Sequence record: SRR20825019_354
DNA length: 64,000 bases
Strand: one strand, 5' to 3'
The position numbers and the translations under genes are program-made. Position 1 is the first letter of the stretch, and each line of letters starts with the position of its first letter. This document shows, in pieces, positions 1 to 64,000 of this stretch. The notes under the pieces are model-generated. The model was not told where the DNA came from. It made no database searches and saw only the letters and a list, made by a program, of their open reading frames with translations.

Positions 1-2
1 TA

Positions 3-491
3 CGTACATTTATAATCACAACCATCTTGAACTTTTAAGAATGCTCTAGTCCTATCTCCTATTGAGTAAGATCCTACATAAAAATCGGCATCCTCTATTT
101 CACAAGAATGTACCTCACCAAGATCATTTTTAGTAAGATCGTTTAGATAATTGGTAATATTAAATTTTTCTGTGGCACCGAGTACAAGATCTACACCATG
201 AACATCTGCTAGTTCTTCAGGCTTTAACTGTGCATAACAACCAATTGCAATCACGAAGGCATCTTCATTTATCTTCTGTGCCTTTTTTACAATATCCTTA
301 AAGCGTTTATCTGCATTTTCTGTTACACTACACGTATTAATAACATATATGTCTGCGTGCTCATGAAACTCTACACGGTTAAAGCCTTCGTGTTCAAAAG
401 AGCGTGCAATCGTGCTAGTCTCAGAAAAATTGAGCTTGCAACCTAACGTATAGAATGCAACGTTTTTGGTATGTGTTTGTGCGTTGTTCAA
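3..491 (-). CDS. mtaB: tRNA t6A37 methylthiotransferase MtaB (5' part; runs off the window start)
   Basis: Manual translation from TTG at 491: MNNAQTHTKNVAFYTLGCKLNFSE..., then INTCSVTENAD and IGCYAQL, the N-terminal motifs of MiaB/MtaB-type methylthiotransferases. Not in the ORF track. Confidence 0.88.
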   Translation of the reverse strand, partial: MNNAQTHTKNVAFYTLGCKLNFSETSTIARSFEHEGFNRVEFHEHADIYVINTCSVTENADKRFKDIVKKAQKINEDAFVIAIGCYAQLKPEELADVHGVDLVLGATEKFNITNYLNDLTKNDLGEVHSCEIEDADFYVGSYSIGDRTRAFLKVQDGCDYKCT

Positions 492-590
492 GACTTGTTT
501 TTTATCTTAGCTGAAATATCTTTATTTGTAGTGATAGCTAGCAATTTGCTAGTCGAAATTCGGACTGCAAAATTACATCAAATTACTTAG

Positions 591-2216
591 TTGAAAAAAT
601 TGAAAAACATCAAATACGTTTCAGTATTTTTATCAGTATCAATTAGTTGCTTATTTCTTACTGCTTGTAAGAAGCAAGATTCCGAAAATAAAGACCATTT
701 AGTCTTTAGGTACAATGAACATGCAAATATTACATCTTTAGACCCAGCATTTGCAAAAGACCAGCGTAATATTTGGGCTTGCCACCAATTATTTAATAGT
801 TTGGTTGCTTTAGACGATTCTCTAAATGTTACACCAGATATAGCGAAATCTTGGACGGTAAGCGATGACGCCCTAACATATACATTTACTTTAAGAAATG
901 ATGTTTACTTTCATAAAGATGAAAGGTTTGGCAAAGATTCCACAAGAACTGTAAAAGCAGAAGATGTTACCTATAGTTTAAAACGTTTACTGGATAATAG
1001 CATTGCCTCACCAGGACGATTTGTTATGCAAAATGTAACGCAAATGTCTACTCCAAACGACACAACTGTTATCCTGAGATTACAAAAGCCTTTTCCAGCT
1101 TTTTTAGGCTTACTTTCTACAAAGTATTGTTCTGTTTTACCTAAATACATTGTTGAAGCCGATACCAATTTTAGATCTCATCCTATTGGCACAGGTCCTT
1201 TTAAGTTTAAGCGTTGGGAAGAAAATGAAAAATTAGTATTTAGAAAGAATAATTTATTTTACCAAAAAGATAGCCTAGGTAACCAACTGCCATATTTAGA
1301 AGCAGTTGCCATAACATTTTTACCAGATAAACAGAGTGAATTTCTTCAGTTTGCACAAGGAAATATAGATTTATTAAACGCTTTAGATCCTTCCTATAAA
1401 GATGAATTACTTTCTGGTAACGGAACTCTTAAAAATGCTTATAAAAACGAAGTTAATATACTTACTGGGCCATTTTTAAATACTGAATATCTAGGTATTT
1501 ATTTAGACTCTGAAACCTCTGAAATTTCAAATTTAAATCTTAGGAAAGCTATTAATTTTGGCTTTGACAGGCACGCCATGATTACTTACTTAAGAAATGG
1601 AATTGGAACGCCAGCAGAACAAGGGTTTATCCCTAAAGGATTGCCAGGTTTTTCAAAACAACGTTATTACTCTTACCAACCAGAAAAGGCGAAAGCCTTT
1701 GTAGAAGCTTATAAAGCAGAAACCGGAAACCAAAACCCTGAAATAACAATATCTACAAATGCAAATTATTTAGATTTAGTAGAATATATACAGCGTGAAT
1801 TAGGTAAAACAGGTCTTAAAGTAAATGTAGATGTTATGCCGCCTAGCACTATTAGGCAACAACGCAGTGCAGGAAAATTAGATGTATTTAGAGCCAGTTG
1901 GATTGCAGATTATCCCGATGCAGAAAATTATCTTTCTTTATTTTACAGTAAAAACCACTCGCCTAACGGACCTAATTATACGCATTATAAGAATGAAAGT
2001 TTTGATCTTTTGTTTGAAAAAGCCCTTATTACCTCTAAGACTGAAGAACGTATTAAAATGTACAGCAAACTTGATTCCCTAGTAATGTCTCAAGCGCCCA
2101 TAGTACCTTTATATTATGATGAAGTTGTAAGATTTACCCGCAAGAATATTTCTGGTATGCAGATAAATGCACTAAACCTTTTAGATTTAAGAACAGTAAG
2201 AAAAACCATTAAATGA
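591..2216 (+). CDS. ABC transporter substrate-binding lipoprotein (family 5, peptide/nickel type)
   Basis: Lipobox LFLTAC; motifs SLDPA, YTFTLR, PIGTGPF, WIADYPD. Confidence 0.85.
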   Translation: MKKLKNIKYVSVFLSVSISCLFLTACKKQDSENKDHLVFRYNEHANITSLDPAFAKDQRNIWACHQLFNSLVALDDSLNVTPDIAKSWTVSDDALTYTFTLRNDVYFHKDERFGKDSTRTVKAEDVTYSLKRLLDNSIASPGRFVMQNVTQMSTPNDTTVILRLQKPFPAFLGLLSTKYCSVLPKYIVEADTNFRSHPIGTGPFKFKRWEENEKLVFRKNNLFYQKDSLGNQLPYLEAVAITFLPDKQSEFLQFAQGNIDLLNALDPSYKDELLSGNGTLKNAYKNEVNILTGPFLNTEYLGIYLDSETSEISNLNLRKAINFGFDRHAMITYLRNGIGTPAEQGFIPKGLPGFSKQRYYSYQPEKAKAFVEAYKAETGNQNPEITISTNANYLDLVEYIQRELGKTGLKVNVDVMPPSTIRQQRSAGKLDVFRASWIADYPDAENYLSLFYSKNHSPNGPNYTHYKNESFDLLFEKALITSKTEERIKMYSKLDSLVMSQAPIVPLYYDEVVRFTRKNISGMQINALNLLDLRTVRKTIK

Positions 2217-2851
2217 TATATTCAAAATCTTATAAATTAGTTGAGTTAGTCTTATTGTTTGTACTACTACCTTTAAGTTTTTTATTAGACTATGATTTTA
2301 AAGTTAAAGCTGGTTTAGTCATTCTTGGCTTTATTTATATCCTTACAATTCTATTTAAGTTTACAGAAGCTTCATTTAAAATTAAATCTTCATTAAACTG
2401 GTCTAAGTTCTTTAGAGTTACGGCCATAAAATTTATTGTGATTGCTATAATTACTACGTGTTATGTCCTTTTTATTGATAGTAGCTTATTATTTTATGTG
2501 CCATTAAACAACCCTAAACTCTTTGTAGTAATATTAGGCGTTTATACATTTTTATCGGTTTGGCCTCAGGAAATAATTTACAGAACCTTTTTTTATAAAC
2601 GCTATCAGGACTTATGTTCTTCTAAAATTGTGTTTATGGTTTTGAATGCGGTAATATTTAGCTTGGCTCACGTCTTTCTAAAAAATATATTGGTGCTAAT
2701 CTTAACATTTATAGGTGGCTTATTATTTATTTACACTTATACTAAGACTAAATCTACAACCTTAGTAAGCATTGAGCACGCGTTGTATGGAAACTGGTTG
2801 TTTACCGTTGGTATGGGACAAATGTTAGCATTTCCTGGAATGGAAGCATAA
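2213..2851 (+). CDS. CPBP/Abi family intramembrane glutamic endopeptidase
   Basis: Hydrophobic protein with QEIIYR, FSLAH and EHALYGN motifs. Confidence 0.8.
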   Translation: MIYSKSYKLVELVLLFVLLPLSFLLDYDFKVKAGLVILGFIYILTILFKFTEASFKIKSSLNWSKFFRVTAIKFIVIAIITTCYVLFIDSSLLFYVPLNNPKLFVVILGVYTFLSVWPQEIIYRTFFYKRYQDLCSSKIVFMVLNAVIFSLAHVFLKNILVLILTFIGGLLFIYTYTKTKSTTLVSIEHALYGNWLFTVGMGQMLAFPGMEA

Positions 2852-2877
2852 AAAAAGCGGCTTATTTAAGCCGCTTT
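2849..2877. terminator. Intrinsic terminator hairpin between convergent genes
   Basis: AAAGCGGCTT-ATTT-AAGCCGCTTT preceded by an A-run. Confidence 0.8.
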
Positions 2878-2901
2878 AAACATTAGTGTGTGATTGAATA
2901 A

Positions 2902-5856
2902 TTATTTTCTAATAACCTGCTTTACAGATCTATAATTTTCATTTTCAATAACTAAGAAATAACTACCAGAAGCTAACTGCTCCATATTAACTTGCAATAC
3001 ATTACCATTAAATACAGACGCATTGTTAGAAATTACTCTTCCGCTTAAATCGATAACTGAAACTTTGGCATCTTTAAGATCTTGTCCAGAAATATTTATA
3101 ATAGTATTTGTAGGGTTAGGATATATAGACAATCCTTTAAACTCATTATTTGCAGTAGCAAGTACAATCTGGTCTGCTTCAACTACAAAATTATCTACTA
3201 TTACACCTTCTTCATTTACAGCAGCGTCAGACTGAAATACAAACCTAAACACCATACTAGTTTCGGCACTACCATCATTATCAAAAGCACTAAGACTGTA
3301 ACTATATTCGTGCATGGTAGCGTTTAAACCTCCACCTGAGTGTGCGTCTTCTCCTTCACCTGTCCACTGAGAACCAATACAATTAAAGCAATCTGTACCG
3401 TCTGGAAGCCTATCGTTATTATACCAATTAGCATCTGATGCTGTTCCTAAAGTTTGCCAAGTTGAACCACCATCTGTAGTATACTGCATATACATAATAT
3501 CCCAATTTTCTTCAAGATCGAAAGCCATATCAAATTTTAAGATAGCATTTTCTACAGAAGATAAATCAAAACATTGTGAAACTAGATAAGCTATAGTGCC
3601 ATCTGGATGGTTTCCATCTAAATTAGTTCCGTAAACATCAGATCCTCCAGCAACTGCATCACTTAAAAGCGTTCCTTGAGCTACTCCTCTTTCCCATAAG
3701 CTTGATATAACACCATCATTATAAGAGATTAAAGACTCTTCAACAGTATCAAAAGTATTTACTACATCTATTTCAGCAGCATCGTTTACAACTACTAATA
3801 CTGTTCCTGTATTGTTTTCTGGACGACCATCGTTTGTTGTAGTTACATCTACGTTTAAAACATTTGCGCCACGAGTTAAAGAACCAATATCTAAAGTTAG
3901 AGTTGTAGACTCACAAGTTCCCAAGTTAACTGTTTCTGTAACTGTTGTAGTAGCTGCACCATTTACTGAAAAAGAAATGTCTACATCTCCCAACATATTT
4001 GTACCTCCATTAGAAACTACAATTTGAGGGCTAAATGTACCTGCGTCACACCCAACTTCTGTATTGTTTGTAATAGACATTAACGACACATCATCTGCTG
4101 CTTCTGTAAATTCTTCGCCTACATTAACGGCATACCAAGCATTAGTTACAGAAATAACTTCTGGACTGTTTGCGCAATATATAGAGCTAGCTACAGCAAT
4201 AGTTGCGTTACGAGCATCAAAATATGTTGCATTTGGAGTTAAATAATCACGTTCTGCCAAATAAGCAATCTCTGCAGATTTAACCATACCTATTCCTGCA
4301 ACATCATAAGTATCTGGTGTTGGTGCATTATTTGTATCTGCAGCACCTTCTGTCAAGATATAAAACCAGTGATTTAAAACACCACTATTGGTGTGAACAC
4401 CACAATAATCATTTGTTGTTGCATCTGGCACACAAGTACCTTCATCTCCAGTTGATACCCAGTTATCTCCTAAATAAGTATCTGGATCATTTCTTGAATT
4501 AGGATCACTCATAGAGCGTAATGGTGGTGAATTAAGGTCTTCACCTATTAACCACACATTAGGATCAATAGCACCATCTATAGAACCTGTTCTTCCGAAA
4601 TGCTCTACACAAGCACCCCAAATGTCTGAGTACCCTTCATTCATACCTCCAGATTGATTTTGATAAGCTAGATCTGCAGTAAATGTACATATAGCATGAC
4701 CTATTTCGTGACCGCATACATCTGCCGCTGTAAGAATATCAAAAGTATTTCCGTCTCCATATGTCATTACAGATCCATTCCAAAAGGCGTTATCATAACC
4801 TGTATCTAAAAACAAAGGTTCGTCTGCATCATCGTAATGTACGTAGCTTATAATTTGAGCTCCTTCATCATCAAAACTATTTCTGTTAAATATATCTTGC
4901 CAGAAATCATAGGTTACTTCTGCTCCCCAATGGGCATCTAATGCACCATTATCTTTTTCATCGTTATCATATTCTGCAGCTGTCCAAGCGTTATCATTAT
5001 CAGAAAAATGTAAATCTTGATATGCATTAAAACCTTCACAATTGTAAGTAACAATTCCGTCACCTCTTGTTGTATCTAACAGTATAAATTCAGATCCTTC
5101 AGGAGTTGTTTCAATTGGCCTTGTACCACTGTAACGAGTATCTGCAGTTCCTTCAACAAGCGCAGAGTTTAATGTATTCTCAAGTTCTTTTGCCTTTGCT
5201 GAAATTTCATCATTAGAAATTAAACGGTCTGCGTGTTTTATAATTGGGTTCTTAAATAAAATATCTCCAGTGTGAGCATCTACATAAACTTCATTACGAG
5301 ATATAGGTGAAGTAGAATATACATCATACATATACGCTAAATGAACAGTACCTTTATTTACATCTGGAAATATTACCAACTCACCTTCGGGTTTTGAGTA
5401 ACCCATAAGAGCCGCTTGTGAAGCGTCTTCCCACAAGTAAGCGTTAGCATTAGTATGCTCAATTGCACGTTGTAAACCTACTTCTTTAGTGAGGCTCGGT
5501 ACAGTATTAATAGTTTTTGGACTGTATAATTCTCCATTTATCAAAGAGACGCTACCTTGTTTGTTGTGAACTATCATTACACCAAACTGTACCTTAATAC
5601 CATTATAATATTGCTGATATCTACTATGAGTATTTCCTAACTTGTCTGTTGTAGTTCTGTACTCTTGAAAAGTTGAGTTTTCATCAAGTTCATAAGATTT
5701 GGCAAAATTAGCTATGGCTTCTTGCTGGGACTGGTGGCCACTAACTGTCATCATAGTTTGATGAGCCACATTATCCCTTAATTTGTTTTTATCCTGTGCA
5801 TTAGCAACCAGAGTTCCTAAGGCTAGAACAAAAGTTAAGGCGTAATTTAGTTTCAT
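2902..5856 (-). CDS. M4 (thermolysin-like) metallopeptidase with propeptide and T9SS C-terminal sorting domain
   Basis: Signal peptide, NAFWNG, HEIGH (HExxH), GGMNEGYSD, VHTNSG, C-terminal IYPNPT...KQVIRK. Confidence 0.92.
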   Translation of the reverse strand: MKLNYALTFVLALGTLVANAQDKNKLRDNVAHQTMMTVSGHQSQQEAIANFAKSYELDENSTFQEYRTTTDKLGNTHSRYQQYYNGIKVQFGVMIVHNKQGSVSLINGELYSPKTINTVPSLTKEVGLQRAIEHTNANAYLWEDASQAALMGYSKPEGELVIFPDVNKGTVHLAYMYDVYSTSPISRNEVYVDAHTGDILFKNPIIKHADRLISNDEISAKAKELENTLNSALVEGTADTRYSGTRPIETTPEGSEFILLDTTRGDGIVTYNCEGFNAYQDLHFSDNDNAWTAAEYDNDEKDNGALDAHWGAEVTYDFWQDIFNRNSFDDEGAQIISYVHYDDADEPLFLDTGYDNAFWNGSVMTYGDGNTFDILTAADVCGHEIGHAICTFTADLAYQNQSGGMNEGYSDIWGACVEHFGRTGSIDGAIDPNVWLIGEDLNSPPLRSMSDPNSRNDPDTYLGDNWVSTGDEGTCVPDATTNDYCGVHTNSGVLNHWFYILTEGAADTNNAPTPDTYDVAGIGMVKSAEIAYLAERDYLTPNATYFDARNATIAVASSIYCANSPEVISVTNAWYAVNVGEEFTEAADDVSLMSITNNTEVGCDAGTFSPQIVVSNGGTNMLGDVDISFSVNGAATTTVTETVNLGTCESTTLTLDIGSLTRGANVLNVDVTTTNDGRPENNTGTVLVVVNDAAEIDVVNTFDTVEESLISYNDGVISSLWERGVAQGTLLSDAVAGGSDVYGTNLDGNHPDGTIAYLVSQCFDLSSVENAILKFDMAFDLEENWDIMYMQYTTDGGSTWQTLGTASDANWYNNDRLPDGTDCFNCIGSQWTGEGEDAHSGGGLNATMHEYSYSLSAFDNDGSAETSMVFRFVFQSDAAVNEEGVIVDNFVVEADQIVLATANNEFKGLSIYPNPTNTIINISGQDLKDAKVSVIDLSGRVISNNASVFNGNVLQVNMEQLASGSYFLVIENENYRSVKQVIRK

Positions 5857-6005
5857 AATTTTATTTTGAAGAAAGAGTTATTTCTCGCAAAGTAGAACTA
5901 GAAAAACTAAATGTGTAACATTTTATAATTGATTAACACACTATATGTAGTGATTAGGTGAAATACATATTTATCCGACAAAGCACAATAGCCTTTTAAG
6001 ATAAA

Positions 6006-7178
6006 TTATACAATTACTTTAGATAATTTTGAAGCTAATTTAAGTGCCTGCTCAATATCTGCTTTAAGATCTGAAACCTCTTCTATTCCCACAGAAAATC
6101 TTAATAATCCATTTTTTATGCCTTGTTCTTCTCTTTCTTCTTCAGAAAGTAGGCCGTGAGATGTAAGGTGTGGACTTAGTATTGTACTTTCTACTCCAGC
6201 TAAACTCATAGAAGATTTTATTAAATTTAAACTGTCTTGAAATTGTTTTGAGCATAAATCATCTTTTAATTCAAAAGACAACATGCCTCCAAAGCCTTTC
6301 ATTTGCTCTTTTGCCAATTTGTAATTAGGGTGCGACTTTAATCCAGGATAATACACTTTGGTTACTTGAGTATTTTTTTCTAACCACTTTGCCAACTTAC
6401 GTGCATTTCTATTTTGGCGCTTAACTCTTAAAGCCATAGTTTTTAGGCTACGCTCTAATAACCAAACAGTAAAATCACTCAATGTGCCTCCAAAGTTTTT
6501 ACCAGCATTAAATATGCGCTCTATGTTGGTGTGGCTAGATACTACTGCACCAGCTAAGATATCACTATGACCACTCATGTATTTAGTAGCAGAATGTAAT
6601 ACAACATCAATCCCAAAATCTATTGGAGTTTGATTTATAGGAGATGCAAACGTATTATCTATCATAGATATAAGCTTATGTTTTTTTGCTAACTCAGCAA
6701 TAGCTTTAATATCTGTTATTTCTAATAATGGGTTACTAGGAGTTTCTATATAAATAACCTTTGTGTTATGTGCAATCGCTTTTTCGTAACTAGCAATATC
6801 ATTACTCTCTACATAAGAATACTCAATACCAAACTTTTTAAACTCCTCATTAATTAAGTTTCGAGTTCCTCCATAAATAGCATTTTGTAATACCACGTGA
6901 TCACCACTCTGTAAGAATGCTAAAAGTGAAGTCATTATAGCCGCCATACCACTTCCAAAAATAAGACCTGCTTCACCATGTTCTAATGCAGCAACTTTTT
7001 TTGATAAGCCTTGTTGGTTAGGTGTGTTAAAATATCTTGGATATCGCTTTTCTTCTACGTCTTGAAAAGGGTAAGATGTAGACATATATAGCGGAGAAAC
7101 TGCTCCACCAAATTGGTGATCCTCCAGTTGTCCTGCGTGTGTACAAATTGTGTTTTTGCCGTAGCTCTTAGATTCCAT
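6006..7178 (-). CDS. Cys/Met metabolism PLP-dependent enzyme (cystathionine lyase/synthase family)
   Basis: SGMAA, ETPSNP, DNTFASP, HSATKYMSGH, RFSVGIE. Confidence 0.88.
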   Translation of the reverse strand: MESKSYGKNTICTHAGQLEDHQFGGAVSPLYMSTSYPFQDVEEKRYPRYFNTPNQQGLSKKVAALEHGEAGLIFGSGMAAIMTSLLAFLQSGDHVVLQNAIYGGTRNLINEEFKKFGIEYSYVESNDIASYEKAIAHNTKVIYIETPSNPLLEITDIKAIAELAKKHKLISMIDNTFASPINQTPIDFGIDVVLHSATKYMSGHSDILAGAVVSSHTNIERIFNAGKNFGGTLSDFTVWLLERSLKTMALRVKRQNRNARKLAKWLEKNTQVTKVYYPGLKSHPNYKLAKEQMKGFGGMLSFELKDDLCSKQFQDSLNLIKSSMSLAGVESTILSPHLTSHGLLSEEEREEQGIKNGLLRFSVGIEEVSDLKADIEQALKLASKLSKVIV

Positions 7179-7273
7179 GATAAAATTAAATTAGACCCTA
7201 AAATTAACCAAGTTATCCTGCATTTGCTAACATACGCGTTATTATTTCGTTAAAGCTTTTCTATCTTTACACT

Positions 7274-8509
7274 ATGGCAATATTACTTAAAAACATAAAG
7301 CAACTTTTACAAGTTAGAGAGGCAACTGTTGATAAAGTTTCTGGGAAAGACATGAAGCTTTTACCTAAAATTGACAATGCATTTCTTTTAATGGAAAATG
7401 GGGTGATTTCAGATTTTGGACCAATGTCCCAACTCCCAGAATCTAAGAATTTTGAAGAAATAGATTGTACAGGTAGGTTTGTCTTGCCAAGTTGGTGTGA
7501 TAGCCATACACATATTGTATATGCAGGAAACAGAGAGCAAGAATTTGTAGATCGTATAAATGGCTTGTCTTATGAAGAAATTGCCAATAAAGGTGGCGGA
7601 ATTGTAAACAGTGCAGAAAAACTTCAGCAAACCTCTATTGAAGATTTATACCAACAATCTGCTAAACGTTTAGAACAAGTTATGGCATTAGGCACAGGCG
7701 CTGTTGAAATTAAGTCTGGATATGGCCTGACTACAGAAGCTGAGCTTAAAATGCTTAAGGTTATTAAACAACTTAAAGACAAATATAACATTCCTATAAA
7801 AGCTACTTTTTTAGGAGCTCACGCAGTTCCGAAAGAATTTAAAGGAAATAAGAAAGGGTATCTTAAATTAATTGCCGAGGAAATGCTTCCGAAGATAGCA
7901 GAGCTACAGCTTGCAGACTATATAGATATTTTTTGTGAAAAAGGATATTTTGATCTAGATGACACCAACTATATACTTTCTGCAGGAAAATCTCACGGCC
8001 TTACTCCTAAAGTACACGTAAACCAATTTAATTCAATAGGTGGTGTAAAGGCTTCTGTTGAGCAAGGTGCGTTAAGTGTAGATCACTTAGAGGTTATGAC
8101 TGCTGAAGATATTGATGCATTAAAGAATGCTACTACTATGCCAGTAGCTTTACCTTCTTGTTCATTGTTTTTAAGTATCCCTTATACTCCTGCACGCAAA
8201 TTAATTGATGCCGGCTTACCATTAGCTTTAGCAACAGATTTTAATCCTGGCAGCACACCAAGCGGAAATATGAATTTGGTGGTAAGCCTTGCTAGTATTA
8301 AAATGAATATGACACCAGAAGAAGCTATAAATGCAGCAACTATTAATGGTGCTTATGCTATGGGATTAAGTAACGAAGTAGGCAGTATTACAAAAGGAAA
8401 AAAAGCTAATATAATTCTTACAAACCCAATTCCAAGTTACGGGTATTTACCATACAGTTTTGGTGAAAATTGTATTGCTTCAGTATTTGTTAACGGAAAG
8501 ATTTTATAG
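7274..8509 (+). CDS. hutI: Imidazolonepropionase
   Basis: DSHTH, EIKSGYG, FLGAHAVP, DFNPG. Confidence 0.93.
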   Translation: MAILLKNIKQLLQVREATVDKVSGKDMKLLPKIDNAFLLMENGVISDFGPMSQLPESKNFEEIDCTGRFVLPSWCDSHTHIVYAGNREQEFVDRINGLSYEEIANKGGGIVNSAEKLQQTSIEDLYQQSAKRLEQVMALGTGAVEIKSGYGLTTEAELKMLKVIKQLKDKYNIPIKATFLGAHAVPKEFKGNKKGYLKLIAEEMLPKIAELQLADYIDIFCEKGYFDLDDTNYILSAGKSHGLTPKVHVNQFNSIGGVKASVEQGALSVDHLEVMTAEDIDALKNATTMPVALPSCSLFLSIPYTPARKLIDAGLPLALATDFNPGSTPSGNMNLVVSLASIKMNMTPEEAINAATINGAYAMGLSNEVGSITKGKKANIILTNPIPSYGYLPYSFGENCIASVFVNGKIL

Positions 8510-9498
8510 TGAAACATTTAAAAATATTTAGCACAGAAGATCTAAAAATGTACACCTCTCCACGAAAAGGTGAAATTAAATTTGGTGAGCGTATTGGTAC
8601 AGTAAACTCTTTAGAAACATTGAAAGAAAGCACTGCCAAATACGTAATCTTTGGCATTCCAGAAGATATTGGTGTTCGTGCTAATTTAGGTAAAAGTGGT
8701 ACTAAAAACGCTTTCAATACATTTTTAAATGCTTTCTTAAATATACAAGTTAACCAATTTAACACACCAGAAAATGTTTTGTTACTTGGCGAAATAGATT
8801 GTAAAAACTGGCTTATAAAAGCTTCGCATATCGAAGATAATGAACCGAACATTTCAGCTAAATTACATGATATTTTAATTGAGATAGATGCAGAGGTTTC
8901 TCAGTTGGTCAAGACAATTATAAGCTTTGGGAAAATCCCTATCATAATTGGTGGCGGTCATAATAATGCCTACGGAAATATTAAAGGTGCTTCAGAAGCT
9001 ATTTCTAATCCTATTAATGTTATTAATATAGATGCTCACACAGATTTAAGAACTACAAATTATAGACATAGTGGTAACGGGTTTAATTATGCTCAAGAAC
9101 AAGGCTATTTAAATTTTTATCACATTTTTGGATTGCACAAAAATTATACGCCAGACTATATATTTAAATCAATGAATGCTTCAAAATTTATAGACTACAC
9201 GTTGTTTGATGATATTTTGAGTGATTCTATTGCTATACAAGCTTATAAAGAAGCTTTAAACCAAATTTCTAAATCAGCTTTTGGTTTAGAAATAGATTGT
9301 GATGCCATTTCGGGGTTTCCTAGCAGTGCACAAACTCCAAGTGGTATGTCTTTAGAAACTATTAGGCAATGTATTGCCGAAAGTATTACACATAATACGT
9401 GTCACTATTTACATATTTGCGAGGCAAAACCATCTGAGTACTACCCTACTGGAAAAGCCATTAGTTATATGGTTTCAGATTTTATTAGACAACAATGA
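8509..9498 (+). CDS. hutG: Formimidoylglutamase (arginase family)
   Basis: GGGHNNAY, DAHTD, HSGNGF, SSAQTPSG; coupled to hutI. Confidence 0.88.
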   Translation: MKHLKIFSTEDLKMYTSPRKGEIKFGERIGTVNSLETLKESTAKYVIFGIPEDIGVRANLGKSGTKNAFNTFLNAFLNIQVNQFNTPENVLLLGEIDCKNWLIKASHIEDNEPNISAKLHDILIEIDAEVSQLVKTIISFGKIPIIIGGGHNNAYGNIKGASEAISNPINVINIDAHTDLRTTNYRHSGNGFNYAQEQGYLNFYHIFGLHKNYTPDYIFKSMNASKFIDYTLFDDILSDSIAIQAYKEALNQISKSAFGLEIDCDAISGFPSSAQTPSGMSLETIRQCIAESITHNTCHYLHICEAKPSEYYPTGKAISYMVSDFIRQQ

Positions 9499-9950
9499 TT
9501 ATAGACTACAACCCTAAATACAATCAAGATTTTAAAGCGCTAAATATTGAGTGGCTAGAGACATTTTTTTATGTTGAAGATTATGACAATGAAGTGCTCT
9601 CTAATCCAGATAAATATATTTTAGATAAAGGCGGAAAGATTTTCTTTAGCTTACACAATAATAAAGTTGCAGGAACTGTAGCTCTTATGAAAGTTACAGA
9701 TACTGTTTTTGAACTTACTAAAATGGCTGTAAACACTAATTTAAGAGGTCTTAAAATTGGGCAGAAATTAATGACACACTGCTTAAACGAGGCAAAAGTA
9801 ATGGGCTTAGAGAAAGTAGTCCTATACTCCAACACTAAACTAGAAAATGCCATTTATATTTATAGAAAATTTGGCTTTAAAGAAGTGCCTTTAGAAGAAG
9901 GTGTTGCTTATGAAAGAGCAAATATTAAAATGGAATATATAATTAACTAG
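9495..9950 (+). CDS. GNAT family N-acetyltransferase
   Basis: ELTKMAV, RGLKIGQKL, AIYIYRKFGF. Confidence 0.85.
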   Translation: MIIDYNPKYNQDFKALNIEWLETFFYVEDYDNEVLSNPDKYILDKGGKIFFSLHNNKVAGTVALMKVTDTVFELTKMAVNTNLRGLKIGQKLMTHCLNEAKVMGLEKVVLYSNTKLENAIYIYRKFGFKEVPLEEGVAYERANIKMEYIIN

Positions 9951-10495
9951 GCATTTTTATGTAATGCCTCTGCTTGTCCTTTCCAATTATCACGTTCTAT
10001 ACGACCTGGAAAAAACTCAATTAATGTGGTTACATTTTCTATATCTTCCTTTCTAAATTTACTTATCTGTTCATACGTATATATACCTATGCTATTAAGC
10101 TTTTCTTCAATAAATGGTCCTACACCACTTATTTTTTTAAGATCATCTTTGTCAGCGATATCTGCTTGACCTATTACAGTAAAATCTAATTCTGGTTTTT
10201 CCAGTGGTGCAGCTCTATTAACTACTGCAGCTCCAGAGCGCTCTCTAGTTTTTATTGCTTTTATATTTCCTGGTGTAATTATATCTGTATCGTAGTTTTC
10301 AACCTTATTTGCAGTATTAGCAGTGTTTATTTGCCTGTCTGCTGTAGCGTTATAAGAATACTTTGAGGCTTCATCAATTTTTTTCTTGTAATACCAACGT
10401 GCAAAAAGATACCCAATAAGAAAGGCAACAAACATTAGTATAAATATCTCTAACCAAGCAGTAGATCTTGCTAAAGGGTTTAACTGTTCAAACAT
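9947..10495 (-). CDS. Membrane-anchored protein with C-terminal helix-hairpin-helix domain
   Basis: N-terminal TM segment; DDLKKISGVGPFIEEKLNSIGIYTYEQI...GRIERDNW. Confidence 0.7.
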   Translation of the reverse strand: MFEQLNPLARSTAWLEIFILMFVAFLIGYLFARWYYKKKIDEASKYSYNATADRQINTANTANKVENYDTDIITPGNIKAIKTRERSGAAVVNRAAPLEKPELDFTVIGQADIADKDDLKKISGVGPFIEEKLNSIGIYTYEQISKFRKEDIENVTTLIEFFPGRIERDNWKGQAEALHKNA

Positions 10496-10507
10496 GGGAT
10501 TATTTAA

Positions 10508-11506
10508 TTAATTCACTTTTATTTCTATACGTCTGTTCTTTGCTCTATTAGCATCTGTTGTATTTGGAAACTTAGGATCAGATTCTCCTTTGGAGCTTGC
10601 TGTCATTTTATTAGCATCTATACCTATTGATATTAGATATTTCATTACTAATTTAGCTCGTTGTTCTCCAATCCATAAATTATCTTCCTCTTCTCCAACA
10701 AAATCTGTATGCCCTACAATGCTTACTCGCTTATTTGGGTGTTTCTGTAAGTAAGACTTTAATTCAAGCGCATAACTTTTTAGTGTTGCATCTGGTTTAA
10801 AATTCTGTTGTGCAAATGAGGAATATAGCGTTTTATTGGTCACACTTTCCTCTATAGCTTCAATCTTGGCTGAAGAAAGTTGTTTAAACTCCACAACAAT
10901 GGCTTCATAATTTCTGCCACGAGTATCAAACTTTAATGGGCGTTCAATAGCTTTGGTAGATATTCTATGCTCATTTAAACCATACCTTAAAATTCTATTT
11001 TTTAAGAAATTGGCTCTTGCTATTCCTAAAGAATCGGTTGTTTGCTCTGTCGTAGAACTGTATGCGCCATAAACAACCATCTCTGTATTAGGATTGGTGT
11101 TCATGTAATTTACAGCTTTAGTTATAAACCCTAAATTTGGTTGTGGAACGTAAATGTTGGCTTTATTTTTATAAGCCGTTAATGGGTTAGGATAATAAAA
11201 AATAGTATCACCACTTGGCTGTAGTGTTCCCAGAAAGTTAGCATTTGTGAACTTATTTTTTATCCTATCAGTTTCAATTGCGAGTTGCTTTAATGAGTCT
11301 TGCCTAACCCTTTCTAAACTATCATTATAATGTTTAAGCTTAGCTTCTTCTTGGGATTTTAATTCTTCAGCTGTCTGTTCTGTAGTTTTAGTTTCATTAA
11401 AGAAACTAATATCGTTACACAATCCTTTTATAACACAGCTGTAATACCACATTCCAAAAATTGCCCAAATACAAAAGAATAAGAATGCCGTAAAAAAGTT
11501 TTTCAT
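10508..11506 (-). CDS. OmpA-like peptidoglycan-binding domain protein
   Basis: IVGHTD, NLWIGEQRA, KGESDP, NRRIEI; N-terminal hydrophobic anchor. Confidence 0.85.
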   Translation of the reverse strand: MKNFFTAFLFFCIWAIFGMWYYSCVIKGLCNDISFFNETKTTEQTAEELKSQEEAKLKHYNDSLERVRQDSLKQLAIETDRIKNKFTNANFLGTLQPSGDTIFYYPNPLTAYKNKANIYVPQPNLGFITKAVNYMNTNPNTEMVVYGAYSSTTEQTTDSLGIARANFLKNRILRYGLNEHRISTKAIERPLKFDTRGRNYEAIVVEFKQLSSAKIEAIEESVTNKTLYSSFAQQNFKPDATLKSYALELKSYLQKHPNKRVSIVGHTDFVGEEEDNLWIGEQRAKLVMKYLISIGIDANKMTASSKGESDPKFPNTTDANRAKNRRIEIKVN

Positions 11507-11652
11507 GTAGTATGCCTATGTTCTGCTTATAAATTTATAAAAAGTCTTCAAATTGTATATTAACATTTGGATAAATGTGATAAAAGACAGATTATTCTGA
11601 TAAACGAATGTGAAAATTATGTTATAAGCTATAATTAATCAGTAATATATAT

Positions 11653-11660
11653 TACTTTTG
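11653..11660 (+). promoter_or_regulatory. Bacteroidota -7 promoter element of the his operon
   Basis: TACTTTTG matches TAnnTTTG, 8 nt upstream of the leader ATG. Confidence 0.6.
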
Positions 11661-11668
11661 TTGCCATA

Positions 11669-11722
11669 ATGAGAAACACACATACACATCACCATTTTTC
11701 TAGCAACGCTCAAGCGATGTAG
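11669..11722 (+). CDS. hisL: His operon leader peptide MRNTHTHHHFSSNAQAM
   Basis: 17-aa ORF with 4 clustered His codons upstream of hisG and of a terminator. Confidence 0.85.
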   Translation: MRNTHTHHHFSSNAQAM

Positions 11723-11749
11723 ATTTGGTATGTGAAAAACTATAAATCT

Positions 11750-11788
11750 AAAACCCGTTTGAGACATTCAAACGGGTTTTTTGTTTTT
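11750..11788 (+). terminator. His attenuator terminator
   Basis: AAAACCCGTTTGA-GACAT-TCAAACGGGTTTT plus T-run; alternative pairing of CTCAAGCG (11709-11716) with CGTTTGAG (11756-11763). Confidence 0.88.
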
Positions 11789-11829
11789 ATCCGTTTGCCA
11801 AAATTGTTCTCAAACATAAACTGTAACCA

Positions 11830-12687
11830 ATGAGTACTATTAAAATTGCCATTCAGAAAAGTGGCAGATTAAATGAAGATTCTCTTCAAATTCTTAAAGA
11901 TTGTGGCATATCTATAGATAATGGTAAAGACCAACTTAAAGCTAGCGCCCGTAATTTTCCCTTAGAAGTTTTTTATTTACGCAATGGTGATATACCACAA
12001 TATCTAAGAGATGGCGTTGTAGATATAGCTATCATCGGAGAGAATGTATTAATAGAAAAAGGTGAAGACATTGCAATTGCAGAAAAGTTAGGCTTTTCTA
12101 AATGTAAAGTATCTCTGGCAATTCCTAAGGAGAAAGATTACAATGGTATTTCAGATTTTCAAGGCAAACGTATTGCTACTTCTTATCCAAATACCGTTCA
12201 ACAGTATTTAAACAAACATAATATTGAAGCAGATTTGCACATAATTAACGGGTCTGTTGAAATTGCTCCAAATATAGGTCTTGCAGATGCTATTTGTGAT
12301 ATCGTTTCTAGCGGAAGTACCTTGTTTAAAAATAACTTGAAAGAAGTTGAAGTCATGTTAAAAAGTGAAGCAGTGTTAGCTGTCTCACCTAAAATAACAG
12401 ATGAAGCTAAAGAGACGTTAGAAAAGTTACAGTTTAGAATGCGTGCGGTTTTAAACGGCAAAAACTCTAAATATGTATTGCTAAATGCACCAAATGATAA
12501 GATTGAAACTATTATAGGTATCCTGCCAGGTATGAACAGTCCAACTGTTTTACCACTTGCAAAAGAAGGTTGGAGTTCTTTACACTCTGTTGTTAAGGAT
12601 AACGAATTTTGGCAAGTAATTGATGATCTTAAGGAAGCTGGAGCAGAGAGCATTTTAGTTGCACCAATTGAAAAAATGGTTTTGTAA
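11830..12687 (+). CDS. hisG: ATP phosphoribosyltransferase
   Basis: IAIQKSGRL, IATSYP, GSVEIAP, DIVSSGSTL. Confidence 0.97.
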   Translation: MSTIKIAIQKSGRLNEDSLQILKDCGISIDNGKDQLKASARNFPLEVFYLRNGDIPQYLRDGVVDIAIIGENVLIEKGEDIAIAEKLGFSKCKVSLAIPKEKDYNGISDFQGKRIATSYPNTVQQYLNKHNIEADLHIINGSVEIAPNIGLADAICDIVSSGSTLFKNNLKEVEVMLKSEAVLAVSPKITDEAKETLEKLQFRMRAVLNGKNSKYVLLNAPNDKIETIIGILPGMNSPTVLPLAKEGWSSLHSVVKDNEFWQVIDDLKEAGAESILVAPIEKMVL

Positions 12688-12689
12688 TT

Positions 12690-13979
12690 ATGAAGTTTGT
12701 ATCCTATCCTAAAATAGAAGATTGGCAAGACCTGTTAAAACGCCCTACTCAAACGGTTGAAGATATTGAAGATACCGTAAAACAAATCTTTTCTGAGGTT
12801 GACTCTAAAGGTGATGAAGCCATTAAAAAGTATACCGAACTTTTTGACGGCATTAAACTAAATCAATTAGAAGTTTCAAACTTAGAAATTAAGGAATCAG
12901 AATCTCTTGTTTCAGAAGAGTTAAAACAAGCCATTACATTGGCAAAGTCTAACATAGAGGTATTTCACAAAGCACAGCGTACCCAAAAAATAGAAGTTGA
13001 AACCACGCAAGGTGTACGTTGTTGGCAAGAAAAAAGACCTATTCAAAAAGTAGGCTTATATATTCCTGGTGGTACAGCACCACTCTTTTCAACCATTTTA
13101 ATGTTGGCTGTTCCTGCCTTAATTGCAGGTTGTGAGGAGATTGTGCTGTGCACGCCACCAGATAAAGAAGGAAAGATTAATCCCGCTATTTTATACACCG
13201 CAAATCTTTGTGGCATTTCTAAAATTTATAAAGTTGGTGGCATTCAAGCTATTGCAGGTATGACATTCGGTACAAAGTCTATCTCAAAAGTTTATAAAAT
13301 ATTTGGTCCTGGAAATCAATTCGTAACAGTCGCTAAACAATTGGCTACCAAATTTAATGTAGCTATAGATATGCCTGCAGGACCAAGTGAATTGTTAGTT
13401 GTTGCAGATGATACTGCAAATGCTGCTTTTGTAGCTTCAGACTTATTAAGCCAAGCAGAACACGGCAAAGACAGCCAGGTTATTTTAGTGAGTACCTCTA
13501 TGGATCTTATAAAAGATGTCGAGGCAGAAATATCAAATCAACTTAAAGAACTCCCAAGAAAAGATATTGCAGAAGTTGCTATAAAACATTCAAAATCTAT
13601 CTTAGTTAAAGATAATGTAGAAGCATTAGATCTCATTAACACTTATGGTCCAGAGCACTTTATAGTATGTACAAAAGACAATGACTTTTTTGTAAATGGT
13701 ATTCAAAATGCAGGCTCAGTATTTATTGGAAATTACACACCAGAAAGTGCAGGAGATTACGCAAGTGGCACCAATCATACGTTACCTACAAATGGTTACG
13801 CCAAACAATATAGTGGTGTAAACCTAGACAGTTTTATGAAGAGTATGACGTTTCAGGAAATTTCTAAAACCGGTATCCAAAATATTGGTAATGCTATTGA
13901 GCTTATGGCAGAAGCAGAAGGCCTGCAAGCACACAAAAATGCGGTAACATTACGTTTAAAATCTCTAGACAATGAATAA
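12690..13979 (+). CDS. hisD: Histidinol dehydrogenase
   Basis: GLYIPGG, GPGNQFV, AGPSE, SQAEH, GTNHTLPT. Confidence 0.97.
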   Translation: MKFVSYPKIEDWQDLLKRPTQTVEDIEDTVKQIFSEVDSKGDEAIKKYTELFDGIKLNQLEVSNLEIKESESLVSEELKQAITLAKSNIEVFHKAQRTQKIEVETTQGVRCWQEKRPIQKVGLYIPGGTAPLFSTILMLAVPALIAGCEEIVLCTPPDKEGKINPAILYTANLCGISKIYKVGGIQAIAGMTFGTKSISKVYKIFGPGNQFVTVAKQLATKFNVAIDMPAGPSELLVVADDTANAAFVASDLLSQAEHGKDSQVILVSTSMDLIKDVEAEISNQLKELPRKDIAEVAIKHSKSILVKDNVEALDLINTYGPEHFIVCTKDNDFFVNGIQNAGSVFIGNYTPESAGDYASGTNHTLPTNGYAKQYSGVNLDSFMKSMTFQEISKTGIQNIGNAIELMAEAEGLQAHKNAVTLRLKSLDNE

Positions 13980-15027
13980 AGATTTTAACTTAGATACCTT
14001 AGTTCGTGAGAATATAAAAGCGATGAGCGCCTACTCTTCTGCTCGAGATGAGTTTACAGATTTTGAAGATGACATGGTATTTTTAGATGCCAATGAGAAT
14101 CCCTTTGAGACCAAAGTAAATAGGTATCCAGACCCACAACAATTAAATTTGAAGACTCAGCTTTCTTCTGTTAAGCGTGTTCCTATAAATCAGATTCTAT
14201 TAGGTAATGGTAGCGATGAAGTTTTAGATTTAATCTTTAGAGCATTTTGTGAACCAAATCGTGATAACATCATCACATTGCCACCTACTTACGGTATGTA
14301 TAAGGTGTTGGCAAATACCAATGCAATAGAAAATAAAGAGGTGTTACTTGTAGATGATTTTCAGTTAGATGTTAATGCTATTTTGGCTGAAGTAGATGCA
14401 AATACAAAACTTATCTTCATCTGCTCTCCTAATAATCCGACTGGAAACTTAATCGCTTCAAAAGCTATTGAAACAATCTTAAGTAGCTTTAACGGTATTG
14501 TAGTGATCGACGAAGCTTATATAGATTTTGCTGAAGCTGAAAGTTGGACGACGCGATTACAGGAATTTCAAAATCTAATTGTCACTCAAACTTTATCTAA
14601 AGCTTATGGTATGGCAGGAATTAGATTGGGTATGTGCTTTGCTTCTAAAGAAATAATTTCTATTCTTAATAAAATAAAACCACCATACAATGTTAACGTA
14701 TTAACGCAGCAAGTGGCTTTAAAACGAATTTTAGAAGAAGAAAATGTTCAACTAGAAATAACAAAACTAATCTCTGAAAGAGAAAAGCTTATAAACCAAT
14801 TGAGCACTATTAATTTTATAAATCATAGTTATAAAACAGATGCAAATTTTATTCTGGTGAAGGTTGATGATGCTAATAAACGCTACAAGCAACTTATTGA
14901 AAACGGAATTGTAATACGTAATAGAAGTACCCAACCACTTTGTGAAAACACATTACGATTTACGGTTGGTACAGCTTCTGAAAATGAGAAATTGATTACA
15001 AGTTTGAAATCAATTTCGAAATCCTGA
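13972..15027 (+). CDS. hisC: Histidinol-phosphate aminotransferase
   Basis: DANENP, NRYPDP, GNGSDE, DEAYIDF, TLSKAYGMAGIRLG. Confidence 0.97.
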   Translation: MNKDFNLDTLVRENIKAMSAYSSARDEFTDFEDDMVFLDANENPFETKVNRYPDPQQLNLKTQLSSVKRVPINQILLGNGSDEVLDLIFRAFCEPNRDNIITLPPTYGMYKVLANTNAIENKEVLLVDDFQLDVNAILAEVDANTKLIFICSPNNPTGNLIASKAIETILSSFNGIVVIDEAYIDFAEAESWTTRLQEFQNLIVTQTLSKAYGMAGIRLGMCFASKEIISILNKIKPPYNVNVLTQQVALKRILEEENVQLEITKLISEREKLINQLSTINFINHSYKTDANFILVKVDDANKRYKQLIENGIVIRNRSTQPLCENTLRFTVGTASENEKLITSLKSISKS

Positions 15028-15040
15028 ACTGGTTTCAGGA
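15022..15040. repeat. REP-like palindrome (left flank of the GIY-YIG gene), overlapping the hisC stop codon
   Basis: TCCTGAA-CTGGT-TTCAGGA; related to the copies at 15419-15439 and 61486-61512. Confidence 0.75.
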
Positions 15041-15069
15041 ACTTTTGAATACAACCTACTAAATTAGTT

Positions 15070-15360
15070 ATGAATGATGATGTGAAAATCTATTACTGCT
15101 ATATACTTTCAAACAAAAACAGAGGTGTATTGTATATTGGTTACACTGAAAATTTAAAAGTAAGGTTAGAAAAGCATAAAAAAGGGACAGGTGCAGTTTT
15201 TACAAAAATATATAATGTTCACGACTTAGTTTATTATGAAAAGTTTGACATTAAAAAACAAGCAAAACAAAGAGAGAAGCAATTAAAAAATTGGCATAAA
15301 GACTGGAAATGGAATTTAGTAAAATCAGTAAATCCAGAATTAAAAACAATTGATATTTAA
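15070..15360 (+). CDS. Stand-alone GIY-YIG nuclease family protein inserted in the his operon
   Basis: YCYIL...LYIGYT..L..RL..H, FTKIY, REKQLKNW...WKWNLV...NP. Confidence 0.9.
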   Translation: MNDDVKIYYCYILSNKNRGVLYIGYTENLKVRLEKHKKGTGAVFTKIYNVHDLVYYEKFDIKKQAKQREKQLKNWHKDWKWNLVKSVNPELKTIDI

Positions 15361-15418
15361 AAATTAATAATATTAACTGAAACAAGTATTCAAAAACCAC
15401 TCAGTTAAGTTTAAAAAG

Positions 15419-15439
15419 ACCCTGAATCAAGTTCAGGGT
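15419..15439. repeat. REP-like palindrome (right flank of the GIY-YIG gene, inverted relative to the left copy)
   Basis: ACCCTGAA-TCAAG-TTCAGGGT. Confidence 0.75.
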
Positions 15440-15453
15440 GAAAATTTCAGAAT

Positions 15454-16587
15454 ATGAAAAAAGTACTATTCATAGACAGAGACGGCACAATCATTAAAGA
15501 AACTGTAGATGAGCAAATTGACGCATTTGAGAAAATGATATTTTACCCTAAGGCATTTACATTTTTAGGAAAAATAGCTAAGGAACTAGATTACGAATTG
15601 GTGATGATCACTAATCAAGATGGTTTGGGAACAGATGTGTTTCCGGAAGACACCTTCTGGCCTGTCCATAATTTTATTATGACATCTTTTGAGAATGAAG
15701 GTGTTACCTTTAATAAAGTCTTTTTAGACCGTACGTTTCCGCACGAAAATAAAGATACCAGAAAACCAGGAACAGGATTACTCACTGAGTATTTTTCTGA
15801 AGACTATGATTTAGAAAACTCCTTTGTCATAGGCGATAGGCTTACAGATATGGAACTTGCTAAAAACTTAGGTTCTAAGGGCATTTTTATAAACGACGAC
15901 ACCAATTTAGGAACAGGCGAAATATCAACTTCAGAAAAAGAATTGGAGCAACATATTGCTATTGAAACTAATGATTGGGAACGTATATACGAGTTTTTAA
16001 AATTAAAAAACAGAACCTATGAAATTACTAGAAACACCAACGAAACCAAGATTAACATAACACTTAATCTTGATGGAAAAGGAAATAGTAATATAGATAC
16101 AGGTCTAAAGTTTTTCGATCATATGTTAGATCAATTAGCTCGACATGGTGCTATGGATTTAGATATAAAAGTAGATGGCGATTTAGAAGTAGATGAACAC
16201 CATACAATTGAAGATACAGCCATTGCTTTAGGCGAAGTATTTGCCAATGCATTAGGTAACAAAATGGGTATTGAGCGTTATGGATTCTGTTTACCTATGG
16301 ATGATTGTTTAGCACAAGTTGCCATAGATTTTGGAGGTAGAAACTGGCTTGTTTGGGACGCAGAGTTCAACAGAGAGCACGTTGGTGATATGCCAACCGA
16401 AATGTTTATACATTTCTTTAAAAGCTTTAGTGATGGTGCAAAAGCTAACCTTAACATAAAGGCAGAAGGCCAGAATGAACATCATAAAATTGAAGCTATT
16501 TTTAAGGCATTTGCAAAAAGTATTAAAATGGCAGTAAAACGTGATGTAGAAAAGATGGTGTTGCCTAGTACTAAAGGTGTTCTTTAA
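15454..16587 (+). CDS. hisB: Bifunctional histidinol-phosphatase / imidazoleglycerol-phosphate dehydratase
   Basis: FIDRDGT (HAD), [27 protein letters not shown]. Confidence 0.97.
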
Positions 16588-16693
16588 AGTTAAAAGCTGT
16601 AAGTAAAAAGATCTATCGAGCTTACTGCTTTAATAGCTAATTCAATGAAAACTGCACAAACAATATAGATATACTATGTATTCAAAAATAATA

Positions 16694-16728
16694 ACCTCAA
16701 ACCTTTCACTTCATACTTCTTACTTATT
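16694..16728 (+). repeat. Degenerate tandem heptamer array
   Basis: ACCTCAA-ACCTTTC-ACTTCAT-ACTTCTT-ACTTATT directly abutting the hisH ATG. Confidence 0.55.
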
Positions 16729-17313
16729 ATGAAACTAGTAATAATTAATTATGGTGCAGGCAATATAAAAAGCCTTCAGTTTGCATTTAAACGTCTAGGT
16801 GTTGAGGCGATTTTGTCTGATGATACTGAAACGATTAAAAAAGCCGACAAGGTTATATTTCCTGGTGTTGGTGAAGCAAGTTCTGCAATGAAGAAGCTGA
16901 AAGAAACTGGTTTGCACAAACTAATACCTACATTAAAACAACCTGTCTTGGGAATCTGTCTAGGTATGCAGTTAATGTGTAATTATACTGAAGAAGGACA
17001 AACAGAAGGTCTTGGCATTTTTGATGTTGATGTTTTAAAATTTGATTCAGCCTTAGTAAAAGTGCCCCAAATTGGGTGGAATACAATTACCAATTTAAAA
17101 TCTGAGTTGTTTCAACAAGTTTTAGAGCATAGTTTTATGTATTTAGTACATAGCTACTACGCTCCTATTTCTACTGAAACTATTTCAACAAGCGAATATC
17201 AAATACAATATAGTTCTGCTTTACAAAAAGACAATTTTTATGGTGTGCAATTTCACCCTGAAAAAAGTAGTAATGACGGAGAACAACTTTTAAAAAATTT
17301 CTTAAACCTATAA
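16729..17313 (+). CDS. hisH: Imidazole glycerol phosphate synthase glutaminase subunit
   Basis: PGVG, GICLGMQ, QFHPEKS. Confidence 0.97.
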   Translation: MKLVIINYGAGNIKSLQFAFKRLGVEAILSDDTETIKKADKVIFPGVGEASSAMKKLKETGLHKLIPTLKQPVLGICLGMQLMCNYTEEGQTEGLGIFDVDVLKFDSALVKVPQIGWNTITNLKSELFQQVLEHSFMYLVHSYYAPISTETISTSEYQIQYSSALQKDNFYGVQFHPEKSSNDGEQLLKNFLNL

Positions 17314-17316
17314 CAT

Positions 17317-18048
17317 ATGCGAATTATTCCAGCAATAGATATTATAGAAGGTAAATGCGTAAGATTGAGTAAAGGCGACTACTCTACTAAGAAAATTTAT
17401 AGTGAAGATCCTTTAGACATGGCAAAACGTTTTGAGGATCACGGCATTAAATATTTGCATTTGGTAGATTTAGATGGTGCAAAATCTAAGCATATTGTTA
17501 ATCACAAAGTTTTAGAAAATATTGCCACAAACACTTCTTTACAGATTGATTTTGGTGGTGGTCTAAAAACCGATGACGATTTGAGAATTGCTTTTGAAAG
17601 TGGTGCAAAACAAATTACTGGAGGTAGTATTGCCGTTAAAAATCCTGAAACATTTACGTCTTGGATTAATACCTACGGTGCAGATAAAATTATTTTAGGT
17701 GCAGATGCCATGGATGAAAAGATTGCCGTTTCTGGCTGGTTAGAAGAAAGTGACAAAGCTTTAATTCCTTTTATAAATGAGTATCAAAATAAAGGCATAG
17801 CCTATGTAATTTGTACAGATATTTCTAAAGATGGTATGCTTGAAGGACCAGCATTTAATTTATATAAGCGTATTTTAAATGAAACCGAAAATGATCTTAA
17901 ACTCATAGCTTCAGGAGGAATCTCAACATTTGATGAACTTCCAAAATTAGCCGAAATTGGTTGTGAGGGCACCATAATTGGTAAAGCAATTTATGAGAAT
18001 AGAATCTCTTTAAAGCAACTTGAATCCTTCATTTTAAATTCAAATTAA
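17317..18048 (+). CDS. hisA: ProFAR isomerase
   Basis: [27 protein letters not shown]. Confidence 0.97.
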
Positions 18049-18091
18049 GAAATTAGAAAAGGCAAACTCCTAATCCCTAAAACCTAATCCC

Positions 18092-18847
18092 TTGTTAACA
18101 AAACGAATAATTCCTTGCTTAGATATAAAAGATGGCCGCACTGTAAAAGGTGTTAATTTTGTTGGGCTACGAGATGCCGGAGATCCTGTTGAGCTCGCAA
18201 AACGCTATGCTATTGAAGGTGCAGATGAATTGGTATTTCTAGATATTTCTGCAACAGAAGAAAAACGAAAAACATTGGCTAAGCTTGTCCTTCAAGTTGC
18301 AGAACAAGTAAATATACCTTTTACTGTTGGTGGTGGCATCTCAAGTGTTGAAGATGTAGATATCCTGCTTCAAAATGGCGCAGATAAAGTTTCAATTAAT
18401 TCATCGGCAGTTAAAAACCCTCAGTTAATAAATGACTTATCGGCTAAATTTGGGAGTCAATGTGTAACAGTAGCTATTGATGCTAAAGAAGTTAATGGCG
18501 AATGGATTGTACACCTAGTTGGTGGTAAAGTACCTACAGAACTCAATTTATTTACTTGGGCTAAAGAGGTTGAACAGCGCGGTGCTGGCGAGATTTTATT
18601 TACCTCAATGAATAACGATGGTACAAAAGATGGTTTTGCTAATGAAGCGTTACGTAAGCTTTCAGAAGAATTAACTATACCTATTATTGCATCTGGTGGT
18701 GCAGGAAGTATTCAGCATTTTAAAGACACCTTTCACTTAGGGAAAAGTGATGCAGCATTAGCAGCAAGCGTATTTCACTTTAAAGAGATTGAAATTGTTG
18801 ATTTAAAGAAAGCCTTACAAGCTGATAATATTGCTGTAAGACTCTAA
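18092..18847 (+). CDS. hisF: Imidazole glycerol phosphate synthase cyclase subunit
   Basis: [25 protein letters not shown]. Confidence 0.97.
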
Positions 18848-18891
18848 ATTTTAAAATAAAGTAAGCAAGACGATTAAAAATAGAAGAAACT

Positions 18892-19512
18892 ATGACAATT
18901 AATTTTGATAAATATACAAACGGTTTGGTTCCAGCAATTATACAAGATTCTGAAACTAAGAATGTGTTAATGCTTGGTTATATGAATGATGAAGCAGTAT
19001 TAAAGACACAAGAACTAAAGCAGGTTACTTTTTTTAGCCGAAGCAAACAACGTCTTTGGACAAAAGGCGAAGAAAGTGGTAATGTTTTAGAATTGGTTTC
19101 TATTAAAGTAGATTGTGATCAAGATGCATTGTTAATTCAGGCAAAACCTAAAGGGCCAACGTGCCATAAAGGAAGTGATACTTGCTGGAATGAGAAGAAT
19201 GTTCAGAATTTTGGATTTCTTTCAGAATTAGAAACTATAATAAGTGAACGTAAAGAAATTTCAGAAGTTGCTCCAGAACAACGTGGTAAAGATGCTAAGA
19301 GTTATGTGGTTTCATTATTTGATGAGGGTATAAATAAGATAGCACAAAAAGTAGGCGAAGAAGCTGTTGAAACGGTAATTGAAGCCAAAGATGATAACGA
19401 CGACTTATTTCTAAATGAAAGTGCAGATTTATTATTTCACTATTTAATTCTTTTAAAAGCCAAAGGATTTAGCTTAAAGGATATTGAGGCTGTACTAAAA
19501 GGCAGACACTAA
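18892..19512 (+). CDS. hisIE: Bifunctional PR-AMP cyclohydrolase / PR-ATP pyrophosphatase
   Basis: WTKGEESGN, DCDQD, TCH...CW, QKVGEEAVE. Confidence 0.96.
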   Translation: MTINFDKYTNGLVPAIIQDSETKNVLMLGYMNDEAVLKTQELKQVTFFSRSKQRLWTKGEESGNVLELVSIKVDCDQDALLIQAKPKGPTCHKGSDTCWNEKNVQNFGFLSELETIISERKEISEVAPEQRGKDAKSYVVSLFDEGINKIAQKVGEEAVETVIEAKDDNDDLFLNESADLLFHYLILLKAKGFSLKDIEAVLKGRH

Positions 19513-20417
19513 TTTTTAAGTAAGTCTTCCAGAGCTAATTTAATGTGATGGTATTCATAAACAAAACCAGTTGAAGCTATTTTGTGATTGCTAGCCATTT
19601 GGCTGCCTAAAACTACGGTAGCCATTTCACCCAACATTAATTTTATAACAGGTTTTGGAATATTTGGTAGCCAAAGTGGTTTGTTAAGGGTTTCTGCAAT
19701 ATACTGTGTAATCTCCTTATTTGTTTGTGGTTTAGATGTAGCTGCATTATAAACACCATCTAAATGTTGGTCTACAACGTGTACAAACATTCTCGCTAAA
19801 TCGTCTATATGAATCCAAGATTGCCACTGTTTTCCACTCCCAAGAGGAGCACCAACACCAAGTTTAACAGGCTGTGCTAATTTAGGTAATGCACCATCTT
19901 CTTCGGCTAATACTAACCCTATTCTCAGTTTTGCAACATCTATTCCTATGGTTTCAAAAGCATCAATAGCAGCTTCCCATTTAACAACAACATCTGCAAT
20001 AAATGTATCATCAACTTCTTTATGCTCTTCTGTATAAAATTTGGTGAGAGAACTTGGATAAATACTTATACCACTAGCCGACACAATATGCTTAACGTTA
20101 TGCTCACGTTGAGATAAAGATTTTAAAAGAAGTTCTGCAGTTTCAGTTCTACTTTTTATAATCACTTTTTTGTAAGACTCTGTCCAACGCTTTGCAATAT
20201 TGGCCCCAACTAAGTTAATTATAGCGTCTACACCTTCAAAACAAGAAACATCTATTTCACCTTCTCTAGGATTCCAGTAAAATCCCTTATAATTAGGCTT
20301 ATTTTCAATTTTGTCCTTATCTGTTGTAAGATAATTTACAGTATAACCACGCTCATGACAAACGGCTGTAACATGTGTTCCGATTAATCCTGTAGCGCCT
20401 GTTATTAATAGTTTCAT
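19509..20417 (-). CDS. TIGR01777 family NAD-dependent epimerase/oxidoreductase
   Basis: ITGATGLIG, INLVGANI, GSGKQWQSWIHIDD. Confidence 0.88.
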   Translation of the reverse strand: MKLLITGATGLIGTHVTAVCHERGYTVNYLTTDKDKIENKPNYKGFYWNPREGEIDVSCFEGVDAIINLVGANIAKRWTESYKKVIIKSRTETAELLLKSLSQREHNVKHIVSASGISIYPSSLTKFYTEEHKEVDDTFIADVVVKWEAAIDAFETIGIDVAKLRIGLVLAEEDGALPKLAQPVKLGVGAPLGSGKQWQSWIHIDDLARMFVHVVDQHLDGVYNAATSKPQTNKEITQYIAETLNKPLWLPNIPKPVIKLMLGEMATVVLGSQMASNHKIASTGFVYEYHHIKLALEDLLKN

Positions 20418-20579
20418 TTGGGGTAATAAGTTTGCTATAAAATTAACTTAGATTATAATACAAACCATAATATTTAATGGCTTTAGAAAACATTTAACGC
20501 ATATAACTCAAATACAAAAAACTATCTTAAATTAATGGATAGTCCTATTGCTTAATTTAATACTTGTCTAACCAAATAT

Positions 20580-20609
20580 ACAGTTGAGTCCTTAAATTTT
20601 ACAACTGAG
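20580..20609 (+). promoter_or_regulatory. Candidate LytTR-type regulator binding site
   Basis: ACAGTTGAG-N12-ACAACTGAG direct repeat upstream of a TAAATTTA -7-like element (20643-20650). Confidence 0.5.
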
Positions 20610-20675
20610 TTATTTTAAATGTAACAATGAAAATGCAAACTATAAATTTACAGGTATAATTTAAAAAAACAACAC

Positions 20676-21092
20676 ATGAAAACTCTTGCATTTGCTATTG
20701 TATTACTAGTATTCGGAAACATTTGTTCTGCTCAAAACGAAACTACCAATTTAGAAGTTACTATTAACAACGTTAATAATGACAATGGTGTGGTTTTACT
20801 TGCGCTTCATATTGAAGACACTTTTATGAAATTAAAGCCTGTAAAAACTTTTCAAGCTAAGATTGTAGATGGTCACATTAAAGCTACGTTTACTAATATT
20901 GCTAAAGGTGAATATGCTGTTTTAGCTATTCATGATGAAAATGAAAATGGGACTATGGATTTTAATACAAACGGAATGCCTAAAGAAAGTTATGGCGCAT
21001 CTAACAACGACATGTCTTTTGGTCCTCCAGTTTGGTCAGATTCTAAGTTTATTGTTGGAGAAGAGAATCAATCAATTGCAATTCGATTTTAA
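20676..21092 (+). CDS. DUF2141 family secreted protein
   Basis: Signal peptide; GEYAV...HDENENG.MD...GMPKESYGASN...FGPP.W. Confidence 0.85.
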   Translation: MKTLAFAIVLLVFGNICSAQNETTNLEVTINNVNNDNGVVLLALHIEDTFMKLKPVKTFQAKIVDGHIKATFTNIAKGEYAVLAIHDENENGTMDFNTNGMPKESYGASNNDMSFGPPVWSDSKFIVGEENQSIAIRF

Positions 21093-21200
21093 ATTTGTTG
21101 AGATAATTGATTTATTTCTATAGAAAAACACCAATCTTAACATAGCTTTTCATAAGTATTATTGATAGCTTTCTTATTTTTGAAGTCTATAACAATCATT

Positions 21201-22139
21201 ATGACAATTACCCAACTTAATTATGTGCTTGCTGTTGCAGAACATCAGAACTTCACAAAAGCTGCACAAAAAGTATTTGTAACACAACCAACGTTGAGTA
21301 TGCAAATACAAAAGCTTGAAGATGAACTGGATATTCAAATTTTTGACAGAGGTAAAAAACCAATCGAATTAACCGATGTGGGAAGAAAGATCGTAGCTCA
21401 AGCTAGAAATATAGTTAATGAGAGTGATCGTATTAAAGATATAGTAGACCAACAAAAAGGTTACATTGGCGGCGAATTTAAAATTGGGGTAATTCCTACA
21501 ATTATGCCTACGCTATTACCTATGTTCCTTAGCAATTTTACTAAGAAATATCCTAAAGTGAAACTCTCTATTGAAGAGTTGCATACAGAAGCTATAATTG
21601 AGCAATTAAAAGAAGGACATATAGATGCTGCAATAGCTGCAACACCATTAGAAGATGAAGAAATTAAGGAACGAGTTTTATACTTTGAACCATTTGTAGG
21701 TTATGTTCCCAACAACCATAGATTACAGGGAAAAACTAAAATTGATCCTACAGATTTAGATGTTGAAGATATTTTGTTACTACAAGATGGTCATTGTTTT
21801 AAGGATGGTATTCTAAACCTATGTAAAATGGCAGATAGGTATGAGGAAGACCGTTTTAGCTTACAAAGCGGTAGTTTTGAGACGTTAATAAAACTTTCTA
21901 ATGAAGGTTTGGGTATGACGTTATTGCCTTACCTACATACTTTAGATTTAAGGGACCAAGACAAGTCTCATTTAAGAATGTTCACAGATCCTATTCCGGC
22001 TAGAGAGGTAAGTATTATATATCATAAGAGTGAACTTAAAATGCAAATAATTGAAGCATTACAATCTGTAATTGCAGGTGTTGTAAAAGGTGCAATTACA
22101 TTTCAAAATGTTCAGATAATAAGTCCTATATCTAAATAA
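21201..22139 (+). CDS. oxyR: Peroxide-sensing LysR regulator OxyR
   Basis: LysR HTH (FVTQPTLSMQIQKLE); redox Cys pair GHCFKDGILNLC; ATG at 21201 preferred over the upstream start in the ORF track. Confidence 0.85.
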   Translation: MTITQLNYVLAVAEHQNFTKAAQKVFVTQPTLSMQIQKLEDELDIQIFDRGKKPIELTDVGRKIVAQARNIVNESDRIKDIVDQQKGYIGGEFKIGVIPTIMPTLLPMFLSNFTKKYPKVKLSIEELHTEAIIEQLKEGHIDAAIAATPLEDEEIKERVLYFEPFVGYVPNNHRLQGKTKIDPTDLDVEDILLLQDGHCFKDGILNLCKMADRYEEDRFSLQSGSFETLIKLSNEGLGMTLLPYLHTLDLRDQDKSHLRMFTDPIPAREVSIIYHKSELKMQIIEALQSVIAGVVKGAITFQNVQIISPISK

Positions 22140-22162
22140 GATTTTGCTCTTTTATACAAAAT

Positions 22163-22192
22163 AAAAAATCCCGCATAATGCGGGATTTTTTT
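22163..22192. terminator. Bidirectional intrinsic terminator
   Basis: AAAAAATCCCGCAT-A-ATGCGGGATTTTTT. Confidence 0.85.
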
Positions 22193-22388
22193 ATGGTGTA
22201 AGATAGATCAAACACTGATTTAAATTTGGATTGTCCTTGGTAAGTCCTTCTATAAATAATTTTAATTCCTCAATCTCATGAGGTAATAGCCTTTTAATTG
22301 CCTTCTGAACTTCCTTGCAGAACAACTGTACATCAAAACTAACCTTATTAAGGATTGTTTTAGTGTATTCAAACATAGCTCTCGCCAT
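22191..22388 (-). CDS. Small hypothetical protein (65 aa)
   Basis: Fills the intergenic space, ends at a terminator; MFEYTKTILNKVSFD...FCKE. Confidence 0.7.
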   Translation of the reverse strand: MARAMFEYTKTILNKVSFDVQLFCKEVQKAIKRLLPHEIEELKLFIEGLTKDNPNLNQCLIYLTP

Positions 22389-22502
22389 AATACATTAGTT
22401 TTTAGTTAGGTAGGTAGTGGTTTTTTATAGGCGTCTTATTTAGATTACTTAAATATAGTACAAAAAAATTACATTGTAAACGATTGTTAATAAATTGAAT
22501 AC

Positions 22503-23306
22503 TTAAAATCTGTTGTCACCATCTATCAAGTTACCTAAACCACCAAGTATACTTCCTTCTCCTTTATCTTTACCGCCACCTTGTGGTGCTGCAGCCCATA
22601 CTCTACTTGCCAGCCTACTAAATGGTAAAGATTGTACATACACAGTTCCAGGACCTGTAAGTGTTGCAAAAAATAAACCTTCGCCACCAAATAATGAGTT
22701 TTTTATTCCGCCTACAAACTCGACATCGTAATTTACATCTTTAGTAAAGCCAATAATACAACCTGTATCTACCTTAAGAGTTTCTCCTGGCGCTAGTTCT
22801 TTTTGTGCAGTTGTTCCTCCTGCGTGGACAAAGGCCATACCATCACCTTCTAATTTTTGCATAATAAAACCTTCGCCACCAAAAAATCCTCTTCCTAGTT
22901 TTTTACTAAACTCCACTCCTACACTAACACCTTTAGCCGCACATAAGAATGCATCTTTCTGGCAAATAAATTTATTGCCAAAACGGCTAAGGTCTATAGG
23001 TAATATTTTTCCGGGATATGGAGATGCAAAACTTAAGCGTTTTTTTCCAGCAGTTTCTGCATGATAAAAAGCAGTCATAAAAAGACTTTCTCCAGTAAGT
23101 AGGCGCTTTCCTGCTCCCAAAATACTTTTTAAAAATCCTTTGTTTTGTTCAGAGCCATCACCGAAAATGGTATCCATTTTAATACCGCTATCCATCATCA
23201 TAAAACTACCGGCTTCTGCAATTACACCTTCTTGAGGGTCTAACTCTATTTCGACATATTGCATTTCTTCACCGTAAATATGGTAGTCTATTTCATGTGC
23301 ATTCAT
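22503..23306 (-). CDS. TIGR00266 / AIM24 family protein
   Basis: AEAG, TGESLF, CQKDAFLC, GGEGFIMQ, GPGTVYVQSLP. Confidence 0.9.
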   Translation of the reverse strand: MNAHEIDYHIYGEEMQYVEIELDPQEGVIAEAGSFMMMDSGIKMDTIFGDGSEQNKGFLKSILGAGKRLLTGESLFMTAFYHAETAGKKRLSFASPYPGKILPIDLSRFGNKFICQKDAFLCAAKGVSVGVEFSKKLGRGFFGGEGFIMQKLEGDGMAFVHAGGTTAQKELAPGETLKVDTGCIIGFTKDVNYDVEFVGGIKNSLFGGEGLFFATLTGPGTVYVQSLPFSRLASRVWAAAPQGGGKDKGEGSILGGLGNLIDGDNRF

Positions 23307-23413
23307 AATATGATTGTTTTTTGATTGATTACATTTATAAGTACGTAGCTTAAATAAAATGTTACAAAATATTTAGTCTCAAAGTTTTAATCTTAGTGAC
23401 ACTATGCTGGTTT

Positions 23414-23947
23414 CTAGCTTTTTCCTTCTCCTTTAAAATGCTGACTTTTATTTTTAAACAGTACATTAAACGTGGTAAGGCTTCCGTAAATTCTTGTAAT
23501 ATATTGTTGCAAGTCTACCTTATCTTGGTCATCTAAACCTTTATGGGCGTTAATCTTTTGTTCCATAACTCTCAGCCTATCTCTTAACAAGACTATTTTA
23601 TGAAAGAATGTACTAATAGGAATGTCTTTTGAGGACATTGTACGGTCTTCAGGATATAAGGTCATTGTACCTTTTTTATACTTGTCTGCAATAGGTACTA
23701 TTTCAGAAACATCACTATACTGTTTTAAAATAGACCTTAAGCTTCGTTCTACCTCGTAAAAACTTACAGTATCTAACTCGTCTTCTATAGCTTCAATTAC
23801 CTCAAAGTTATCATCTAACGGAATGGTCTCAACACCATCGTTTTGAAAAGTAACCCAATATTGAGATGCATCTACATTGGTAACAACACCAAAGCCTAAT
23901 TCTTCGTGATTAATTCTACTACCTATTCCTAAAATTTGTTTACTCAT
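23414..23947 (-). CDS. Conserved hypothetical protein
   Basis: 177-aa ORF; FFHKIV..RDRLRVMEQKIN...QQYITRIYGSLTTFN. Confidence 0.7.
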   Translation of the reverse strand: MSKQILGIGSRINHEELGFGVVTNVDASQYWVTFQNDGVETIPLDDNFEVIEAIEDELDTVSFYEVERSLRSILKQYSDVSEIVPIADKYKKGTMTLYPEDRTMSSKDIPISTFFHKIVLLRDRLRVMEQKINAHKGLDDQDKVDLQQYITRIYGSLTTFNVLFKNKSQHFKGEGKS

Positions 23948-23992
23948 TTGTCATTATCTTTAAGCTTCTAAAATACAGAAATTCTATAAGTC

Positions 23993-24982
23993 ATGCGAAA
24001 ATTCTTCAGTGTCTTACTCAAGTTTATAGGTATAATAATAGTCTTGCTAATTATTGGCTTTGCTATAATTTATGCGTTATACAATGAGCCACTTCCTAAG
24101 GGAAAAAGTGGAAAAGAGGCAGATGCATTAGCGTGTAAGGTTTTAAATGCTATAAATGAACCAGACTACCTGGAAGCTAGATACGTAGAGTGGAATTTTA
24201 GAAAAACATCCTATAAACTTGACAAAAGATCACAGTTAGCAATATGCACTTGGGAAGATTATAAAGTAAATCTTAATTTAATAGACACTTCACAAAGTAA
24301 TGTTTTTAAAAATGGCCTCACCATTCAAGGTGAAGAGCGTGAGAGTGCTATAAAAAGAGCACTAAAGCACTTTAATAACGATTCGTTTTGGGTGTTGGCA
24401 CCTTTTAAAATATTTGATAAAGGAACAAGCAGACAGGTTATTACATTAGATAACGGCAACAAAGCACTTTTAGTTACTTACACTTCTGGAGGTACAACAC
24501 CTGGCGACAGCTATCTTTGGATTTTAGATAATAATTACATACCTACTTCATTTAAAATGTGGGTAAGCATTATACCAATTGGTGGCTTAGAGGCAAATTG
24601 GAATAATTGGAGAACCACAAATAGCGGAGCTAAAATAGCTTCTAATCGTGAAATATTAGGATTAGAATTACCTCTTAGTGCTATAAAAATTTATAGCAAT
24701 CCTGAAGATGAATTGGTGGAAACTATTACTAGTAATCTTAAACTTAATACGCAGATTAAAGATATTATAATTACAAAACAGATGCGAAAAGATGCATTGC
24801 AAAGACATTATTCTAAAAATAAATTTGAAGCTGATATTAACTTTATAAGACCTGTACTTTCTGAGAACGATATTAATCGCTTTGCAGAAAATATTATGCT
24901 GTTAATGCAAACTAATGATAATGTAGAGCAATTTACATATAATGAAATCTTAAGGTTTAAGATGAGAGATTCTCTTTACTAA
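23993..24982 (+). CDS. Membrane-anchored hypothetical protein
   Basis: N-terminal TM segment; FNNDSFW, GGTTPGDSYLW. Confidence 0.7.
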   Translation: MRKFFSVLLKFIGIIIVLLIIGFAIIYALYNEPLPKGKSGKEADALACKVLNAINEPDYLEARYVEWNFRKTSYKLDKRSQLAICTWEDYKVNLNLIDTSQSNVFKNGLTIQGEERESAIKRALKHFNNDSFWVLAPFKIFDKGTSRQVITLDNGNKALLVTYTSGGTTPGDSYLWILDNNYIPTSFKMWVSIIPIGGLEANWNNWRTTNSGAKIASNREILGLELPLSAIKIYSNPEDELVETITSNLKLNTQIKDIIITKQMRKDALQRHYSKNKFEADINFIRPVLSENDINRFAENIMLLMQTNDNVEQFTYNEILRFKMRDSLY

Positions 24983-24991
24983 ATTTAATAT

Positions 24992-26365
24992 ATGAATATT
25001 ACCAACGTTGTAGACGCACAAAAGCAGTATTTTAAAACTGGAGCAACACTTCCTATTTCCTTCAGGTTAGCTGCATTAAAGAAGTTGCACAAAGAAATAA
25101 CTGATCAAGAAAACGCCATCTGTGAAGCGTTACACTTAGATTTTAAAAAGCCATATTTTGAAGCAGTAATTACTGAAACCTCTATCATACTAAAAGAGCT
25201 AGATGAATTTATAAGTAATTTAAAATCTTGGAGTAAAACAGAAAAGGTAACATCTTCCCTACTTAACTTTCCATCTTCAGCTTATATTTATAAAGAGCCA
25301 TATGGCAACACATTAGTTATCTCACCTTGGAATTATCCTTTTCAACTAGCCATTGCACCATTAATTGGTGCTGTTGCTGCGGGAAACACCGTTATCTTAA
25401 AGCCTAGCGAACTTACAACACATACTGCTAATATTCTTTCTAGTATTATAGCTAAAGTGTTTGATAAAGGGCACGTAACCGTTGTACAAGGCGATAAAGA
25501 TGTATCACAAGAATTACTTTCTAAAGTTTGGGATTATGTATTTTTTACTGGTAGTGTTAGAGTAGGAACTATTGTTGCTAAAGCTTGTGCAGAGCATTTA
25601 ACACCTGTCACTTTAGAGTTAGGTGGTAAAAATCCCTGCATAGTTCATGAAAGTGCTAAGATAGCAACGACAGCAAGGCGATTGGTTTGGGGTAAATTTA
25701 TTAACGCAGGCCAAACCTGTATTGCTCCAGACTATATATTAGTACATGCAAGTATTAAAAAAGTATTAGTTACGGCACTTAAAAAAGAAATTGAAGCGTT
25801 TTATGGCAGTGATCCAGAGCAATCTCCAGATTTTGCTAGAATTAGCCACAAAGGAAACTTTGAGCGACTTAGCAAGATGCTTAAAGACTCAAAACTAATT
25901 TGTGGTGGCACAACCAATGAAGAAGATTTATACATTAGCCCTACACTTTTAGATGAACCAGCATTAAACAGTAATGCTATGGAGACTGAAATTTTTGGGC
26001 CTATACTTCCTATTATATCTTATACTACAGAAGAAGATATACACAAGTATGTATCTCATTACCACAAACCCTTATCGTTTTATGTCTTTGCAGAACAAAA
26101 AGCTTTTGCTGATAAATTATTAAAAAAATATAGTTTTGGCGGTGGTGTTAAAAATGACAGCATTGTTCACTTTGTAAATAAAAATTTGCCCTTTGGAGGC
26201 GTTGGTCAAAGTGGTATGGGAGCTTATCACGGCAAGCGTTCTTTTGAAACATTTTCTCACAAAAAATCTGTAGTTAAAAGAGGAACTTGGATAGACATCC
26301 CTTTAAAATACGCACCTTACAAGAATAAATTAAAATGGATTAAAAGTGTATTAAAATGGACATAG
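24992..26365 (+). CDS. NAD(P)-dependent aldehyde dehydrogenase (class 3-like)
   Basis: PWNYP, FTGS, LELGGKNP, GQTCIAPD, EIFGP. Confidence 0.93.
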   Translation: MNITNVVDAQKQYFKTGATLPISFRLAALKKLHKEITDQENAICEALHLDFKKPYFEAVITETSIILKELDEFISNLKSWSKTEKVTSSLLNFPSSAYIYKEPYGNTLVISPWNYPFQLAIAPLIGAVAAGNTVILKPSELTTHTANILSSIIAKVFDKGHVTVVQGDKDVSQELLSKVWDYVFFTGSVRVGTIVAKACAEHLTPVTLELGGKNPCIVHESAKIATTARRLVWGKFINAGQTCIAPDYILVHASIKKVLVTALKKEIEAFYGSDPEQSPDFARISHKGNFERLSKMLKDSKLICGGTTNEEDLYISPTLLDEPALNSNAMETEIFGPILPIISYTTEEDIHKYVSHYHKPLSFYVFAEQKAFADKLLKKYSFGGGVKNDSIVHFVNKNLPFGGVGQSGMGAYHGKRSFETFSHKKSVVKRGTWIDIPLKYAPYKNKLKWIKSVLKWT

Positions 26366-26370
26366 GTAAG

Positions 26371-27225
26371 TTAAAAGTCTACAATTTGAAACTTTATCTT
26401 ACTACCTAAGGGCTTTTGAGCTAAGCAATTTAATCCATCTTCAGATACTTGCAATACTCTAGCGTAACCACCAGTAGTTTGACAATCTCTCATTAACACA
26501 ATTAGTTTTCCACTTGGTGTAAGCTGCACTGTTCCCGGTAAAACAGGTCCTGTTAAAATATCTGAAACAGAACATTGTATTGTTTCATCAAATTGATATG
26601 CCATTCTGTTACTTGTAGCACTTATAGTTAATTGATTAACTAAATGAGCTTTAACACTATCTGTTAGCAAATCAAACTCTACACCTTTATAAACGTTAAT
26701 AGTTGTTTCAGACAAATAAGATTCTTGAAACTTAACAGAAGATTGTTGCACAGTCTCCTGAGTGGTATAATCGTTATACTCTAACTCATCATTGTCACTT
26801 AACGTTGACAATTCACTAACAGGTTTATAAAAACTACGACTGCCTAAAAACTCTTTTGTTTTGAAACCATCTTTAATAGCCAAGTAAGTTCTAAACCCCA
26901 ATGTACATTTGCCAATTTTTAAGACATCATTCTTTTTTACTGAAATTACTTGATCTTGATTAAAACTCTTATCATTTACTTTAACGGTTGTTCTTGCTCC
27001 TGAAATTACAATTTGAGTTGGTGCGTTAAATGAAAAAGTAGCACCAGAAAAGGTTATTTCGATTACAGCATCTGTTGCTGTATTACCTAAAAGTAAGTTT
27101 GCAAATTGAGAAGAATATGTATCTAAAACACCACTTATTGGGACGCCTAAATGTGTAAAATTATAACGTCCTAAATCCTGAATAGAACTATAAATACCAG
27201 ATGAAATAACACTTAATTTAGCCAA
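26371..27225 (-). CDS. pxpC: 5-oxoprolinase subunit C
   Basis: IQDLGR, GVPISG, NRMAY, PGTVQ, DCQTTGGY; probable TTG start at 27225. Confidence 0.85.
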   Translation of the reverse strand: MAKLSVISSGIYSSIQDLGRYNFTHLGVPISGVLDTYSSQFANLLLGNTATDAVIEITFSGATFSFNAPTQIVISGARTTVKVNDKSFNQDQVISVKKNDVLKIGKCTLGFRTYLAIKDGFKTKEFLGSRSFYKPVSELSTLSDNDELEYNDYTTQETVQQSSVKFQESYLSETTINVYKGVEFDLLTDSVKAHLVNQLTISATSNRMAYQFDETIQCSVSDILTGPVLPGTVQLTPSGKLIVLMRDCQTTGGYARVLQVSEDGLNCLAQKPLGSKIKFQIVDF

Positions 27226-27949
27226 CTTTTTCTTTTTTAAGATTAAAATTATGCGTCTCAAAATCGTGTTTTATTTGATGATATTCATCTAAACTTACAC
27301 TGTAAAACTGTAATTTATCACCGATAGAAAACGGAGAAAAGTTTTGCCAATAATTCCCAAATATACTTATTGGGCAGTTTCCTATAATTTGCCAACCTCC
27401 AGGAGATTCTTGCGGATAAATTCCGGTTTGTTGTCCTGCAATGCCTACTGAACCCTTTAATACGTTTTGCCTAGGAGAAGATTTTCTAGGGCAATATAAA
27501 GAGCTGTCTAAATTTAGTAAGTAAGGAAAGCCTGGTAAAAAACCTAAAAAGTAAATCAAATACTCAGTAGAAGAATGTCGCTTAATAATTTCCTTAATAG
27601 ACAATTTTGTGTGTTCTGAAAGCTCTTCTAAATCTAGTCCAAAACTCTCATCATAACATACTGGCAACAATATCTTATGTTGTTGTGAGGCACCACTAAG
27701 CTTAGCTTCATTTATTAGCTCTAAAAGCGTATTTTTAAGACCATAGAACTTATCTATAGTTGATACGTAATTTACTAATAATGAGCTATATCCTAAATTT
27801 ATATAAAGTATAGATTTAAAATATTTTTCATTGATAATTTGCCTACATCTAACAAGCTTTTTAAGCAGGTTTTCATCTGCAGGTTGTTCAAAAGTAAGTA
27901 ATATTGAACGTTGAGAATACTGTTTTATAAGAATATTTTCAATGTCCAT
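27218..27949 (-). CDS. pxpB: 5-oxoprolinase subunit B
   Basis: LPVCY, GFLPGFPYL, GSVGIAG, YPQESPGGWQIIG. Confidence 0.9.
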   Translation of the reverse strand: MDIENILIKQYSQRSILLTFEQPADENLLKKLVRCRQIINEKYFKSILYINLGYSSLLVNYVSTIDKFYGLKNTLLELINEAKLSGASQQHKILLPVCYDESFGLDLEELSEHTKLSIKEIIKRHSSTEYLIYFLGFLPGFPYLLNLDSSLYCPRKSSPRQNVLKGSVGIAGQQTGIYPQESPGGWQIIGNCPISIFGNYWQNFSPFSIGDKLQFYSVSLDEYHQIKHDFETHNFNLKKEKVG

Positions 27950-28685
27950 AAGGTTCAATTTTAATTGAATTTTCTATTAGAAATTTATGCAAATCATCAA
28001 GTAACTTAACTGAGTTTTCAGTATCACTATGCATACAAAGCGTTTCAATTGTAATTGGAATAAATGAATCTTTTGACACTTCTACTCTATTGTACTTTAC
28101 AATTTGCAATACATGACGCAACACCTCTTCTTTCAATTTTAAAACTGCACCATCTAATTTTCTTGATTTTAAAGTATAATCTGTATTATAAGATCTATCT
28201 GCGAAACCTTCTGTAATCATATCAATTTTTCCCTTACCTATTTTTGATATGATAGATTCCGGTGCAACAAAAATTGGAATTTCAGAGTTAAACTCTTGGA
28301 CTGTTTCAATAATTAACTTTGCTATTGGCTCATCCACATTAGCATCATTGTAAAGTGCTCCGTGAGGTTTTATATGAGTTAATGGATAGTTATGAAAACT
28401 AGCAATATCATTTAATGTTTGGAGCTGATTTAGAAGAGAGTCTTTAAGGTCTTGTTTTGGCATGTCTTTAATTGATACCCGACCAAAATTTTGGTGATCT
28501 GGATAAGAAGGATGTGCTCCAATTTTAACCTGATGTTGCTTGGCCAAAACTACAGTAGAGTTCATAGTATCTATATTACCAAAATGACCTCCACATGCAA
28601 TACTGCAAGACGTAATTAATGGCATAAGTTTATGATCATACAAACCACCTTCTCCCAAGTCACAATTAATATCTATTGTTATCAT
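27939..28685 (-). CDS. pxpA: 5-oxoprolinase subunit A (LamB/YcsF family)
   Basis: DINCDLGE, ACGGHFG, GAHPSYPD, HIKPHGALY, EGFADR. Confidence 0.92.
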   Translation of the reverse strand: MITIDINCDLGEGGLYDHKLMPLITSCSIACGGHFGNIDTMNSTVVLAKQHQVKIGAHPSYPDHQNFGRVSIKDMPKQDLKDSLLNQLQTLNDIASFHNYPLTHIKPHGALYNDANVDEPIAKLIIETVQEFNSEIPIFVAPESIISKIGKGKIDMITEGFADRSYNTDYTLKSRKLDGAVLKLKEEVLRHVLQIVKYNRVEVSKDSFIPITIETLCMHSDTENSVKLLDDLHKFLIENSIKIEPYGH

Positions 28686-29893
28686 AACACCTCAATAACT
28701 TTAAGTATAGACTTAACTCCCAAAACAACAGTTAACCCTACTATTAATACCCCTAAAATATTCTGTAAAGTATTATTTCTATAAGATCCCAATAAAGATT
28801 TATTATTTACCAACCACAATAAGAGAATGGCTACCAACGGAAGCACTATACCATTGGTTATTTGTGCAAACTTTATAATTTCGATAGGATTTATCTTTAA
28901 TGACGAACAAAATATACCTGTAAGCAAAATAAACATCCAAACCAATCTAAATTTATAGGACGTTTGTGCTTTTTCCCAACCAAAACAACCTTTTGCTACG
29001 TAGGCTGCCGCAAGCGGTGCAGTAATTGCAGATGTTATACCTGCAGCAATTAAACCAATATTTACAACTAATGATGCAAAGCTAGAAAATAAAGGCGCTA
29101 GGCCTTCTGCTAAATCTGTCACTGCATTTACCTTTGTAAGTCCTGAAGATGCTGCGCAAATTAATATAGACATAGAAACCACGCCACCAACCAAGACGGC
29201 TACAATTAATTCTTTTCTAGCCCAAGAAAGCGATGTTGTGTCTTTCCATTTTTCTGAAACTAAAGAAGTGTGTAAAAAGATATTATAAGGTACTACAGTG
29301 GTGCCCAACAAAGCGACAACAGTTAAAATATTGTCTGAAGTTAAATTTGGCACTAAAAGCCCTTTTAAAACATCAATAAGATTAGGTCCTGTAATTACCA
29401 TAGCGATAATAAATGAAATACTCATAATTACCACCAACGCTATTAAGGTGCGCTCCAACAGCTTGTTATTTCCAAAATAAAGCAATACAAAAGCTATAAT
29501 ACCTATAAGTAAAGCTCCTTTATTTAAGCTATCTGAAACTAACGAAGGAAAAATACCTTGTAACCCTAGTGAAGCACCACTAATATTACCAGCCTCATAA
29601 GCTGCATTTCCTATTACTATTGCAGAAAAAATGAGGACTATAACAGGCCATTTTACATAAGGAGACTTGAGTTGATCTTTTATTACATCAGATAAACCAC
29701 GTTGCGTAACTATTCCTAACCGTGTAGTCATACTTTGTAGTATAATGCACGTGAAAATTGCTATTAACAAAGCCCATAATAATGAAAATCCAAAATTAAC
29801 ACCAGCCAATGTACATACTGTAATTGTGCCAGGACCAATAAATGCAGCGGTTAATACAACTGAAGGACCTATGTTATCTAGGAATTTTTTCAT
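28682..29893 (-). CDS. Nramp/YcsG-like membrane transporter
   Basis: AFIGPGT, multiple TM segments, LGTTVVPYN; ATG at 29893 overlaps the upstream stop (ATGA). Confidence 0.8.
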   Translation of the reverse strand: MKKFLDNIGPSVVLTAAFIGPGTITVCTLAGVNFGFSLLWALLIAIFTCIILQSMTTRLGIVTQRGLSDVIKDQLKSPYVKWPVIVLIFSAIVIGNAAYEAGNISGASLGLQGIFPSLVSDSLNKGALLIGIIAFVLLYFGNNKLLERTLIALVVIMSISFIIAMVITGPNLIDVLKGLLVPNLTSDNILTVVALLGTTVVPYNIFLHTSLVSEKWKDTTSLSWARKELIVAVLVGGVVSMSILICAASSGLTKVNAVTDLAEGLAPLFSSFASLVVNIGLIAAGITSAITAPLAAAYVAKGCFGWEKAQTSYKFRLVWMFILLTGIFCSSLKINPIEIIKFAQITNGIVLPLVAILLLWLVNNKSLLGSYRNNTLQNILGVLIVGLTVVLGVKSILKVIEVL

Positions 29894-31038
29894 TCCATTT
29901 TTGAAGTATTCAAAGCATAAATAGCAAAGCTTCCTAACCAATGACCACCTTCGTAAGAATCTCCCACTAAGTTAGGGTACGAGTGATTTACATGTTGATT
30001 AGCTAAAGCTCTTAAATGCCCAAATTTTTGTGGGTATTGCTTAGCTAAACCATACAAAACCCAAGCTCTACTAAAGTTTAAACCGTCTAAATGTACAAGT
30101 TTACCATCTTTACGGTCTGAAACCTCACCTACAGCCAAAGTAAAATCATTATTTAATAATTGCGGCATAAAGTCTTGCATCCAAAGTAAAAAAGCTTCTT
30201 TTGGCAGTACTCGTCTCATAACATCTATTTCCTCAAGACAAGGCGATAAAAAATCATAGCCGCTAGGCTCCCAAGTTATAGGACAAGAGTTATCATTTAG
30301 ATAAAAATCTTTAGACCTTACTTTCAAGAGCTTTGCAAACTCTTCATTTTCTGTTGCTTTAGCATAATCTAATGCAAATGAAATACCAAAAGCCGAGTTT
30401 GTATGCTCACCAACTCTAATAGGGTAATTTAACTTTGGCAAAAACTCCTTATAGCGCTCAATAATTAAATTAGTTAGCGGTTTTAGATTTTCTTCTAACT
30501 CCTTTGCCATAGGAGATTCCCAAGTGTGTAATTCTTCAGAGAGCTTTAAAACCCAAGCCCAACCATATGTACGCTCATAAGATTTATTGTGTTCTTTTTT
30601 AAAATACTCTACCTCAGCTATAATATTCTCCTTAGATAAGTTTCTCTGAAGCGTTTCTTTTATAGCTTCCGCTTTTTTTAAGTCTGGGAATTGTTTTAAT
30701 AAAGATACCATAGACCAATGCGCATGTACAGATGAATGCCAATCAAAACACCCATAAAATGCTGGGTGAAGCTCATTAGGTTGCGCTATATCTGCTTTAC
30801 TTGCCAAGGTTTGCCCTAATTTATTTGGATATTCAGTATTAACACAAGACAATGGTAAGTTAGCAAGATTGTTAGCTTGCTCCAACGTTAGCACTACAGG
30901 CTCATCCTCTAGAGTACCAGCAACATCATCTATAATAGAGGTTGTATCTGTTTCGGAAGTTGAATTATTTAAATCTGTAGTAGACTTCTTACAGCTAAAA
31001 ATTACAAGTAATAATGCTAGTGAACAAAGATGCTTCAT
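29890..31038 (-). CDS. DUF2891 family lipoprotein
   Basis: Lipobox IFSC; HPAFYGCFDWHSSVH, YERTYGWAW, HLDGLNFSRAW, YEGGHWL. Confidence 0.85.
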   Translation of the reverse strand: MKHLCSLALLLVIFSCKKSTTDLNNSTSETDTTSIIDDVAGTLEDEPVVLTLEQANNLANLPLSCVNTEYPNKLGQTLASKADIAQPNELHPAFYGCFDWHSSVHAHWSMVSLLKQFPDLKKAEAIKETLQRNLSKENIIAEVEYFKKEHNKSYERTYGWAWVLKLSEELHTWESPMAKELEENLKPLTNLIIERYKEFLPKLNYPIRVGEHTNSAFGISFALDYAKATENEEFAKLLKVRSKDFYLNDNSCPITWEPSGYDFLSPCLEEIDVMRRVLPKEAFLLWMQDFMPQLLNNDFTLAVGEVSDRKDGKLVHLDGLNFSRAWVLYGLAKQYPQKFGHLRALANQHVNHSYPNLVGDSYEGGHWLGSFAIYALNTSKME

Positions 31039-31078
31039 AGTTGTGTATAAATTACGTTCTAAAAATAAGAAATAATAG

Positions 31079-32617
31079 CTAGCCTAACCAACCTTCACGA
31101 TCAAGACTTCTGTATTGTATGGCTTCTGAAATATGTGTACCTGTAACCTCGTCTGAAGCTTCTAGGTCTGCAATAGTTCTTGCAACTTTAAGAATACGAT
31201 CGTACGCCCTTGCAGATAGGTTTAAACGCTCCATTGCAGATTTTAATAACTGCATCGAGGCTTCATCTAGTTTGCAATACTCTCTAATTTGACGTACTCC
31301 CATTTGCGCATTATAATGTATAGTATCTAGGTCTTTAAAACGCTCAGTTTGCACTTCTCTAGCTTTGGTTACACGTTTTCTTATTTCAACACTACTTTCT
31401 GCTTTTCTGGCATCTGTTAGTTTTTCAAAAGGCACAGGTGTAACTTCAATATGAATGTCTATTCTATCTAATAGTGGTCCGGAAATTTTACTTAAGTAAC
31501 GCTGCATTTCTGCTGGAGAAGAACTTACCGGCGCATCTGGATCATTAAAATAACCGCCAGGACTAGGATTCATACTGGCAACCAACATAAAACTTGATGG
31601 GTAGGTTACTGTAAATTTAGCTCTCGAGATAGTAACCTCCCTATCTTCAAGAGGCTGCCTCATTACTTCTAAAACACTTCGTTTAAATTCTGGTAACTCA
31701 TCTAAAAACAATACACCATTATGAGATAAAGAAATTTCTCCTGGTTGTGGGTACGCACCACCACCTACAAGAGCAACATCACTAATAGTATGATGTGGAC
31801 TTCTAAATGGTCGCTCTGCCATTAAACCAGAATGCTCTCTCATTCTACCAGAAACACTATGAATTTTAGTTGTTTCCAAAGCTTCTTTTAAAGACATTGG
31901 CGGCAAGATAGATGGCAAACGTTTTGATAGCATGGTTTTTCCAGAACCTGGCGGACCTATAAGAATTATATTATGACCACCAGCAGCTGCAATTTCCATA
32001 CAGCGTTTAATTGATTCTTGTCCCTTTACATCGGCAAAATCGAATTCTGGATGATCCAATATTTTGTAAAATTCTTTTCGCGTATCAATAATAGTCTGCT
32101 CAAGTTTAATGTCTCTATCAAAAAAGTCGATTACTTGAGATATGTTATCCACACCATACACTTTTAGGCCATCTACAATAGCAGCTTCTTTTGCGTTTTG
32201 ACTAGGTAATATAAAACCTTCAAAGCCTTCTTCCCTAGCCTTAATAGCTATAGGTAATGCGCCTTTTATAGGTTGTAAAGAGCCATCTAACGAAAGCTCT
32301 CCCATTATAATATACTTTGCTATTTGTTCTGCTTTTATTTGAGACGATGCGATTAAGATTCCTAATGCTAAAGTTAGGTCGTACGCAGATCCTTCCTTTC
32401 GCATATCTGCAGGAGCCATATTTAAGGTGATCTTTTTACCTGGAAGTTTGTAGCCTACATTTTTTAATGCTGCTGCTATACGATAACTACTTTCTTGAAT
32501 TGCTTTATCTGGAAGACCTACTAAATGATAACCAATGCCTTTGTCAACATTTACCTCTACAGTGATAGTTGTAGCCTCTACGCCAAAGACTGCACTACCA
32601 AATACTTTTATGAGCAT
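31079..32617 (-). CDS. comM: YifB/ComM family Mg-chelatase-like AAA+ ATPase
   Basis: [33 protein letters not shown]. Confidence 0.9.
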
Positions 32618-32655
32618 GTGTGCTTGTTTTCTTTAAAAGTAGTGAAAATAAAAAA

Positions 32656-32798
32656 AGAATGCTCCGAGTGGCTATTGTAACGTGTTTATGTTGGTTAATA
32701 CATCACGTATTATATACTCTAAAGTATATAAATCTTTACAGGTTAAGTGCGGTCAACAACTTGAGGCCTGTTAGAATTTGGAGCATTCTATTTTTTCT
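32656..32798. ncRNA. Candidate multi-stem structured RNA or cis-element
   Basis: 14-bp closing stem (32656-32669 with 32776-32789) enclosing three hairpins, with T/A-runs on both sides. Confidence 0.45.
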
Positions 32799-32889
32799 TA
32801 AAATTGGTACTTCAAAATTTAGTTGAAATTTACAGTAGCTATAAATACAGTAAGCTATGTTATTTCATTTAAAATACTTTTAGTTTTCA

Positions 32890-33042
32890 AAGAGGTGAAT
32901 TTTGTTCAAAAGAGTGGAGTTAAATCCTAATTTGGGGCAAAATAAATTTCCTATTTCGAACATTGTTTAACCAATGTGCTTAGTTGGATTTATTCTCCAC
33001 TCTATTTAAACTTCATCTATAAATAGACTCTAACAATTAATC
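32890..33042 (-). ncRNA. Candidate small RNA downstream of the response regulator
   Basis: Long stem (32911-32927 with 32986-33003) and inner ACATTG/CAATGT hairpin; -7-like element at 33048-33055; no meaningful ORF. Confidence 0.4.
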
Positions 33043-33098
33043 TGATGTAAAAATACGAGGATATTGAGTGTTAAGAGTGATTTTACCCTTAACATAGT

Positions 33099-33113
33099 TA
33101 TGGCTGAACCATA
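33099..33113. promoter_or_regulatory. Palindromic operator TATGG-N5-CCATA (copy 2)
   Basis: TATGGCTGAACCATA(C); near-identical to 36202-36217. Confidence 0.6.
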
Positions 33114-33137
33114 CTATTTAATTTTTTAATTAAAATT

Positions 33138-33812
33138 TTAAAGAAAACCCTGTTCTTTAGCTTTTTGGATAAGAGAAACATCGTTTCTTGTGCTAATATC
33201 AAACAGTTTTCGTAAAGATTTCTTTCGCTTTTCTATTGCATTAATAGAAAGTGAAACATATTCTGGTAAGTCTTTTGTTTGAACACCTTTAGAAAGATGA
33301 AATAATATTTTTCTATCCAGCTCATCTATAACATTTCTATTTGTCATGTCATTTCTTATAAACTGCTTAACAGATTTACTATAATATGGAGGATCGTTAT
33401 TTATTGTATCAAAAGCCTTTACCAACTCAGATGAGTTTACATCACTCTTTACTAAGAAGCCGTCTGGGTTCACATTTTTAAGAATACTATGAATACGGTA
33501 ATTATCATTAAACATAGTTAAGAACACAAGCTTAGAAGACGGTGATAACCTGTTTGCTCGTAATCCTAAATCTTCGCCAGATAATATTCTGCCATCTTTA
33601 GATGGAGGCAGCTGTATATCTAAAAATATAATATCGTATGGTGTGCCGGTTGTAGAGTTTTGAATCTTCTCCATACCTTCATCACAATCTTGAGCAGATT
33701 CTATGATAAGTTCATAATCATCTGATGACATATCTTGGAGAGCATTCTTATAGCCCTCGATAATCATAGGATGATCATCTACAATAAGGAGTTTAAGCCG
33801 TTTTTTTGTCAA
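33138..33812 (-). CDS. NarL/LuxR-like response regulator
   Basis: REC domain (IVDDHP, IIFLDIQLP, LTM, GFLVKS) plus C-terminal HTH-like region. Confidence 0.9.
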   Translation of the reverse strand: MTKKRLKLLIVDDHPMIIEGYKNALQDMSSDDYELIIESAQDCDEGMEKIQNSTTGTPYDIIFLDIQLPPSKDGRILSGEDLGLRANRLSPSSKLVFLTMFNDNYRIHSILKNVNPDGFLVKSDVNSSELVKAFDTINNDPPYYSKSVKQFIRNDMTNRNVIDELDRKILFHLSKGVQTKDLPEYVSLSINAIEKRKKSLRKLFDISTRNDVSLIQKAKEQGFL

Positions 33813-35835
33813 AATAATTGGTTTTAGGGACTGTAACCTCTATTAAAGTTCCTTTAGAAAGTTCTGAAGTGATTTTTATTGTTCCCTGCAAATCCTTAAC
33901 TCTTGATGTCATATTTGACAAACCAATTCCTTGTGATTTTTTCTGAACATTAAAACCTACACCATCATCCTCAATAGTAACTTTAATGTGATTTTGATTG
34001 GCATTAAAGGTAAGCAAAACTTCGGTAGCATCTGCATATTTATTTATGTTCTGTATGGCTTCCTGTAGTATTCTGTAAATGTTAATTTTAACCTTACCAT
34101 CTATCATATCCCAATCCAAATCGGTTTGAGTTTGTATAGCATAATTAAAGTTTCCGGCTTTTGATTGTATTTCCAAAAGCTCTTCAATTAAAGAAGTAAA
34201 AACCTGTTCCTCTTTTAACACCTTACTTTGTAGGTTATGAGAAATACTTCGTATCTCCTCTTCTATTTCCTTTAACCTATCTATATAGTTTTGCCTGTTA
34301 TTAATTGCACTTTCATCATGCTTTGTATTTAAACTCCCTAAGCTTAAACGAGTACCAAATAAACTTCCTAAAACACCATCATGGAGTTCTTTAGAAATTC
34401 TCTGTTTTTCACGTTTTCTTCCTTCAGAAATTTTATTTTGCTGATCTATCATTAAATTATAAATCTGCTCATTTGCTAACTGTTGTTCACGTTCTAACTT
34501 AAGTTGATTGTTTTTAGATAATTGACTCTTTATAACGAATAGTAACCCAAAAACCACTAATGCAATTAATAAGCTTATAGTAATATTTCTAACTCGCTCG
34601 CTTAACGCATTGTTCTTATCTATATACTCATCTGTCTCATATCTAATTCTAGCAAATTTATTTTGCATTAAACGTTCTTGAGCTTGCAAACTGTCTGATA
34701 AAACTATGTACCTATTTGCATAAGCTCTAGCATTAAGCGTATCTAATTTAGACAACTTGAGTAAGGATGCTAGTATATCATCTGTATAGTTTGATTCTTC
34801 TGAAAGTTTTTTTGCTTCCTTGGCATAACTTAACGCCTTATCATAATTTCCTTCTCCCAAAAAGTAATCAGATAAATTTAACCTGCTTTCTATCATACCA
34901 GGATCAAACTTTATACTATCTCTTATTTGTTTTGCTTTGTAAAAAAGGTATGGGATCTCTGCATTATTACCGCTCTTAAAGTTAGAGAAGGCAATATTAT
35001 CTAATAGCGCAGAGTAAAGAATCGTATTTTTATAGAATAAGCTATCAACTGTTAAGGCTTGATTAAATGATGTAATTGCATCATCATAACTACCCTTATT
35101 TTTATAAACAACACCAATATTATTAAGAGACACAGCCTTTAAAGTAGGATCACTTTCAAACCTATCTAATGTTTTTAAAGCTTTGCGGTGATAGTATAAG
35201 GCATCTTGATATTCTTCCAACTCATTATTAATGATACCAATATTGTTATAACAGCTATATAAATACTGTTGCTTTCCTAAAGGTTCAAATTTATTTATGG
35301 CTGTAATCGTTGTATTCTCACTACCTATGTAATCCCTTACATTAGTTTGAATGATTGCCATGTTAAGTAACATTTTAGCAGCATTATAATCATTCCCTAA
35401 ATCTTCGAATATAGATTTGGCTTTAAAATAACGTTCGTAAGCTTCTTTGTTTTTGAGTTGTTTATCTCTATAATAAGTTGCAGCATCCCATAATAAAATT
35501 GCTAGCGTTGTGGAATCATTTATTTTTTCAGAAAGCTCAACCCCTTTATTGTTTACATTTAAAAAGTTGGAAGTATCACCTAATTTATAAAACTGATATG
35601 AAATTCTTTTGTAGTAATTATTTTTTAATGAATCTGAATTTATTTGTTCAGCAAATTTAAAAGCTTTTAACAGTATATTGTTTTTCTGTTGGTCAGTTAA
35701 ATCTTGTCTTTTGTATTCATCAATATAAAATTTAAGGCTATCATTTACTGCTAAATTCTTTTCATGAAAATCAAATCCCTCAGAACAAGAGAGTAAAAAG
35801 AATAAAATTAGATATATGTAATATTTATATTTCAT
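33793..35835 (-). CDS. TPR-repeat sensor histidine kinase (HisKA_3/NarX-type)
   Basis: Lipobox-like N-terminus (FFLLSC), TPR-like YNNIG/LNNIG repeats, one TM segment, ISKELHDG H-box, QEAIQNINKYA, DDGVGF, GIGL; ATG at 35835. Confidence 0.9.
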   Translation of the reverse strand: MKYKYYIYLILFFLLSCSEGFDFHEKNLAVNDSLKFYIDEYKRQDLTDQQKNNILLKAFKFAEQINSDSLKNNYYKRISYQFYKLGDTSNFLNVNNKGVELSEKINDSTTLAILLWDAATYYRDKQLKNKEAYERYFKAKSIFEDLGNDYNAAKMLLNMAIIQTNVRDYIGSENTTITAINKFEPLGKQQYLYSCYNNIGIINNELEEYQDALYYHRKALKTLDRFESDPTLKAVSLNNIGVVYKNKGSYDDAITSFNQALTVDSLFYKNTILYSALLDNIAFSNFKSGNNAEIPYLFYKAKQIRDSIKFDPGMIESRLNLSDYFLGEGNYDKALSYAKEAKKLSEESNYTDDILASLLKLSKLDTLNARAYANRYIVLSDSLQAQERLMQNKFARIRYETDEYIDKNNALSERVRNITISLLIALVVFGLLFVIKSQLSKNNQLKLEREQQLANEQIYNLMIDQQNKISEGRKREKQRISKELHDGVLGSLFGTRLSLGSLNTKHDESAINNRQNYIDRLKEIEEEIRSISHNLQSKVLKEEQVFTSLIEELLEIQSKAGNFNYAIQTQTDLDWDMIDGKVKINIYRILQEAIQNINKYADATEVLLTFNANQNHIKVTIEDDGVGFNVQKKSQGIGLSNMTSRVKDLQGTIKITSELSKGTLIEVTVPKTNYFDKKTA

Positions 35836-35863
35836 ACAGAGTTCAAATATATCTAAAACCAAT

Positions 35864-35898
35864 AAAAAAGCCTTTGAAAATTATTCAAAGGCTTTTTT
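35864..35898. terminator. Intrinsic terminator after the small lipopeptide gene
   Basis: AAAAAAGCCTTTGAA-AATTA-TTCAAAGGCTTTTTT. Confidence 0.85.
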
Positions 35899-35920
35899 AT
35901 TTTTTTAAATGTAAAAACTA

Positions 35921-36067
35921 TTATAGTCCTTCATCTTCTCTGTCTGCAGGTACTTGTACCTGATCTCCTACACCGTTGTCAACGTCTTGTGGTAATTCAT
36001 CTGCTTCACAAGCTGCGAATGAGAATGCGAATACTGTAAGAGCGAAAGTGTAAATTAATTTTTTCAT
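35921..36067 (-). CDS. Unannotated 48-aa acidic lipopeptide MKKLIYTFALTVFAFSFAACEADELPQDVDNGVGDQVQVPADREDEGL
   Basis: Manual translation; SPII signal (MKK, hydrophobic core, FAA-C); has its own promoter and terminator. Confidence 0.8.
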   Translation of the reverse strand: MKKLIYTFALTVFAFSFAACEADELPQDVDNGVGDQVQVPADREDEGL

Positions 36068-36150
36068 AATAATGATATTTGTTAGAGTTATATTGTATTA
36101 AATTGTAATCAAATTAACTAAATAAGATTCTTATTTTAAATCTTACACTA

Positions 36151-36180
36151 CAAAAATATATACAAACTGTTACATACCAA
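36151..36180 (-). promoter_or_regulatory. Housekeeping-type promoter of the lipopeptide gene
   Basis: Minus strand TTG-N19-TATTTTTG. Confidence 0.6.
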
Positions 36181-36200
36181 CATTTTAAACCCTATCATAT

Positions 36201-36228
36201 GTATGGTTGAACCATACAATTGGTATGG
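36201..36228. promoter_or_regulatory. Palindromic operator GTATGGTT-G-AACCATAC (copy 1) with an extra half-site
   Basis: Perfect inverted repeat at 36201-36217 followed by AATTG-GTATGG. Confidence 0.65.
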
Positions 36229-36232
36229 CTAT

Positions 36233-38041
36233 TTATTTGCTGGCTATCCAAGCTTCTACTTTTTGAGTTAGAATATCTAACGGTAATGCACCGTCTTTAA
36301 GTATAATATCATGAAACTCTTTAATATCAAAATTGCTTCCTAGCTTTTCCTCAGATAAGTTCCTTAATTCTAATATTTTATTCATTCCAACTTTGTAAGC
36401 GGTTGCTTGGCCAGGCATTACTATATGACGTTCAACCATTTTTATACAGTCGCTTTCTGCATTTGGTGTATTCTTTTTATAATACTCAATACCTTCTTCA
36501 CGTGTCCATTTCTTAGCGTGTATACCCGTATCTACAACTAAACGGCAAGAGCGCCACAATTCCATGGCTAAACGACCAAAATCTGAATAAGGATCTTTAT
36601 AATACCCTACTTCTTTGGGTATATATTCTGAATATAATGCCCAACCTTCTACATAAGCTGTGTAAAAACTATGCTTTCTAAAAGCTGGTATGTTTTCTAG
36701 TTCTTGAGATATTGCAATTTGCATGTGGTGACCAGGTATGCCTTCGTGGTATGCTAAAGCTTCCATTTGGTAGGTAGGCATAGCACTCATATCATAAAGG
36801 TTAACATAATAAGTGCCAGGTCTAGATCCATCTATTGCTGGCTGTTGGTAAAAGGCTTTACCTGCACTTTTTTCTCTAAATGGCTCCACTGCCTTTACTA
36901 CGAGTTCTGCTTTTGGCTTTGTATTAAACAATTTATCTAAGGTACCTTTCATGGTATTGATGATTGCTGTAGCCTTATCTTTATAAGCTTGCTTATCTTC
37001 TACCGTATTTTTATAGTAAAACTTTTCATCTTCACGCATAAATTTAAAGAAGTCCTGCAATGTACCGTTAAAACCTACATCTTGCATAATTTGCTCCATT
37101 TCCTTGTGTATACGAGCAACTTCATTTAATCCAATCTCATGTATTTCATTTGCTGTGAGACTAGTAGTGGTAGTTCTTTTAAGTGCTAAATTATAAAATT
37201 GATCTCCTTTAGGGAATTTCCATACACCATTTTCAACTGTAGCTCTTTGTTGTTGGTCCTGCATTGTAGAAATTAAACCCTCAAAAGCTGGTCTTACTTG
37301 TTCTGTAAGTGCTTTTTCTGCTTTATTTAATAAGTCCTCTTTTTCATCCTTAGGTATTGAAAGTGTATTTACTTTGGTCGTAAAATCTTCCATTAACGCA
37401 CTTACTTCGTTACTCTTTTCAAAAGGTCTTCCTTTAATTAGATTCTTACTATCTCCTATAACTTTCTCAAAAACAAACTTTGGAGGCATTATTCCATTAG
37501 TTTCACGAATGCTCAAATTTTCAGAAACGTCTGCATATACTTTTTCTAAACCTTTTAACCTAGAAATATAAGCCTCTGCATCTTCAACAGAGTTTATACT
37601 ATGCATATTGATAAGGAATGCAGGAATTTCGGCATGCATACCGTGCATTTGATTAACAGGATAATTGTATAATCTAAACGCATAATCTTCAATAGTATGC
37701 TCTAAATCTTGTTTGTATAATGTGTAGCTAAGTGCAGTTTCCTTATTTAAAGCGTTTACATTTAGGCTGTCATTTAAATAAGCCAACCTGTTTTTTGCTC
37801 TCTCAAGTTCTTTTGCTTCTGCTTGGTTAGAAAAATCATCCCATTCTCCATAATTAGTTTTTACTCCTAATTGTGTTTGAAGCATAGGGCTAATTGAAAC
37901 ATCTTCTTTAAATGAGGCTTCAAAAAAATCATTTGCCTTTTTACTTTCTGTTGCTATTGTTTCTTCAGAAATAGGTTCTGAATTTTGTTTGCAAGAGAAA
38001 AGCGCAACGACTAGCGTTGCGCCTATTATATATTTATTCAT
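36233..38041 (-). CDS. DUF885 family lipoprotein (putative metallopeptidase-like)
   Basis: Lipobox LFSC; HEGIPGHHMQ, YVEGWALYSE, RLVVDTGIH, PGQATAYKVG. Confidence 0.9.
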   Translation of the reverse strand: MNKYIIGATLVVALFSCKQNSEPISEETIATESKKANDFFEASFKEDVSISPMLQTQLGVKTNYGEWDDFSNQAEAKELERAKNRLAYLNDSLNVNALNKETALSYTLYKQDLEHTIEDYAFRLYNYPVNQMHGMHAEIPAFLINMHSINSVEDAEAYISRLKGLEKVYADVSENLSIRETNGIMPPKFVFEKVIGDSKNLIKGRPFEKSNEVSALMEDFTTKVNTLSIPKDEKEDLLNKAEKALTEQVRPAFEGLISTMQDQQQRATVENGVWKFPKGDQFYNLALKRTTTTSLTANEIHEIGLNEVARIHKEMEQIMQDVGFNGTLQDFFKFMREDEKFYYKNTVEDKQAYKDKATAIINTMKGTLDKLFNTKPKAELVVKAVEPFREKSAGKAFYQQPAIDGSRPGTYYVNLYDMSAMPTYQMEALAYHEGIPGHHMQIAISQELENIPAFRKHSFYTAYVEGWALYSEYIPKEVGYYKDPYSDFGRLAMELWRSCRLVVDTGIHAKKWTREEGIEYYKKNTPNAESDCIKMVERHIVMPGQATAYKVGMNKILELRNLSEEKLGSNFDIKEFHDIILKDGALPLDILTQKVEAWIASK

Positions 38042-38044
38042 AAA

Positions 38045-39901
38045 TTAATTTAATATTGAAAACTCAATTGCACTATCTCCAAAAACAGAATGTGTTTGTG
38101 TCTTAAAGTCTGAAGCTTTTGCCTCAAAAATATTGTCTACGTAAGTCTGCGGATTTAAGTCAATATAAGGGAACCATGTGCTCTGTACCTGTATTTGTAG
38201 TTTATGACCTTTCTTTATGGTATGGTGTACATCTTGTAGCTTTATAGTAACTGGAGTTTTTTGGTTTGGCACAAACGGTTCCGGTTGCTCAAAACTGTTT
38301 CTAAACCTACCTCTTAACACTTCACTTCTAACCATCATATGGTAATTACTCATCTTAAGGTGGTCTTGTGTTTCTTCTGTATCCTTAGCATCTGCCGGAT
38401 AAACATCTATAACTTTTACAACCCAATCTGCAGCAGTACCTGTTGTTGCCACTTGTAGCTTAGCTAAAATATCTCCTGCAAGTGTCATATCTTCTGTCAT
38501 TACTGGTGTTTCAAATACCAAGACATCTGGTCTTCGCGCTGCAAAGCGCTGATCATCTGTCATATATTTTCTAGGTGTAAATACCATTTTAATATCTTCA
38601 GAATATGGTACTGGCTTATTTACATCACTAATAAACTTAGTTTCCTGAGTTGCTTCTGGCAAGCTGTTTAACTTTTGCGAGCTGCCTAAATACATTGTTT
38701 TTTTAGTAGTATTTTCTGGAGGCCAAGAATCATAAGATTTCCATTCTTTAGTTCCAGAATCATATATTCTCGCTTCACTTAAATTTACGTCGCCTTTACC
38801 ATCATTCTTAAGGAAGTGCTCAAAGAATGGTGTTTCTAAATCTTTTTGGTAGTAGTCTGAAATATTATCTCCAAAATATACATTACCTATTGCTTGGCGT
38901 TCTTTGTTACGCGCCCAATCACCATGACTCCAAGGTCCGAAAACCATTATGTTGAAGTTATCACTCTTGGCTTCAATATTTTTATAGGTTTCATAAGGAC
39001 CATAAAGATCTTCTGCATCAAACAAACCACCTACTGTCATTACAGCTGGTTTAATATCTTTTAAGTGCTGTATGATACCACGAGATTTCCAGAACTCATC
39101 ATAATTAGGATGTTCTTTTAACTGTGTCCAGAACTCATTATCTTCTTTATAGTACTCATCTAAATTACTTAGTGGACCGTTATCTAAAAAGAACTGATAT
39201 TGATCTTGGGTATCTAGTTGTGGGAAATCATACCAAGACTCTGTAGTAGGTTCTGTCTGGTATCCGAATACAGCTGTTGCTCTCCAGTAACTTAATAAAT
39301 AAGCACCGTTATGATGAAAATCATCAAAAAAGAAATCACCTATACAGGCTTGAGGAGAAACCGCTTTTAAAGCTGGATGCGAGTCTAACAATGAATATGT
39401 AGCATAAAAGCCTGGATAAGAAATTCCCCAAGTTCCTACATTCCCGTTATTATTGTCTACATTTTTAACTAACCAATCAATCGTATCATAGGTATCACTT
39501 GATTCGTCTACTTGACCTTTTTTCTTATTAGGTATATAAGCACGCATATTATCATAATCTCCTTCACTCATCCAACGACCACGCACATCTTGGTATACAA
39601 CTATGTAACCATCTTTCATCATATATTCGTTTGGTCCAATTTTAGATTTAAATTGGCCTTCACCATAAGGTCTTGAACTGTATGGAGTACGTTGCATAAT
39701 CATTGGATACTTTTTAGAGGTATCCTTTGGAGAATAAATTGTGGTATGCAGTGTTACACCATCGCGCATAGGTATATCTACCTCTTGCTTGTTGTAATGT
39801 GCAGAAACATCATAAACTGGTTGTGCGCTATCTTGTGCGCAGCTAATTTGAAAGCACGCAAAGCATACTAAAATAAGGGTAACGTAATTTTGAATTTTCA
39901 T
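38045..39901 (-). CDS. CocE/NonD family serine hydrolase
   Basis: PMRDG, RTPY, QDVRGR, GISYPG nucleophile motif, GPWSHG. Confidence 0.9.
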   Translation of the reverse strand: MKIQNYVTLILVCFACFQISCAQDSAQPVYDVSAHYNKQEVDIPMRDGVTLHTTIYSPKDTSKKYPMIMQRTPYSSRPYGEGQFKSKIGPNEYMMKDGYIVVYQDVRGRWMSEGDYDNMRAYIPNKKKGQVDESSDTYDTIDWLVKNVDNNNGNVGTWGISYPGFYATYSLLDSHPALKAVSPQACIGDFFFDDFHHNGAYLLSYWRATAVFGYQTEPTTESWYDFPQLDTQDQYQFFLDNGPLSNLDEYYKEDNEFWTQLKEHPNYDEFWKSRGIIQHLKDIKPAVMTVGGLFDAEDLYGPYETYKNIEAKSDNFNIMVFGPWSHGDWARNKERQAIGNVYFGDNISDYYQKDLETPFFEHFLKNDGKGDVNLSEARIYDSGTKEWKSYDSWPPENTTKKTMYLGSSQKLNSLPEATQETKFISDVNKPVPYSEDIKMVFTPRKYMTDDQRFAARRPDVLVFETPVMTEDMTLAGDILAKLQVATTGTAADWVVKVIDVYPADAKDTEETQDHLKMSNYHMMVRSEVLRGRFRNSFEQPEPFVPNQKTPVTIKLQDVHHTIKKGHKLQIQVQSTWFPYIDLNPQTYVDNIFEAKASDFKTQTHSVFGDSAIEFSILN

Positions 39902-39981
39902 TTGGATAATTTTATCTGCTAAAGATAGAAATTAGCATTACCCTAAACAATTAATGAAACGTTAACATATTAAAGTAGTTT

Positions 39982-40167
39982 TTAAGATTCCATCCACTTA
40001 TCCAGCTGTCGTCTTAAGGAGTTTTTAATTCTTGTTGAAGATTTTCTTAAAGCTTGTCTAACTTTAGTTTTAGGTTCAGGTTGTAATTCTTGTACGTAGT
40101 CTTCTGAAACTAATTTGTACATGCCATTAATAATTTGAAGCCTTTCATTAGGTTGTTGGTAATTCAT
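39982..40167 (-). CDS. Small hypothetical protein (61 aa)
   Basis: ATG-initiated ORF in an intergenic gap, same strand as its neighbours. Confidence 0.5.
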   Translation of the reverse strand: MNYQQPNERLQIINGMYKLVSEDYVQELQPEPKTKVRQALRKSSTRIKNSLRRQLDKWMES

Positions 40168-40334
40168 AGTAAGAGGTAGTTGGTTAAACTACCAACGAAA
40201 TTAGAATACATTACACAGGAGGATCTCAAATAAATGCCAAACATTAGTTAATGAAATGTTATTGTAGCATAATCTTCAATTATAACCTGAATTATAACTT
40301 AATTATGTTGGGGTTTGCCGATTAAGGTATTAAC

Positions 40335-40369
40335 AAAAAAAACGCTTCAAACTTAATTGAAGCGCTTTT
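40335..40369 (-). terminator. Terminator of the csbD-like gene
   Basis: CGCTTCAA...TTGAAGCG with an A-run on the plus strand (U-run on minus). Confidence 0.7.
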
Positions 40370-40399
40370 CTCCTTTTCATAGCAATTTAATATCTTAAA

Positions 40400-40585
40400 T
40401 TACCATTCTGCAATTTCCTTCTTTAATTCTTCTTTTGCTTTACCTGTCTTCTCTTGAAGACGTCCTAGCATCTCGTCGAATTTTCCGTCGGCAAAAGTGG
40501 TATCGTCATCGGTCACTTTACCATATTTTTGTTTAAAATCACCTTTTACTTGATTCCACTTACCTTCTAATTCAGTCTGATTCAT
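40400..40585 (-). CDS. CsbD family stress protein
   Basis: EGKWNQVKG.FKQKYG..TDDD....GKFDEMLGRLQEKTG. Confidence 0.9.
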   Translation of the reverse strand: MNQTELEGKWNQVKGDFKQKYGKVTDDDTTFADGKFDEMLGRLQEKTGKAKEELKKEIAEW

Positions 40586-40690
40586 AATTCAATTTTTGTG
40601 GTTCGTAATACTTCAAATTTAACGATGAAATTGACCTTTTCATCACAATGAATTCCTATTATTTCCTTAACAAAATGTTATTTTTGCCAA

Positions 40691-41782
40691 ATGAAACTTA
40701 AACAAATAGCTTTAATACTTTTAATATCAGTAAGTTACTCTTGCAGTAGCCTAAAAGTAAGTAAGACACCTACCTACAAGGTTAATTATTTAGATGATTA
40801 TATATATCCTAAACAGGTGTTTATTGATGGTAATGAGATAGGTGGCCTGTCTGGAATAGATTATGATGGTAATGCGTATTATTTAATTTGTGACCAACCA
40901 AGAAAGCCAAGGTTTTATGAAGCAAATATTATTTTAAAGGGCACTACAATAGATACCGTTGTTTTTTCTAAACAACATTTTATTAAAGCACCAAAAGCTA
41001 TTAACTCTCAAACTTTAATGGATTTAGAATCTATAAGAAAAGTTGATAATGGATTTATAATTTCCAGTGAAGGCAGCATTACAAATAATAAAACGCCAAT
41101 GGTCTTTTACACAGATAGTACTGGTGCGTTTATAAAATCTGCTTCAATACCAGAATACTTTACTTCTAAAGGTCCTCAAAAACCTAGAAACAATGGAGTA
41201 TTTGAAGGGTTAACTAAAGCACATCTCGGCAAAGGATTTTGGGTAGCCACAGAGCTTCCTTTAGAATTGGATGGCCCAGAACCTAAAATTTTTAATACAA
41301 CTTCTTTAATAAGGTTTACTTTATTTAATGATAATGGTATTGCTATTAAACAATTACCATATAAACTAGAACGCCTTCAGAAATTACCTCTATTACCATT
41401 TGGAGTAAACGGATTAACAGATATGCTACAAATATCTGAAAACCAATTTTTGGTATTGGAACGAAGCTACTCTGCTGGCTATGGTACAAACGGTAATGTG
41501 GTACAATTAATATTAGCTACTAATAATAATGCGACTAATACAATAAGTGATACTATCTTAGAAAAGAATGAACTTACTTATCTTGAAAAAGAATTACTCT
41601 TCAATTTTAAATCTGTAAAAAAACAACTGTCTAAGAAAAGTATAGATAATATTGAAGGTATTACGTTTGGTCCTAAATTGCCGAATGGAAATTTATCGTT
41701 AATTTTAGTGTCAGACAATAATTTTAATAGCTTAGGAGAGCAACTTAATCAATTTATCTTACTAGAGCTTATACCCCAATAA
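40691..41782 (+). CDS. Esterase-like activity of phytase family lipoprotein
   Basis: Lipobox SYSC; GGLSGIDY, NGVFEGL, DNIEGITFGP, LVSDNNF. Confidence 0.85.
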   Translation: MKLKQIALILLISVSYSCSSLKVSKTPTYKVNYLDDYIYPKQVFIDGNEIGGLSGIDYDGNAYYLICDQPRKPRFYEANIILKGTTIDTVVFSKQHFIKAPKAINSQTLMDLESIRKVDNGFIISSEGSITNNKTPMVFYTDSTGAFIKSASIPEYFTSKGPQKPRNNGVFEGLTKAHLGKGFWVATELPLELDGPEPKIFNTTSLIRFTLFNDNGIAIKQLPYKLERLQKLPLLPFGVNGLTDMLQISENQFLVLERSYSAGYGTNGNVVQLILATNNNATNTISDTILEKNELTYLEKELLFNFKSVKKQLSKKSIDNIEGITFGPKLPNGNLSLILVSDNNFNSLGEQLNQFILLELIPQ

Positions 41783-41784
41783 TT

Positions 41785-42288
41785 ATGAAATATTTACTTA
41801 TACTTTTATTAGCAGTTGCTTGCAAAGGACAATCCCATCAATCTGATGATACGGTGTACTATCTTATAAGACACGCAGAAAAAGACAGAAGCAACAGTAA
41901 TAATAGTAATCCACATTTAAATGCAATGGGTAAAGAGCGTGCACAAGAATGGAAAACTAGATTAGAAGACAAAGGCATTAATGCCATATATATTACAGAT
42001 TTTAATAGAACTAGGGAAACTGCAGCACCTTTGGCCACTTACTTAAATTTAGAACCGAAAATTTATAGTGCAACAGATTTATATTCTAAAAATTTTAAAG
42101 CCGAAACTAAAGGACAAACAGTCTTAATAGTTGGTCATAGTAATACAACGCCAGAATTTGTAAATTCAATTTTAAACGATACTACTTATAAAGAGTTAAA
42201 TGACTCTAATAATGGCGCCTTATTTAAGGTCACATTTATTGATGGTAAACCACAAGTAAGCCTACAACAATTTGAAGACGGATTTTAA
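41785..42288 (+). CDS. Histidine phosphatase (phosphoglycerate mutase/SixA-like) lipoprotein
   Basis: RHAEK, RTRETA, VGHSNT. Confidence 0.85.
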   Translation: MKYLLILLLAVACKGQSHQSDDTVYYLIRHAEKDRSNSNNSNPHLNAMGKERAQEWKTRLEDKGINAIYITDFNRTRETAAPLATYLNLEPKIYSATDLYSKNFKAETKGQTVLIVGHSNTTPEFVNSILNDTTYKELNDSNNGALFKVTFIDGKPQVSLQQFEDGF

Positions 42289-42330
42289 TTTTTCAACAAA
42301 AGTTAAAGTTTAAATAAATGTATGATTTTC

Positions 42331-42359
42331 TGTAATTTTTCGGACTCTTTTTCGTCTAA
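42331..42359 (+). promoter_or_regulatory. Candidate ECF sigma promoter
   Basis: TGTAAT-N16-CGTCTAA. Confidence 0.45.
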
Positions 42360-42483
42360 TTATGTAGAGAACCAGTAACATATATTTTACGTAAGTATTG
42401 TTAATCAATCAGTTCAATTAAAAAAATTACTCTAAAGAATATTTAGAAGCTTTGAAAAAGAAAATTAGTTGGTGTTAGTATTT

Positions 42484-42498
42484 TGGCATCATAATTGA
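42484..42498 (+). promoter_or_regulatory. Candidate sigma54 promoter for a tiny RNA
   Basis: TGGCAT-N5-TTGA. Confidence 0.5.
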
Positions 42499-42523
42499 AT
42501 TAATAATTTTGGTTGGTTAGTTA

Positions 42524-42562
42524 GAAAAACCTCGAATCGCTTTATAGCATTCGGGGTTTTTC
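42524..42562 (+). terminator. Orphan intrinsic terminator
   Basis: GAAAAACCTCGAAT...ATTCGGGGTTTTTC, about 235 nt after the nearest upstream stop codon. Confidence 0.75.
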
Positions 42563-42647
42563 GTTTTTAATAGTTTTTTTGCCCTTTAAACACTTCTACT
42601 CTAATACAATATCACATATACAACTGGTAATTAGGTTTTTACATTTT

Positions 42648-42662
42648 TGGCACGCTGATTGT
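42648..42662 (+). promoter_or_regulatory. Candidate sigma54 promoter
   Basis: TGGCAC-GCTGA-TTGT, about 60 nt upstream of the 42723 ATG. Confidence 0.6.
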
Positions 42663-42722
42663 TTATAGATTAACAACTCAGTTAAACAATTTAATTGAGA
42701 TGTAACATTAAAACCCTAAGCT

Positions 42723-43928
42723 ATGAAAAACTTAATGACATTACTTGCGGTATTCTTTATAGGATATACAGCAAGTGCAGACACAGGGAAAGATAGGAGT
42801 ACTACAACGTTTAACTATTATAATGGTGAGAGCTTTATTTTCACAGAAGGTAATGTAGAGTTTTCTGTTTTTCCAGATGGACAATTCGACTTTAGATATA
42901 TAGGCCCACAACAAGGTACACATGTTTCAATTGGTGGTCCAAACGTAAATATTAGTTTTAACGCTGGTTACGATTATGCTCCATATATACAACGTGACGA
43001 TTATGGTGCTGTAATACAGATTGAAGATGTGCCAGTGTATTATGATTACTATGGTAGGATTATTAGAGCAGGAAATATTGTATTAGATTATAACAGATTT
43101 GGACTTGCACAGGTTGGTAACTTATATATTAACTATAACAATTACGGCCGTTATGTAGGCACAAGAGGTTTTATTAATGTATATAACAGACATTATGTTT
43201 ACAGACCTTGGCACCAGTACTATGTAAGACCTGTATTTTCTAACTGTATAGTGTTTACAAGACCTTACAGAGCATATTACAATCCTGTAAGATATAGTTA
43301 TGCTGTTCATTATAACTATTATAGAACTGGATGGTATAAGAAGCATTACAAGTCTAATTATTACAGACCAGGACAGAAAGTGCGTTCTTATAATAGAGGA
43401 CAGCGTTTATCAAGACAACGTGATCTTGCACAATTAAGAAACAGAAGCAATCAATCTTATGCAAGAACTAATACTAGAGTAAGCAGATCTAACCGTGAAG
43501 GTTTATCTAACCAAAACTCTAGAAGTAGAACCGATAGAACCATAATTTCTAGAACAGGAAATACGAGAAGTAATAATGCTGGACGTACTACAACGAACAC
43601 TAGAGGAAACTCTAATGCAACAAGAACACGAAGCAATACAAGCTCAAGAGCTGTAACACCAAGTACGAGAATAAACTCAAGAGTAAAAGCTACTACTAGA
43701 ACTACAACACCTAGAGCTAATCGTACAAATACAACAAGGTCGAGTAATAACAGTGTAAGAGTAAAAAGTAATACGAGTAGAGCGTCTAAAGCTGTAAAGA
43801 GTAATAGAACATCAAGATCTTCAGCAAAAGCAAGAACTTCTACTAACTCTCGAGTTAAAGCTAGTTCTTCAAGAGGATCTTCAAACAACAGAGCCTCTTC
43901 AACAACAACTAGACGAAGAGGAAATTAA
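42723..43928 (+). CDS. Secreted hypothetical protein with Tyr-rich core and long Arg/Ser/Thr/Asn-rich basic tail
   Basis: Signal peptide; FSVFPDGQFDF; low-complexity C-terminal region. Confidence 0.8.
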   Translation: MKNLMTLLAVFFIGYTASADTGKDRSTTTFNYYNGESFIFTEGNVEFSVFPDGQFDFRYIGPQQGTHVSIGGPNVNISFNAGYDYAPYIQRDDYGAVIQIEDVPVYYDYYGRIIRAGNIVLDYNRFGLAQVGNLYINYNNYGRYVGTRGFINVYNRHYVYRPWHQYYVRPVFSNCIVFTRPYRAYYNPVRYSYAVHYNYYRTGWYKKHYKSNYYRPGQKVRSYNRGQRLSRQRDLAQLRNRSNQSYARTNTRVSRSNREGLSNQNSRSRTDRTIISRTGNTRSNNAGRTTTNTRGNSNATRTRSNTSSRAVTPSTRINSRVKATTRTTTPRANRTNTTRSSNNSVRVKSNTSRASKAVKSNRTSRSSAKARTSTNSRVKASSSRGSSNNRASSTTTRRRGN

Positions 43929-43951
43929 AATTTTTGGTTGGTTAGTTTGAC

Positions 43952-44005
43952 AAGCCCTAAAGCAAATAGCTTCCCCAAGCGAATTGCTTTGGGGCTTTTC
44001 TTTTT
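43952..44005. terminator. Terminator hairpin between convergent genes
   Basis: AAGCCCTAAAGCAA...TTGCTTTGGGGCTT followed by a T-rich tail. Confidence 0.75.
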
Positions 44006-44008
44006 ATC

Positions 44009-45463
44009 CTATCGCTTTAAATAAGTATCTATAACTTGAGAAACATCATTAGAGAGTTTCAGCTTCCAAGAAAATCCAATAAATAACAACCCGAGTATTA
44101 CAGATTTTAAAGCAATATTAAGTAGTGGTTGAAAATTGAAATCCCAAAAATAAAAACTAAGTGTAAATAGAGCTATGAGACCTAATGATACCCAAGTTCT
44201 TGATGAAAATGGATGCATCTTAAATTTTTTCCAAACCACAATCAGCTTTACTGTATTATAGGTAAAAAACGCAATAAACGTTGCATAACTAGCACCGTAC
44301 ACACCAAATTTTGGAATAAGTAAAATATTAAGTACTACAGCCATAACAGCACATAGCACTCCTATTGCTAAGACTAACCTATAATAATCTGAATTAAATA
44401 AAATACTGTTATTATTCCCAATAAGATTTTCATACAGCTTAACAATGCCTATTAAAATTACAATTGAGAATCCAATATGGTAATCCTGTGGTATCATCTC
44501 ATACAACTCTCCAACATTACAAATTATAAGTAAGAATATAAGTCCTCCAACTATTAGCAGTGTGTTCGAGCTACGTTGGTATAAATTTTTTAACCCTGCA
44601 TAATCCTTATCATTTAATAATTGTGCCGTAAGAGGATATGTAATTTGATGCATTGCTCTACTTGGGACAGCTATTACAGATGCTATATAAATTGAGATAC
44701 CATATATTGCAACATTTTCAATTGGCAAATAATACTCAATCATCACTTTATCTAAGTCTAACAACATCATAGCAACACTTCCTGCTATGAAAATTAGTGC
44801 CGAATATTTTATAACACGTGATGCATTTTCCGGTAATTTAAATTGAAGTTTAGGCAAGTGCAACTTAAATGCAAATACCATCATCAATAACGTTCTTAAT
44901 ACATATACTGCCGTCATTATATATAAAAACAGCGGAATATCTATGACATTAATATAAAGTAACCCTAATAAGATCATAATGCAGGCTCTATGAAATACTT
45001 CTCGCATTATGTTCCCAAATGTGCTTTTTAAAAATACTTTACTCCAAGAAAAGAAGAGCTCGAAGTAAGCCATAGCAAAGGTTATTACAAAAATGAGCCA
45101 GGCATAAGGTTTTACCAATTCATTTTCTCCATTAAAATAAGACAGTACAAACGAATAGCCAAAATAACCTATTAAACCTAAGACTAAACCCACTAAGAGT
45201 GGTAATACCAAAACAAAACTAAATAGCTTCTCTTTTTCTTCCTGTTTAGAATACGAAGAGTAAAATTTAACCAATGTATTGTGAGTTCCTAAAGCCATTA
45301 ATGGCCAAAACAACATACTCGCAGATAATATAAAAGATACCAAGCCATAATACTCTGGCGTCATGAAATTAGGATATAAAAACAGCACATTAATGGCACC
45401 CAACCCAAAACCTGCATAGGTACTCACTAAATTTTTAAAAGACTGTTTTAAAACAATACCCAT
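44009..45463 (-). CDS. Polysaccharide flippase (Wzx/MOP family)
   Basis: Many TM segments, LDKVMI, C-terminal LLIPKFGVYGA. Confidence 0.85.
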   Translation of the reverse strand: MGIVLKQSFKNLVSTYAGFGLGAINVLFLYPNFMTPEYYGLVSFILSASMLFWPLMALGTHNTLVKFYSSYSKQEEKEKLFSFVLVLPLLVGLVLGLIGYFGYSFVLSYFNGENELVKPYAWLIFVITFAMAYFELFFSWSKVFLKSTFGNIMREVFHRACIMILLGLLYINVIDIPLFLYIMTAVYVLRTLLMMVFAFKLHLPKLQFKLPENASRVIKYSALIFIAGSVAMMLLDLDKVMIEYYLPIENVAIYGISIYIASVIAVPSRAMHQITYPLTAQLLNDKDYAGLKNLYQRSSNTLLIVGGLIFLLIICNVGELYEMIPQDYHIGFSIVILIGIVKLYENLIGNNNSILFNSDYYRLVLAIGVLCAVMAVVLNILLIPKFGVYGASYATFIAFFTYNTVKLIVVWKKFKMHPFSSRTWVSLGLIALFTLSFYFWDFNFQPLLNIALKSVILGLLFIGFSWKLKLSNDVSQVIDTYLKR

Positions 45464-46758
45464 TATGTAGTAACTTTTAAGATAACTTCTGAAAGTTGTT
45501 GCGTTAATTGTTTTCTAGAAAACTGCTCAATATTGGTAGAATTTATATGAAGTATCCCATATTTGTAATCCTGAAATGAATTGAATATATAGTGTTTTAG
45601 AATGTCCTTTTCTTCATAATGAAAGACCTTACCAGAAGTTGTATCATTTATAATCTTAGAAACATCCCAATTTTTTGGACCTATAGCTAATATTGGTCGT
45701 TTAGCTAAAAGATACTCAAATACCTTACCTGCAATTATACCTTTAGTTTCATCAGAATCTATTTCAATTAACAACAAAAGTTGGGCGCTCTGCATTTCTT
45801 TGAACGCACTTTCATGAGTAATATAACCTAGTAAGTTTATATGCTTTTTTAAATTATAGCTTTGTATGGTAGAAAGTAAATCCTCGCTAACTTTGCCAGC
45901 TAATTTAAGCTGAAATGCTTCTGAAAAATCTTTATGTTCTTCAATTAATTCCTGTAATGCCTGCCATAACACATGTGGATTTCTATCAGAGAGCAAAGAA
46001 CCTATGTGCGCTAAAGTAAATTTAGCATCCAAAGCTACTTTTGTATTTAACTTAAAATCTGAAGCATTGTAACCATTTGTAATAACTGAAATTGGTTTTT
46101 CAGTTAGCGCTTCAAATTCTTTTTTTGTTGTAAAGCTAGTAGTTATAATATGATCTGCAGTGTTTAGGACTGAAGCTTCTAATGCCAGATGTTTACGTTT
46201 TGCCCAAGGCATTAGCTTTAGCTTTTTATGATAACCAATTGTTGTCCAAGGATCTCGAAAATCTGCAAGCCAAGTAAGATCCAGCTGTTCTTTAAGTTGC
46301 TTTCCTATAAGATGGAGACTGTGTGGAGGTCCTGTTGTTATAACAGCATTTACAGGATTGTTATTTAAGTATTCTTTTAAATAACATACCGAAGGCTTAA
46401 CCCATGACTTTCGGGCATCTGGAATGAAGAAATTTCCTCGAACAAACAACAAAAACTTTTGTACTAAAGATTGTTTTTTCTCCTTAGGAATTAAGCCAGA
46501 GCTTATTGAAGCTGTATCTTTTTTAGAAAAAAAATTAGCAAATCTATAAGGTTCTGAAATGGGTTGTTTTAAAACCTCAACATCTTTTATTTTAGATTGT
46601 AATGTTTCATCTAGTATTGGATAACTAGGGTTGTCTGGAACATATACTATTGGTTGTATATTAAAATTTGGTAAGTAATTTACAAATTGTAACCAACGTT
46701 GTACGCCAGGACCTCCAGCTGGCGGCCAATAATAAGCTATGATGAGAACTCGCTTCAA
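45463..46758 (-). CDS. Glycosyltransferase family 4
   Basis: YYWPPAGGPGVQR, TTGPPHS, ADFRDPW, GKVFEY. Confidence 0.88.
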   Translation of the reverse strand: MKRVLIIAYYWPPAGGPGVQRWLQFVNYLPNFNIQPIVYVPDNPSYPILDETLQSKIKDVEVLKQPISEPYRFANFFSKKDTASISSGLIPKEKKQSLVQKFLLFVRGNFFIPDARKSWVKPSVCYLKEYLNNNPVNAVITTGPPHSLHLIGKQLKEQLDLTWLADFRDPWTTIGYHKKLKLMPWAKRKHLALEASVLNTADHIITTSFTTKKEFEALTEKPISVITNGYNASDFKLNTKVALDAKFTLAHIGSLLSDRNPHVLWQALQELIEEHKDFSEAFQLKLAGKVSEDLLSTIQSYNLKKHINLLGYITHESAFKEMQSAQLLLLIEIDSDETKGIIAGKVFEYLLAKRPILAIGPKNWDVSKIINDTTSGKVFHYEEKDILKHYIFNSFQDYKYGILHINSTNIEQFSRKQLTQQLSEVILKVTT

Positions 46759-49188
46759 TTACGTTTTATTTTTTTCCTTAAACTCGTAAATAATACCGCC
46801 TAAGATTAATAACATTAAAAGAATAGAGCTTGCTAAAACTATAGTACTACCAGTTTTAATAACTTTAGGTTCAAACCTAAATACAATTTCATGAGTTCCA
46901 GAAGGTATTTCAAGACCTCTTAACGTATAGTTGACTCTTAAAATATCGACTTCTTTTTCATCTATATAAGCTTTCCAACCGTTTTCATAGTAGATCTCTG
47001 AAAAGACAGCAAATGCATCTTGAGAAGACTTACTCTCATAAATTAATTCGTTAGGTTGATAACTCTTTAAGTTTATAGTAGCCGTAGAATCTTTTTTAAA
47101 TGTGTGCTGCTTTAGGTTTGAAGTAAATTCTGGAGTAATTAACGCTTTCTCTTTTGTGTTTAGGAAACTTAAATAAAGAATTACTTCATTATCTGTTCTT
47201 GTTTCTTGAATACTATCCACAAACCAAGCGTTTCCGTTAGCATACGGATTTCGTTGTGCAAATAGGTTTCCTTCATTTTTAATAATATTATACTTAACAT
47301 TAAGCATATTTAAAACCGCTTGATTGCCTTCATACACATGAAACTCAAACAAGTCTTGCATACGTTTTGGCTTTGCACCGTGATATCCACCAATTGAGTT
47401 ATGAAAGAATGATGCTCTAGCTGAATTTAATGGGCTTCCGCTTAAGTCTAAAACACGATAGTTTCCTTTATCTTTTAAAATTTCCTGATCTGCACTGTTA
47501 GGTTGAAATGGCTGATCTATTAAATATTTAGACACAAAGTTATCATCATTAACGTAACGCTTATCTACACCAACTAAATCAAATAAAACTAAGATCACCA
47601 AACCTGCCACTACAAGCTTTTCATTTATTTTTTCTTTAATGTAACCAAAGATTAAAACAGCAACTAACGCAATAAGTATTAGTGTTCTTAAAGTATCTTC
47701 AGATAAGAGTGTAGCACGATCTTCACGGATGGCCTTTACAAAATCGACACCCATTTGCTCTATAAACATAGTATCATAAGGGCTTTCGAAATTGAAAAGT
47801 GTGTTTTTAAAGGCTAAAATTATTAGTGTTATTCCGCCAAGTATAATACTAGTCCATTTTAAAGCATTTAATTTTTCTTCTTTACGTACTACGTTATTAA
47901 ATAGTTGAGTTAGTCCAAACACAGCTAATATAGGTATACACAACCTTAAAATAACCTGAGTTGTAGATACAGCTCTAAACTTATCATACATTGGTACATA
48001 ATCTATAAAGAAACGTGTGAGAAACTCTAGATTTTTTCCCCAACTTAAAAACAGAGATAATACTATACCTGCTACTACCCAATATTTTAATCTGCCTTTT
48101 ACCATAAACAAGGCAAACACAAATAAAAATATAATAGTAGCTCCTACATATGCTGGTGCTCCAACAAAGGTTTGGTCTCCCCAATACATTGGGACTTGTT
48201 GTACAAATTGATTAGCTTGTTGTGGTGAAGCTCCTAATTTAATAACTTCCTCAACTGTTTTAGAATCCTCAGGAAGCGACTCTAAAGAAGAGCCACCCAT
48301 AAATCTTGGAATAAATAAATTTAAGGTTTCTAAAATACCATAGCTGTATTCAGTAATATAATCAAAACTTAATCCATCTTGTTTTTCTGAAATCGAGCCA
48401 TCTGTATTAACTGTAATAGCAGATTCTCCTCTCGTACTAAATGCTGTATATTCTTTAGTTGCTAAAAGACTGGTAGCGTTTGTGGCTATACCTATAACCA
48501 CAGCAACTATCATAATACCTATACATTTAAAAAAGTGCGGCAGTTGTTTTTTCTTAATAGCATCTATTAAATAAACTATACCAATAATCACTACTAATAA
48601 CAATAGGTAATATGTCATTTGAAAATGGTTAGCCATTATTTCCAAACTCATACTAACAGCCAATAAGAGAAAGCCCCAAATATGACGTCCTTTAAATATG
48701 AGTAAAATTCCTGCTAGTACTAAAGGCATATATGCAATAGCATGAGCTTTTGCATTGTGGCCGGCACTTAATATATCTAACATATTGGTAGATAACCCAA
48801 ATGCCAAAGATGCTATTATAGCTAACTTCCAGTCTACTTTTAAAATAATTAACAGTATATAAATACCAATAAAAAACAAGAACATATAATCTGCTGGTCT
48901 AGGCAGAAAACGTAATGTTCTATCTAACATTTTATTAAAACTATAAGGGTACTGCGCGCCTAATTGATAGGTAGGCATACCACCAAAAGCTGCATTTGTC
49001 CAATAGGGTTCTTCACCAGTAGCATCTCTAAAATCTGTTTGCTCTTTAGACATCCCTTTATACTGAGCTATATCACTTTGATTAAGTTTTTTGCCCTCTA
49101 ACAATGGACTGAAGTAAGCCATTGAGACTATTATAAAGCCTATTATTACAAGTATGTGAGGAATTAGTTTTTTAATGCTTGGATTCAT
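46759..49188 (-). CDS. YfhO family membrane protein (GT-C-like)
   Basis: QSDI, WTNAAFGGMPTYQ, many TM segments, SIGGYHGAK, FSEIYY..GWKAYID. Confidence 0.88.
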   Translation of the reverse strand: MNPSIKKLIPHILVIIGFIIVSMAYFSPLLEGKKLNQSDIAQYKGMSKEQTDFRDATGEEPYWTNAAFGGMPTYQLGAQYPYSFNKMLDRTLRFLPRPADYMFLFFIGIYILLIILKVDWKLAIIASLAFGLSTNMLDILSAGHNAKAHAIAYMPLVLAGILLIFKGRHIWGFLLLAVSMSLEIMANHFQMTYYLLLLVVIIGIVYLIDAIKKKQLPHFFKCIGIMIVAVVIGIATNATSLLATKEYTAFSTRGESAITVNTDGSISEKQDGLSFDYITEYSYGILETLNLFIPRFMGGSSLESLPEDSKTVEEVIKLGASPQQANQFVQQVPMYWGDQTFVGAPAYVGATIIFLFVFALFMVKGRLKYWVVAGIVLSLFLSWGKNLEFLTRFFIDYVPMYDKFRAVSTTQVILRLCIPILAVFGLTQLFNNVVRKEEKLNALKWTSIILGGITLIILAFKNTLFNFESPYDTMFIEQMGVDFVKAIREDRATLLSEDTLRTLILIALVAVLIFGYIKEKINEKLVVAGLVILVLFDLVGVDKRYVNDDNFVSKYLIDQPFQPNSADQEILKDKGNYRVLDLSGSPLNSARASFFHNSIGGYHGAKPKRMQDLFEFHVYEGNQAVLNMLNVKYNIIKNEGNLFAQRNPYANGNAWFVDSIQETRTDNEVILYLSFLNTKEKALITPEFTSNLKQHTFKKDSTATINLKSYQPNELIYESKSSQDAFAVFSEIYYENGWKAYIDEKEVDILRVNYTLRGLEIPSGTHEIVFRFEPKVIKTGSTIVLASSILLMLLILGGIIYEFKEKNKT

Positions 49189-49277
49189 GTGTTGGTTTTA
49201 TCTATCCATTAGTGAGTTTAAAAGCTCTTGTATGCAAAAAAAAGGTCAATACACTAAATGCTTCTTAACCTTTACAT

Positions 49278-50666
49278 TTATTTTTTAGCAATACTCTCAA
49301 CAACTGTCATCATGTCTTTAGCTAGTTGATCTGCTTCTTCTTGACTTTTTGCTTCGGTATAAACTCTAATTATAGGCTCTGTATTACTTTTTCTCAAGTG
49401 AACCCAATTTTCTGCAAAATCTATTTTTACACCATCAATTGTGGTAACTTCTTCATCTTTGTAATGCGCTTCAACAGCTTCTAAAATAGCATCTACATCT
49501 AACTCTGGTGTTAACTGTATTTTATTCTTGCTCATAAAATAGCTAGGGTATGTTGCTCTAAGCTCAGAAACTTTCATCTTCTTTTCTGCTAAGTGCGTTA
49601 AAAATAATGCTACTCCAACAAGGCTATCACGACCGTAATGTAATTCTGGGTAAATAATACCTCCATTGCCTTCACCACCAATTACAGCATCTGTATCTTT
49701 CATAAGCTGTACAACATTAACCTCTCCAACAGCACTTGCTTGGTAACTACCACCATGTTTCTCCGTAACATCTCTTAATGCTCTAGAAGAACTCATATTA
49801 CTAACTGTGTTTCCTTTTTGCTTTCCTAAGATATAATCTGCAACAGCTACCAATGTGTATTCTTCACCAAACATTTCTCCTGTTTCATCAATAAACGCTA
49901 AGCGATCTACATCTGGATCTACAACAACACCAAAATCTGCATGTTCTTCAATTACAAGTTTACAAATATCACCTAAGTGTTCTTTTAAGGGTTCTGGATT
50001 ATGTGGAAATTGACCATTAGGTTCGCAATAAAGCTTTACTGTTTCTACACCTAGCTCATTTAAAAGCATTGGTATTGCTAAACCACCAGTACTATTAACA
50101 CCATCTACCACAACCTTAAAGTTTGCTTTTCTTATTGCATCGGCATCTACCAAATCTAAGTTTAAAATTTCTTCAATATGCAAATCAAAGTACGCATCGT
50201 TCTTAGTTATTTCTCCAAGATCATCAACTTCAGCAAACGTTATGTTTGCACCTTCTGCTATGTCTAATATTTTTTGTCCTTCAGCACCATTCAAAAATTC
50301 ACCTTTATGGTTTAAAAGTTTAAGTGCATTCCATTGTTTGGGATTGTGACTTGCAGTTAAAATTATACCACCATCGGCGTGCTCCATTGGCACGGCAACC
50401 TCAACAGTTGGAGTTGTAGAAAGTCCTAAATCTATAACATGAATTCCTAAACCAACTAGGGTATTCATTACTAAGTTTTGTATCATTTCTCCAGAAATAC
50501 GAGCATCTCTACCTACAACAACTCTATAATTATCTTTAGTTCTTTGCTGCTTTAGCCAAGTACCATAAGCACTTGCAAATTTAACAGCATCAATTGGTGT
50601 TAAGTTATCTCCTACGTTACCACCAATGGTACCGCGTATTCCTGATATAGATTTTATTAGAGTCAT
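49278..50666 (-). CDS. glmM: Phosphoglucosamine mutase
   Basis: SISGIRG, TASHNP, DPDVDR, GGEGNGG, RKSNTEP. Confidence 0.9.
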   Translation of the reverse strand: MTLIKSISGIRGTIGGNVGDNLTPIDAVKFASAYGTWLKQQRTKDNYRVVVGRDARISGEMIQNLVMNTLVGLGIHVIDLGLSTTPTVEVAVPMEHADGGIILTASHNPKQWNALKLLNHKGEFLNGAEGQKILDIAEGANITFAEVDDLGEITKNDAYFDLHIEEILNLDLVDADAIRKANFKVVVDGVNSTGGLAIPMLLNELGVETVKLYCEPNGQFPHNPEPLKEHLGDICKLVIEEHADFGVVVDPDVDRLAFIDETGEMFGEEYTLVAVADYILGKQKGNTVSNMSSSRALRDVTEKHGGSYQASAVGEVNVVQLMKDTDAVIGGEGNGGIIYPELHYGRDSLVGVALFLTHLAEKKMKVSELRATYPSYFMSKNKIQLTPELDVDAILEAVEAHYKDEEVTTIDGVKIDFAENWVHLRKSNTEPIIRVYTEAKSQEEADQLAKDMMTVVESIAKK

Positions 50667-50862
50667 TCTTAAGTTTTAAATTTTGATAATTAGCTGGTTA
50701 GAAAATTAGTGATATGTAATTTAAACAACGTTAGCTTTACTTTAAAAGTTTTTTAACCACTAAATTGTAACGATTTATGGTGTTGAAATTCTCTAAAGAG
50801 ACATTCATTAATTTTCAAGAACAAATATACTATTTCAAAACCGATGTTGTAACTTCGGCCTA

Positions 50863-51468
50863 ATGAATTACCTTGCTCATATTTACCTGTCTAAGGATGA
50901 CGATTTGCTCAAAATAGGGAATTTTGCTGCAGACTCCATTAAAGGAAAGTCATTTTTAAAATATCCAGAGCGTATGCGCACAGGAATTACCTTGCACCGT
51001 GCGATAGACACCTACACAGACTCACACCCTATAGTTAGAGAAAGTGTATCTCGCCTCTTTCCCAAATACTCTCATTACAGTACCGTTATCGTAGATATTC
51101 TTTATGACCATTATTTAGCCAAAAACTGGAACGATTTTCATCCACAACCGCTATCAGAATATGTAAATGAATTTTACACACTCCTAGAAAACCAATACAG
51201 TATTTTACCCAAACGTGTACAATCATTTCTACCAGTGATGACAGAGCATAATTGGTTATTAAGTTATGCTACTATTGATGGCATTGGAAAGATTTTATAT
51301 CAAATGAACATTAGAACAAAACGCCGAAGTGATATGCATTTGGCAGTTTATGATTTACAGAAATTTTACTCAGAATTTGAAAAAGAATTTCGAACGTTTT
51401 TTGAAGATTTAGAAACTTACGTAGAAGACTTACTTCCAACATTATTATCTCATGAGAATTTACATTAG
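50863..51468 (+). CDS. acpH: Acyl carrier protein phosphodiesterase
   Basis: MNYLAHIYLS, GNFAAD, LHRAIDTYTDSHP, DILYDHYLA. Confidence 0.9.
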   Translation: MNYLAHIYLSKDDDLLKIGNFAADSIKGKSFLKYPERMRTGITLHRAIDTYTDSHPIVRESVSRLFPKYSHYSTVIVDILYDHYLAKNWNDFHPQPLSEYVNEFYTLLENQYSILPKRVQSFLPVMTEHNWLLSYATIDGIGKILYQMNIRTKRRSDMHLAVYDLQKFYSEFEKEFRTFFEDLETYVEDLLPTLLSHENLH

Positions 51469-53142
51469 CCTCCTATTTTTATGTATTGTAGCTTTAAGTT
51501 GTAAAACTAAACCAGAGCCTAAAAAACACCAATATACGGACCTATTGCAGAAAACGCTATGGTAGTTTCTGCAAGAGCAGAGGCCTCTAAAATTGGTAGT
51601 GAAATTCTTGAACAAGGCGGTAATGCCTTTGATGCAATGTTTGCCACAGAAATGGCTTTAGCAGTTACCTTTCCATTTGCAGGAAATCTTGGCGGTGGCG
51701 GTTTTATGGTGTATCGATTAGAAAATGGAAAAACAGGCGCATTGGACTATCGAGAAAAAGCACCATTATTAGCTAGCAAAACAATGTACCAAGATAAAAA
51801 CGGTAATATAATACCAAAATTAAGCACAGTTGGTGCAAAAGCTGTTGGTGTTCCTGGTACAATTGCAGGAATTTTTGAAGCACACAGAACATTTGGAAGT
51901 ATACCAATAGACAGTTTATTAATGCCAGTAATTAAACTTGCAGAACAAGGCTACGTTATAACTAAAAACCAAAAAGAACGCCTTGAGTATTATGCGCCAG
52001 TTTTTGATTCGGTTAATGGTAAGACAACATTGTATTCTGAAACTCTTACAGATACAGTGAAAAATATTGCACTAGCTAAAACATTAAAACGAATTGCCAC
52101 TAACGGAGAAAGTGAGTTTTATACAGGTGAAACTGGACAAAAAATAGTGAAGTTTCTATCAGAAAAAGATGGTCTTATTACTCTTGAAGATTTAAAAGCC
52201 TACGATGCTGTATGGCGTGACCCAATCACATTTACATATGACAATTTAAAAATAATAAGTATGTCTCCTCCAAGTAGTGGTGGTATTTGCTTGGCTCAAA
52301 TTATGGGAATGATAGAGCCGTATGATTTGCAACAGTATAAACACAACTCTGCTAAATACATACAACTTATAACAGAAGCAGAACGCCGCGCTTACGCAGA
52401 CAGAAGTCATTGGCTAGGCGATCCAGATTTTACAGACATTCCTTTAGATTCACTAATTTCTGAAGCTTATTTAACCCAAAGAATGAAAAGTTTTAGTTGG
52501 GATAATGCCACTAAATCTTCCAATGTTTCACACGGAAATATAATAGGCTACGAGAGTGATGAAACTACACACTACTCTATAATAGATTCTTATGGAAATG
52601 CCATTTCTGTAACCACAACACTTAATGGCGCTTATGGTTCTAAATTATATGTGGATGAATTAGGTTTCTTTCTAAATAATGAAATGGACGATTTTAGCAG
52701 TAAGCCAGGCGTCCCTAATATGTTTGGATTAATTGGCGCAGAAGCAAATAGTATAGCTCCAGAAAAACGTATGCTAAGTAGTATGACTCCAACAATTGTT
52801 GAAAAAGATGGTAAACTTTGGATGAGTGTTGGCACACCAGGCGGAAGTACCATAATTACATCTGTACTACAGACTATCTTAAATGTGCAGGAGTTTAATA
52901 TGACCATGCAAGAAGCAGTTGATGCTCCTAGATTTCATCACCAATGGCTACCAGATGTTATAAGGTTTGAACCAGATGTGTTTTCTACTGAAGAGTTGAC
53001 TACACTTAAAGAAAAAGGTTACTTAATAAATGAAGAGGAAAGTCCTATTATAGGAAAGGTAGATGGTATTCTCATTATGCCAGATGGCAAGCTGGAAGGT
53101 GGCGCAGATAGACGTGGAGATGATACTGCAATTGGATTTTAA
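51452..53142 (+). pseudogene. ggt: Gamma-glutamyltransferase, frameshifted between signal peptide and catalytic body (or a sequencing error)
   Basis: Intact GGT body in 51559-53142 (GGNAFDA, ETTHYS, LNNEMDDF, LSSMTP, GTPGG); the lipoprotein signal MRIYISLLFLCIVALSC from 51452 is in another frame and rejoins if one A is added to the A6 tract at 51521-51526. Confidence 0.75.
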
Positions 53143-53252
53143 GACATCTCTAAATAAATAGAGCTCTATATGAATTTTAATTTATAATAGATTTAGAATA
53201 AAATGCTTTAATGCATTCCAACAAATATTGAAATGCATTAAACACTTAATAA

Positions 53253-55679
53253 TTATCTAAGCTCTGCTCCTAATTGGTTTTCGAATTGATGCTGCAATTT
53301 CCCCATAATTTTATCAACCTGTTTATCTGTCAAGGTTTTATTTTCATCTTGTAAAATAAAGCTCACTGCATAACTCTTCTTTCCGTTTGGCAAATTTTTT
53401 CCTTCATAAACATCAAAAAGACTTACATCTTTAAGTAGTTTACGTTCTGTTTTTTGTGCAATGTCATCTATCTGAGAGAAATTTACATTATCATCTAATA
53501 GTAAAGCAAAATCTCTTCTCACTTTAGGATATTTAGGAATGTCATTTAGCTTAAAACGTTGTTTAGAAGCCATTAGCAATACATTGTCCCAGTTAAAATC
53601 TGCAAAAAGTACGTCTTGATCAACATTCATCTTTTTACAAAGAGTTTTGTTTACTATACCAAAATCTACCAAGGTTGTTTTTCCTAAAGAAATACTCATA
53701 CCTTCAGAAAGATCGGAATGCTTTGTAGGCGCGTAATTAAGTTTAGAAATACCTAATCTATTTAAAACCGCTTCAATTGTACCTTTGAGCAAAAAGAAGT
53801 CGCTTGGCTTTTGCACTATATTCCAAGCCTCTGTATTACGATCTCCTGTTAAATAAATAGCTAAATGCTTAGCTTCTACTCTACCACTATCATAATTGTG
53901 GTAGGTTTTACCAAATTCAAACAATTTTAAATCGGCACGCTTTCTATTTACATTAAAAGCAATGGACTCTAAACCTGAAAATAACATATTCTGTCTCAAT
54001 ACACTTAAATCCTGACTTAATGGATTTAGCATCTTAACTGCGTGCTTAGGATTAGATTGTTCACTTAGTTCTGCATAACGCTCTGCTGTTAAAGAATTAG
54101 ACAGCATTTCGTAAAAACCTTGAGACGTAAGTTGATTTCCTACAACGTTCTGTAATTTATAATCTTCAAATCGACCAGAATTAGACATAGAAGCATTTAA
54201 CTTCTTACCAACCTTAATATTATTGTATCCATATACTCTAAGTATTTCTTCAATAACATCCGATTGTCTTTGCACATCTACTCTATAGGAAGGTATTGTA
54301 AGTCCTAAGCCAGTTTCTGTAACATTGTTCACCTTTATTTCTAAAGATGCCAATATAGATTTAATAGTTTCTGTAGGTATTTCTTCACCTATAAGTGTAT
54401 TAATCTTATCGAATGTTAAAAAGACTTGAAAGTCTTCAAACTTTTTAGGGTAGTAATCTTCAGAATCCATTGTAACATCTCCACCCGCAAGTTCTTGTAT
54501 TAACAAGACTGCTCGTTTTAATGCATATTCTGTACTTTCTGGATCTATTCCACGTTCAAACCTAAAAGATGCATCTGTATTTAACCCATGTCTTTTAGCT
54601 GTTTTACGTACGCTTACAGGGTTAAAATAAGCGCTCTCTAAGAAAATGCTATTTGTATGTTCTGTAACACCAGAATTTACACCTCCAAATACACCTGCAA
54701 TACATAATGGTTTATTTGCATCGCAAATCATCAAGTCATTTTCGTGTAACTCACGTTCTACCTCATCTAAAGTTGTAAATTTTGTTCCTGCAGGTAGCGT
54801 TTTTACATTTATAACATCACCTTCAATACGGTCTGCATCAAATGCATGTAATGGTTGTCCTAACTCATGCATAACATAGTTAGTAACATCTACCACATTG
54901 TTTTTAGGAGTTAATCCTATTGCTAACAATCTGTTCTTTAACCATTTTGGAGACTCTGCTACCTTAATACCAGTAATTGTAGTTCCGCAATACCTTGGTG
55001 CTAAATCTGTATCTTCAACATTAATAGCTATACGTCTGCTTCTATTTTCAACTTTAAATTTACTAACAGAAGGTGTATTTAAGGTAACGGCGTGCTCTTG
55101 CTGTATTAAACCTGCTTTTAAATCTCTAGCAACACCCCAATGACTCATAGCATCTGCTCTGTTTGGTGTTAATCCAATCTCGAATACTACATCATTCTCT
55201 ATATCAAAGATATCTGCTACTGGTGTACCTACTGTTAGAGACTCATCTAATACCAAAATACCGTCATGGCTTTTCCCTAAGCCTAGCTCGTCTTCGGCAC
55301 AAATCATACCTTCACTAACCTCACCTCTTATCTTACCTTTTTTTATAACCCAAGGCTCACCATTCTCGTCATATAAAGTGCTACCTACTGTTACAACAGG
55401 TACTTTTTGACCTTTAGCTACATTAGGTGCTCCACATACAATATGTAAAGGTGTTTGCTCTCCTACATTTACTGTGGTAACTTTTAATCGATCTGCATTA
55501 GGATGAGGCTCACACGTAAGCACTTCTCCTACAACAACACCTTCTAAACCACCTTTCACGCTTTGAAAGGCTTCAATACCTTCTACTTCAAGACCTAAAT
55601 CTGTTAAAAGTTCACTTGTTTTTTCGGGTGCCCAGTCTATCTGGATAAACTGTTTAAGCCAGTTGTAAGAAATTTTCAT
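53253..55679 (-). CDS. pheT: Phenylalanine--tRNA ligase beta subunit
   Basis: MKISYNWL, HPNADRL, IVCGAPN, TPNRAD, RFERG; ATG at 55679. Confidence 0.97.
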   Translation of the reverse strand: MKISYNWLKQFIQIDWAPEKTSELLTDLGLEVEGIEAFQSVKGGLEGVVVGEVLTCEPHPNADRLKVTTVNVGEQTPLHIVCGAPNVAKGQKVPVVTVGSTLYDENGEPWVIKKGKIRGEVSEGMICAEDELGLGKSHDGILVLDESLTVGTPVADIFDIENDVVFEIGLTPNRADAMSHWGVARDLKAGLIQQEHAVTLNTPSVSKFKVENRSRRIAINVEDTDLAPRYCGTTITGIKVAESPKWLKNRLLAIGLTPKNNVVDVTNYVMHELGQPLHAFDADRIEGDVINVKTLPAGTKFTTLDEVERELHENDLMICDANKPLCIAGVFGGVNSGVTEHTNSIFLESAYFNPVSVRKTAKRHGLNTDASFRFERGIDPESTEYALKRAVLLIQELAGGDVTMDSEDYYPKKFEDFQVFLTFDKINTLIGEEIPTETIKSILASLEIKVNNVTETGLGLTIPSYRVDVQRQSDVIEEILRVYGYNNIKVGKKLNASMSNSGRFEDYKLQNVVGNQLTSQGFYEMLSNSLTAERYAELSEQSNPKHAVKMLNPLSQDLSVLRQNMLFSGLESIAFNVNRKRADLKLFEFGKTYHNYDSGRVEAKHLAIYLTGDRNTEAWNIVQKPSDFFLLKGTIEAVLNRLGISKLNYAPTKHSDLSEGMSISLGKTTLVDFGIVNKTLCKKMNVDQDVLFADFNWDNVLLMASKQRFKLNDIPKYPKVRRDFALLLDDNVNFSQIDDIAQKTERKLLKDVSLFDVYEGKNLPNGKKSYAVSFILQDENKTLTDKQVDKIMGKLQHQFENQLGAELR

Positions 55680-55839
55680 TGCAATAATTTTTTCAGTGGG
55701 CAAAGATAGGATTTTCTTAGCATTCTTATTTTGAAAATTAAGTGATACCTATAGATTGTATATTCTTAAAAAAAACCACTTTCTAAGCTCTGGTTTGTAT
55801 CTTTGCTACTATATTAAATCCTATCAATTTCAAGATACC

Positions 55840-56415
55840 ATGAAACTTGTATTTGCTACCCATAATAAAAATAAATTTGCTGAAGTAAAGGCATTAATGC
55901 CTGAATACATCGAGCTTTTATCTTTAACAGATATCGATTTTCATGATGATATAAGAGAAACAGAAGATACTATAGAAGGTAATGCAATATTAAAAGCAAA
56001 CTATATTAAAGACAGACTTGGCTTTAATTGTTTTGCAGATGATACCGGTTTAGAGGTTGATGCGTTAGATGGTAAACCTGGTGTTTATTCTGCTAGGTAT
56101 GCAGGAGAACAACGTAGTAGTGAAGACAATATGAATCTGTTACTCGATAACTTAAAAGATCAAGATAACAGAGCTGCGCAATTTAAAACCATTATTGCAT
56201 TAGTTATAGATAAACAAAAGACTTTGTTTTCTGGAATATGCAGAGGTGAAATTATAAAAGAAAAAAGAGGCGAAAAAGGATTTGGTTATGATCCTATTTT
56301 TATACCGAATGCATCTAAAAAAACGTTTGCTGAAATGCCTCAAGATGAAAAGGCAAAGCACAGTCATCGCGGAAAAGCCATAAGAGAGCTTATAGATTAT
56401 TTAAAAGAAGATTGA
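55840..56415 (+). CDS. rdgB: Non-canonical purine NTP pyrophosphatase (Ham1)
   Basis: FATHNKNK, ADDTGL, PGVYSARY, GFGYDPIF, SHRGKA; ATG at 55840. Confidence 0.93.
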   Translation: MKLVFATHNKNKFAEVKALMPEYIELLSLTDIDFHDDIRETEDTIEGNAILKANYIKDRLGFNCFADDTGLEVDALDGKPGVYSARYAGEQRSSEDNMNLLLDNLKDQDNRAAQFKTIIALVIDKQKTLFSGICRGEIIKEKRGEKGFGYDPIFIPNASKKTFAEMPQDEKAKHSHRGKAIRELIDYLKED

Positions 56416-56580
56416 TTTTCAATAGTTTACAGTACATTTCTATTTAAAATTCATTACAAAATCTAATTGAATTATTATCAATAATAATCAATAAATAAAC
56501 CGTACCTTTGCAAAAATTTTAACCGCCTTGAGAGTCGGTCGGCATTGGTGCAAAATTATTCTCGAGGTTTTACATACTAT

Positions 56581-58509
56581 ATGAATTTATTCGAGAAACT
56601 CGGCTTAAACGCCGAAATCGTTAACGCCGTTAACGATATGGGATTCACTGAACCTAGTGAAGTACAAGAAAAGGCCATCCCAATCCTATTAGAAAAAGAC
56701 ACAGATATTGTTGCGTTAGCGCAAACAGGTACTGGTAAAACTGCTGCTTTTGGTTTTCCTTTAATCCAAAAGATTGATCCTGGATACAAGAAAACTCAAG
56801 GGTTAATCCTGTCTCCAACACGTGAGCTTTGTCTTCAAATTACAAATGAGCTTCAAAATTACTCTAAATATGTAAAGGGATTAAATCCTGTTGCAGTTTA
56901 TGGTGGCGCTAGCATTACAGAACAAGCTAAGCAAATAAAACGTGGTGCTCAGATTATTGTTGCTACGCCTGGTCGTATGCAAGATATGATAAGACGTGGT
57001 TTAGTTGACATTTCTGAAATACAATATTGTGTTTTAGATGAAGCAGATGAGATGTTAAATATGGGTTTCTATGATGATATCACAGAAATTCTTTCTCACT
57101 CACCAGAAGATAAATTTACTTGGTTATTTAGTGCAACAATGCCTAAAGAGGTAGCCCGAATTGCTAAAGACTTTATGAATAATCCTGTTGAAATTACAGT
57201 AGGATCTAAAAATAAAGGTACAGAAAACGTATCTCACGAGTATTACCTAGTTGGTGGTCGTGACCGTTATAAAGCATTAAAGCGTTTATGTGATGCAAAC
57301 CCAGAGATTTTCTCTGTTATATTTTGCCGAACAAAACGTGATACTCAAAAAGTTGCAGAGCAATTAATACAAGATGGCTATAGCGCTGGCGCTATACACG
57401 GTGATTTAAGTCAAAACCAAAGAGATTTGGTAATGCGTAGTTTCCGTACACGCCAAATACAAATGCTTGTAGCTACAGATGTTGCTGCTCGTGGTATAGA
57501 TGTAGATGATATTACTCACGTAATTCATTACACGCTTCCAGATGAGCCAGAAGTATATACGCACCGTAGTGGTCGTACTGGTCGTGCAGGAAAAAGTGGT
57601 ACTTCTATGACTATTGCTACAAAAAGCGAAATGCGTAAGATTAAAGCTATTGAAAAACGCATACAACGTAACTTTGAGCGTAAAGATGTTCCTGATGGTG
57701 AAGAAATTTGCCAAGTTCAATTATTTCACCTTGCAAGCCAGATTAAGGATACAGAAATAAATCATGCTATTGATAAGTATGTACCTCAATTAGAAGAAGA
57801 ATTAGGTGATTACACTAAAGAAGAACTTATTAAAAAGTTTTTCTCTGTTGAATTTACAAGATTCCACAATTACTATAGTAAGGATAGCATAAGCCAAGTA
57901 TCTGCAGACAATCGTGATTATAGTGAAGGAGACTCAGACAGTGTTCGTTACTTTATTAACGTTGGTGGTAAAGATGGTTTTGATTGGATGTCTTTAAAAG
58001 ACTTCTTAAAAGAACAATTAGATTTAGATCGTGATGGCGTTTATAAAGTAGATGTTAAAAACACCTTCTCATTCTTTAATACAGATGCAGACAAGCTGGA
58101 TAAGGTTATGGAAGTATTTGCAGATATGACTCACGAAGGTCGTAGTGTAAATGTTGAAGTAACTAAAGACAAAGGTGGCTCTGGTGGCGGCGGTGGTCGT
58201 AGATCTGGTGGTGGCGGTCGTCGTTCTGGCGGTGGTGGCTTTAAAGGAAAAGGCGGCGGTGGTCGTCGTTCTGGAGGAGACAGAAGTAAAGGCTCTAGAG
58301 ATGGCGGTGGCTTTAAAGGTAAGCGCAGAAGTAGTGACAGCGATAGAGGCGACAGCGGAAGAGACAGAAAAAAATCTTCAAGACGCAGTAGCGATTCTTC
58401 TAGCAGAAGCTCAAGCCCTAAACGAGAAAGATCTTCTGAAGGCAGCGGAAGCACGAGAGCAGAAAATGTTAAAAGCTCTATAAGCAGAAGACGTTCTAGA
58501 CGTAAATAA
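56581..58509 (+). CDS. DEAD-box RNA helicase with DbpA-like RNA-binding domain and Gly/Arg/Ser-rich tail
   Basis: AQTGTGKT, PTREL, DEAD, SAT, ARGID, HRSGRTGRAG. Confidence 0.95.
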   Translation: MNLFEKLGLNAEIVNAVNDMGFTEPSEVQEKAIPILLEKDTDIVALAQTGTGKTAAFGFPLIQKIDPGYKKTQGLILSPTRELCLQITNELQNYSKYVKGLNPVAVYGGASITEQAKQIKRGAQIIVATPGRMQDMIRRGLVDISEIQYCVLDEADEMLNMGFYDDITEILSHSPEDKFTWLFSATMPKEVARIAKDFMNNPVEITVGSKNKGTENVSHEYYLVGGRDRYKALKRLCDANPEIFSVIFCRTKRDTQKVAEQLIQDGYSAGAIHGDLSQNQRDLVMRSFRTRQIQMLVATDVAARGIDVDDITHVIHYTLPDEPEVYTHRSGRTGRAGKSGTSMTIATKSEMRKIKAIEKRIQRNFERKDVPDGEEICQVQLFHLASQIKDTEINHAIDKYVPQLEEELGDYTKEELIKKFFSVEFTRFHNYYSKDSISQVSADNRDYSEGDSDSVRYFINVGGKDGFDWMSLKDFLKEQLDLDRDGVYKVDVKNTFSFFNTDADKLDKVMEVFADMTHEGRSVNVEVTKDKGGSGGGGGRRSGGGGRRSGGGGFKGKGGGGRRSGGDRSKGSRDGGGFKGKRRSSDSDRGDSGRDRKKSSRRSSDSSSRSSSPKRERSSEGSGSTRAENVKSSISRRRSRRK

Positions 58510-58522
58510 TCATAAATATTAA

Positions 58523-58560
58523 AATGCCTTGCAACAATTACTTTGCAAGGCATTCTTTTT
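58523..58560 (+). terminator. Intrinsic terminator
   Basis: AATGCCTTGCAA...TTGCAAGGCATT plus T-run. Confidence 0.85.
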
Positions 58561-58621
58561 AATAACGACTTATTCTATATTTGATACGATTTTTTAGCAC
58601 TAGAGCTTATTTACCTTATTT

Positions 58622-59380
58622 ATGAAAACTTCATTTCCTTTACTTTTACTGTTATTACTTATCGGTTTTATGGCACACTCTCAACAAACCGTAACAGGTA
58701 TTGTACAAAGCGCCTCAAATGATAGGATACTTGAAAATGTAAACATTGTTAACCTTAACCAGGTTAAAGGAGCTACTACCAATGAAAAAGGTGAATTTGA
58801 AATTAGAGCAGAAGTAAATGATACCTTGTATTTTTCATATATAGGTTATAAATCTATTCAAGTAACAGTTTCTAATGACTGGCTTAAGTATGGTGACGTT
58901 AAAGTAAAAATGACAGAGGTTGGTATTGCCTTGGAAGAAGTAACTGTAAGACCTGTACAATTAACTGGTTATATAGAGATTGATGCTAAGAACATTCCTA
59001 TATACAACAACTATCGTTATTCTATTTCTGGTCTTAATACTGGCTATGAAGGTGGAGACAGACAGCCTAGTGCTGTAACTAAAGTCTTAGGCTCTATTTT
59101 TAATCCCGCAGATTTTTTATATAATGTTTTTGGTAAACGTCCAACACAAATGCGTAAGCTTAGACAGATGAAAGAAGATGATGAAATAAGAAATCTTTTG
59201 CAGACTAAGTATGATCGTGAGACACTACAAGCGCTACTACAAGTAAGCCGTGTTGATATCGATGAGATTTTAAGAAACTGCAACTACTCCAAAGATTTTA
59301 TAAGCACCGCAAACGACTTACAGATACTAGATGCTATTTCTGGTTGTTATGAGGAATACAAAGTGCTGAAAAGAGATTAA
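58622..59380 (+). CDS. Carboxypeptidase-like regulatory domain secreted protein
   Basis: Signal peptide; GATTNEKGEF, FSYIGY, LEEVTV. Confidence 0.8.
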   Translation: MKTSFPLLLLLLLIGFMAHSQQTVTGIVQSASNDRILENVNIVNLNQVKGATTNEKGEFEIRAEVNDTLYFSYIGYKSIQVTVSNDWLKYGDVKVKMTEVGIALEEVTVRPVQLTGYIEIDAKNIPIYNNYRYSISGLNTGYEGGDRQPSAVTKVLGSIFNPADFLYNVFGKRPTQMRKLRQMKEDDEIRNLLQTKYDRETLQALLQVSRVDIDEILRNCNYSKDFISTANDLQILDAISGCYEEYKVLKRD

Positions 59381-59394
59381 TTAATTATGTTATA

Positions 59395-59916
59395 ATGAAA
59401 ATCATTAGCTTTTATCTTTTTGTAATTGGTCTTTTTATTTTTTCTTGTAAAGAAGATAAAAAATCTATTGAAACTGAACGTTCTATTACTTCTGAAACTT
59501 TAATAGATTCAACTAGCGTTAGTGATCTCAACACAACAGCTTTTGATTGGCTTTTGGGAAAATGGCAACGCACCAATGAGCAAAAAGAAAATTCTGAAAC
59601 CTATGAGCATTGGGAGAAAATTAATGACTCCTACCAAGGTTTAGGATTTACTTTAAAAGGTAACGATACTATCTGGCAAGAACACATGCAATTATCTAAA
59701 GTTGATAATGCTTGGCAATTAGCTATTAAATCTCCTCAAGAAGAAGTAGCCACACTATTTAAAAACATACAACTTACTAAGGAAGAATTCACTTTTGAAA
59801 ATCCAGATATCTAATTTCCTAATATTATAAATTATATTAATAAAGGGAATACATTTTACGCAAGCGTAAGTGGCAGCGATATGAATATTAAATTTGAGTT
59901 TAAACGATTACAATAG
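59395..59916 (+). pseudogene. DUF6265-like lipoprotein with an internal stop codon
   Basis: FENPDI*FPNIINY... continues in frame for 33 more codons after the TAA at 59812-59814. Confidence 0.65.
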
Positions 59917-59961
59917 TAACCTACTCTACAAAACATACCTACTGCCAATTATTTTTAATTA

Positions 59962-61425
59962 TTACAGTCCACTTATGTAACCGCCGTAAATATCTTTAAA
60001 GCGCATACCATTTGTCATTCTGTATTTACTAAGTTTATTATACTCTACTAATGCCCAAAGGACTAGTTCTTTTATAAAATACAGATCATCTTCATTAACA
60101 TCATCATCTATATGGTTTTCAATTAATGCTTGTAAGGGTTGAATTGAATCTAACTGAGATTTATATTCATCATTTGCAAAATGATCTAAAAGTTCAAACT
60201 TACTTTCTTCAAAAAACCATTCAACTAAATTTTGATAGGGATCTACATCATCTGCTTTCTGAAGCTTTTCAATTTTAGGAAAATATTCAATAAAGATTTG
60301 TTTTGTAGCTCTAGACAATAGTTGCATTGCCACTGCAGCAGAGCCTTCTTGCTCTCCTTCATACACCAATTCAATTTTACCAGTAATACTAGGAATAACC
60401 CCCATAAAATCACTGAATCTTACTGCTGTGGTACCATCACCAGATAATAACATTCTACGTTCTGCTGTACTTAGTAAATTTTCATAAGCAGTTATACTCA
60501 TACGGGCAGAGATGCCACTTTTTATATCTACAAACTCACTTTCCCTTGCTTGAAATGATAGTTCTTCCAATAAATTCTTAGCTATTTCAGGAACATGAAC
60601 GGTGTCTTTTCTTACATCTGCCTTAGCTTCTTGCTGTGTAATGGTTTTAGCAATCTCAACAGTTTCTGGATAATGTGTTAGTATTTGTGACCCTATTCTA
60701 TCTTTTAAAGGAGTTACGATACTTCCTCTATTTGTATAATCTTCAGGGTTTGCCGTAAATACAAATTGTACATCTAACGGCATGCGTAATTTAAATCCGC
60801 GAATTTGAATATCACCTTCCTGTAAAATATTGAATAATGCTACTTGTATGCGCGCTTGTAAATCTGGCAATTCATTAATTACAAAAATGCATCTGTTTGC
60901 TCGAGGAATCATTCCGAAGTGAATAACACGATCATCTGCATAACTTAGCTTTAAATTTGCTGCTTTTATAGGATCTACATCTCCAATTAAATCGGCTACT
61001 GTTACATCTGGTGTTGCTAGTTTTTCAGCAAAACGTTCATCTCTATGAAGCCACGAAACTGGCGTATCATCGCCTTTCTCAGCAATAAGCTCCACTGCAG
61101 TTCTTGAAATAGGATTAAATGGGTCGTCATTAATTTCCGAACCTTCAACAATAGGAATAAATTCATCTAACAAACCAACCATTAAACGCGCCAAACGTGT
61201 TTTTGCCTGTCCGCGTAGTCCTAATAGATTTATATTGTGTTTAGATAAAATTGCACGTTCCAATTCTGGTATTACAGTATATTCATACCCGTGAATACCT
61301 TCAAAAGAATTCTTTCCTGCTTTTATATTTGTTATTAAGTTATCGCGCAGCTCATCCTTTATTGATTTTGACTTGTAGCCTGAAGCTTTAAGCTGGCCTA
61401 ATGTTGTTATATTTTCTTTACTCAT
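59962..61425 (-). CDS. Mg-chelatase-like AAA+ ATPase
   Basis: GLRGQAKT, INELPDL, TANPEDY, LKDRI. Confidence 0.85.
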   Translation of the reverse strand: MSKENITTLGQLKASGYKSKSIKDELRDNLITNIKAGKNSFEGIHGYEYTVIPELERAILSKHNINLLGLRGQAKTRLARLMVGLLDEFIPIVEGSEINDDPFNPISRTAVELIAEKGDDTPVSWLHRDERFAEKLATPDVTVADLIGDVDPIKAANLKLSYADDRVIHFGMIPRANRCIFVINELPDLQARIQVALFNILQEGDIQIRGFKLRMPLDVQFVFTANPEDYTNRGSIVTPLKDRIGSQILTHYPETVEIAKTITQQEAKADVRKDTVHVPEIAKNLLEELSFQARESEFVDIKSGISARMSITAYENLLSTAERRMLLSGDGTTAVRFSDFMGVIPSITGKIELVYEGEQEGSAAVAMQLLSRATKQIFIEYFPKIEKLQKADDVDPYQNLVEWFFEESKFELLDHFANDEYKSQLDSIQPLQALIENHIDDDVNEDDLYFIKELVLWALVEYNKLSKYRMTNGMRFKDIYGGYISGL

Positions 61426-61485
61426 AGTTTATTTTCTCTTTCTGTTTAAAAACCACAGAAACTATTTTAAAATTCTCTCTTGAAT

Positions 61486-61512
61486 GGGTTCTGAATCAAG
61501 TTCAGTATGACA
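61486..61512 (-). repeat. Solo REP-like palindrome of the GIY-YIG-flanking family
   Basis: Minus strand TGTCATACTGAACTTGATTCAGAACCC; CTGAATCAAGTTCAG core identical to the copy at 15422-15436. Confidence 0.7.
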
Positions 61513-61540
61513 AGAGTTTTCGTGTTACGTTACTTTAACC

Positions 61541-62659
61541 TTATCGTATGCGTTTTTTCCTATTCGCCTCATAATCGTGGAAAATCATTTCGCCTAAACC
61601 TTGCAATCCTGTGTAAAATGCTTTCCCTTGATTTGCATCTGTAAACTCATCTACAAATTGCTGTAAATAAGGATCATTAGCTATCATAAAAGTTGTAATA
61701 GGTATTCTTAGCTTTCTAGCTTGTTGTGCCATTGCATAGCACTTATTAACTATATGGGAATCTAAGCCATTACTGTTTTTGTAGTATTGGCCATCTGGCA
61801 ATTGTATACAACTTGGCTTTCCATCTGTTATCATGAAAATTTGTTTGTTGGAGTTTCGCTTTCTGCGCAACATATCCATTGCCAACTGTAAACCAGCCAC
61901 AGTATTTGTGTGGTATGGTCCTACATTTAAATATGGTAAATCTTCAATTTTAATAGGCCAAGCATCATTACCGAACACTAAAATATCTAAGGTATCTTTT
62001 GGGTATCGTGTTGTAATTAATTCTGCTAAAGCCATAGCTACTTTTTTAGCAGGTGTAATACGGTCTTCGCCATATAATATCATTGAGTGAGAAATATCTA
62101 TCATTAACACAGTGCTCATTTGTGCTTTGTACGTAGTATCTTCTACAACAAGATCATTTTCTGTTAAATGAAAATCGCCAATTCCATGATTAATTTGTGC
62201 ATTACGTAAGCTTTCTGTTACCGATACGCGCTCTAAAGCATCTCCAAATTGATAATTCCTAAATTCACCCGTTTGCTCATCTCCAATGCCACTATGCTTT
62301 GTACGATGATTGCCTTGACCGGCACGACGCATTTTTCCAAAAATTTGCTCTAATGCTCGTTTTCGTAAAAGGCGTTCTGTTTTTGATGTAATAGCCATTC
62401 CTCCTTTTTTGTCTGGCTTTACCTCTTCTCGTATGTAGCCTTTCTTTTTAAGGTCTTCAACAAAATCTTCTAAGGTATAATCTTCTGTAGTTAACTCATA
62501 CTCGTCATCTAGTTGCTTCAGCCAATCCATAGCTTCATCAAAATCTCCAGAGGTATGTGTGATAAGCTCTTGAAACACATCAAAAAGACGCTCAAAAGGA
62601 GTTTGCTCTTCTGGGCTATGATGCGTAAAAACAATACCGTTTTTTAAATCCTTTTTCAT
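61541..62659 (-). CDS. VWA domain protein
   Basis: MIDAS motif DISHS, TNT, ITDGKP; upstream of the AAA+ ATPase. Confidence 0.88.
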   Translation of the reverse strand: MKKDLKNGIVFTHHSPEEQTPFERLFDVFQELITHTSGDFDEAMDWLKQLDDEYELTTEDYTLEDFVEDLKKKGYIREEVKPDKKGGMAITSKTERLLRKRALEQIFGKMRRAGQGNHRTKHSGIGDEQTGEFRNYQFGDALERVSVTESLRNAQINHGIGDFHLTENDLVVEDTTYKAQMSTVLMIDISHSMILYGEDRITPAKKVAMALAELITTRYPKDTLDILVFGNDAWPIKIEDLPYLNVGPYHTNTVAGLQLAMDMLRRKRNSNKQIFMITDGKPSCIQLPDGQYYKNSNGLDSHIVNKCYAMAQQARKLRIPITTFMIANDPYLQQFVDEFTDANQGKAFYTGLQGLGEMIFHDYEANRKKRIR

Positions 62660-62755
62660 TTTATTAAAAATACGATATTATGGAAGAAATTACCTCTCTA
62701 ACAATCGTTAAGATTTATAGAAAGATAAGTGGTCATTATTTAACTCAGGTTAAGT

Positions 62756-63613
62756 TTAATTTATAGTTTCTGCGTTTTTTGGCGCTATAAAAATACGTTC
62801 ATTTAATACAGTCTCAGAAATAGTAACATTCTTAAATGTAAGTTCTTTTCGTTCTTCAAAAGGCTTACCTTCTTTAGTACTATACCAAATAAGTGTTTTT
62901 GGTAAGCGCAACCCATTTAAATCCTGCCATTTGTCATATTTTATATAACTATAATCGTTGGAGAGTTTATCTTCTCCATAAGTAACGGTATAGGCAAGCC
63001 ACTCTAACCTGCTAGTTACTTTATCAAGATACATTATGTAATTATCTTTCTCAGACAAACCAACACCCATTGCAAAGAAAGTCTTAATTCCCTTATAGGT
63101 TTTACCTTGTATTTCAATATCAGGAACATCTGTATAAGAGATTCCATTATCTCCTAAAACAAATGGCATAGCATAAAAATAGAACATAAGATTATGATAA
63201 AACTTCACTCTGCCAGAATCAAAAACTGAGTCTTCTTGAGATAGCCAATACTCATTCCCATCATAACCAAGAGCAAACTGTTCTGCTTGTATCTTTGCCT
63301 TTCTACTTTTTAAATCTGTAGTATGAGTTTCTGTACCATTCTTACCATCAATTTGAAAACATAAGTTATTCATGGCATCCCAAGTCGTAATGCCACCGTG
63401 AGCATTAAATATATGCTTAACAGGTTTAGGATATGGTAATTTGGGATGATTCATCTTATGGTCGGAATGATCCATATGTTGATGATCACTTTGTGACATT
63501 GCATCATGATTCATTTTAGAATGATCTACTTGATCAGATTCCTTTTGGTTTTCATTGTTTTTACAACTTAATAAACAACAAGCTGCAGTACATAAATAAA
63601 ATAGTGTCTTCAT
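62756..63613 (-). CDS. DUF6503-like lipoprotein with His/Met-rich N-terminal linker
   Basis: Lipobox LLSC; NAHGG, FYHNLMFYFYAMPFVL. Confidence 0.7.
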   Translation of the reverse strand: MKTLFYLCTAACCLLSCKNNENQKESDQVDHSKMNHDAMSQSDHQHMDHSDHKMNHPKLPYPKPVKHIFNAHGGITTWDAMNNLCFQIDGKNGTETHTTDLKSRKAKIQAEQFALGYDGNEYWLSQEDSVFDSGRVKFYHNLMFYFYAMPFVLGDNGISYTDVPDIEIQGKTYKGIKTFFAMGVGLSEKDNYIMYLDKVTSRLEWLAYTVTYGEDKLSNDYSYIKYDKWQDLNGLRLPKTLIWYSTKEGKPFEERKELTFKNVTISETVLNERIFIAPKNAETIN

Positions 63614-63666
63614 AATACCTGTACTTTGTCTAAAAATACGAGGAATACACGTAATTTTGCAGCACG

Positions 63667-64000
63667 ATGAATAAATTTATTTCCAGCACAAGTAATCCTA
63701 CCTTAAAAAAATTACTTCAGTTACAAGAAAAATCGCGTAACCGTCGTAAGGAAGGTCTTTTTGTAGTAGAAGGTTTAAGAGAGCTTAGGCTTGCCCTTAA
63801 AGGAGGCTATAACATATCTGAAGTTTTCTTCTGCCCAGAATTAGTGTCTGAAGACACTTTAAACAATTTAATTAAAGCGCCTATAAGTTATACTGAATTG
63901 TCTTTGGAAGTTTATCAAAAGGTTGCATATAGAGGCAGTACAGAAGGTGTTATTACAATTGTTAAAACAAAAGCACATCAATTAGTTGATATTAAAACAT
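63667..64000 (+). CDS. TrmH/SpoU family RNA methyltransferase (5' part, truncated by the window end)
   Basis: Manual translation MNKFISSTSNPTLKKLLQLQEKSRNRRKEGLFVVEGLRE...YRGSTEGV. Confidence 0.8.
   Translation, partial: MNKFISSTSNPTLKKLLQLQEKSRNRRKEGLFVVEGLRELRLALKGGYNISEVFFCPELVSEDTLNNLIKAPISYTELSLEVYQKVAYRGSTEGVITIVKTKAHQLVDIKT

Follow-up and report, generated by a model that had tools for sequence, protein, structure and literature searches.

A possible four-part signalling cassette of marine Flavobacteriaceae: peptide, TPR sensor kinase, NarL-type regulator and non-coding RNA

A compact locus on the minus strand

The DNA analysed here, referred to throughout as the window, is a stretch of 64,000 nucleotides (sequence record SRR20825019_354) whose host is a marine flavobacterium. 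The locus of interest is read from its minus strand throughout and consists of a 48-aa open reading frame (ORF), a gene for a TPR sensor kinase, an overlapping response regulator gene and a 15-nt palindrome at each end (Table 1). An earlier note on this DNA had laid the locus out in this way, and every element was found where it had been placed. The flanking genes are a DUF885 gene and a comM-like gene. The cassette recurs in many related genera, and the copy of the locus in the closest genome compared (designated G001) is 100% identical. The author of the note knew of no characterised example; our search of the literature likewise yielded no description of such a cassette.

Table 1. Features of the locus, in the direction of reading (positions are those of the window)
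Feature	Positions	Strand	Description and basis
Candidate operator element A, upstream of peptide promoter	36184..36221	-	15-nt palindrome at 36202-36216, then a proximal half-site-like stretch
-7-type promoter box, peptide gene	36151..36158	-	Read from sequence; TTG 19 nt upstream at 36178-36180
Peptide gene	35921..36067	-	48 aa, ATG start, N-terminal signal peptide, Cys at residue 20; ORF listing
Intrinsic terminator after peptide gene	35861..35901	-	Hairpin with 18-pair stem, then T run
-7-type box before kinase gene	35844..35851	-	Read from sequence
Sensor histidine kinase	33793..35835	-	Pfam, hydropathy, orthologues
NarL/FixJ-type response regulator	33138..33812	-	TTG start; overlaps kinase stop by 20 nt; REC domain
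Candidate operator element B, just after regulator gene	33081..33118	-	Palindrome at 33099-33113, then a proximal half-site-like stretch
-7-like box of putative non-coding RNA	33048..33055	-	Ends in A where the consensus has G; without TTG at -33
Structured non-coding region, ~390 nt	32650..33043	-	Fold, RNA-library contigs

The small ORF has a promoter-type box and a terminator hairpin of its own, as had been proposed. The box agrees with the TAnnTTTG consensus, which is described as sitting at -12 to -5 (PMC9723704), and the transcript would start at ~36146. When positions 32000-37000 were searched with Rfam, the single return was a terminator look-alike at the hairpin (30.6 bits vs a gathering score of 55). 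The ORF had been reported as absent from the ORF track. Its position, strand and length were given correctly, but it is not an uncalled gene: the exact 48-aa sequence is present in public protein collections. Nine orthologues were looked up and are present there too; six of them bear a name, which is hypothetical, secreted or uncharacterized protein.

The predicted mature product is an acidic, lipoprotein-type peptide of ~29 aa. A Pfam search with the peptide gave no family match, and NCBIfam gave only sub-threshold matches that are confined to the signal part. The export signal of Bacteroidota lipoproteins is described as the lipobox Cys followed by an acidic motif at +2 to +6 (PMC5080379). 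The residues after Cys 20 are rich in acidic side chains, with no exact match to the export motifs given in that source; many other peptides of the family also have acidic residues directly after the lipidated Cys, in the manner of that signal.

Comparison with relatives shows that the small ORF is a real gene. Sampling of 37 genera of the family gave kinase orthologues in 27 (identity 33-40%), and all 27 genome loci have a signal-peptide ORF of 46-79 aa immediately upstream on the same strand. Eighty loci were found in metagenomes, 48 of them with enough upstream DNA, and the signal-peptide ORF is there in 48 of 48. The expectation that it would be kept beside orthologous kinases is thus borne out, and its position is constant though the flanking genes differ between loci. 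A lipobox (counted by eye) is present in 20 of the 27 genome peptides and 30 of the 48 from metagenomes. The mature peptides are hypervariable (mean column identity 24%). Two loci encode a longer lipoprotein in which the acidic C-terminal unit occurs 5-6 times in tandem, the product of another locus has 3 copies, and yet another has three peptide genes in tandem; the repetition marks the C-terminal unit as the working part. One genome contains a paralogous kinase that has a lipopeptide gene of its own upstream.

The kinase gene also has its own -7 element, as claimed, and no TTG was seen at the usual spacing upstream of that box. From its N-terminus, the product has a signal or lipobox, ~400 aa of periplasmic TPR domain (TPR_12, TPR_1 and other TPR families in Pfam), one membrane helix at residues 417-437, then HisKA_3 (PF07730, 29.9 bits, cut-off 24) and HATPase_c (PF02518, 46.5 bits, cut-off 26.4). 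Since it lies between the signal or lipobox and the membrane helix, the TPR domain is outside the cytoplasm. It is similar to consensus TPR proteins and to kinesin light chain, with a weak likeness to NprR (E 1.6e-4) and RapF (E 1.8e-3). The regulator has a REC domain (43.2 bits in Pfam) and aligns over its full length to the structures of EvgA, RcsB, NarL, VraR and DesR; Pfam lists no helix-turn-helix family in it at E 0.01, and it scores below the cut-offs of the NCBIfam MctR and NarL models. With HisKA_3 and HATPase_c in the kinase, and REC and the full-length NarL-type structural alignments in the regulator, the pair is a two-component system of the NarL/FixJ type.

Candidate operators and the putative RNA beside the regulator gene

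Elements A and B form a 38-nt direct repeat (D1) with 79% identity. Their palindromes are centred at 36209 and 33106, each 51 nt before a -7-type box. The proposal of one palindrome bracketing the locus stands, with identical promoter spacing. A search that allows up to 2 mismatches finds both sites on both strands, or 4 matches, compared with a mean of 0.33 in shuffled windows, none of which (0/100) reaches 4. The palindrome is not unique to the locus: G001 has 6 exact sites of the 13-nt core, all with flanks that look AT-rich, and four of these lie elsewhere. No ORF of at least 60 aa overlaps any of the four, and they precede genes for a secreted protein of 462 aa, a PLP-dependent enzyme, RNase R and secreted proteins that match no Pfam family. 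This locus is the only place where any of the 6 exact sites was seen beside a regulator gene.

In the relatives, 58 of 95 loci, from many genera, have strictly symmetric sites in the 250 nt that follow the regulator stop; the density there is 2.86 per kb vs 0.038 per kb elsewhere. From palindrome centre to -7 box the distance is 30 nt (28 loci) or 52 nt (22 loci) among the 56 loci for which it was taken. The variable base of the half-site changes symmetrically between lineages (C/G, T/A, A/T), and the regulator's helix-turn-helix differs along with it. On a matrix built from the relatives the palindromes of the window score 6-7 bits only, and in one clade no operator was found after the regulator gene. 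Upstream of the peptide gene, an operator is present here and in only a few others and was not found in most other lineages. Feedback on the peptide through a shared operator, as envisaged in the earlier note, accordingly has its palindrome in the window but is not general.

The -7-like box that follows element B would start a non-coding RNA at ~33043. The predicted fold of the structured region is strong (-112.6 kcal/mol vs -77.4 for shuffles; z -6.63), and its longest minus-strand ORF is 27 aa. At its end, a long-range stem (arms 32780-32795 and 32650-32665) leads into a U run, 33 nt before the comM-like gene. RNA-library contigs cover the region in 4 of 4 runs, and in 3 of these (from 3 studies) they start at 32662-32669, and the loose ends there are adapter letters. 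Five natural variants lie within the fold; four of these fall on predicted pairs, none of them compensated. No homologue was found by BLAST in 300 other genera, and the RNA has neither an Rfam family nor a match with the model built on the RNA of relatives.

That second RNA is a different and shorter molecule. It is terminated, ~105 nt long, preceded by the palindrome and located in the same slot after the regulator gene; 7 of its 10 terminator pairs are compensatory, and its covariation (0.403) exceeds that of shuffles (0.210; reached in 0 of 500). When ten related loci were searched with Rfam, nothing matched except two tRNAs and, by chance, a miRNA. Of the small-RNA output that had been predicted, a regulator-adjacent, palindrome-preceded RNA is a recurrent theme in the family; in the window, where contigs run unbroken from the regulator gene into the structured region, a long 3' UTR fits as well as a separate RNA does.

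The predicted peptide-TPR contact and its meaning

Structure prediction suggests that the membrane sensor probably binds the adjacent peptide. In the complex model, the C-terminal 18 residues of the peptide lie in the TPR groove with a score of 0.86, against 0.02 for the best of 3 controls, and part of the score may reflect likeness to TPR-peptide complexes that are already solved (kinesin light chain, for example). Of 78 solved complexes 51 attain the mark applied, as do 2 of 108 mismatched pairs, a calibration that does not extend to peptides or disordered chains, and the test lets 7 of 44 blind neighbour pairs pass; it did not draw on our own alignments. Three model runs share at least 66% of their contacts, with a partner pLDDT of at least 61. 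The modelled contacts include N158, N197, N238, N239 and N280; of these, N197 and N239 are conserved in 23 of 24 kinases. As a group, the contact columns show no higher conservation than the other columns of the TPR domain (p 0.08). Peptide distances correlate with those of the TPR contact columns (r 0.51) more than with those of the cytoplasmic core (r 0.23), and the partial correlation between peptide and TPR contacts is 0.48 (reached in 0 of 2000 permutations), values that overstate the case since the sequences, being related, are not independent. In charge complementarity, contact columns (rho -0.46) do not surpass non-contact columns (rho -0.49). Both the modelling and the co-variation analysis had been suggested in the earlier note, whose interpretation looks largely right and is partly supported, with quorum sensing as its conjectural part: the conserved ORF, the modelled contact, the operator geometry and the RNA theme speak for it, and the palindrome that would give feedback occurs in only a few lineages.

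On the observed gene order, conservation, domain content, topology, operator geometry and RNA fold a mechanism can be built, in which we infer the binding, the direction of its effect on the kinase, the regulator-operator contact, the transcript ends and all physiological outputs. The small gene would give rise to a secreted, usually lipid-anchored, acidic peptide whose C-terminal 15-20 residues would lie extended in the concave groove of the periplasmic TPR superhelix. The conserved asparagine ladder would hold it there, and occupancy would set kinase activity. The phosphorylated NarL-type regulator would bind as a dimer to palindromes of the form TAYGG-N5-CCRTA, centred ~63 nt upstream of the transcript start and accompanied by a half-site near -42, and from there activate the non-coding RNA beside its own gene. 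In this lineage it would also activate the peptide gene, closing a feedback loop, and probably a few other promoters too. Whether peptide, TPR kinase, NarL-type regulator and non-coding RNA do make up a four-part signalling cassette of marine Flavobacteriaceae seems to us evenly balanced. The peptide is most likely a periplasmic or tethered self-ligand that acts on the envelope of its own producer; a freely diffusing pheromone is less likely.

The earlier note had favoured signalling between cells, as quorum or kin sensing. The lipopeptide would be exported to the cell surface and released, perhaps following cleavage, accumulate outside, re-enter the periplasm of neighbours and activate their TPR kinase, and lineage-specific peptide-receptor pairs would be pherotypes. 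The hypervariable mature peptides do diversify together with the sensor domain, the multi-copy precursors and tandem peptide genes have the look of signal factories, and the operator before the peptide gene would here allow autoinduction. The acidic residues after the lipidated Cys, moreover, resemble the signal described for export to the cell surface (PMC5080379). But the autoinduction operator is missing in most lineages, the lipobox of most of these peptides would tether them to the producer, and at no fixed position of the cassette was an exporter, maturation protease or importer noticed in the loci listed. A 29-aa peptide also exceeds the size limit of general porins, so that re-entry would need some other route. 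We regard signalling between cells as rather unlikely. We are just as doubtful of its broadest form, peptide communication across the family in marine Flavobacteriaceae, with the lipopeptide sensed by an extracytoplasmic TPR kinase and relayed mainly via a dedicated small RNA. It would amount to an RRNPP-like recognition module grafted onto a two-component system, with poly-precursors of 5-6 signal units in some genera, and the co-diversifying peptide-receptor pairs would define pherotypes in algal-bloom successions.

It is improbable, in our judgement, that the peptide is no ligand at all but an acidic envelope lipoprotein with its own job, or a mere target gene, while the TPR domain responds to a different cue, for instance an envelope protein or one related to polysaccharides. 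TPR kinases and small lipoproteins are indeed both very numerous in Bacteroidota, the mature sequences show little conservation, the complex test passes some neighbours and the charge trend is not interface-specific. The position beside the kinase is nevertheless kept at every testable locus while flanking genes vary, the paralogous kinase in one genome has its upstream lipopeptide gene as well, the modelled complex far outscores its controls, and the predicted contacts fall on the conserved asparagine ladder. That the palindrome serves another factor's small regulon and the structured region is an operon 3' UTR or comM-like leader instead of two-component output, as the four further G001 sites before unrelated genes, the continuous contigs and the imperfect -7-like box would allow, is very improbable in view of operators that directly follow the regulator gene in many genera and keep fixed distances to the -7 box, a helix-turn-helix that varies along with the operator base, and no other regulator gene seen beside a site.

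Flavobacteriaceae rank among the major marine degraders of organic matter from algae; to our knowledge, little is known of how they sense each other or their envelope, and we know of no peptide pheromones among them. TPR-domain sensor kinases are abundant in Bacteroidota, and we know of a ligand for almost none. If true, a linked peptide ligand would provide the first handle on this kinase class, comprising a defined peptide, a groove with an asparagine ladder, an operator and an RNA output, for which ordinary methods suffice. Even a self-ligand, acting only on its own cell, would be a new wiring of a self-made periplasmic ligand to a kinase; if the peptide proved to act from cell to cell, quorum sensing by peptides would cease to be a trait of Gram-positives. 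The ~105-nt RNA of the relatives is a candidate new conserved regulatory RNA.

Comparison with known systems

The RRNPP receptors of Firmicutes (Rap/Phr, NprR/NprX, PlcR/PapR, PrgX) share with the cassette a TPR superhelix, a linked secreted peptide and, as modelled here, groove asparagines; peptide and receptor diversify together in both. RRNPP receptors are cytoplasmic, are fused to a DNA-binding or phosphatase module and require re-import of the peptide, whereas here the TPR domain is extracytoplasmic and feeds a histidine kinase in a Gram-negative host. A cytoplasmic receptor of the RRNPP type is ruled out by the TPR domain's place between signal or lipobox and helix 417-437 and by a kinase core as effector.

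Agr and ComCDE/BlpCRH also have a signal-peptide gene beside kinase and regulator, with autoinduction possible. Their sensors are polytopic membrane proteins, their regulators are of the LytTR type, and dedicated proteins carry out processing and export; in this locus the TPR sensor domain is soluble, the kinase is of the HisKA_3 type, the regulator is NarL-type and the peptide has a general-secretion signal, and no exporter gene was seen in the cassette locus. The single internal membrane helix, the TPR sensor, the NarL-type regulator and the DUF885 and comM-like neighbours exclude an Agr/Com-type system. FimS/FimR of Porphyromonas gingivalis provides a Bacteroidota sensor kinase with periplasmic TPR repeats, for which we know of no linked peptide. 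The NCBIfam FimS model (NF053520) aligns to residues 126-446 of the kinase, which is not a member of that family (40 bits vs a cut-off of 600).

PorA-PorXY, also of P. gingivalis, is a Bacteroidota precedent for a small secreted protein acting on a sensor kinase: PorA is described as binding the kinase in the periplasm during its exit and activating the pathway, signalling to PorY through its type IX secretion C-terminal domain, with output via an ECF sigma factor (PMC12152298). In that description PorY is without a TPR domain, and no homology to it was found here. In MgrB-PhoQ, NlpE-CpxA and RcsF the periplasmic part of a kinase is the target of a very small envelope protein, which the regulator in some cases induces and which gives feedback or reports on the envelope or lipoprotein traffic; these differ from the cassette in having no sequence relation to it, no TPR-groove binding and no multi-copy precursors. 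On the output side, the likeness is to GacA-RsmY/Z, LuxO-Qrr and AgrA-RNAIII (GacA being NarL-type), as the regulator's chief conserved target seems to be a small RNA gene preceded by a palindrome; the difference is that the RNA gene here has a fixed place, directly after the regulator gene.

Layout and conservation of the locus

The locus, as read from the sequence, lies on the minus strand and spans 36221 down to 32650. The architecture claimed for it in an earlier note (a peptide gene, a kinase with TPR repeats, an overlapping response regulator and a non-coding region, bracketed by one palindrome) is borne out and proves to be general among relatives. The N-terminus of the kinase is short, hydrophobic and ends in a lipobox-like cysteine, and there is a single internal membrane helix (residues 417-437), so that the TPR domain of ~400 aa faces the periplasm. 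The regulator aligns over its full length with the structures of EvgA, RcsB and NarL.

Features of the locus in the window, with sites and loci elsewhere that are referred to in the text
Feature	Position	Strand	Remarks
DUF885 gene	ends 36233		upstream neighbour of the locus
38-nt element with 15-nt palindrome	palindrome 36202-36216	minus	
-7-type box of peptide gene	36151-36158	minus	TTG 19 nt upstream
48-aa ORF (peptide gene)	35921-36067	minus	
Strong hairpin terminator	35861-35901	minus	
Second -7-type box	35844-35851	minus	the one named in the earlier note
Kinase, 680 aa	33793-35835	minus	Pfam: TPR families, HisKA_3, HATPase_c
Regulator, 224 aa	33138-33812	minus	TTG start; 20-nt overlap with kinase stop; Pfam: REC
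Second 38-nt element copy with palindrome	palindrome 33099-33113	minus	
-7-like box before non-coding region	33048-33055	minus	
Non-coding region, ~390 nt	after the box at 33048-33055		longest minus-strand ORF 27 aa
comM-like (Mg-chelatase-family) gene	starts 32617		
Four further exact core sites in G001, the nearest genome covered	L003, L004, L005, L006		position 1501-1513 of each locus
~105-nt RNA of relatives, example loci	L020:550-655; L022:4257-4373; L084:3820-3934	minus (L020)	
Lipoproteins of 3 to 6 copies, or tandem peptide genes	L131:243-686; L145:1303-1731; L105:1170-1517; L147:1402-2065		

Statements about a whole genome rest on G001, in which the 3701-nt locus is present at 100% identity to the window. 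In a search of 61 related genomes, matches to the kinase at E 1e-20 or better are found in 38, including 32 of the 37 genera sampled from the same family. Orthologues are the 27 of the 30 returned loci with kinase E 6.3e-86 or better (L010-L036); the other three (L037-L039, E 3e-40 to 5e-36) were left out as paralogue-like, the small ORF being present in one of them and absent from two. At all 27 orthologous loci the kinase is immediately preceded, on its own strand, by an ORF of 46-79 aa with an N-terminal signal peptide. Scanning metagenome contigs with the regulator yielded 80 loci, two of them from the window's own species and the next nearest at 57% regulator identity. The 32 with less than 2900 nt of upstream DNA were left out of the small-ORF count, and a small signal-peptide ORF is present in 48 of 48 with enough (34 by a first filter, 12 by a relaxed filter and 2 as longer lipoproteins), several of these loci being duplicates, so that they are not 48 independent cases. 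The small ORF is thus conserved beside orthologous kinases, as the earlier note had expected and, judged by comparative sequence analysis, it is a gene. A paralogous kinase in another genome also has its own lipopeptide gene upstream. The gene just upstream of the peptide gene, which in the window is the DUF885 gene, is in one clade (L011, L012, L015, L017, L025, L105, L145) a gene of ~243 aa that, from its N-terminal sequence alone, is taken to be a LytTR-type response regulator.

The lipobox cysteine, counted by eye, is present in the products of 20 of the 27 genome loci and 30 of the 48 metagenome loci; peptides that lack it resemble typical substrates of signal peptidase I. Public protein collections already contain ten of the peptides, that of the window among them, and the six orthologues with a name are annotated just as hypothetical, secreted or uncharacterized protein. 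None of the 27 genome peptides has a Pfam match, and NCBIfam gives just sub-threshold matches on the signal part. A single-sequence search of 5.8 billion proteins with the peptide returned, besides its own cluster, just one relative, at 71% identity, in which the acidic stretch at the N-terminus is retained, as is the hydrophobic-Pro core close to the C-terminus. Within the window's own species the mature peptide hardly varies; across loci the mature peptides are highly divergent (24% mean column identity) and sort into classes, each with its own C-terminal motifs. Lipoproteins with 5-6 tandem acidic Gly/Asp/Pro-rich units are encoded at two loci, the window's class having one such unit, at the C-terminus. 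Three copies of a similar acidic unit are found at one further locus, and one lineage (one locus) has three nearly identical peptide genes in tandem. The C-terminal unit is the putative working part of the peptide.

The peptide and the periplasmic TPR domain

The proposal that the peptide is a ligand of the TPR sensor is favoured by a model of the complex. Kinase residues 17-416 modelled with peptide residues 19-48, independently of our alignments, score 0.86, the best of three controls reaching 0.02. The mark of this measure, whose calibration does not extend to peptides or disordered chains, is passed by 51 of the 78 complexes of known structure, by 2 of the 108 mismatched pairs and by 7 of 44 blind-drawn neighbour pairs. 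Three model runs share at least 66% of contacts, with partner pLDDT of at least 61. In the model, peptide residues 31-43 and 45-48 run along the TPR groove across successive repeats, and the contacts include five asparagines (N158, N197, N238, N239 and N280). Among 24 kinases, N197 and N239 are each retained in 23, N280 in 21 and N238 in 20. The other contact columns mostly vary. Peptide-binding TPR domains typically have a conserved backbone-binding ladder with variable pockets. By sequence, the TPR domain is like that of kinesin light chain and, weakly, like NprR and RapF. Overall, conservation is no higher in the contact columns than elsewhere in the domain (p 0.08).

Whether peptide and TPR domain vary together, a test suggested in the earlier note, is answered in part. 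Distances between peptides correlate with distances over the contact columns (r 0.51) and over the rest of the periplasmic domain (r 0.53), in both cases more strongly than with those over the cytoplasmic core (r 0.23), and the partial correlation given the core is 0.48, a value reached by none of 2000 permutations. Charge complementarity is equally strong at non-contact columns, and so is not interface-specific. Since related sequences are not independent, these correlations go only as far as to suggest that the peptide and the TPR domain co-diversify. We regard binding of the peptide by the TPR domain as somewhat probable.

Palindromes, operators and the RNA beside the regulator gene

That the same palindrome brackets the locus is confirmed: the two sites in the window make four strand matches, against a mean of 0.33 in shuffled sequence, none of 100 shuffles reaching four, and the pair is beyond chance. 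The two copies of the 38-nt element are 79% identical, and in both the distance from palindrome centre to the first base of the -7-type box is 51 nt. In the description of the flavobacterial sigma-A box (PMC9723704), TAnnTTTG occupies -12 to -5, which would place the palindrome centre near -63. The 38-nt similarity is explained by a further stretch, like a half-site, around -42 in both copies.

The 13-nt core of the palindrome has six exact sites in G001, where ~0.3 would be expected (our own arithmetic, at 33% G+C); the flanks of all six look AT-rich. At the four that are away from the locus, no ORF of at least 60 aa covers the site. One of them precedes a 462-aa secreted protein and keeps the window's spacing to a -7-like box; another is 2 nt further from its box, in front of a PLP-dependent enzyme; the remaining two precede RNase R and a set of secreted proteins (200-294 aa, with a common N-terminal motif) that belong to no Pfam family. 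Together, these four may form a small regulon. No regulator gene other than that of this locus was seen adjoining the G001 sites. A/T-centred palindromes in G001 were considered and rejected: one is the loop of a terminator, one falls within an ORF, and the others lack a box, an apparent one being part of a coding start.

In most related loci, the regulator gene is directly followed by a palindrome of the pattern TAYGG-N5-CCRTA, single or in two copies, and then by a -7 box; ~25 nt past the box comes an invariant 10-nt motif, held between the halves of a 6-bp stem, and then a terminator. At the 56 loci where this 10-nt motif is present, the distance from palindrome centre to box is 30 nt in 28 and 52 nt in 22 (of the remaining six, two are at 46, one at 48 and one at 24, and two have no box). 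Two helical turns separate the two main positions, and the spacing in the window corresponds to the distal one. Matches to a matrix of the site cluster 700-799 nt from the regulator start (129 over 99 loci, with at most 11 in any other 100-nt bin); since these very sites went into the matrix, just the absence of matches elsewhere is informative. In 58 of 95 loci the strictly symmetric pattern is found no more than 250 nt past the stop of the regulator (an ATG regulator start was required, which leaves out the window's locus and its two twins), at 2.86 per kb there versus 0.038 per kb elsewhere. The variable half-site base switches on both sides at once, being C/G in most loci, T/A in the window and one other lineage, and A/T in two others. 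The helix-turn-helix of the regulator differs between these three groups, a pairing that is suggestive only, because independent lineages are few. We consider it likely that the regulator acts at the palindrome. At ten metagenome loci, a conserved stretch containing the palindrome core lies at a fixed distance, ~1.8 kb, after the regulator gene, where it probably sits inside a conserved coding gene.

The RNA of the relatives is ~105 nt long and has compensatory changes in 7 of 10 terminator pairs. Its covariation score is 0.403 versus 0.210 in shuffles (reached by none of 500), and at most 0.142 with the partners slid; the 5' stem, because it never varies, says nothing either way. Rfam searches of ten related loci gave no match to this RNA and nothing else relevant. 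A covariance model built from 32 sequences finds it in 13 of the 27 orthologous genome loci (four outside the training set) and in 64 of the 80 metagenome loci (23 in the training set), with two tandem copies at L123 and L124. In one clade neither operator nor RNA was found after the regulator gene. Loci of the window's class are without the ~105-nt RNA, and some of them have the operator followed by a different, longer terminated transcript. In clades that carry the RNA (L020, L022, L029, L031, L032 and others), one or two motifs resembling that of the invariant loop also lie upstream of the peptide genes, in the same orientation; they may be DNA sites or RNA elements.

In the window itself, the 501-nt stretch that follows the regulator gene has a predicted folding energy of -112.6 kcal/mol, compared with -77.4 (sd 5.3) for shuffled sequence (z -6.63, none of 100 as good), and the folded region ends in a long-range stem between an A run and a U run. 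A BLAST search with this intergenic region of 301 family genomes gave, outside G001, just short AT-rich chance matches, and an Rfam search of the window gave nothing relevant. The relatives' covariance model finds only terminator-like matches in the window (best 24.1 bits, E 0.023), without the invariant loop, so that no homology between the window's RNA and theirs can be recognised. Five natural variants inside the fold, taken from RNA-library contigs, do not support it: four fall at predicted pairs and are uncompensated, and one is unpaired.

Contigs from four marine RNA libraries, in which DNA may be present, run unbroken over the region and the regulator and kinase genes. This continuity counts for the region being a long 3' UTR, a reading that fits as well as that of a separately started RNA; we give the RNA an even chance of having its own start. 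In three runs from three studies, contigs start at 32662, 32668 or 32669 with sequencing-adapter letters as a loose end, which hints that the molecule has a defined end at the last stem, though contigs cannot show RNA ends and the libraries may hold DNA. Contig word depth in run X1 is 270 for the regulator/kinase contig and 42 for the comM-like contig; such depths cannot rank genes. The stretch 35823-35900 is free of contigs in all four runs, kinase-side contigs end at 35812-35822 in three, and one contig covers 35901-36373, small ORF included; these gaps and ends are no evidence for transcript ends or a working terminator.

A proposed peptide-sensing cassette and comparable systems

The cassette would thus consist of a secreted peptide gene, a HisKA_3 kinase with a periplasmic TPR domain, a NarL-type regulator and an operator-controlled RNA adjoining the regulator gene. 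The whole chain, from peptide through kinase and regulator to RNA, could as readily prove wrong as right. The positive feedback on the peptide gene that the earlier note proposed has its palindrome upstream of that gene here and in a few other lineages; it would be a feature of these, not of the family.

The peptide might travel between cells as a pheromone, as in the quorum- or kin-sensing role first proposed. The multi-copy precursors count for this, and the acidic stretch after the cysteine resembles the Bacteroidota surface-export signal (PMC5080379). Set against a travelling signal are the lipid anchor, the periplasmic location of the receptor and the absence of transport genes among those seen at the loci, and we think it rather unlikely. 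The same three features lead us to favour the peptide as a self-ligand of the kinase. MgrB and NlpE are systems with which a self-ligand can be compared. So is PorA-PorY (PMC12152298).

Searches of openly accessible full-text literature listed no paper on a cassette, operator or RNA of this sort. Each part belongs to a known kind, and it is their combination that is new: a recognition module like that of the RRNPP receptors, placed outside the cytoplasm on a two-component kinase of a Gram-negative phylum, together with a lipopeptide encoded beside it and an output through RNA.

Follow-up and report, generated by a model that had tools for sequence, protein, structure and literature searches.

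Response regulators of the NarL/LuxR class bind inverted repeats as dimers. Their operators, such as the NarL 7-2-7 heptamers, the RcsB box and the EvgA box, resemble the locus described here in that a dimeric helix-turn-helix regulator, whose fold in our case matches these proteins, is combined with an inverted repeat upstream of a promoter. The GTATGG half-site and its 11-bp centre-to-centre spacing are, we assume, different from the NarL 7-2-7, RcsB and EvgA boxes, and in contrast to those systems the promoters are of the Bacteroidetes sigma-A type. GacA of Pseudomonas is a response regulator of the NarL/FixJ class. The palindromic upstream activating sequence of rsmX/Y/Z has been called a potential GacA binding site (PMC2375449). 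The GacS/GacA system is thus similar in its pairing of a NarL/FixJ-class regulator with a palindromic element before small-RNA genes, whereas the sequence and spacing of our palindromes are unrelated, the sensor is a kinase with a periplasmic TPR domain instead of GacS, one of the two putative targets encodes a small lipoprotein and the candidate RNA matches no Rfam family.

In the agr system of Staphylococcus aureus, one regulator, AgrA, serves the two promoters P2 and P3 through repeated sites that are described as centred at about -60; one of the two supplies the signalling loop, and a regulatory RNA is transcribed from the other (PMC4227749). The same two-promoter logic may apply here, and many homologous flavobacterial loci carry a LytTR regulator beside a small ORF. 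In contrast to agr, the regulator in our locus is of the NarL class, the sites are inverted and not direct repeats, the promoters lie 3.1 kb apart and point in the same direction where those of agr are divergent, and the putative ligand is the tail of a lipoprotein and not a cyclic thiolactone peptide. A processing gene of the AgrB kind was not recognised beside the system in the DNA analysed. In the RRNPP TPR peptide receptors of Firmicutes, conserved asparagines have a role. Our structural model likewise places an extended peptide in the TPR groove, and invariant asparagines lie in the predicted interface; however, RRNPP receptors are cytoplasmic regulators that bind imported peptides, whereas the TPR domain described here forms the periplasmic sensor part of a histidine kinase with a predicted lipid-anchored partner.

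Twin palindromes at equal spacing from two promoter-like sites

The window, i.e., the whole stretch of 64 kb that was analysed, contains one two-component system, which is bracketed by two intergenic palindromes; all genes of the locus are on the minus strand (Table 1). The motif TATGG-N5-CCATA has two exact matches in the window (33099-33113 and 36202-36216) versus a shuffle mean of 0.03, and none of 100 shuffles contained two or more. Allowing one mismatch gave five matches versus a mean of 1.74, with 4 of 100 shuffles reaching five, and a search with the 16-mer at up to three mismatches yielded one further weak match at 24151, within an ORF. A position-by-position count of the 29-nt strings at 36189-36217 and 33086-33114 gave 23 identities, and the palindrome centres are each 51 nt from the first T (36158 and 33055) of a downstream TAnnTTTR, exactly as proposed in the sequence-only reading from which this work started. 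Its further claim, that motif, orientation and spacing are common to both sites, is borne out relative to a Bacteroidetes-type -7 box by the motif count, the direct-repeat alignment and the box scan. Only one TAnnTTTR was present in the 150 nt scanned downstream of each palindrome (per-position frequency in the window, 0.0027). The similarity reaches 38 nt with 79% identity and forms the top direct-repeat family of the region; in a blastn comparison of the 520-bp gap around site B with the whole window, the best non-self match was site A (E 0.002). With the first T of the -7 box numbered -12, block A spans approximately -75 to -38. At both sites a weaker half-site, nTAnGG, is found 5 nt promoter-proximal, being the fourth half-site at A and the third at B, and the half-sites alternate with 11-bp phasing. 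The observation of twin palindromes at equal spacing upstream of two promoter-like sites is confirmed.

Table 1. Features of the locus in window coordinates
Feature	Positions	Strand	Description
Second structured element	32650..32795	-	closing stem AGAAUGCUCC/GGAGCAUUCU, then 7 U; z -5.75
Candidate non-coding RNA, ~140 nt	32900..33043	-	closing stem 32905-33015, two hairpins inside, then UUUU
Promoter B, -7-like box TATTTTTA	33048..33055	-	last base A, not G; no TTG at -33; predicted start ~33043
Conserved upstream block B	33081..33118	-	holds palindrome TTATGG-N5-CCATAC, 33098-33114, centre 33106
Response regulator	33138..33812	-	REC plus NarL/LuxR-class helix-turn-helix output; 20-nt overlap with kinase gene
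Sensor histidine kinase	33793..35835	-	N-terminal signal/lipobox, periplasmic TPR domain, one transmembrane helix, HisKA_3, HATPase_c
Intrinsic terminator 3' of small ORF	35861..35901	-	18-pair stem, then T-run; -22 kcal/mol, z -6.0
Small ORF, 48 aa	35921..36067	-	lipoprotein-type signal peptide (Cys20), acidic tail; predicted kinase partner
Promoter A, -7 box TATTTTTG	36151..36158	-	exact TAnnTTTG; TTG 19 nt upstream (36178-36180); predicted start ~36146
Conserved upstream block A	36184..36221	-	holds 17-bp palindrome GTATGG-N5-CCATAC, 36201-36217, centre 36209
Third perfect half-site GTATGG, site A	36223..36228		CCATAC-N5-GTATGG inverted repeat with 36212-36217

The -7 consensus of the Bacteroidetes sigma-A is given as TAnnTTTG (PMC7366714; PMC9723704), at positions -12 to -5 (PMC9723704). 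Promoter A appears credible on this basis. The 15-mer TAnnTTT[GA]TAGTGTA, consisting of its box and the next 7 nt, has six matches on both strands of 887 kb of loci, all of them 91-185 nt upstream of the small ORF: the one in the window and five in Aquimarina-type loci (L035, L039, L057, L060 and L070). Promoter B, which has no TTG at -33, would be a weak core promoter, and this fits dependence on an activator. Promoter A is predicted to drive the conserved small lipoprotein gene, and promoter B an ORF-less structured region. Neither would drive the kinase-regulator operon, which has a -7-like box of its own (TATATTTG, 35844-35851), 8 nt before the kinase ATG.

The enclosed regulator and the homologous loci

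Our preferred reading, to which we assign a probability of about one half, is that the twin palindromes are operators of one dimeric factor, likely the enclosed NarL-class regulator, and serve a positive-feedback circuit with a small-RNA output and an agr-like logic. It is the adjacency of gene and sites, together with the type of palindrome, that suggests binding of this regulator to both.

The assignment of the enclosed regulator as NarL-like, made originally from the letters alone, stands, as its fold and full-length sequence matches place it in the NarL/LuxR class. The receiver domain is recognised by Pfam Response_reg (E 5.1e-11), and in a family of 36 members D13, D65 and K122 show no variation, and conservation of D12 is 90% or higher. 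Full-length sequence matches are to chains of EvgA, RcsB, NarL, VraR and DesR. The AlphaFold model (pLDDT 88.5) has full-length NarL-class proteins as its top Foldseek matches (spr1814, LiaR, VraR, RcsB, EvgA, DesR and NarL, with E values down to 1.7e-12), and the best PDB folds include DNA-bound RcsB with the highest TMq, 0.66. The Pfam GerE model did not match even at E ≤ 10, so that the recognition domain is divergent. No other DNA-binding regulator was found within ~10 kb; among window ORFs of at least 100 aa the only other one is a LysR-type gene at 21162-22139, 11 kb away.

We compared the locus with 80 homologous loci, whose kinases and regulators are at most 48% and 58% identical, respectively, to those of the window. 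At this distance the exact motif occurs in 7 of the 80 loci and in none of them adjoins the two-component system: the occurrences are found 0.7 kb or more beyond the regulator gene or some 4 kb away from the kinase gene, and those in L007, L048 and L068 overlap ORFs. Searches of the other loci for twin elements with exact 5-nt arms returned AT-rich pairs only, and blastn-short, which is insensitive in that it also misses the window's own pair, returned only tandem gene copies in L076. Perfect inverted repeats with 6-nt arms are more frequent upstream of the small ORFs than in shuffles (37 in 54 loci versus 16.4); six of these belong to the window itself, and no motif is common to the set. A conserved upstream element in Kordia, GTATTAC-G-GTAATAm, aligns with the window; we did not count it as operator support because a comparison with L071 suggests that it may be a core promoter instead.

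Of 69 loci, 50 have a LytTR regulator gene before the small ORF, with TTCACTA-type repeats at its promoter, suggesting that in most of the family another regulator probably drives the small gene. In a tree of 79 regulators the LytTR-less loci do not form one clade (7 changes), and the tree gives the window's regulator no firm place. The upstream motifs differ between lineages, whereas the recognition-helix region of the NarL-class regulator is strongly conserved in its family, a combination that fits poorly with one family-wide half-site.

These comparisons lend some weight to the idea that the palindromes are real operators for a transcription factor encoded outside the window, their placement reflecting co-regulation and not autoregulation, all the more as the enclosed regulator is tied to the motif only by adjacency. 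We nevertheless consider this unlikely: the only two sites in 64 kb both bracket the operon, the window itself has no LytTR gene, and a 17-bp inverted repeat would, from what is generally understood of the class, suit a NarL-class dimer.

Other possible roles of the palindromes

Each palindrome is located shortly past the stop codon of the minus-strand gene that precedes it, at a distance of 16-24 nt (the DUF885 gene at A; the regulator at B, where the distance is 24 nt), and the terminator scan gave no clear terminator after either gene. Together with the three to four half-sites over ~45 bp at site A, this arrangement could mean that the enclosed regulator does bind but acts negatively, or as a boundary or roadblock that limits, for example, read-through from DUF885 and from the kinase-regulator pair into the units that follow. 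The geometry argues in the other direction, as palindromes that are centred at about -63 and equally spaced from the -7 box are placed as activator sites are, similar to the AgrA repeats, and promoter B has no -33 element; we therefore regard a negative role as rather improbable.

The similarity between the two sites might also be a relic of a local duplication or mobile insertion, or due to chance, and have no present function. As a chance control, we counted pairs of palindromes with the same 5-nt arms, spacers of 0-9 nt and a separation of at most 5 kb in 100 Markov simulations. Five such pairs were observed, whereas the simulated windows averaged 1.72 (a single one of the 100 had five or more), and with a spacer of 5 nt only, two were observed versus a mean of 0.22 (2 of 100 reached two). 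Since same-arm pairs within 5 kb are not rare by chance, the match of the arms alone is weak evidence, and the case for twin sites depends on the 20 of 28 additional flanking matches, the intergenic position of both sites, their flanking of one operon and their identical spacing. The two arms of a perfect 13-nt inverted repeat, at 32626-32638 and 33136-33148, lie on either side of the 520-bp gap and could mark an inserted element; however, no second copy of the gap sequence was found, either elsewhere in the window or in the homologous loci. We looked for a decayed copy of the small ORF downstream of site B and found no remnant. Only the 38-nt block and the -7 box, at identical spacing, are alike at the two sites, and the 22 nt between block and box are unrelated, a pattern of selection on sites and not of decay, so that absence of function appears highly improbable.

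Least probable of all, in our estimate, is that the palindromes work as RNA hairpins which terminate the DUF885 and regulator transcripts or stabilise them at their 3' ends: they do lie just past stop codons and 36212-36228 scored terminator-like, although on the plus strand, but the minus-strand hairpins have little stability (-8.4 and -13.5 kcal/mol, with z-scores of -1.8 and -1.9, equalled by 7 and 8 of 200 shuffles) and have no U-run, so that the stable stem and U-run of an intrinsic terminator are missing on the transcribed strand, whereas the true terminator nearby has both a far stronger stem (Table 1) and a T-run, homologous regulator genes end in a clear stem plus T-run of unrelated sequence, and the conserved block runs well past the stem at a fixed distance from the -7 box.

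A predicted ligand-receptor pair and a candidate RNA

Upstream of the kinase gene, a lipobox ORF with an acidic tail was found in 54 of 74 Flavobacteriaceae loci, counting those with at least 300 nt of sequence upstream of the kinase. The small proteins have a signal peptide with an invariant Cys followed by the acidic tail, so that an exported precursor is encoded beside a receptor kinase, and in some species they are built from tandem repeats. Searches of 42 of them against NCBIfam gave sub-threshold signal-peptide matches only, 6 of the 42 to the PG1828 lipoprotein model. The kinase has its start codon at 35835 and its transmembrane helix at residues ~427-444 of a 689-aa frame; its closest relatives are P0001, P0002 and P0003, with 100%, 89% and 57% identity.

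The complex of the small protein and the kinase was modelled by a tool that did not draw on our alignments and is not calibrated on peptides or disordered chains. The complex scored 0.87 versus 0.17 for the best of three controls; 51 of 78 solved complexes, but also 2 of 108 mismatched pairs, attain this mark. At least 69% of the contacts agree between docking runs, and the pLDDT of the partner is at least 59. In the model, residues 32-48 of the tail contact the kinase, among other positions at N206, N247 and N289, which are invariant in the family alignment. In a small-protein homologue of 71% identity (P0122), tail residues 39-41 (VPA), at the core of the contacted segment, are kept although 10 of the segment's 17 residues differ. 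The small ORF is thereby predicted to be a conserved partner of this TPR kinase family, its C-terminal tail docking in the periplasmic TPR groove.

The region downstream of promoter B folds into a structure with a z-score of -4.04, and none of 200 shuffles was as stable. No credible ORF is present in 32900-33043, the tRNA search found nothing, and Rfam 15 gave no match at gathering score in the window, with chance-level matches only in 32560-33160 (E ≥ 2.1). Target ranking of the candidate small RNA by duplexfold produced unrealistic full-length duplexes and was uninformative. Site B may thus control a candidate small RNA. The second structured element precedes a -7-like box of yifB (TACTTTTA, 32634-32641).

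In the circuit that we propose, each operator would be part of a 38-bp conserved block that covers about -75 to -38 in a sigma-A-type promoter and has its palindrome centre at about -63. The TPR kinase would phosphorylate the regulator, which would activate promoter A and with it the gene of the small acidic lipoprotein, whose C-terminal tail may then dock in the periplasmic TPR groove of the kinase and close a feedback loop; this interaction is suggested by the model of the complex. At promoter B the regulator would also activate the ~140-nt ORF-less structured RNA as a candidate effector, while the kinase-regulator operon would keep its own promoter behind the terminator of the small gene. 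The sign of regulation, the transcription starts and the existence of the RNA are all predictions of this scheme.

More tentatively, and with clearly less confidence than in the circuit itself, one may speculate that the locus represents a module of the Flavobacteriaceae, in which the acidic segment of the lipoprotein (14-17 residues, present in up to ~10 copies in some species) is the ligand of the TPR kinase. A LytTR regulator acting on direct repeats would control it in most lineages, while in the Croceibacter lineage a NarL-class regulator acting on twin palindromes would control the ligand gene together with a regulatory RNA, giving a self-activating, agr-like circuit in Bacteroidota. Full-text literature searches returned no paper on this system of small lipoprotein and TPR kinase.

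The promoters of marine Flavobacteriaceae depart from the textbook type, and next to nothing is known of the binding sites and regulons of their regulators. The locus offers a compact, testable circuit made up of one regulator, a pair of short operators and two small outputs. The broader finding is perhaps the more important one: a gene for an acidic lipoprotein is conserved beside the whole TPR kinase family, and its product is predicted to dock in the sensor groove. This pairing points to ligand-receptor signalling and, if confirmed, would open a first way to study self-signalling or envelope sensing in these abundant bacteria.

Twin palindromes and the predicted promoters downstream of them

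The sequence-only reading had described twin TATGG-N5-CCATA operators at an identical 51-bp spacing from two minus-strand promoters, and this observation is confirmed. Both quoted strings are present where they had been placed and, by our own count, agree at 23 of 29 positions. Only these two copies of the exact pattern exist in the window (shuffle mean 0.03), and none of 100 shuffles contained two. The similarity extends over 38 nt with 79% identity, and these blocks (sites A and B) rank first among the direct-repeat families of the region; when the 520-bp ORF-less gap between the regulator gene and the yifB-like gene, which contains site B, was compared with the whole window, site A was the best non-self match (E 0.002). 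One TAnnTTTR box (pattern frequency 0.0027 per position) lies downstream of each palindrome, and the distance from the palindrome centre to the first T of this box is exactly 51 nt at both sites. Site A carries a third perfect half-site at 36223-36228, each site has a weaker nTAnGG half-site toward its promoter, and the half-sites at both sites alternate with 11-bp phasing. The hexamer GTATGG occurs 33 times in the window against 18 expected, a count reached in 0 of 100 shuffles; most copies are intragenic.

Features around the twin sites, in order of transcription
Feature	Position	Strand	Remarks
DUF885 gene	36233-38041	-	first in transcription order, followed by site A
Site A	36184-36221		38-nt palindrome block
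Promoter A -7 box TATTTTTG	36151-36158	-	TTG 19 nt upstream
48-aa ORF (small ORF)	35921-36067	-	lipoprotein-type signal peptide and acidic tail
Strong intrinsic terminator	35861-35901	-	-22 kcal/mol, z -6.0; after the small ORF
Kinase -7 box TATATTTG	35844-35851	-	8 nt separate it from the ATG at 35835
Kinase	33793-35835	-	follows the TATATTTG box; periplasmic TPR repeats, one membrane helix, HisKA_3, HATPase_c
Response regulator, 224 aa		-	overlaps the kinase gene
Site B	33081-33118	-	24 nt past the regulator stop codon
Promoter B -7-like box TATTTTTA	33048-33055	-	
yifB-like gene		-	after the ORF-less 430 nt; own -7-like box at 32634-32641

According to PMC9723704 the -7 box occupies -12 to -5, which sets the predicted starts near 36146 and 33043, centres the palindromes near -63 and puts the conserved blocks at about -75 to -38. 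Promoter A is supported by the recurrence of its sequence upstream of the small ORF: the 15-mer TAnnTTT[GA]TAGTGTA, comprising the -7 box and the next seven bases, has six matches on both strands of 887 kb of loci, one each in the window and five Aquimarina-type loci, and each match lies 91-185 nt upstream of a small ORF. In these Aquimarina-type loci (L035, L039, L057, L060 and L070) the predicted start is covered by a perfect 5-3-5 palindrome, TTGTA-GTG-TACAA, which could act there as an operator across the start site; in the window, around the 15-mer at 36144-36158, only the left half of the palindrome is retained. The position of the kinase -7 box implies a nearly leaderless mRNA, and PMC7366714 names sensor kinases among the few Bacteroides mRNAs whose leaders are very short.

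No credible ORF was found in the 430 nt downstream of the promoter B box. This stretch contains a closing stem at 32905-33015 around two hairpins, followed by UUUU (z -4.04, with 0 of 200 shuffles equally stable), which we read as an sRNA candidate about 140 nt long. A second element on the minus strand (32650-32795, z -5.75) has seven consecutive U at its end and might terminate or insulate the promoter B transcript; it is closed by a 10-bp stem that pairs an A-run with the U-run, and adjoins the yifB -7-like box on its upstream side. Neither element matched an Rfam family, and no copies of either were found in the rest of the window or in the fetched loci. Positions 32937-32953 of the candidate RNA are 94% complementary over 17 nt to 34650-34666, the most conserved motif of the kinase coding sequence, a match of which roughly one would be expected by chance in 3.9 kb of AT-rich sequence. 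A perfect 13-nt inverted repeat (32626-32638 and 33136-33148) brackets the ORF-less gap with site B and both structured elements, and may have been left by an inserted element or have arisen by chance in AT-rich DNA.

The small protein, the kinase sensor and the regulator

The product of the small ORF shares 98% identity with a protein named 'hypothetical protein [Croceibacter]', and the window is probably from Croceibacter. When the periplasmic domain of the kinase, residues 27-425 of the 689-aa frame, was modelled in complex with residues 19-48 of the small protein, the score was 0.87, against 0.17 for the best of three controls; 51 of 78 solved complexes, but 2 of 108 mismatched pairs, attained the score mark. 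Runs shared at least 69% of contacts, with a partner pLDDT of at least 59. In the model, tail residues 32-48 contact the concave side of the TPR domain; N206, N247 and N289, all invariant in the kinase alignment, are among the residues contacted. In a 71% identical homologue of the small protein, residues 39-41 (VPA), the core of the contacted segment, are kept and 10 of the 17 residues of that segment differ. We take the model as support and not as proof, because the tool is untested on peptides and our own alignments were not used in it.

The regulator had been called NarL-like, which is correct by fold, since it aligns over its full length to EvgA, RcsB, NarL, VraR and DesR chains and the best PDB matches of its structure model (pLDDT 88.5, from 36 family members) are NarL-class regulators, including DNA-bound RcsB (TMq 0.66). 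Its recognition domain is divergent: Pfam recognised the receiver domain alone, and the GerE model gave no match even at E <= 10. No second DNA-binding regulator is encoded near the sites; among the scanned ORFs of at least 100 aa, the one other such regulator is a LysR 11 kb away.

Homologous loci and a second class of regulator

The kinase family is widespread in Flavobacteriaceae. We fetched 80 loci, in which the kinases are at most 48% and the adjacent regulators at most 58% identical to those of the window. In 54 of the 74 loci with enough upstream sequence, the kinase gene has just upstream of it, at 60-650 nt, a small ORF whose product combines an invariant lipobox cysteine with an acidic tail. 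Seven loci have two or three tandem copies of the gene (among them L015, L035, L057, L060, L070 and L076). The protein is longer in L073, L078, L072, L038, L044 and L062, with 2 to about 10 tandem C-terminal units of about 14 residues (L073 has about 10, of 14 aa each, and L078 has 7). We take these units to be reminiscent of calcium-binding aspartate-rich repeats, a likeness that points to cation sensing as an alternative role.

Of the 69 loci with at least 1.5 kb of upstream sequence, 50 carry a gene for a LytTR-type response regulator ahead of the small ORF, about 0.4-1.7 kb upstream of the kinase (L010, L018, L028, L035, L050, L061, L066, L076 and 42 others), and all eight such genes tested matched Pfam LytTR; one kinase thus appears to serve two regulators. 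Regions upstream of the small ORF are enriched in TTCACTA-like words, which nearly always read along the coding strand. ACTAAA occurs in 32 of 54 such regions against 11.6 expected, a figure inflated by relatedness, and pairs of TTCACTA-like words 21 nt apart occur in 7 of 35 LytTR loci with a small ORF. The window has neither a LytTR gene nor these words. Among LytTR-less loci (the window, Kordia and some others), which belong to more than one clade, 16 of 19 retain the small ORF; L076 is counted here, yet has a LytTR gene just past the distance cut-off.

A proposed circuit and its alternatives

We propose that one dimeric factor, most likely the enclosed NarL-class regulator, would occupy both blocks and activate two weak promoters. 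One promoter would raise the kinase's own predicted partner, giving feedback, and the other would make a small RNA as output. We put the probability of this mechanism at about 0.5. Its logic is close to that of agr, in which AgrA binds repeats centred near -60 at P2 (signalling genes) and P3 (RNAIII) (PMC4227749), and also to that of the GacA-type palindromic elements that precede sRNA genes (PMC2375449).

The interpretation offered by the sequence-only reading, one activator at both promoters with the NarL-like regulator as candidate, is partly supported: the class of the regulator stands by fold and the promoter A element recurs, but the palindrome is not conserved in the 80 loci, where the exact pattern occurs in seven, always away from the system, and no twin element was found in any of them. 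Several points weigh against the circuit. The regulator is linked to the motif by adjacency only, the conserved recognition helix of the family fits awkwardly with lineage-specific motifs, and in other members of the family a LytTR regulator seems to drive the small gene. That another transcription factor binds the twin sites is an unlikely alternative. We consider it rather improbable that the enclosed regulator binds both sites and acts negatively. A non-functional relic or chance pair is very improbable. The arm match alone is weak evidence, because same-arm palindrome pairs occur by chance: about 1.7 pairs with 5-nt arms no more than 5 kb apart are expected per window, and the five observed were reached in 1 of 100 simulations. 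The case for the pair rests on the extra flanking identity, the intergenic position of both sites, the one operon that they bracket and the equal spacing. Least of all do we favour RNA hairpins, as the palindromes would form weak stems without a U-run and the regulator gene in homologous loci ends in ordinary terminators of unrelated sequence.

A search of open-access full text and bioRxiv found no papers on the kinase family, the small partner or the motif. The twin operator is a new example of a known design, and the conserved lipoprotein-TPR-kinase module that surrounds it looks undescribed.
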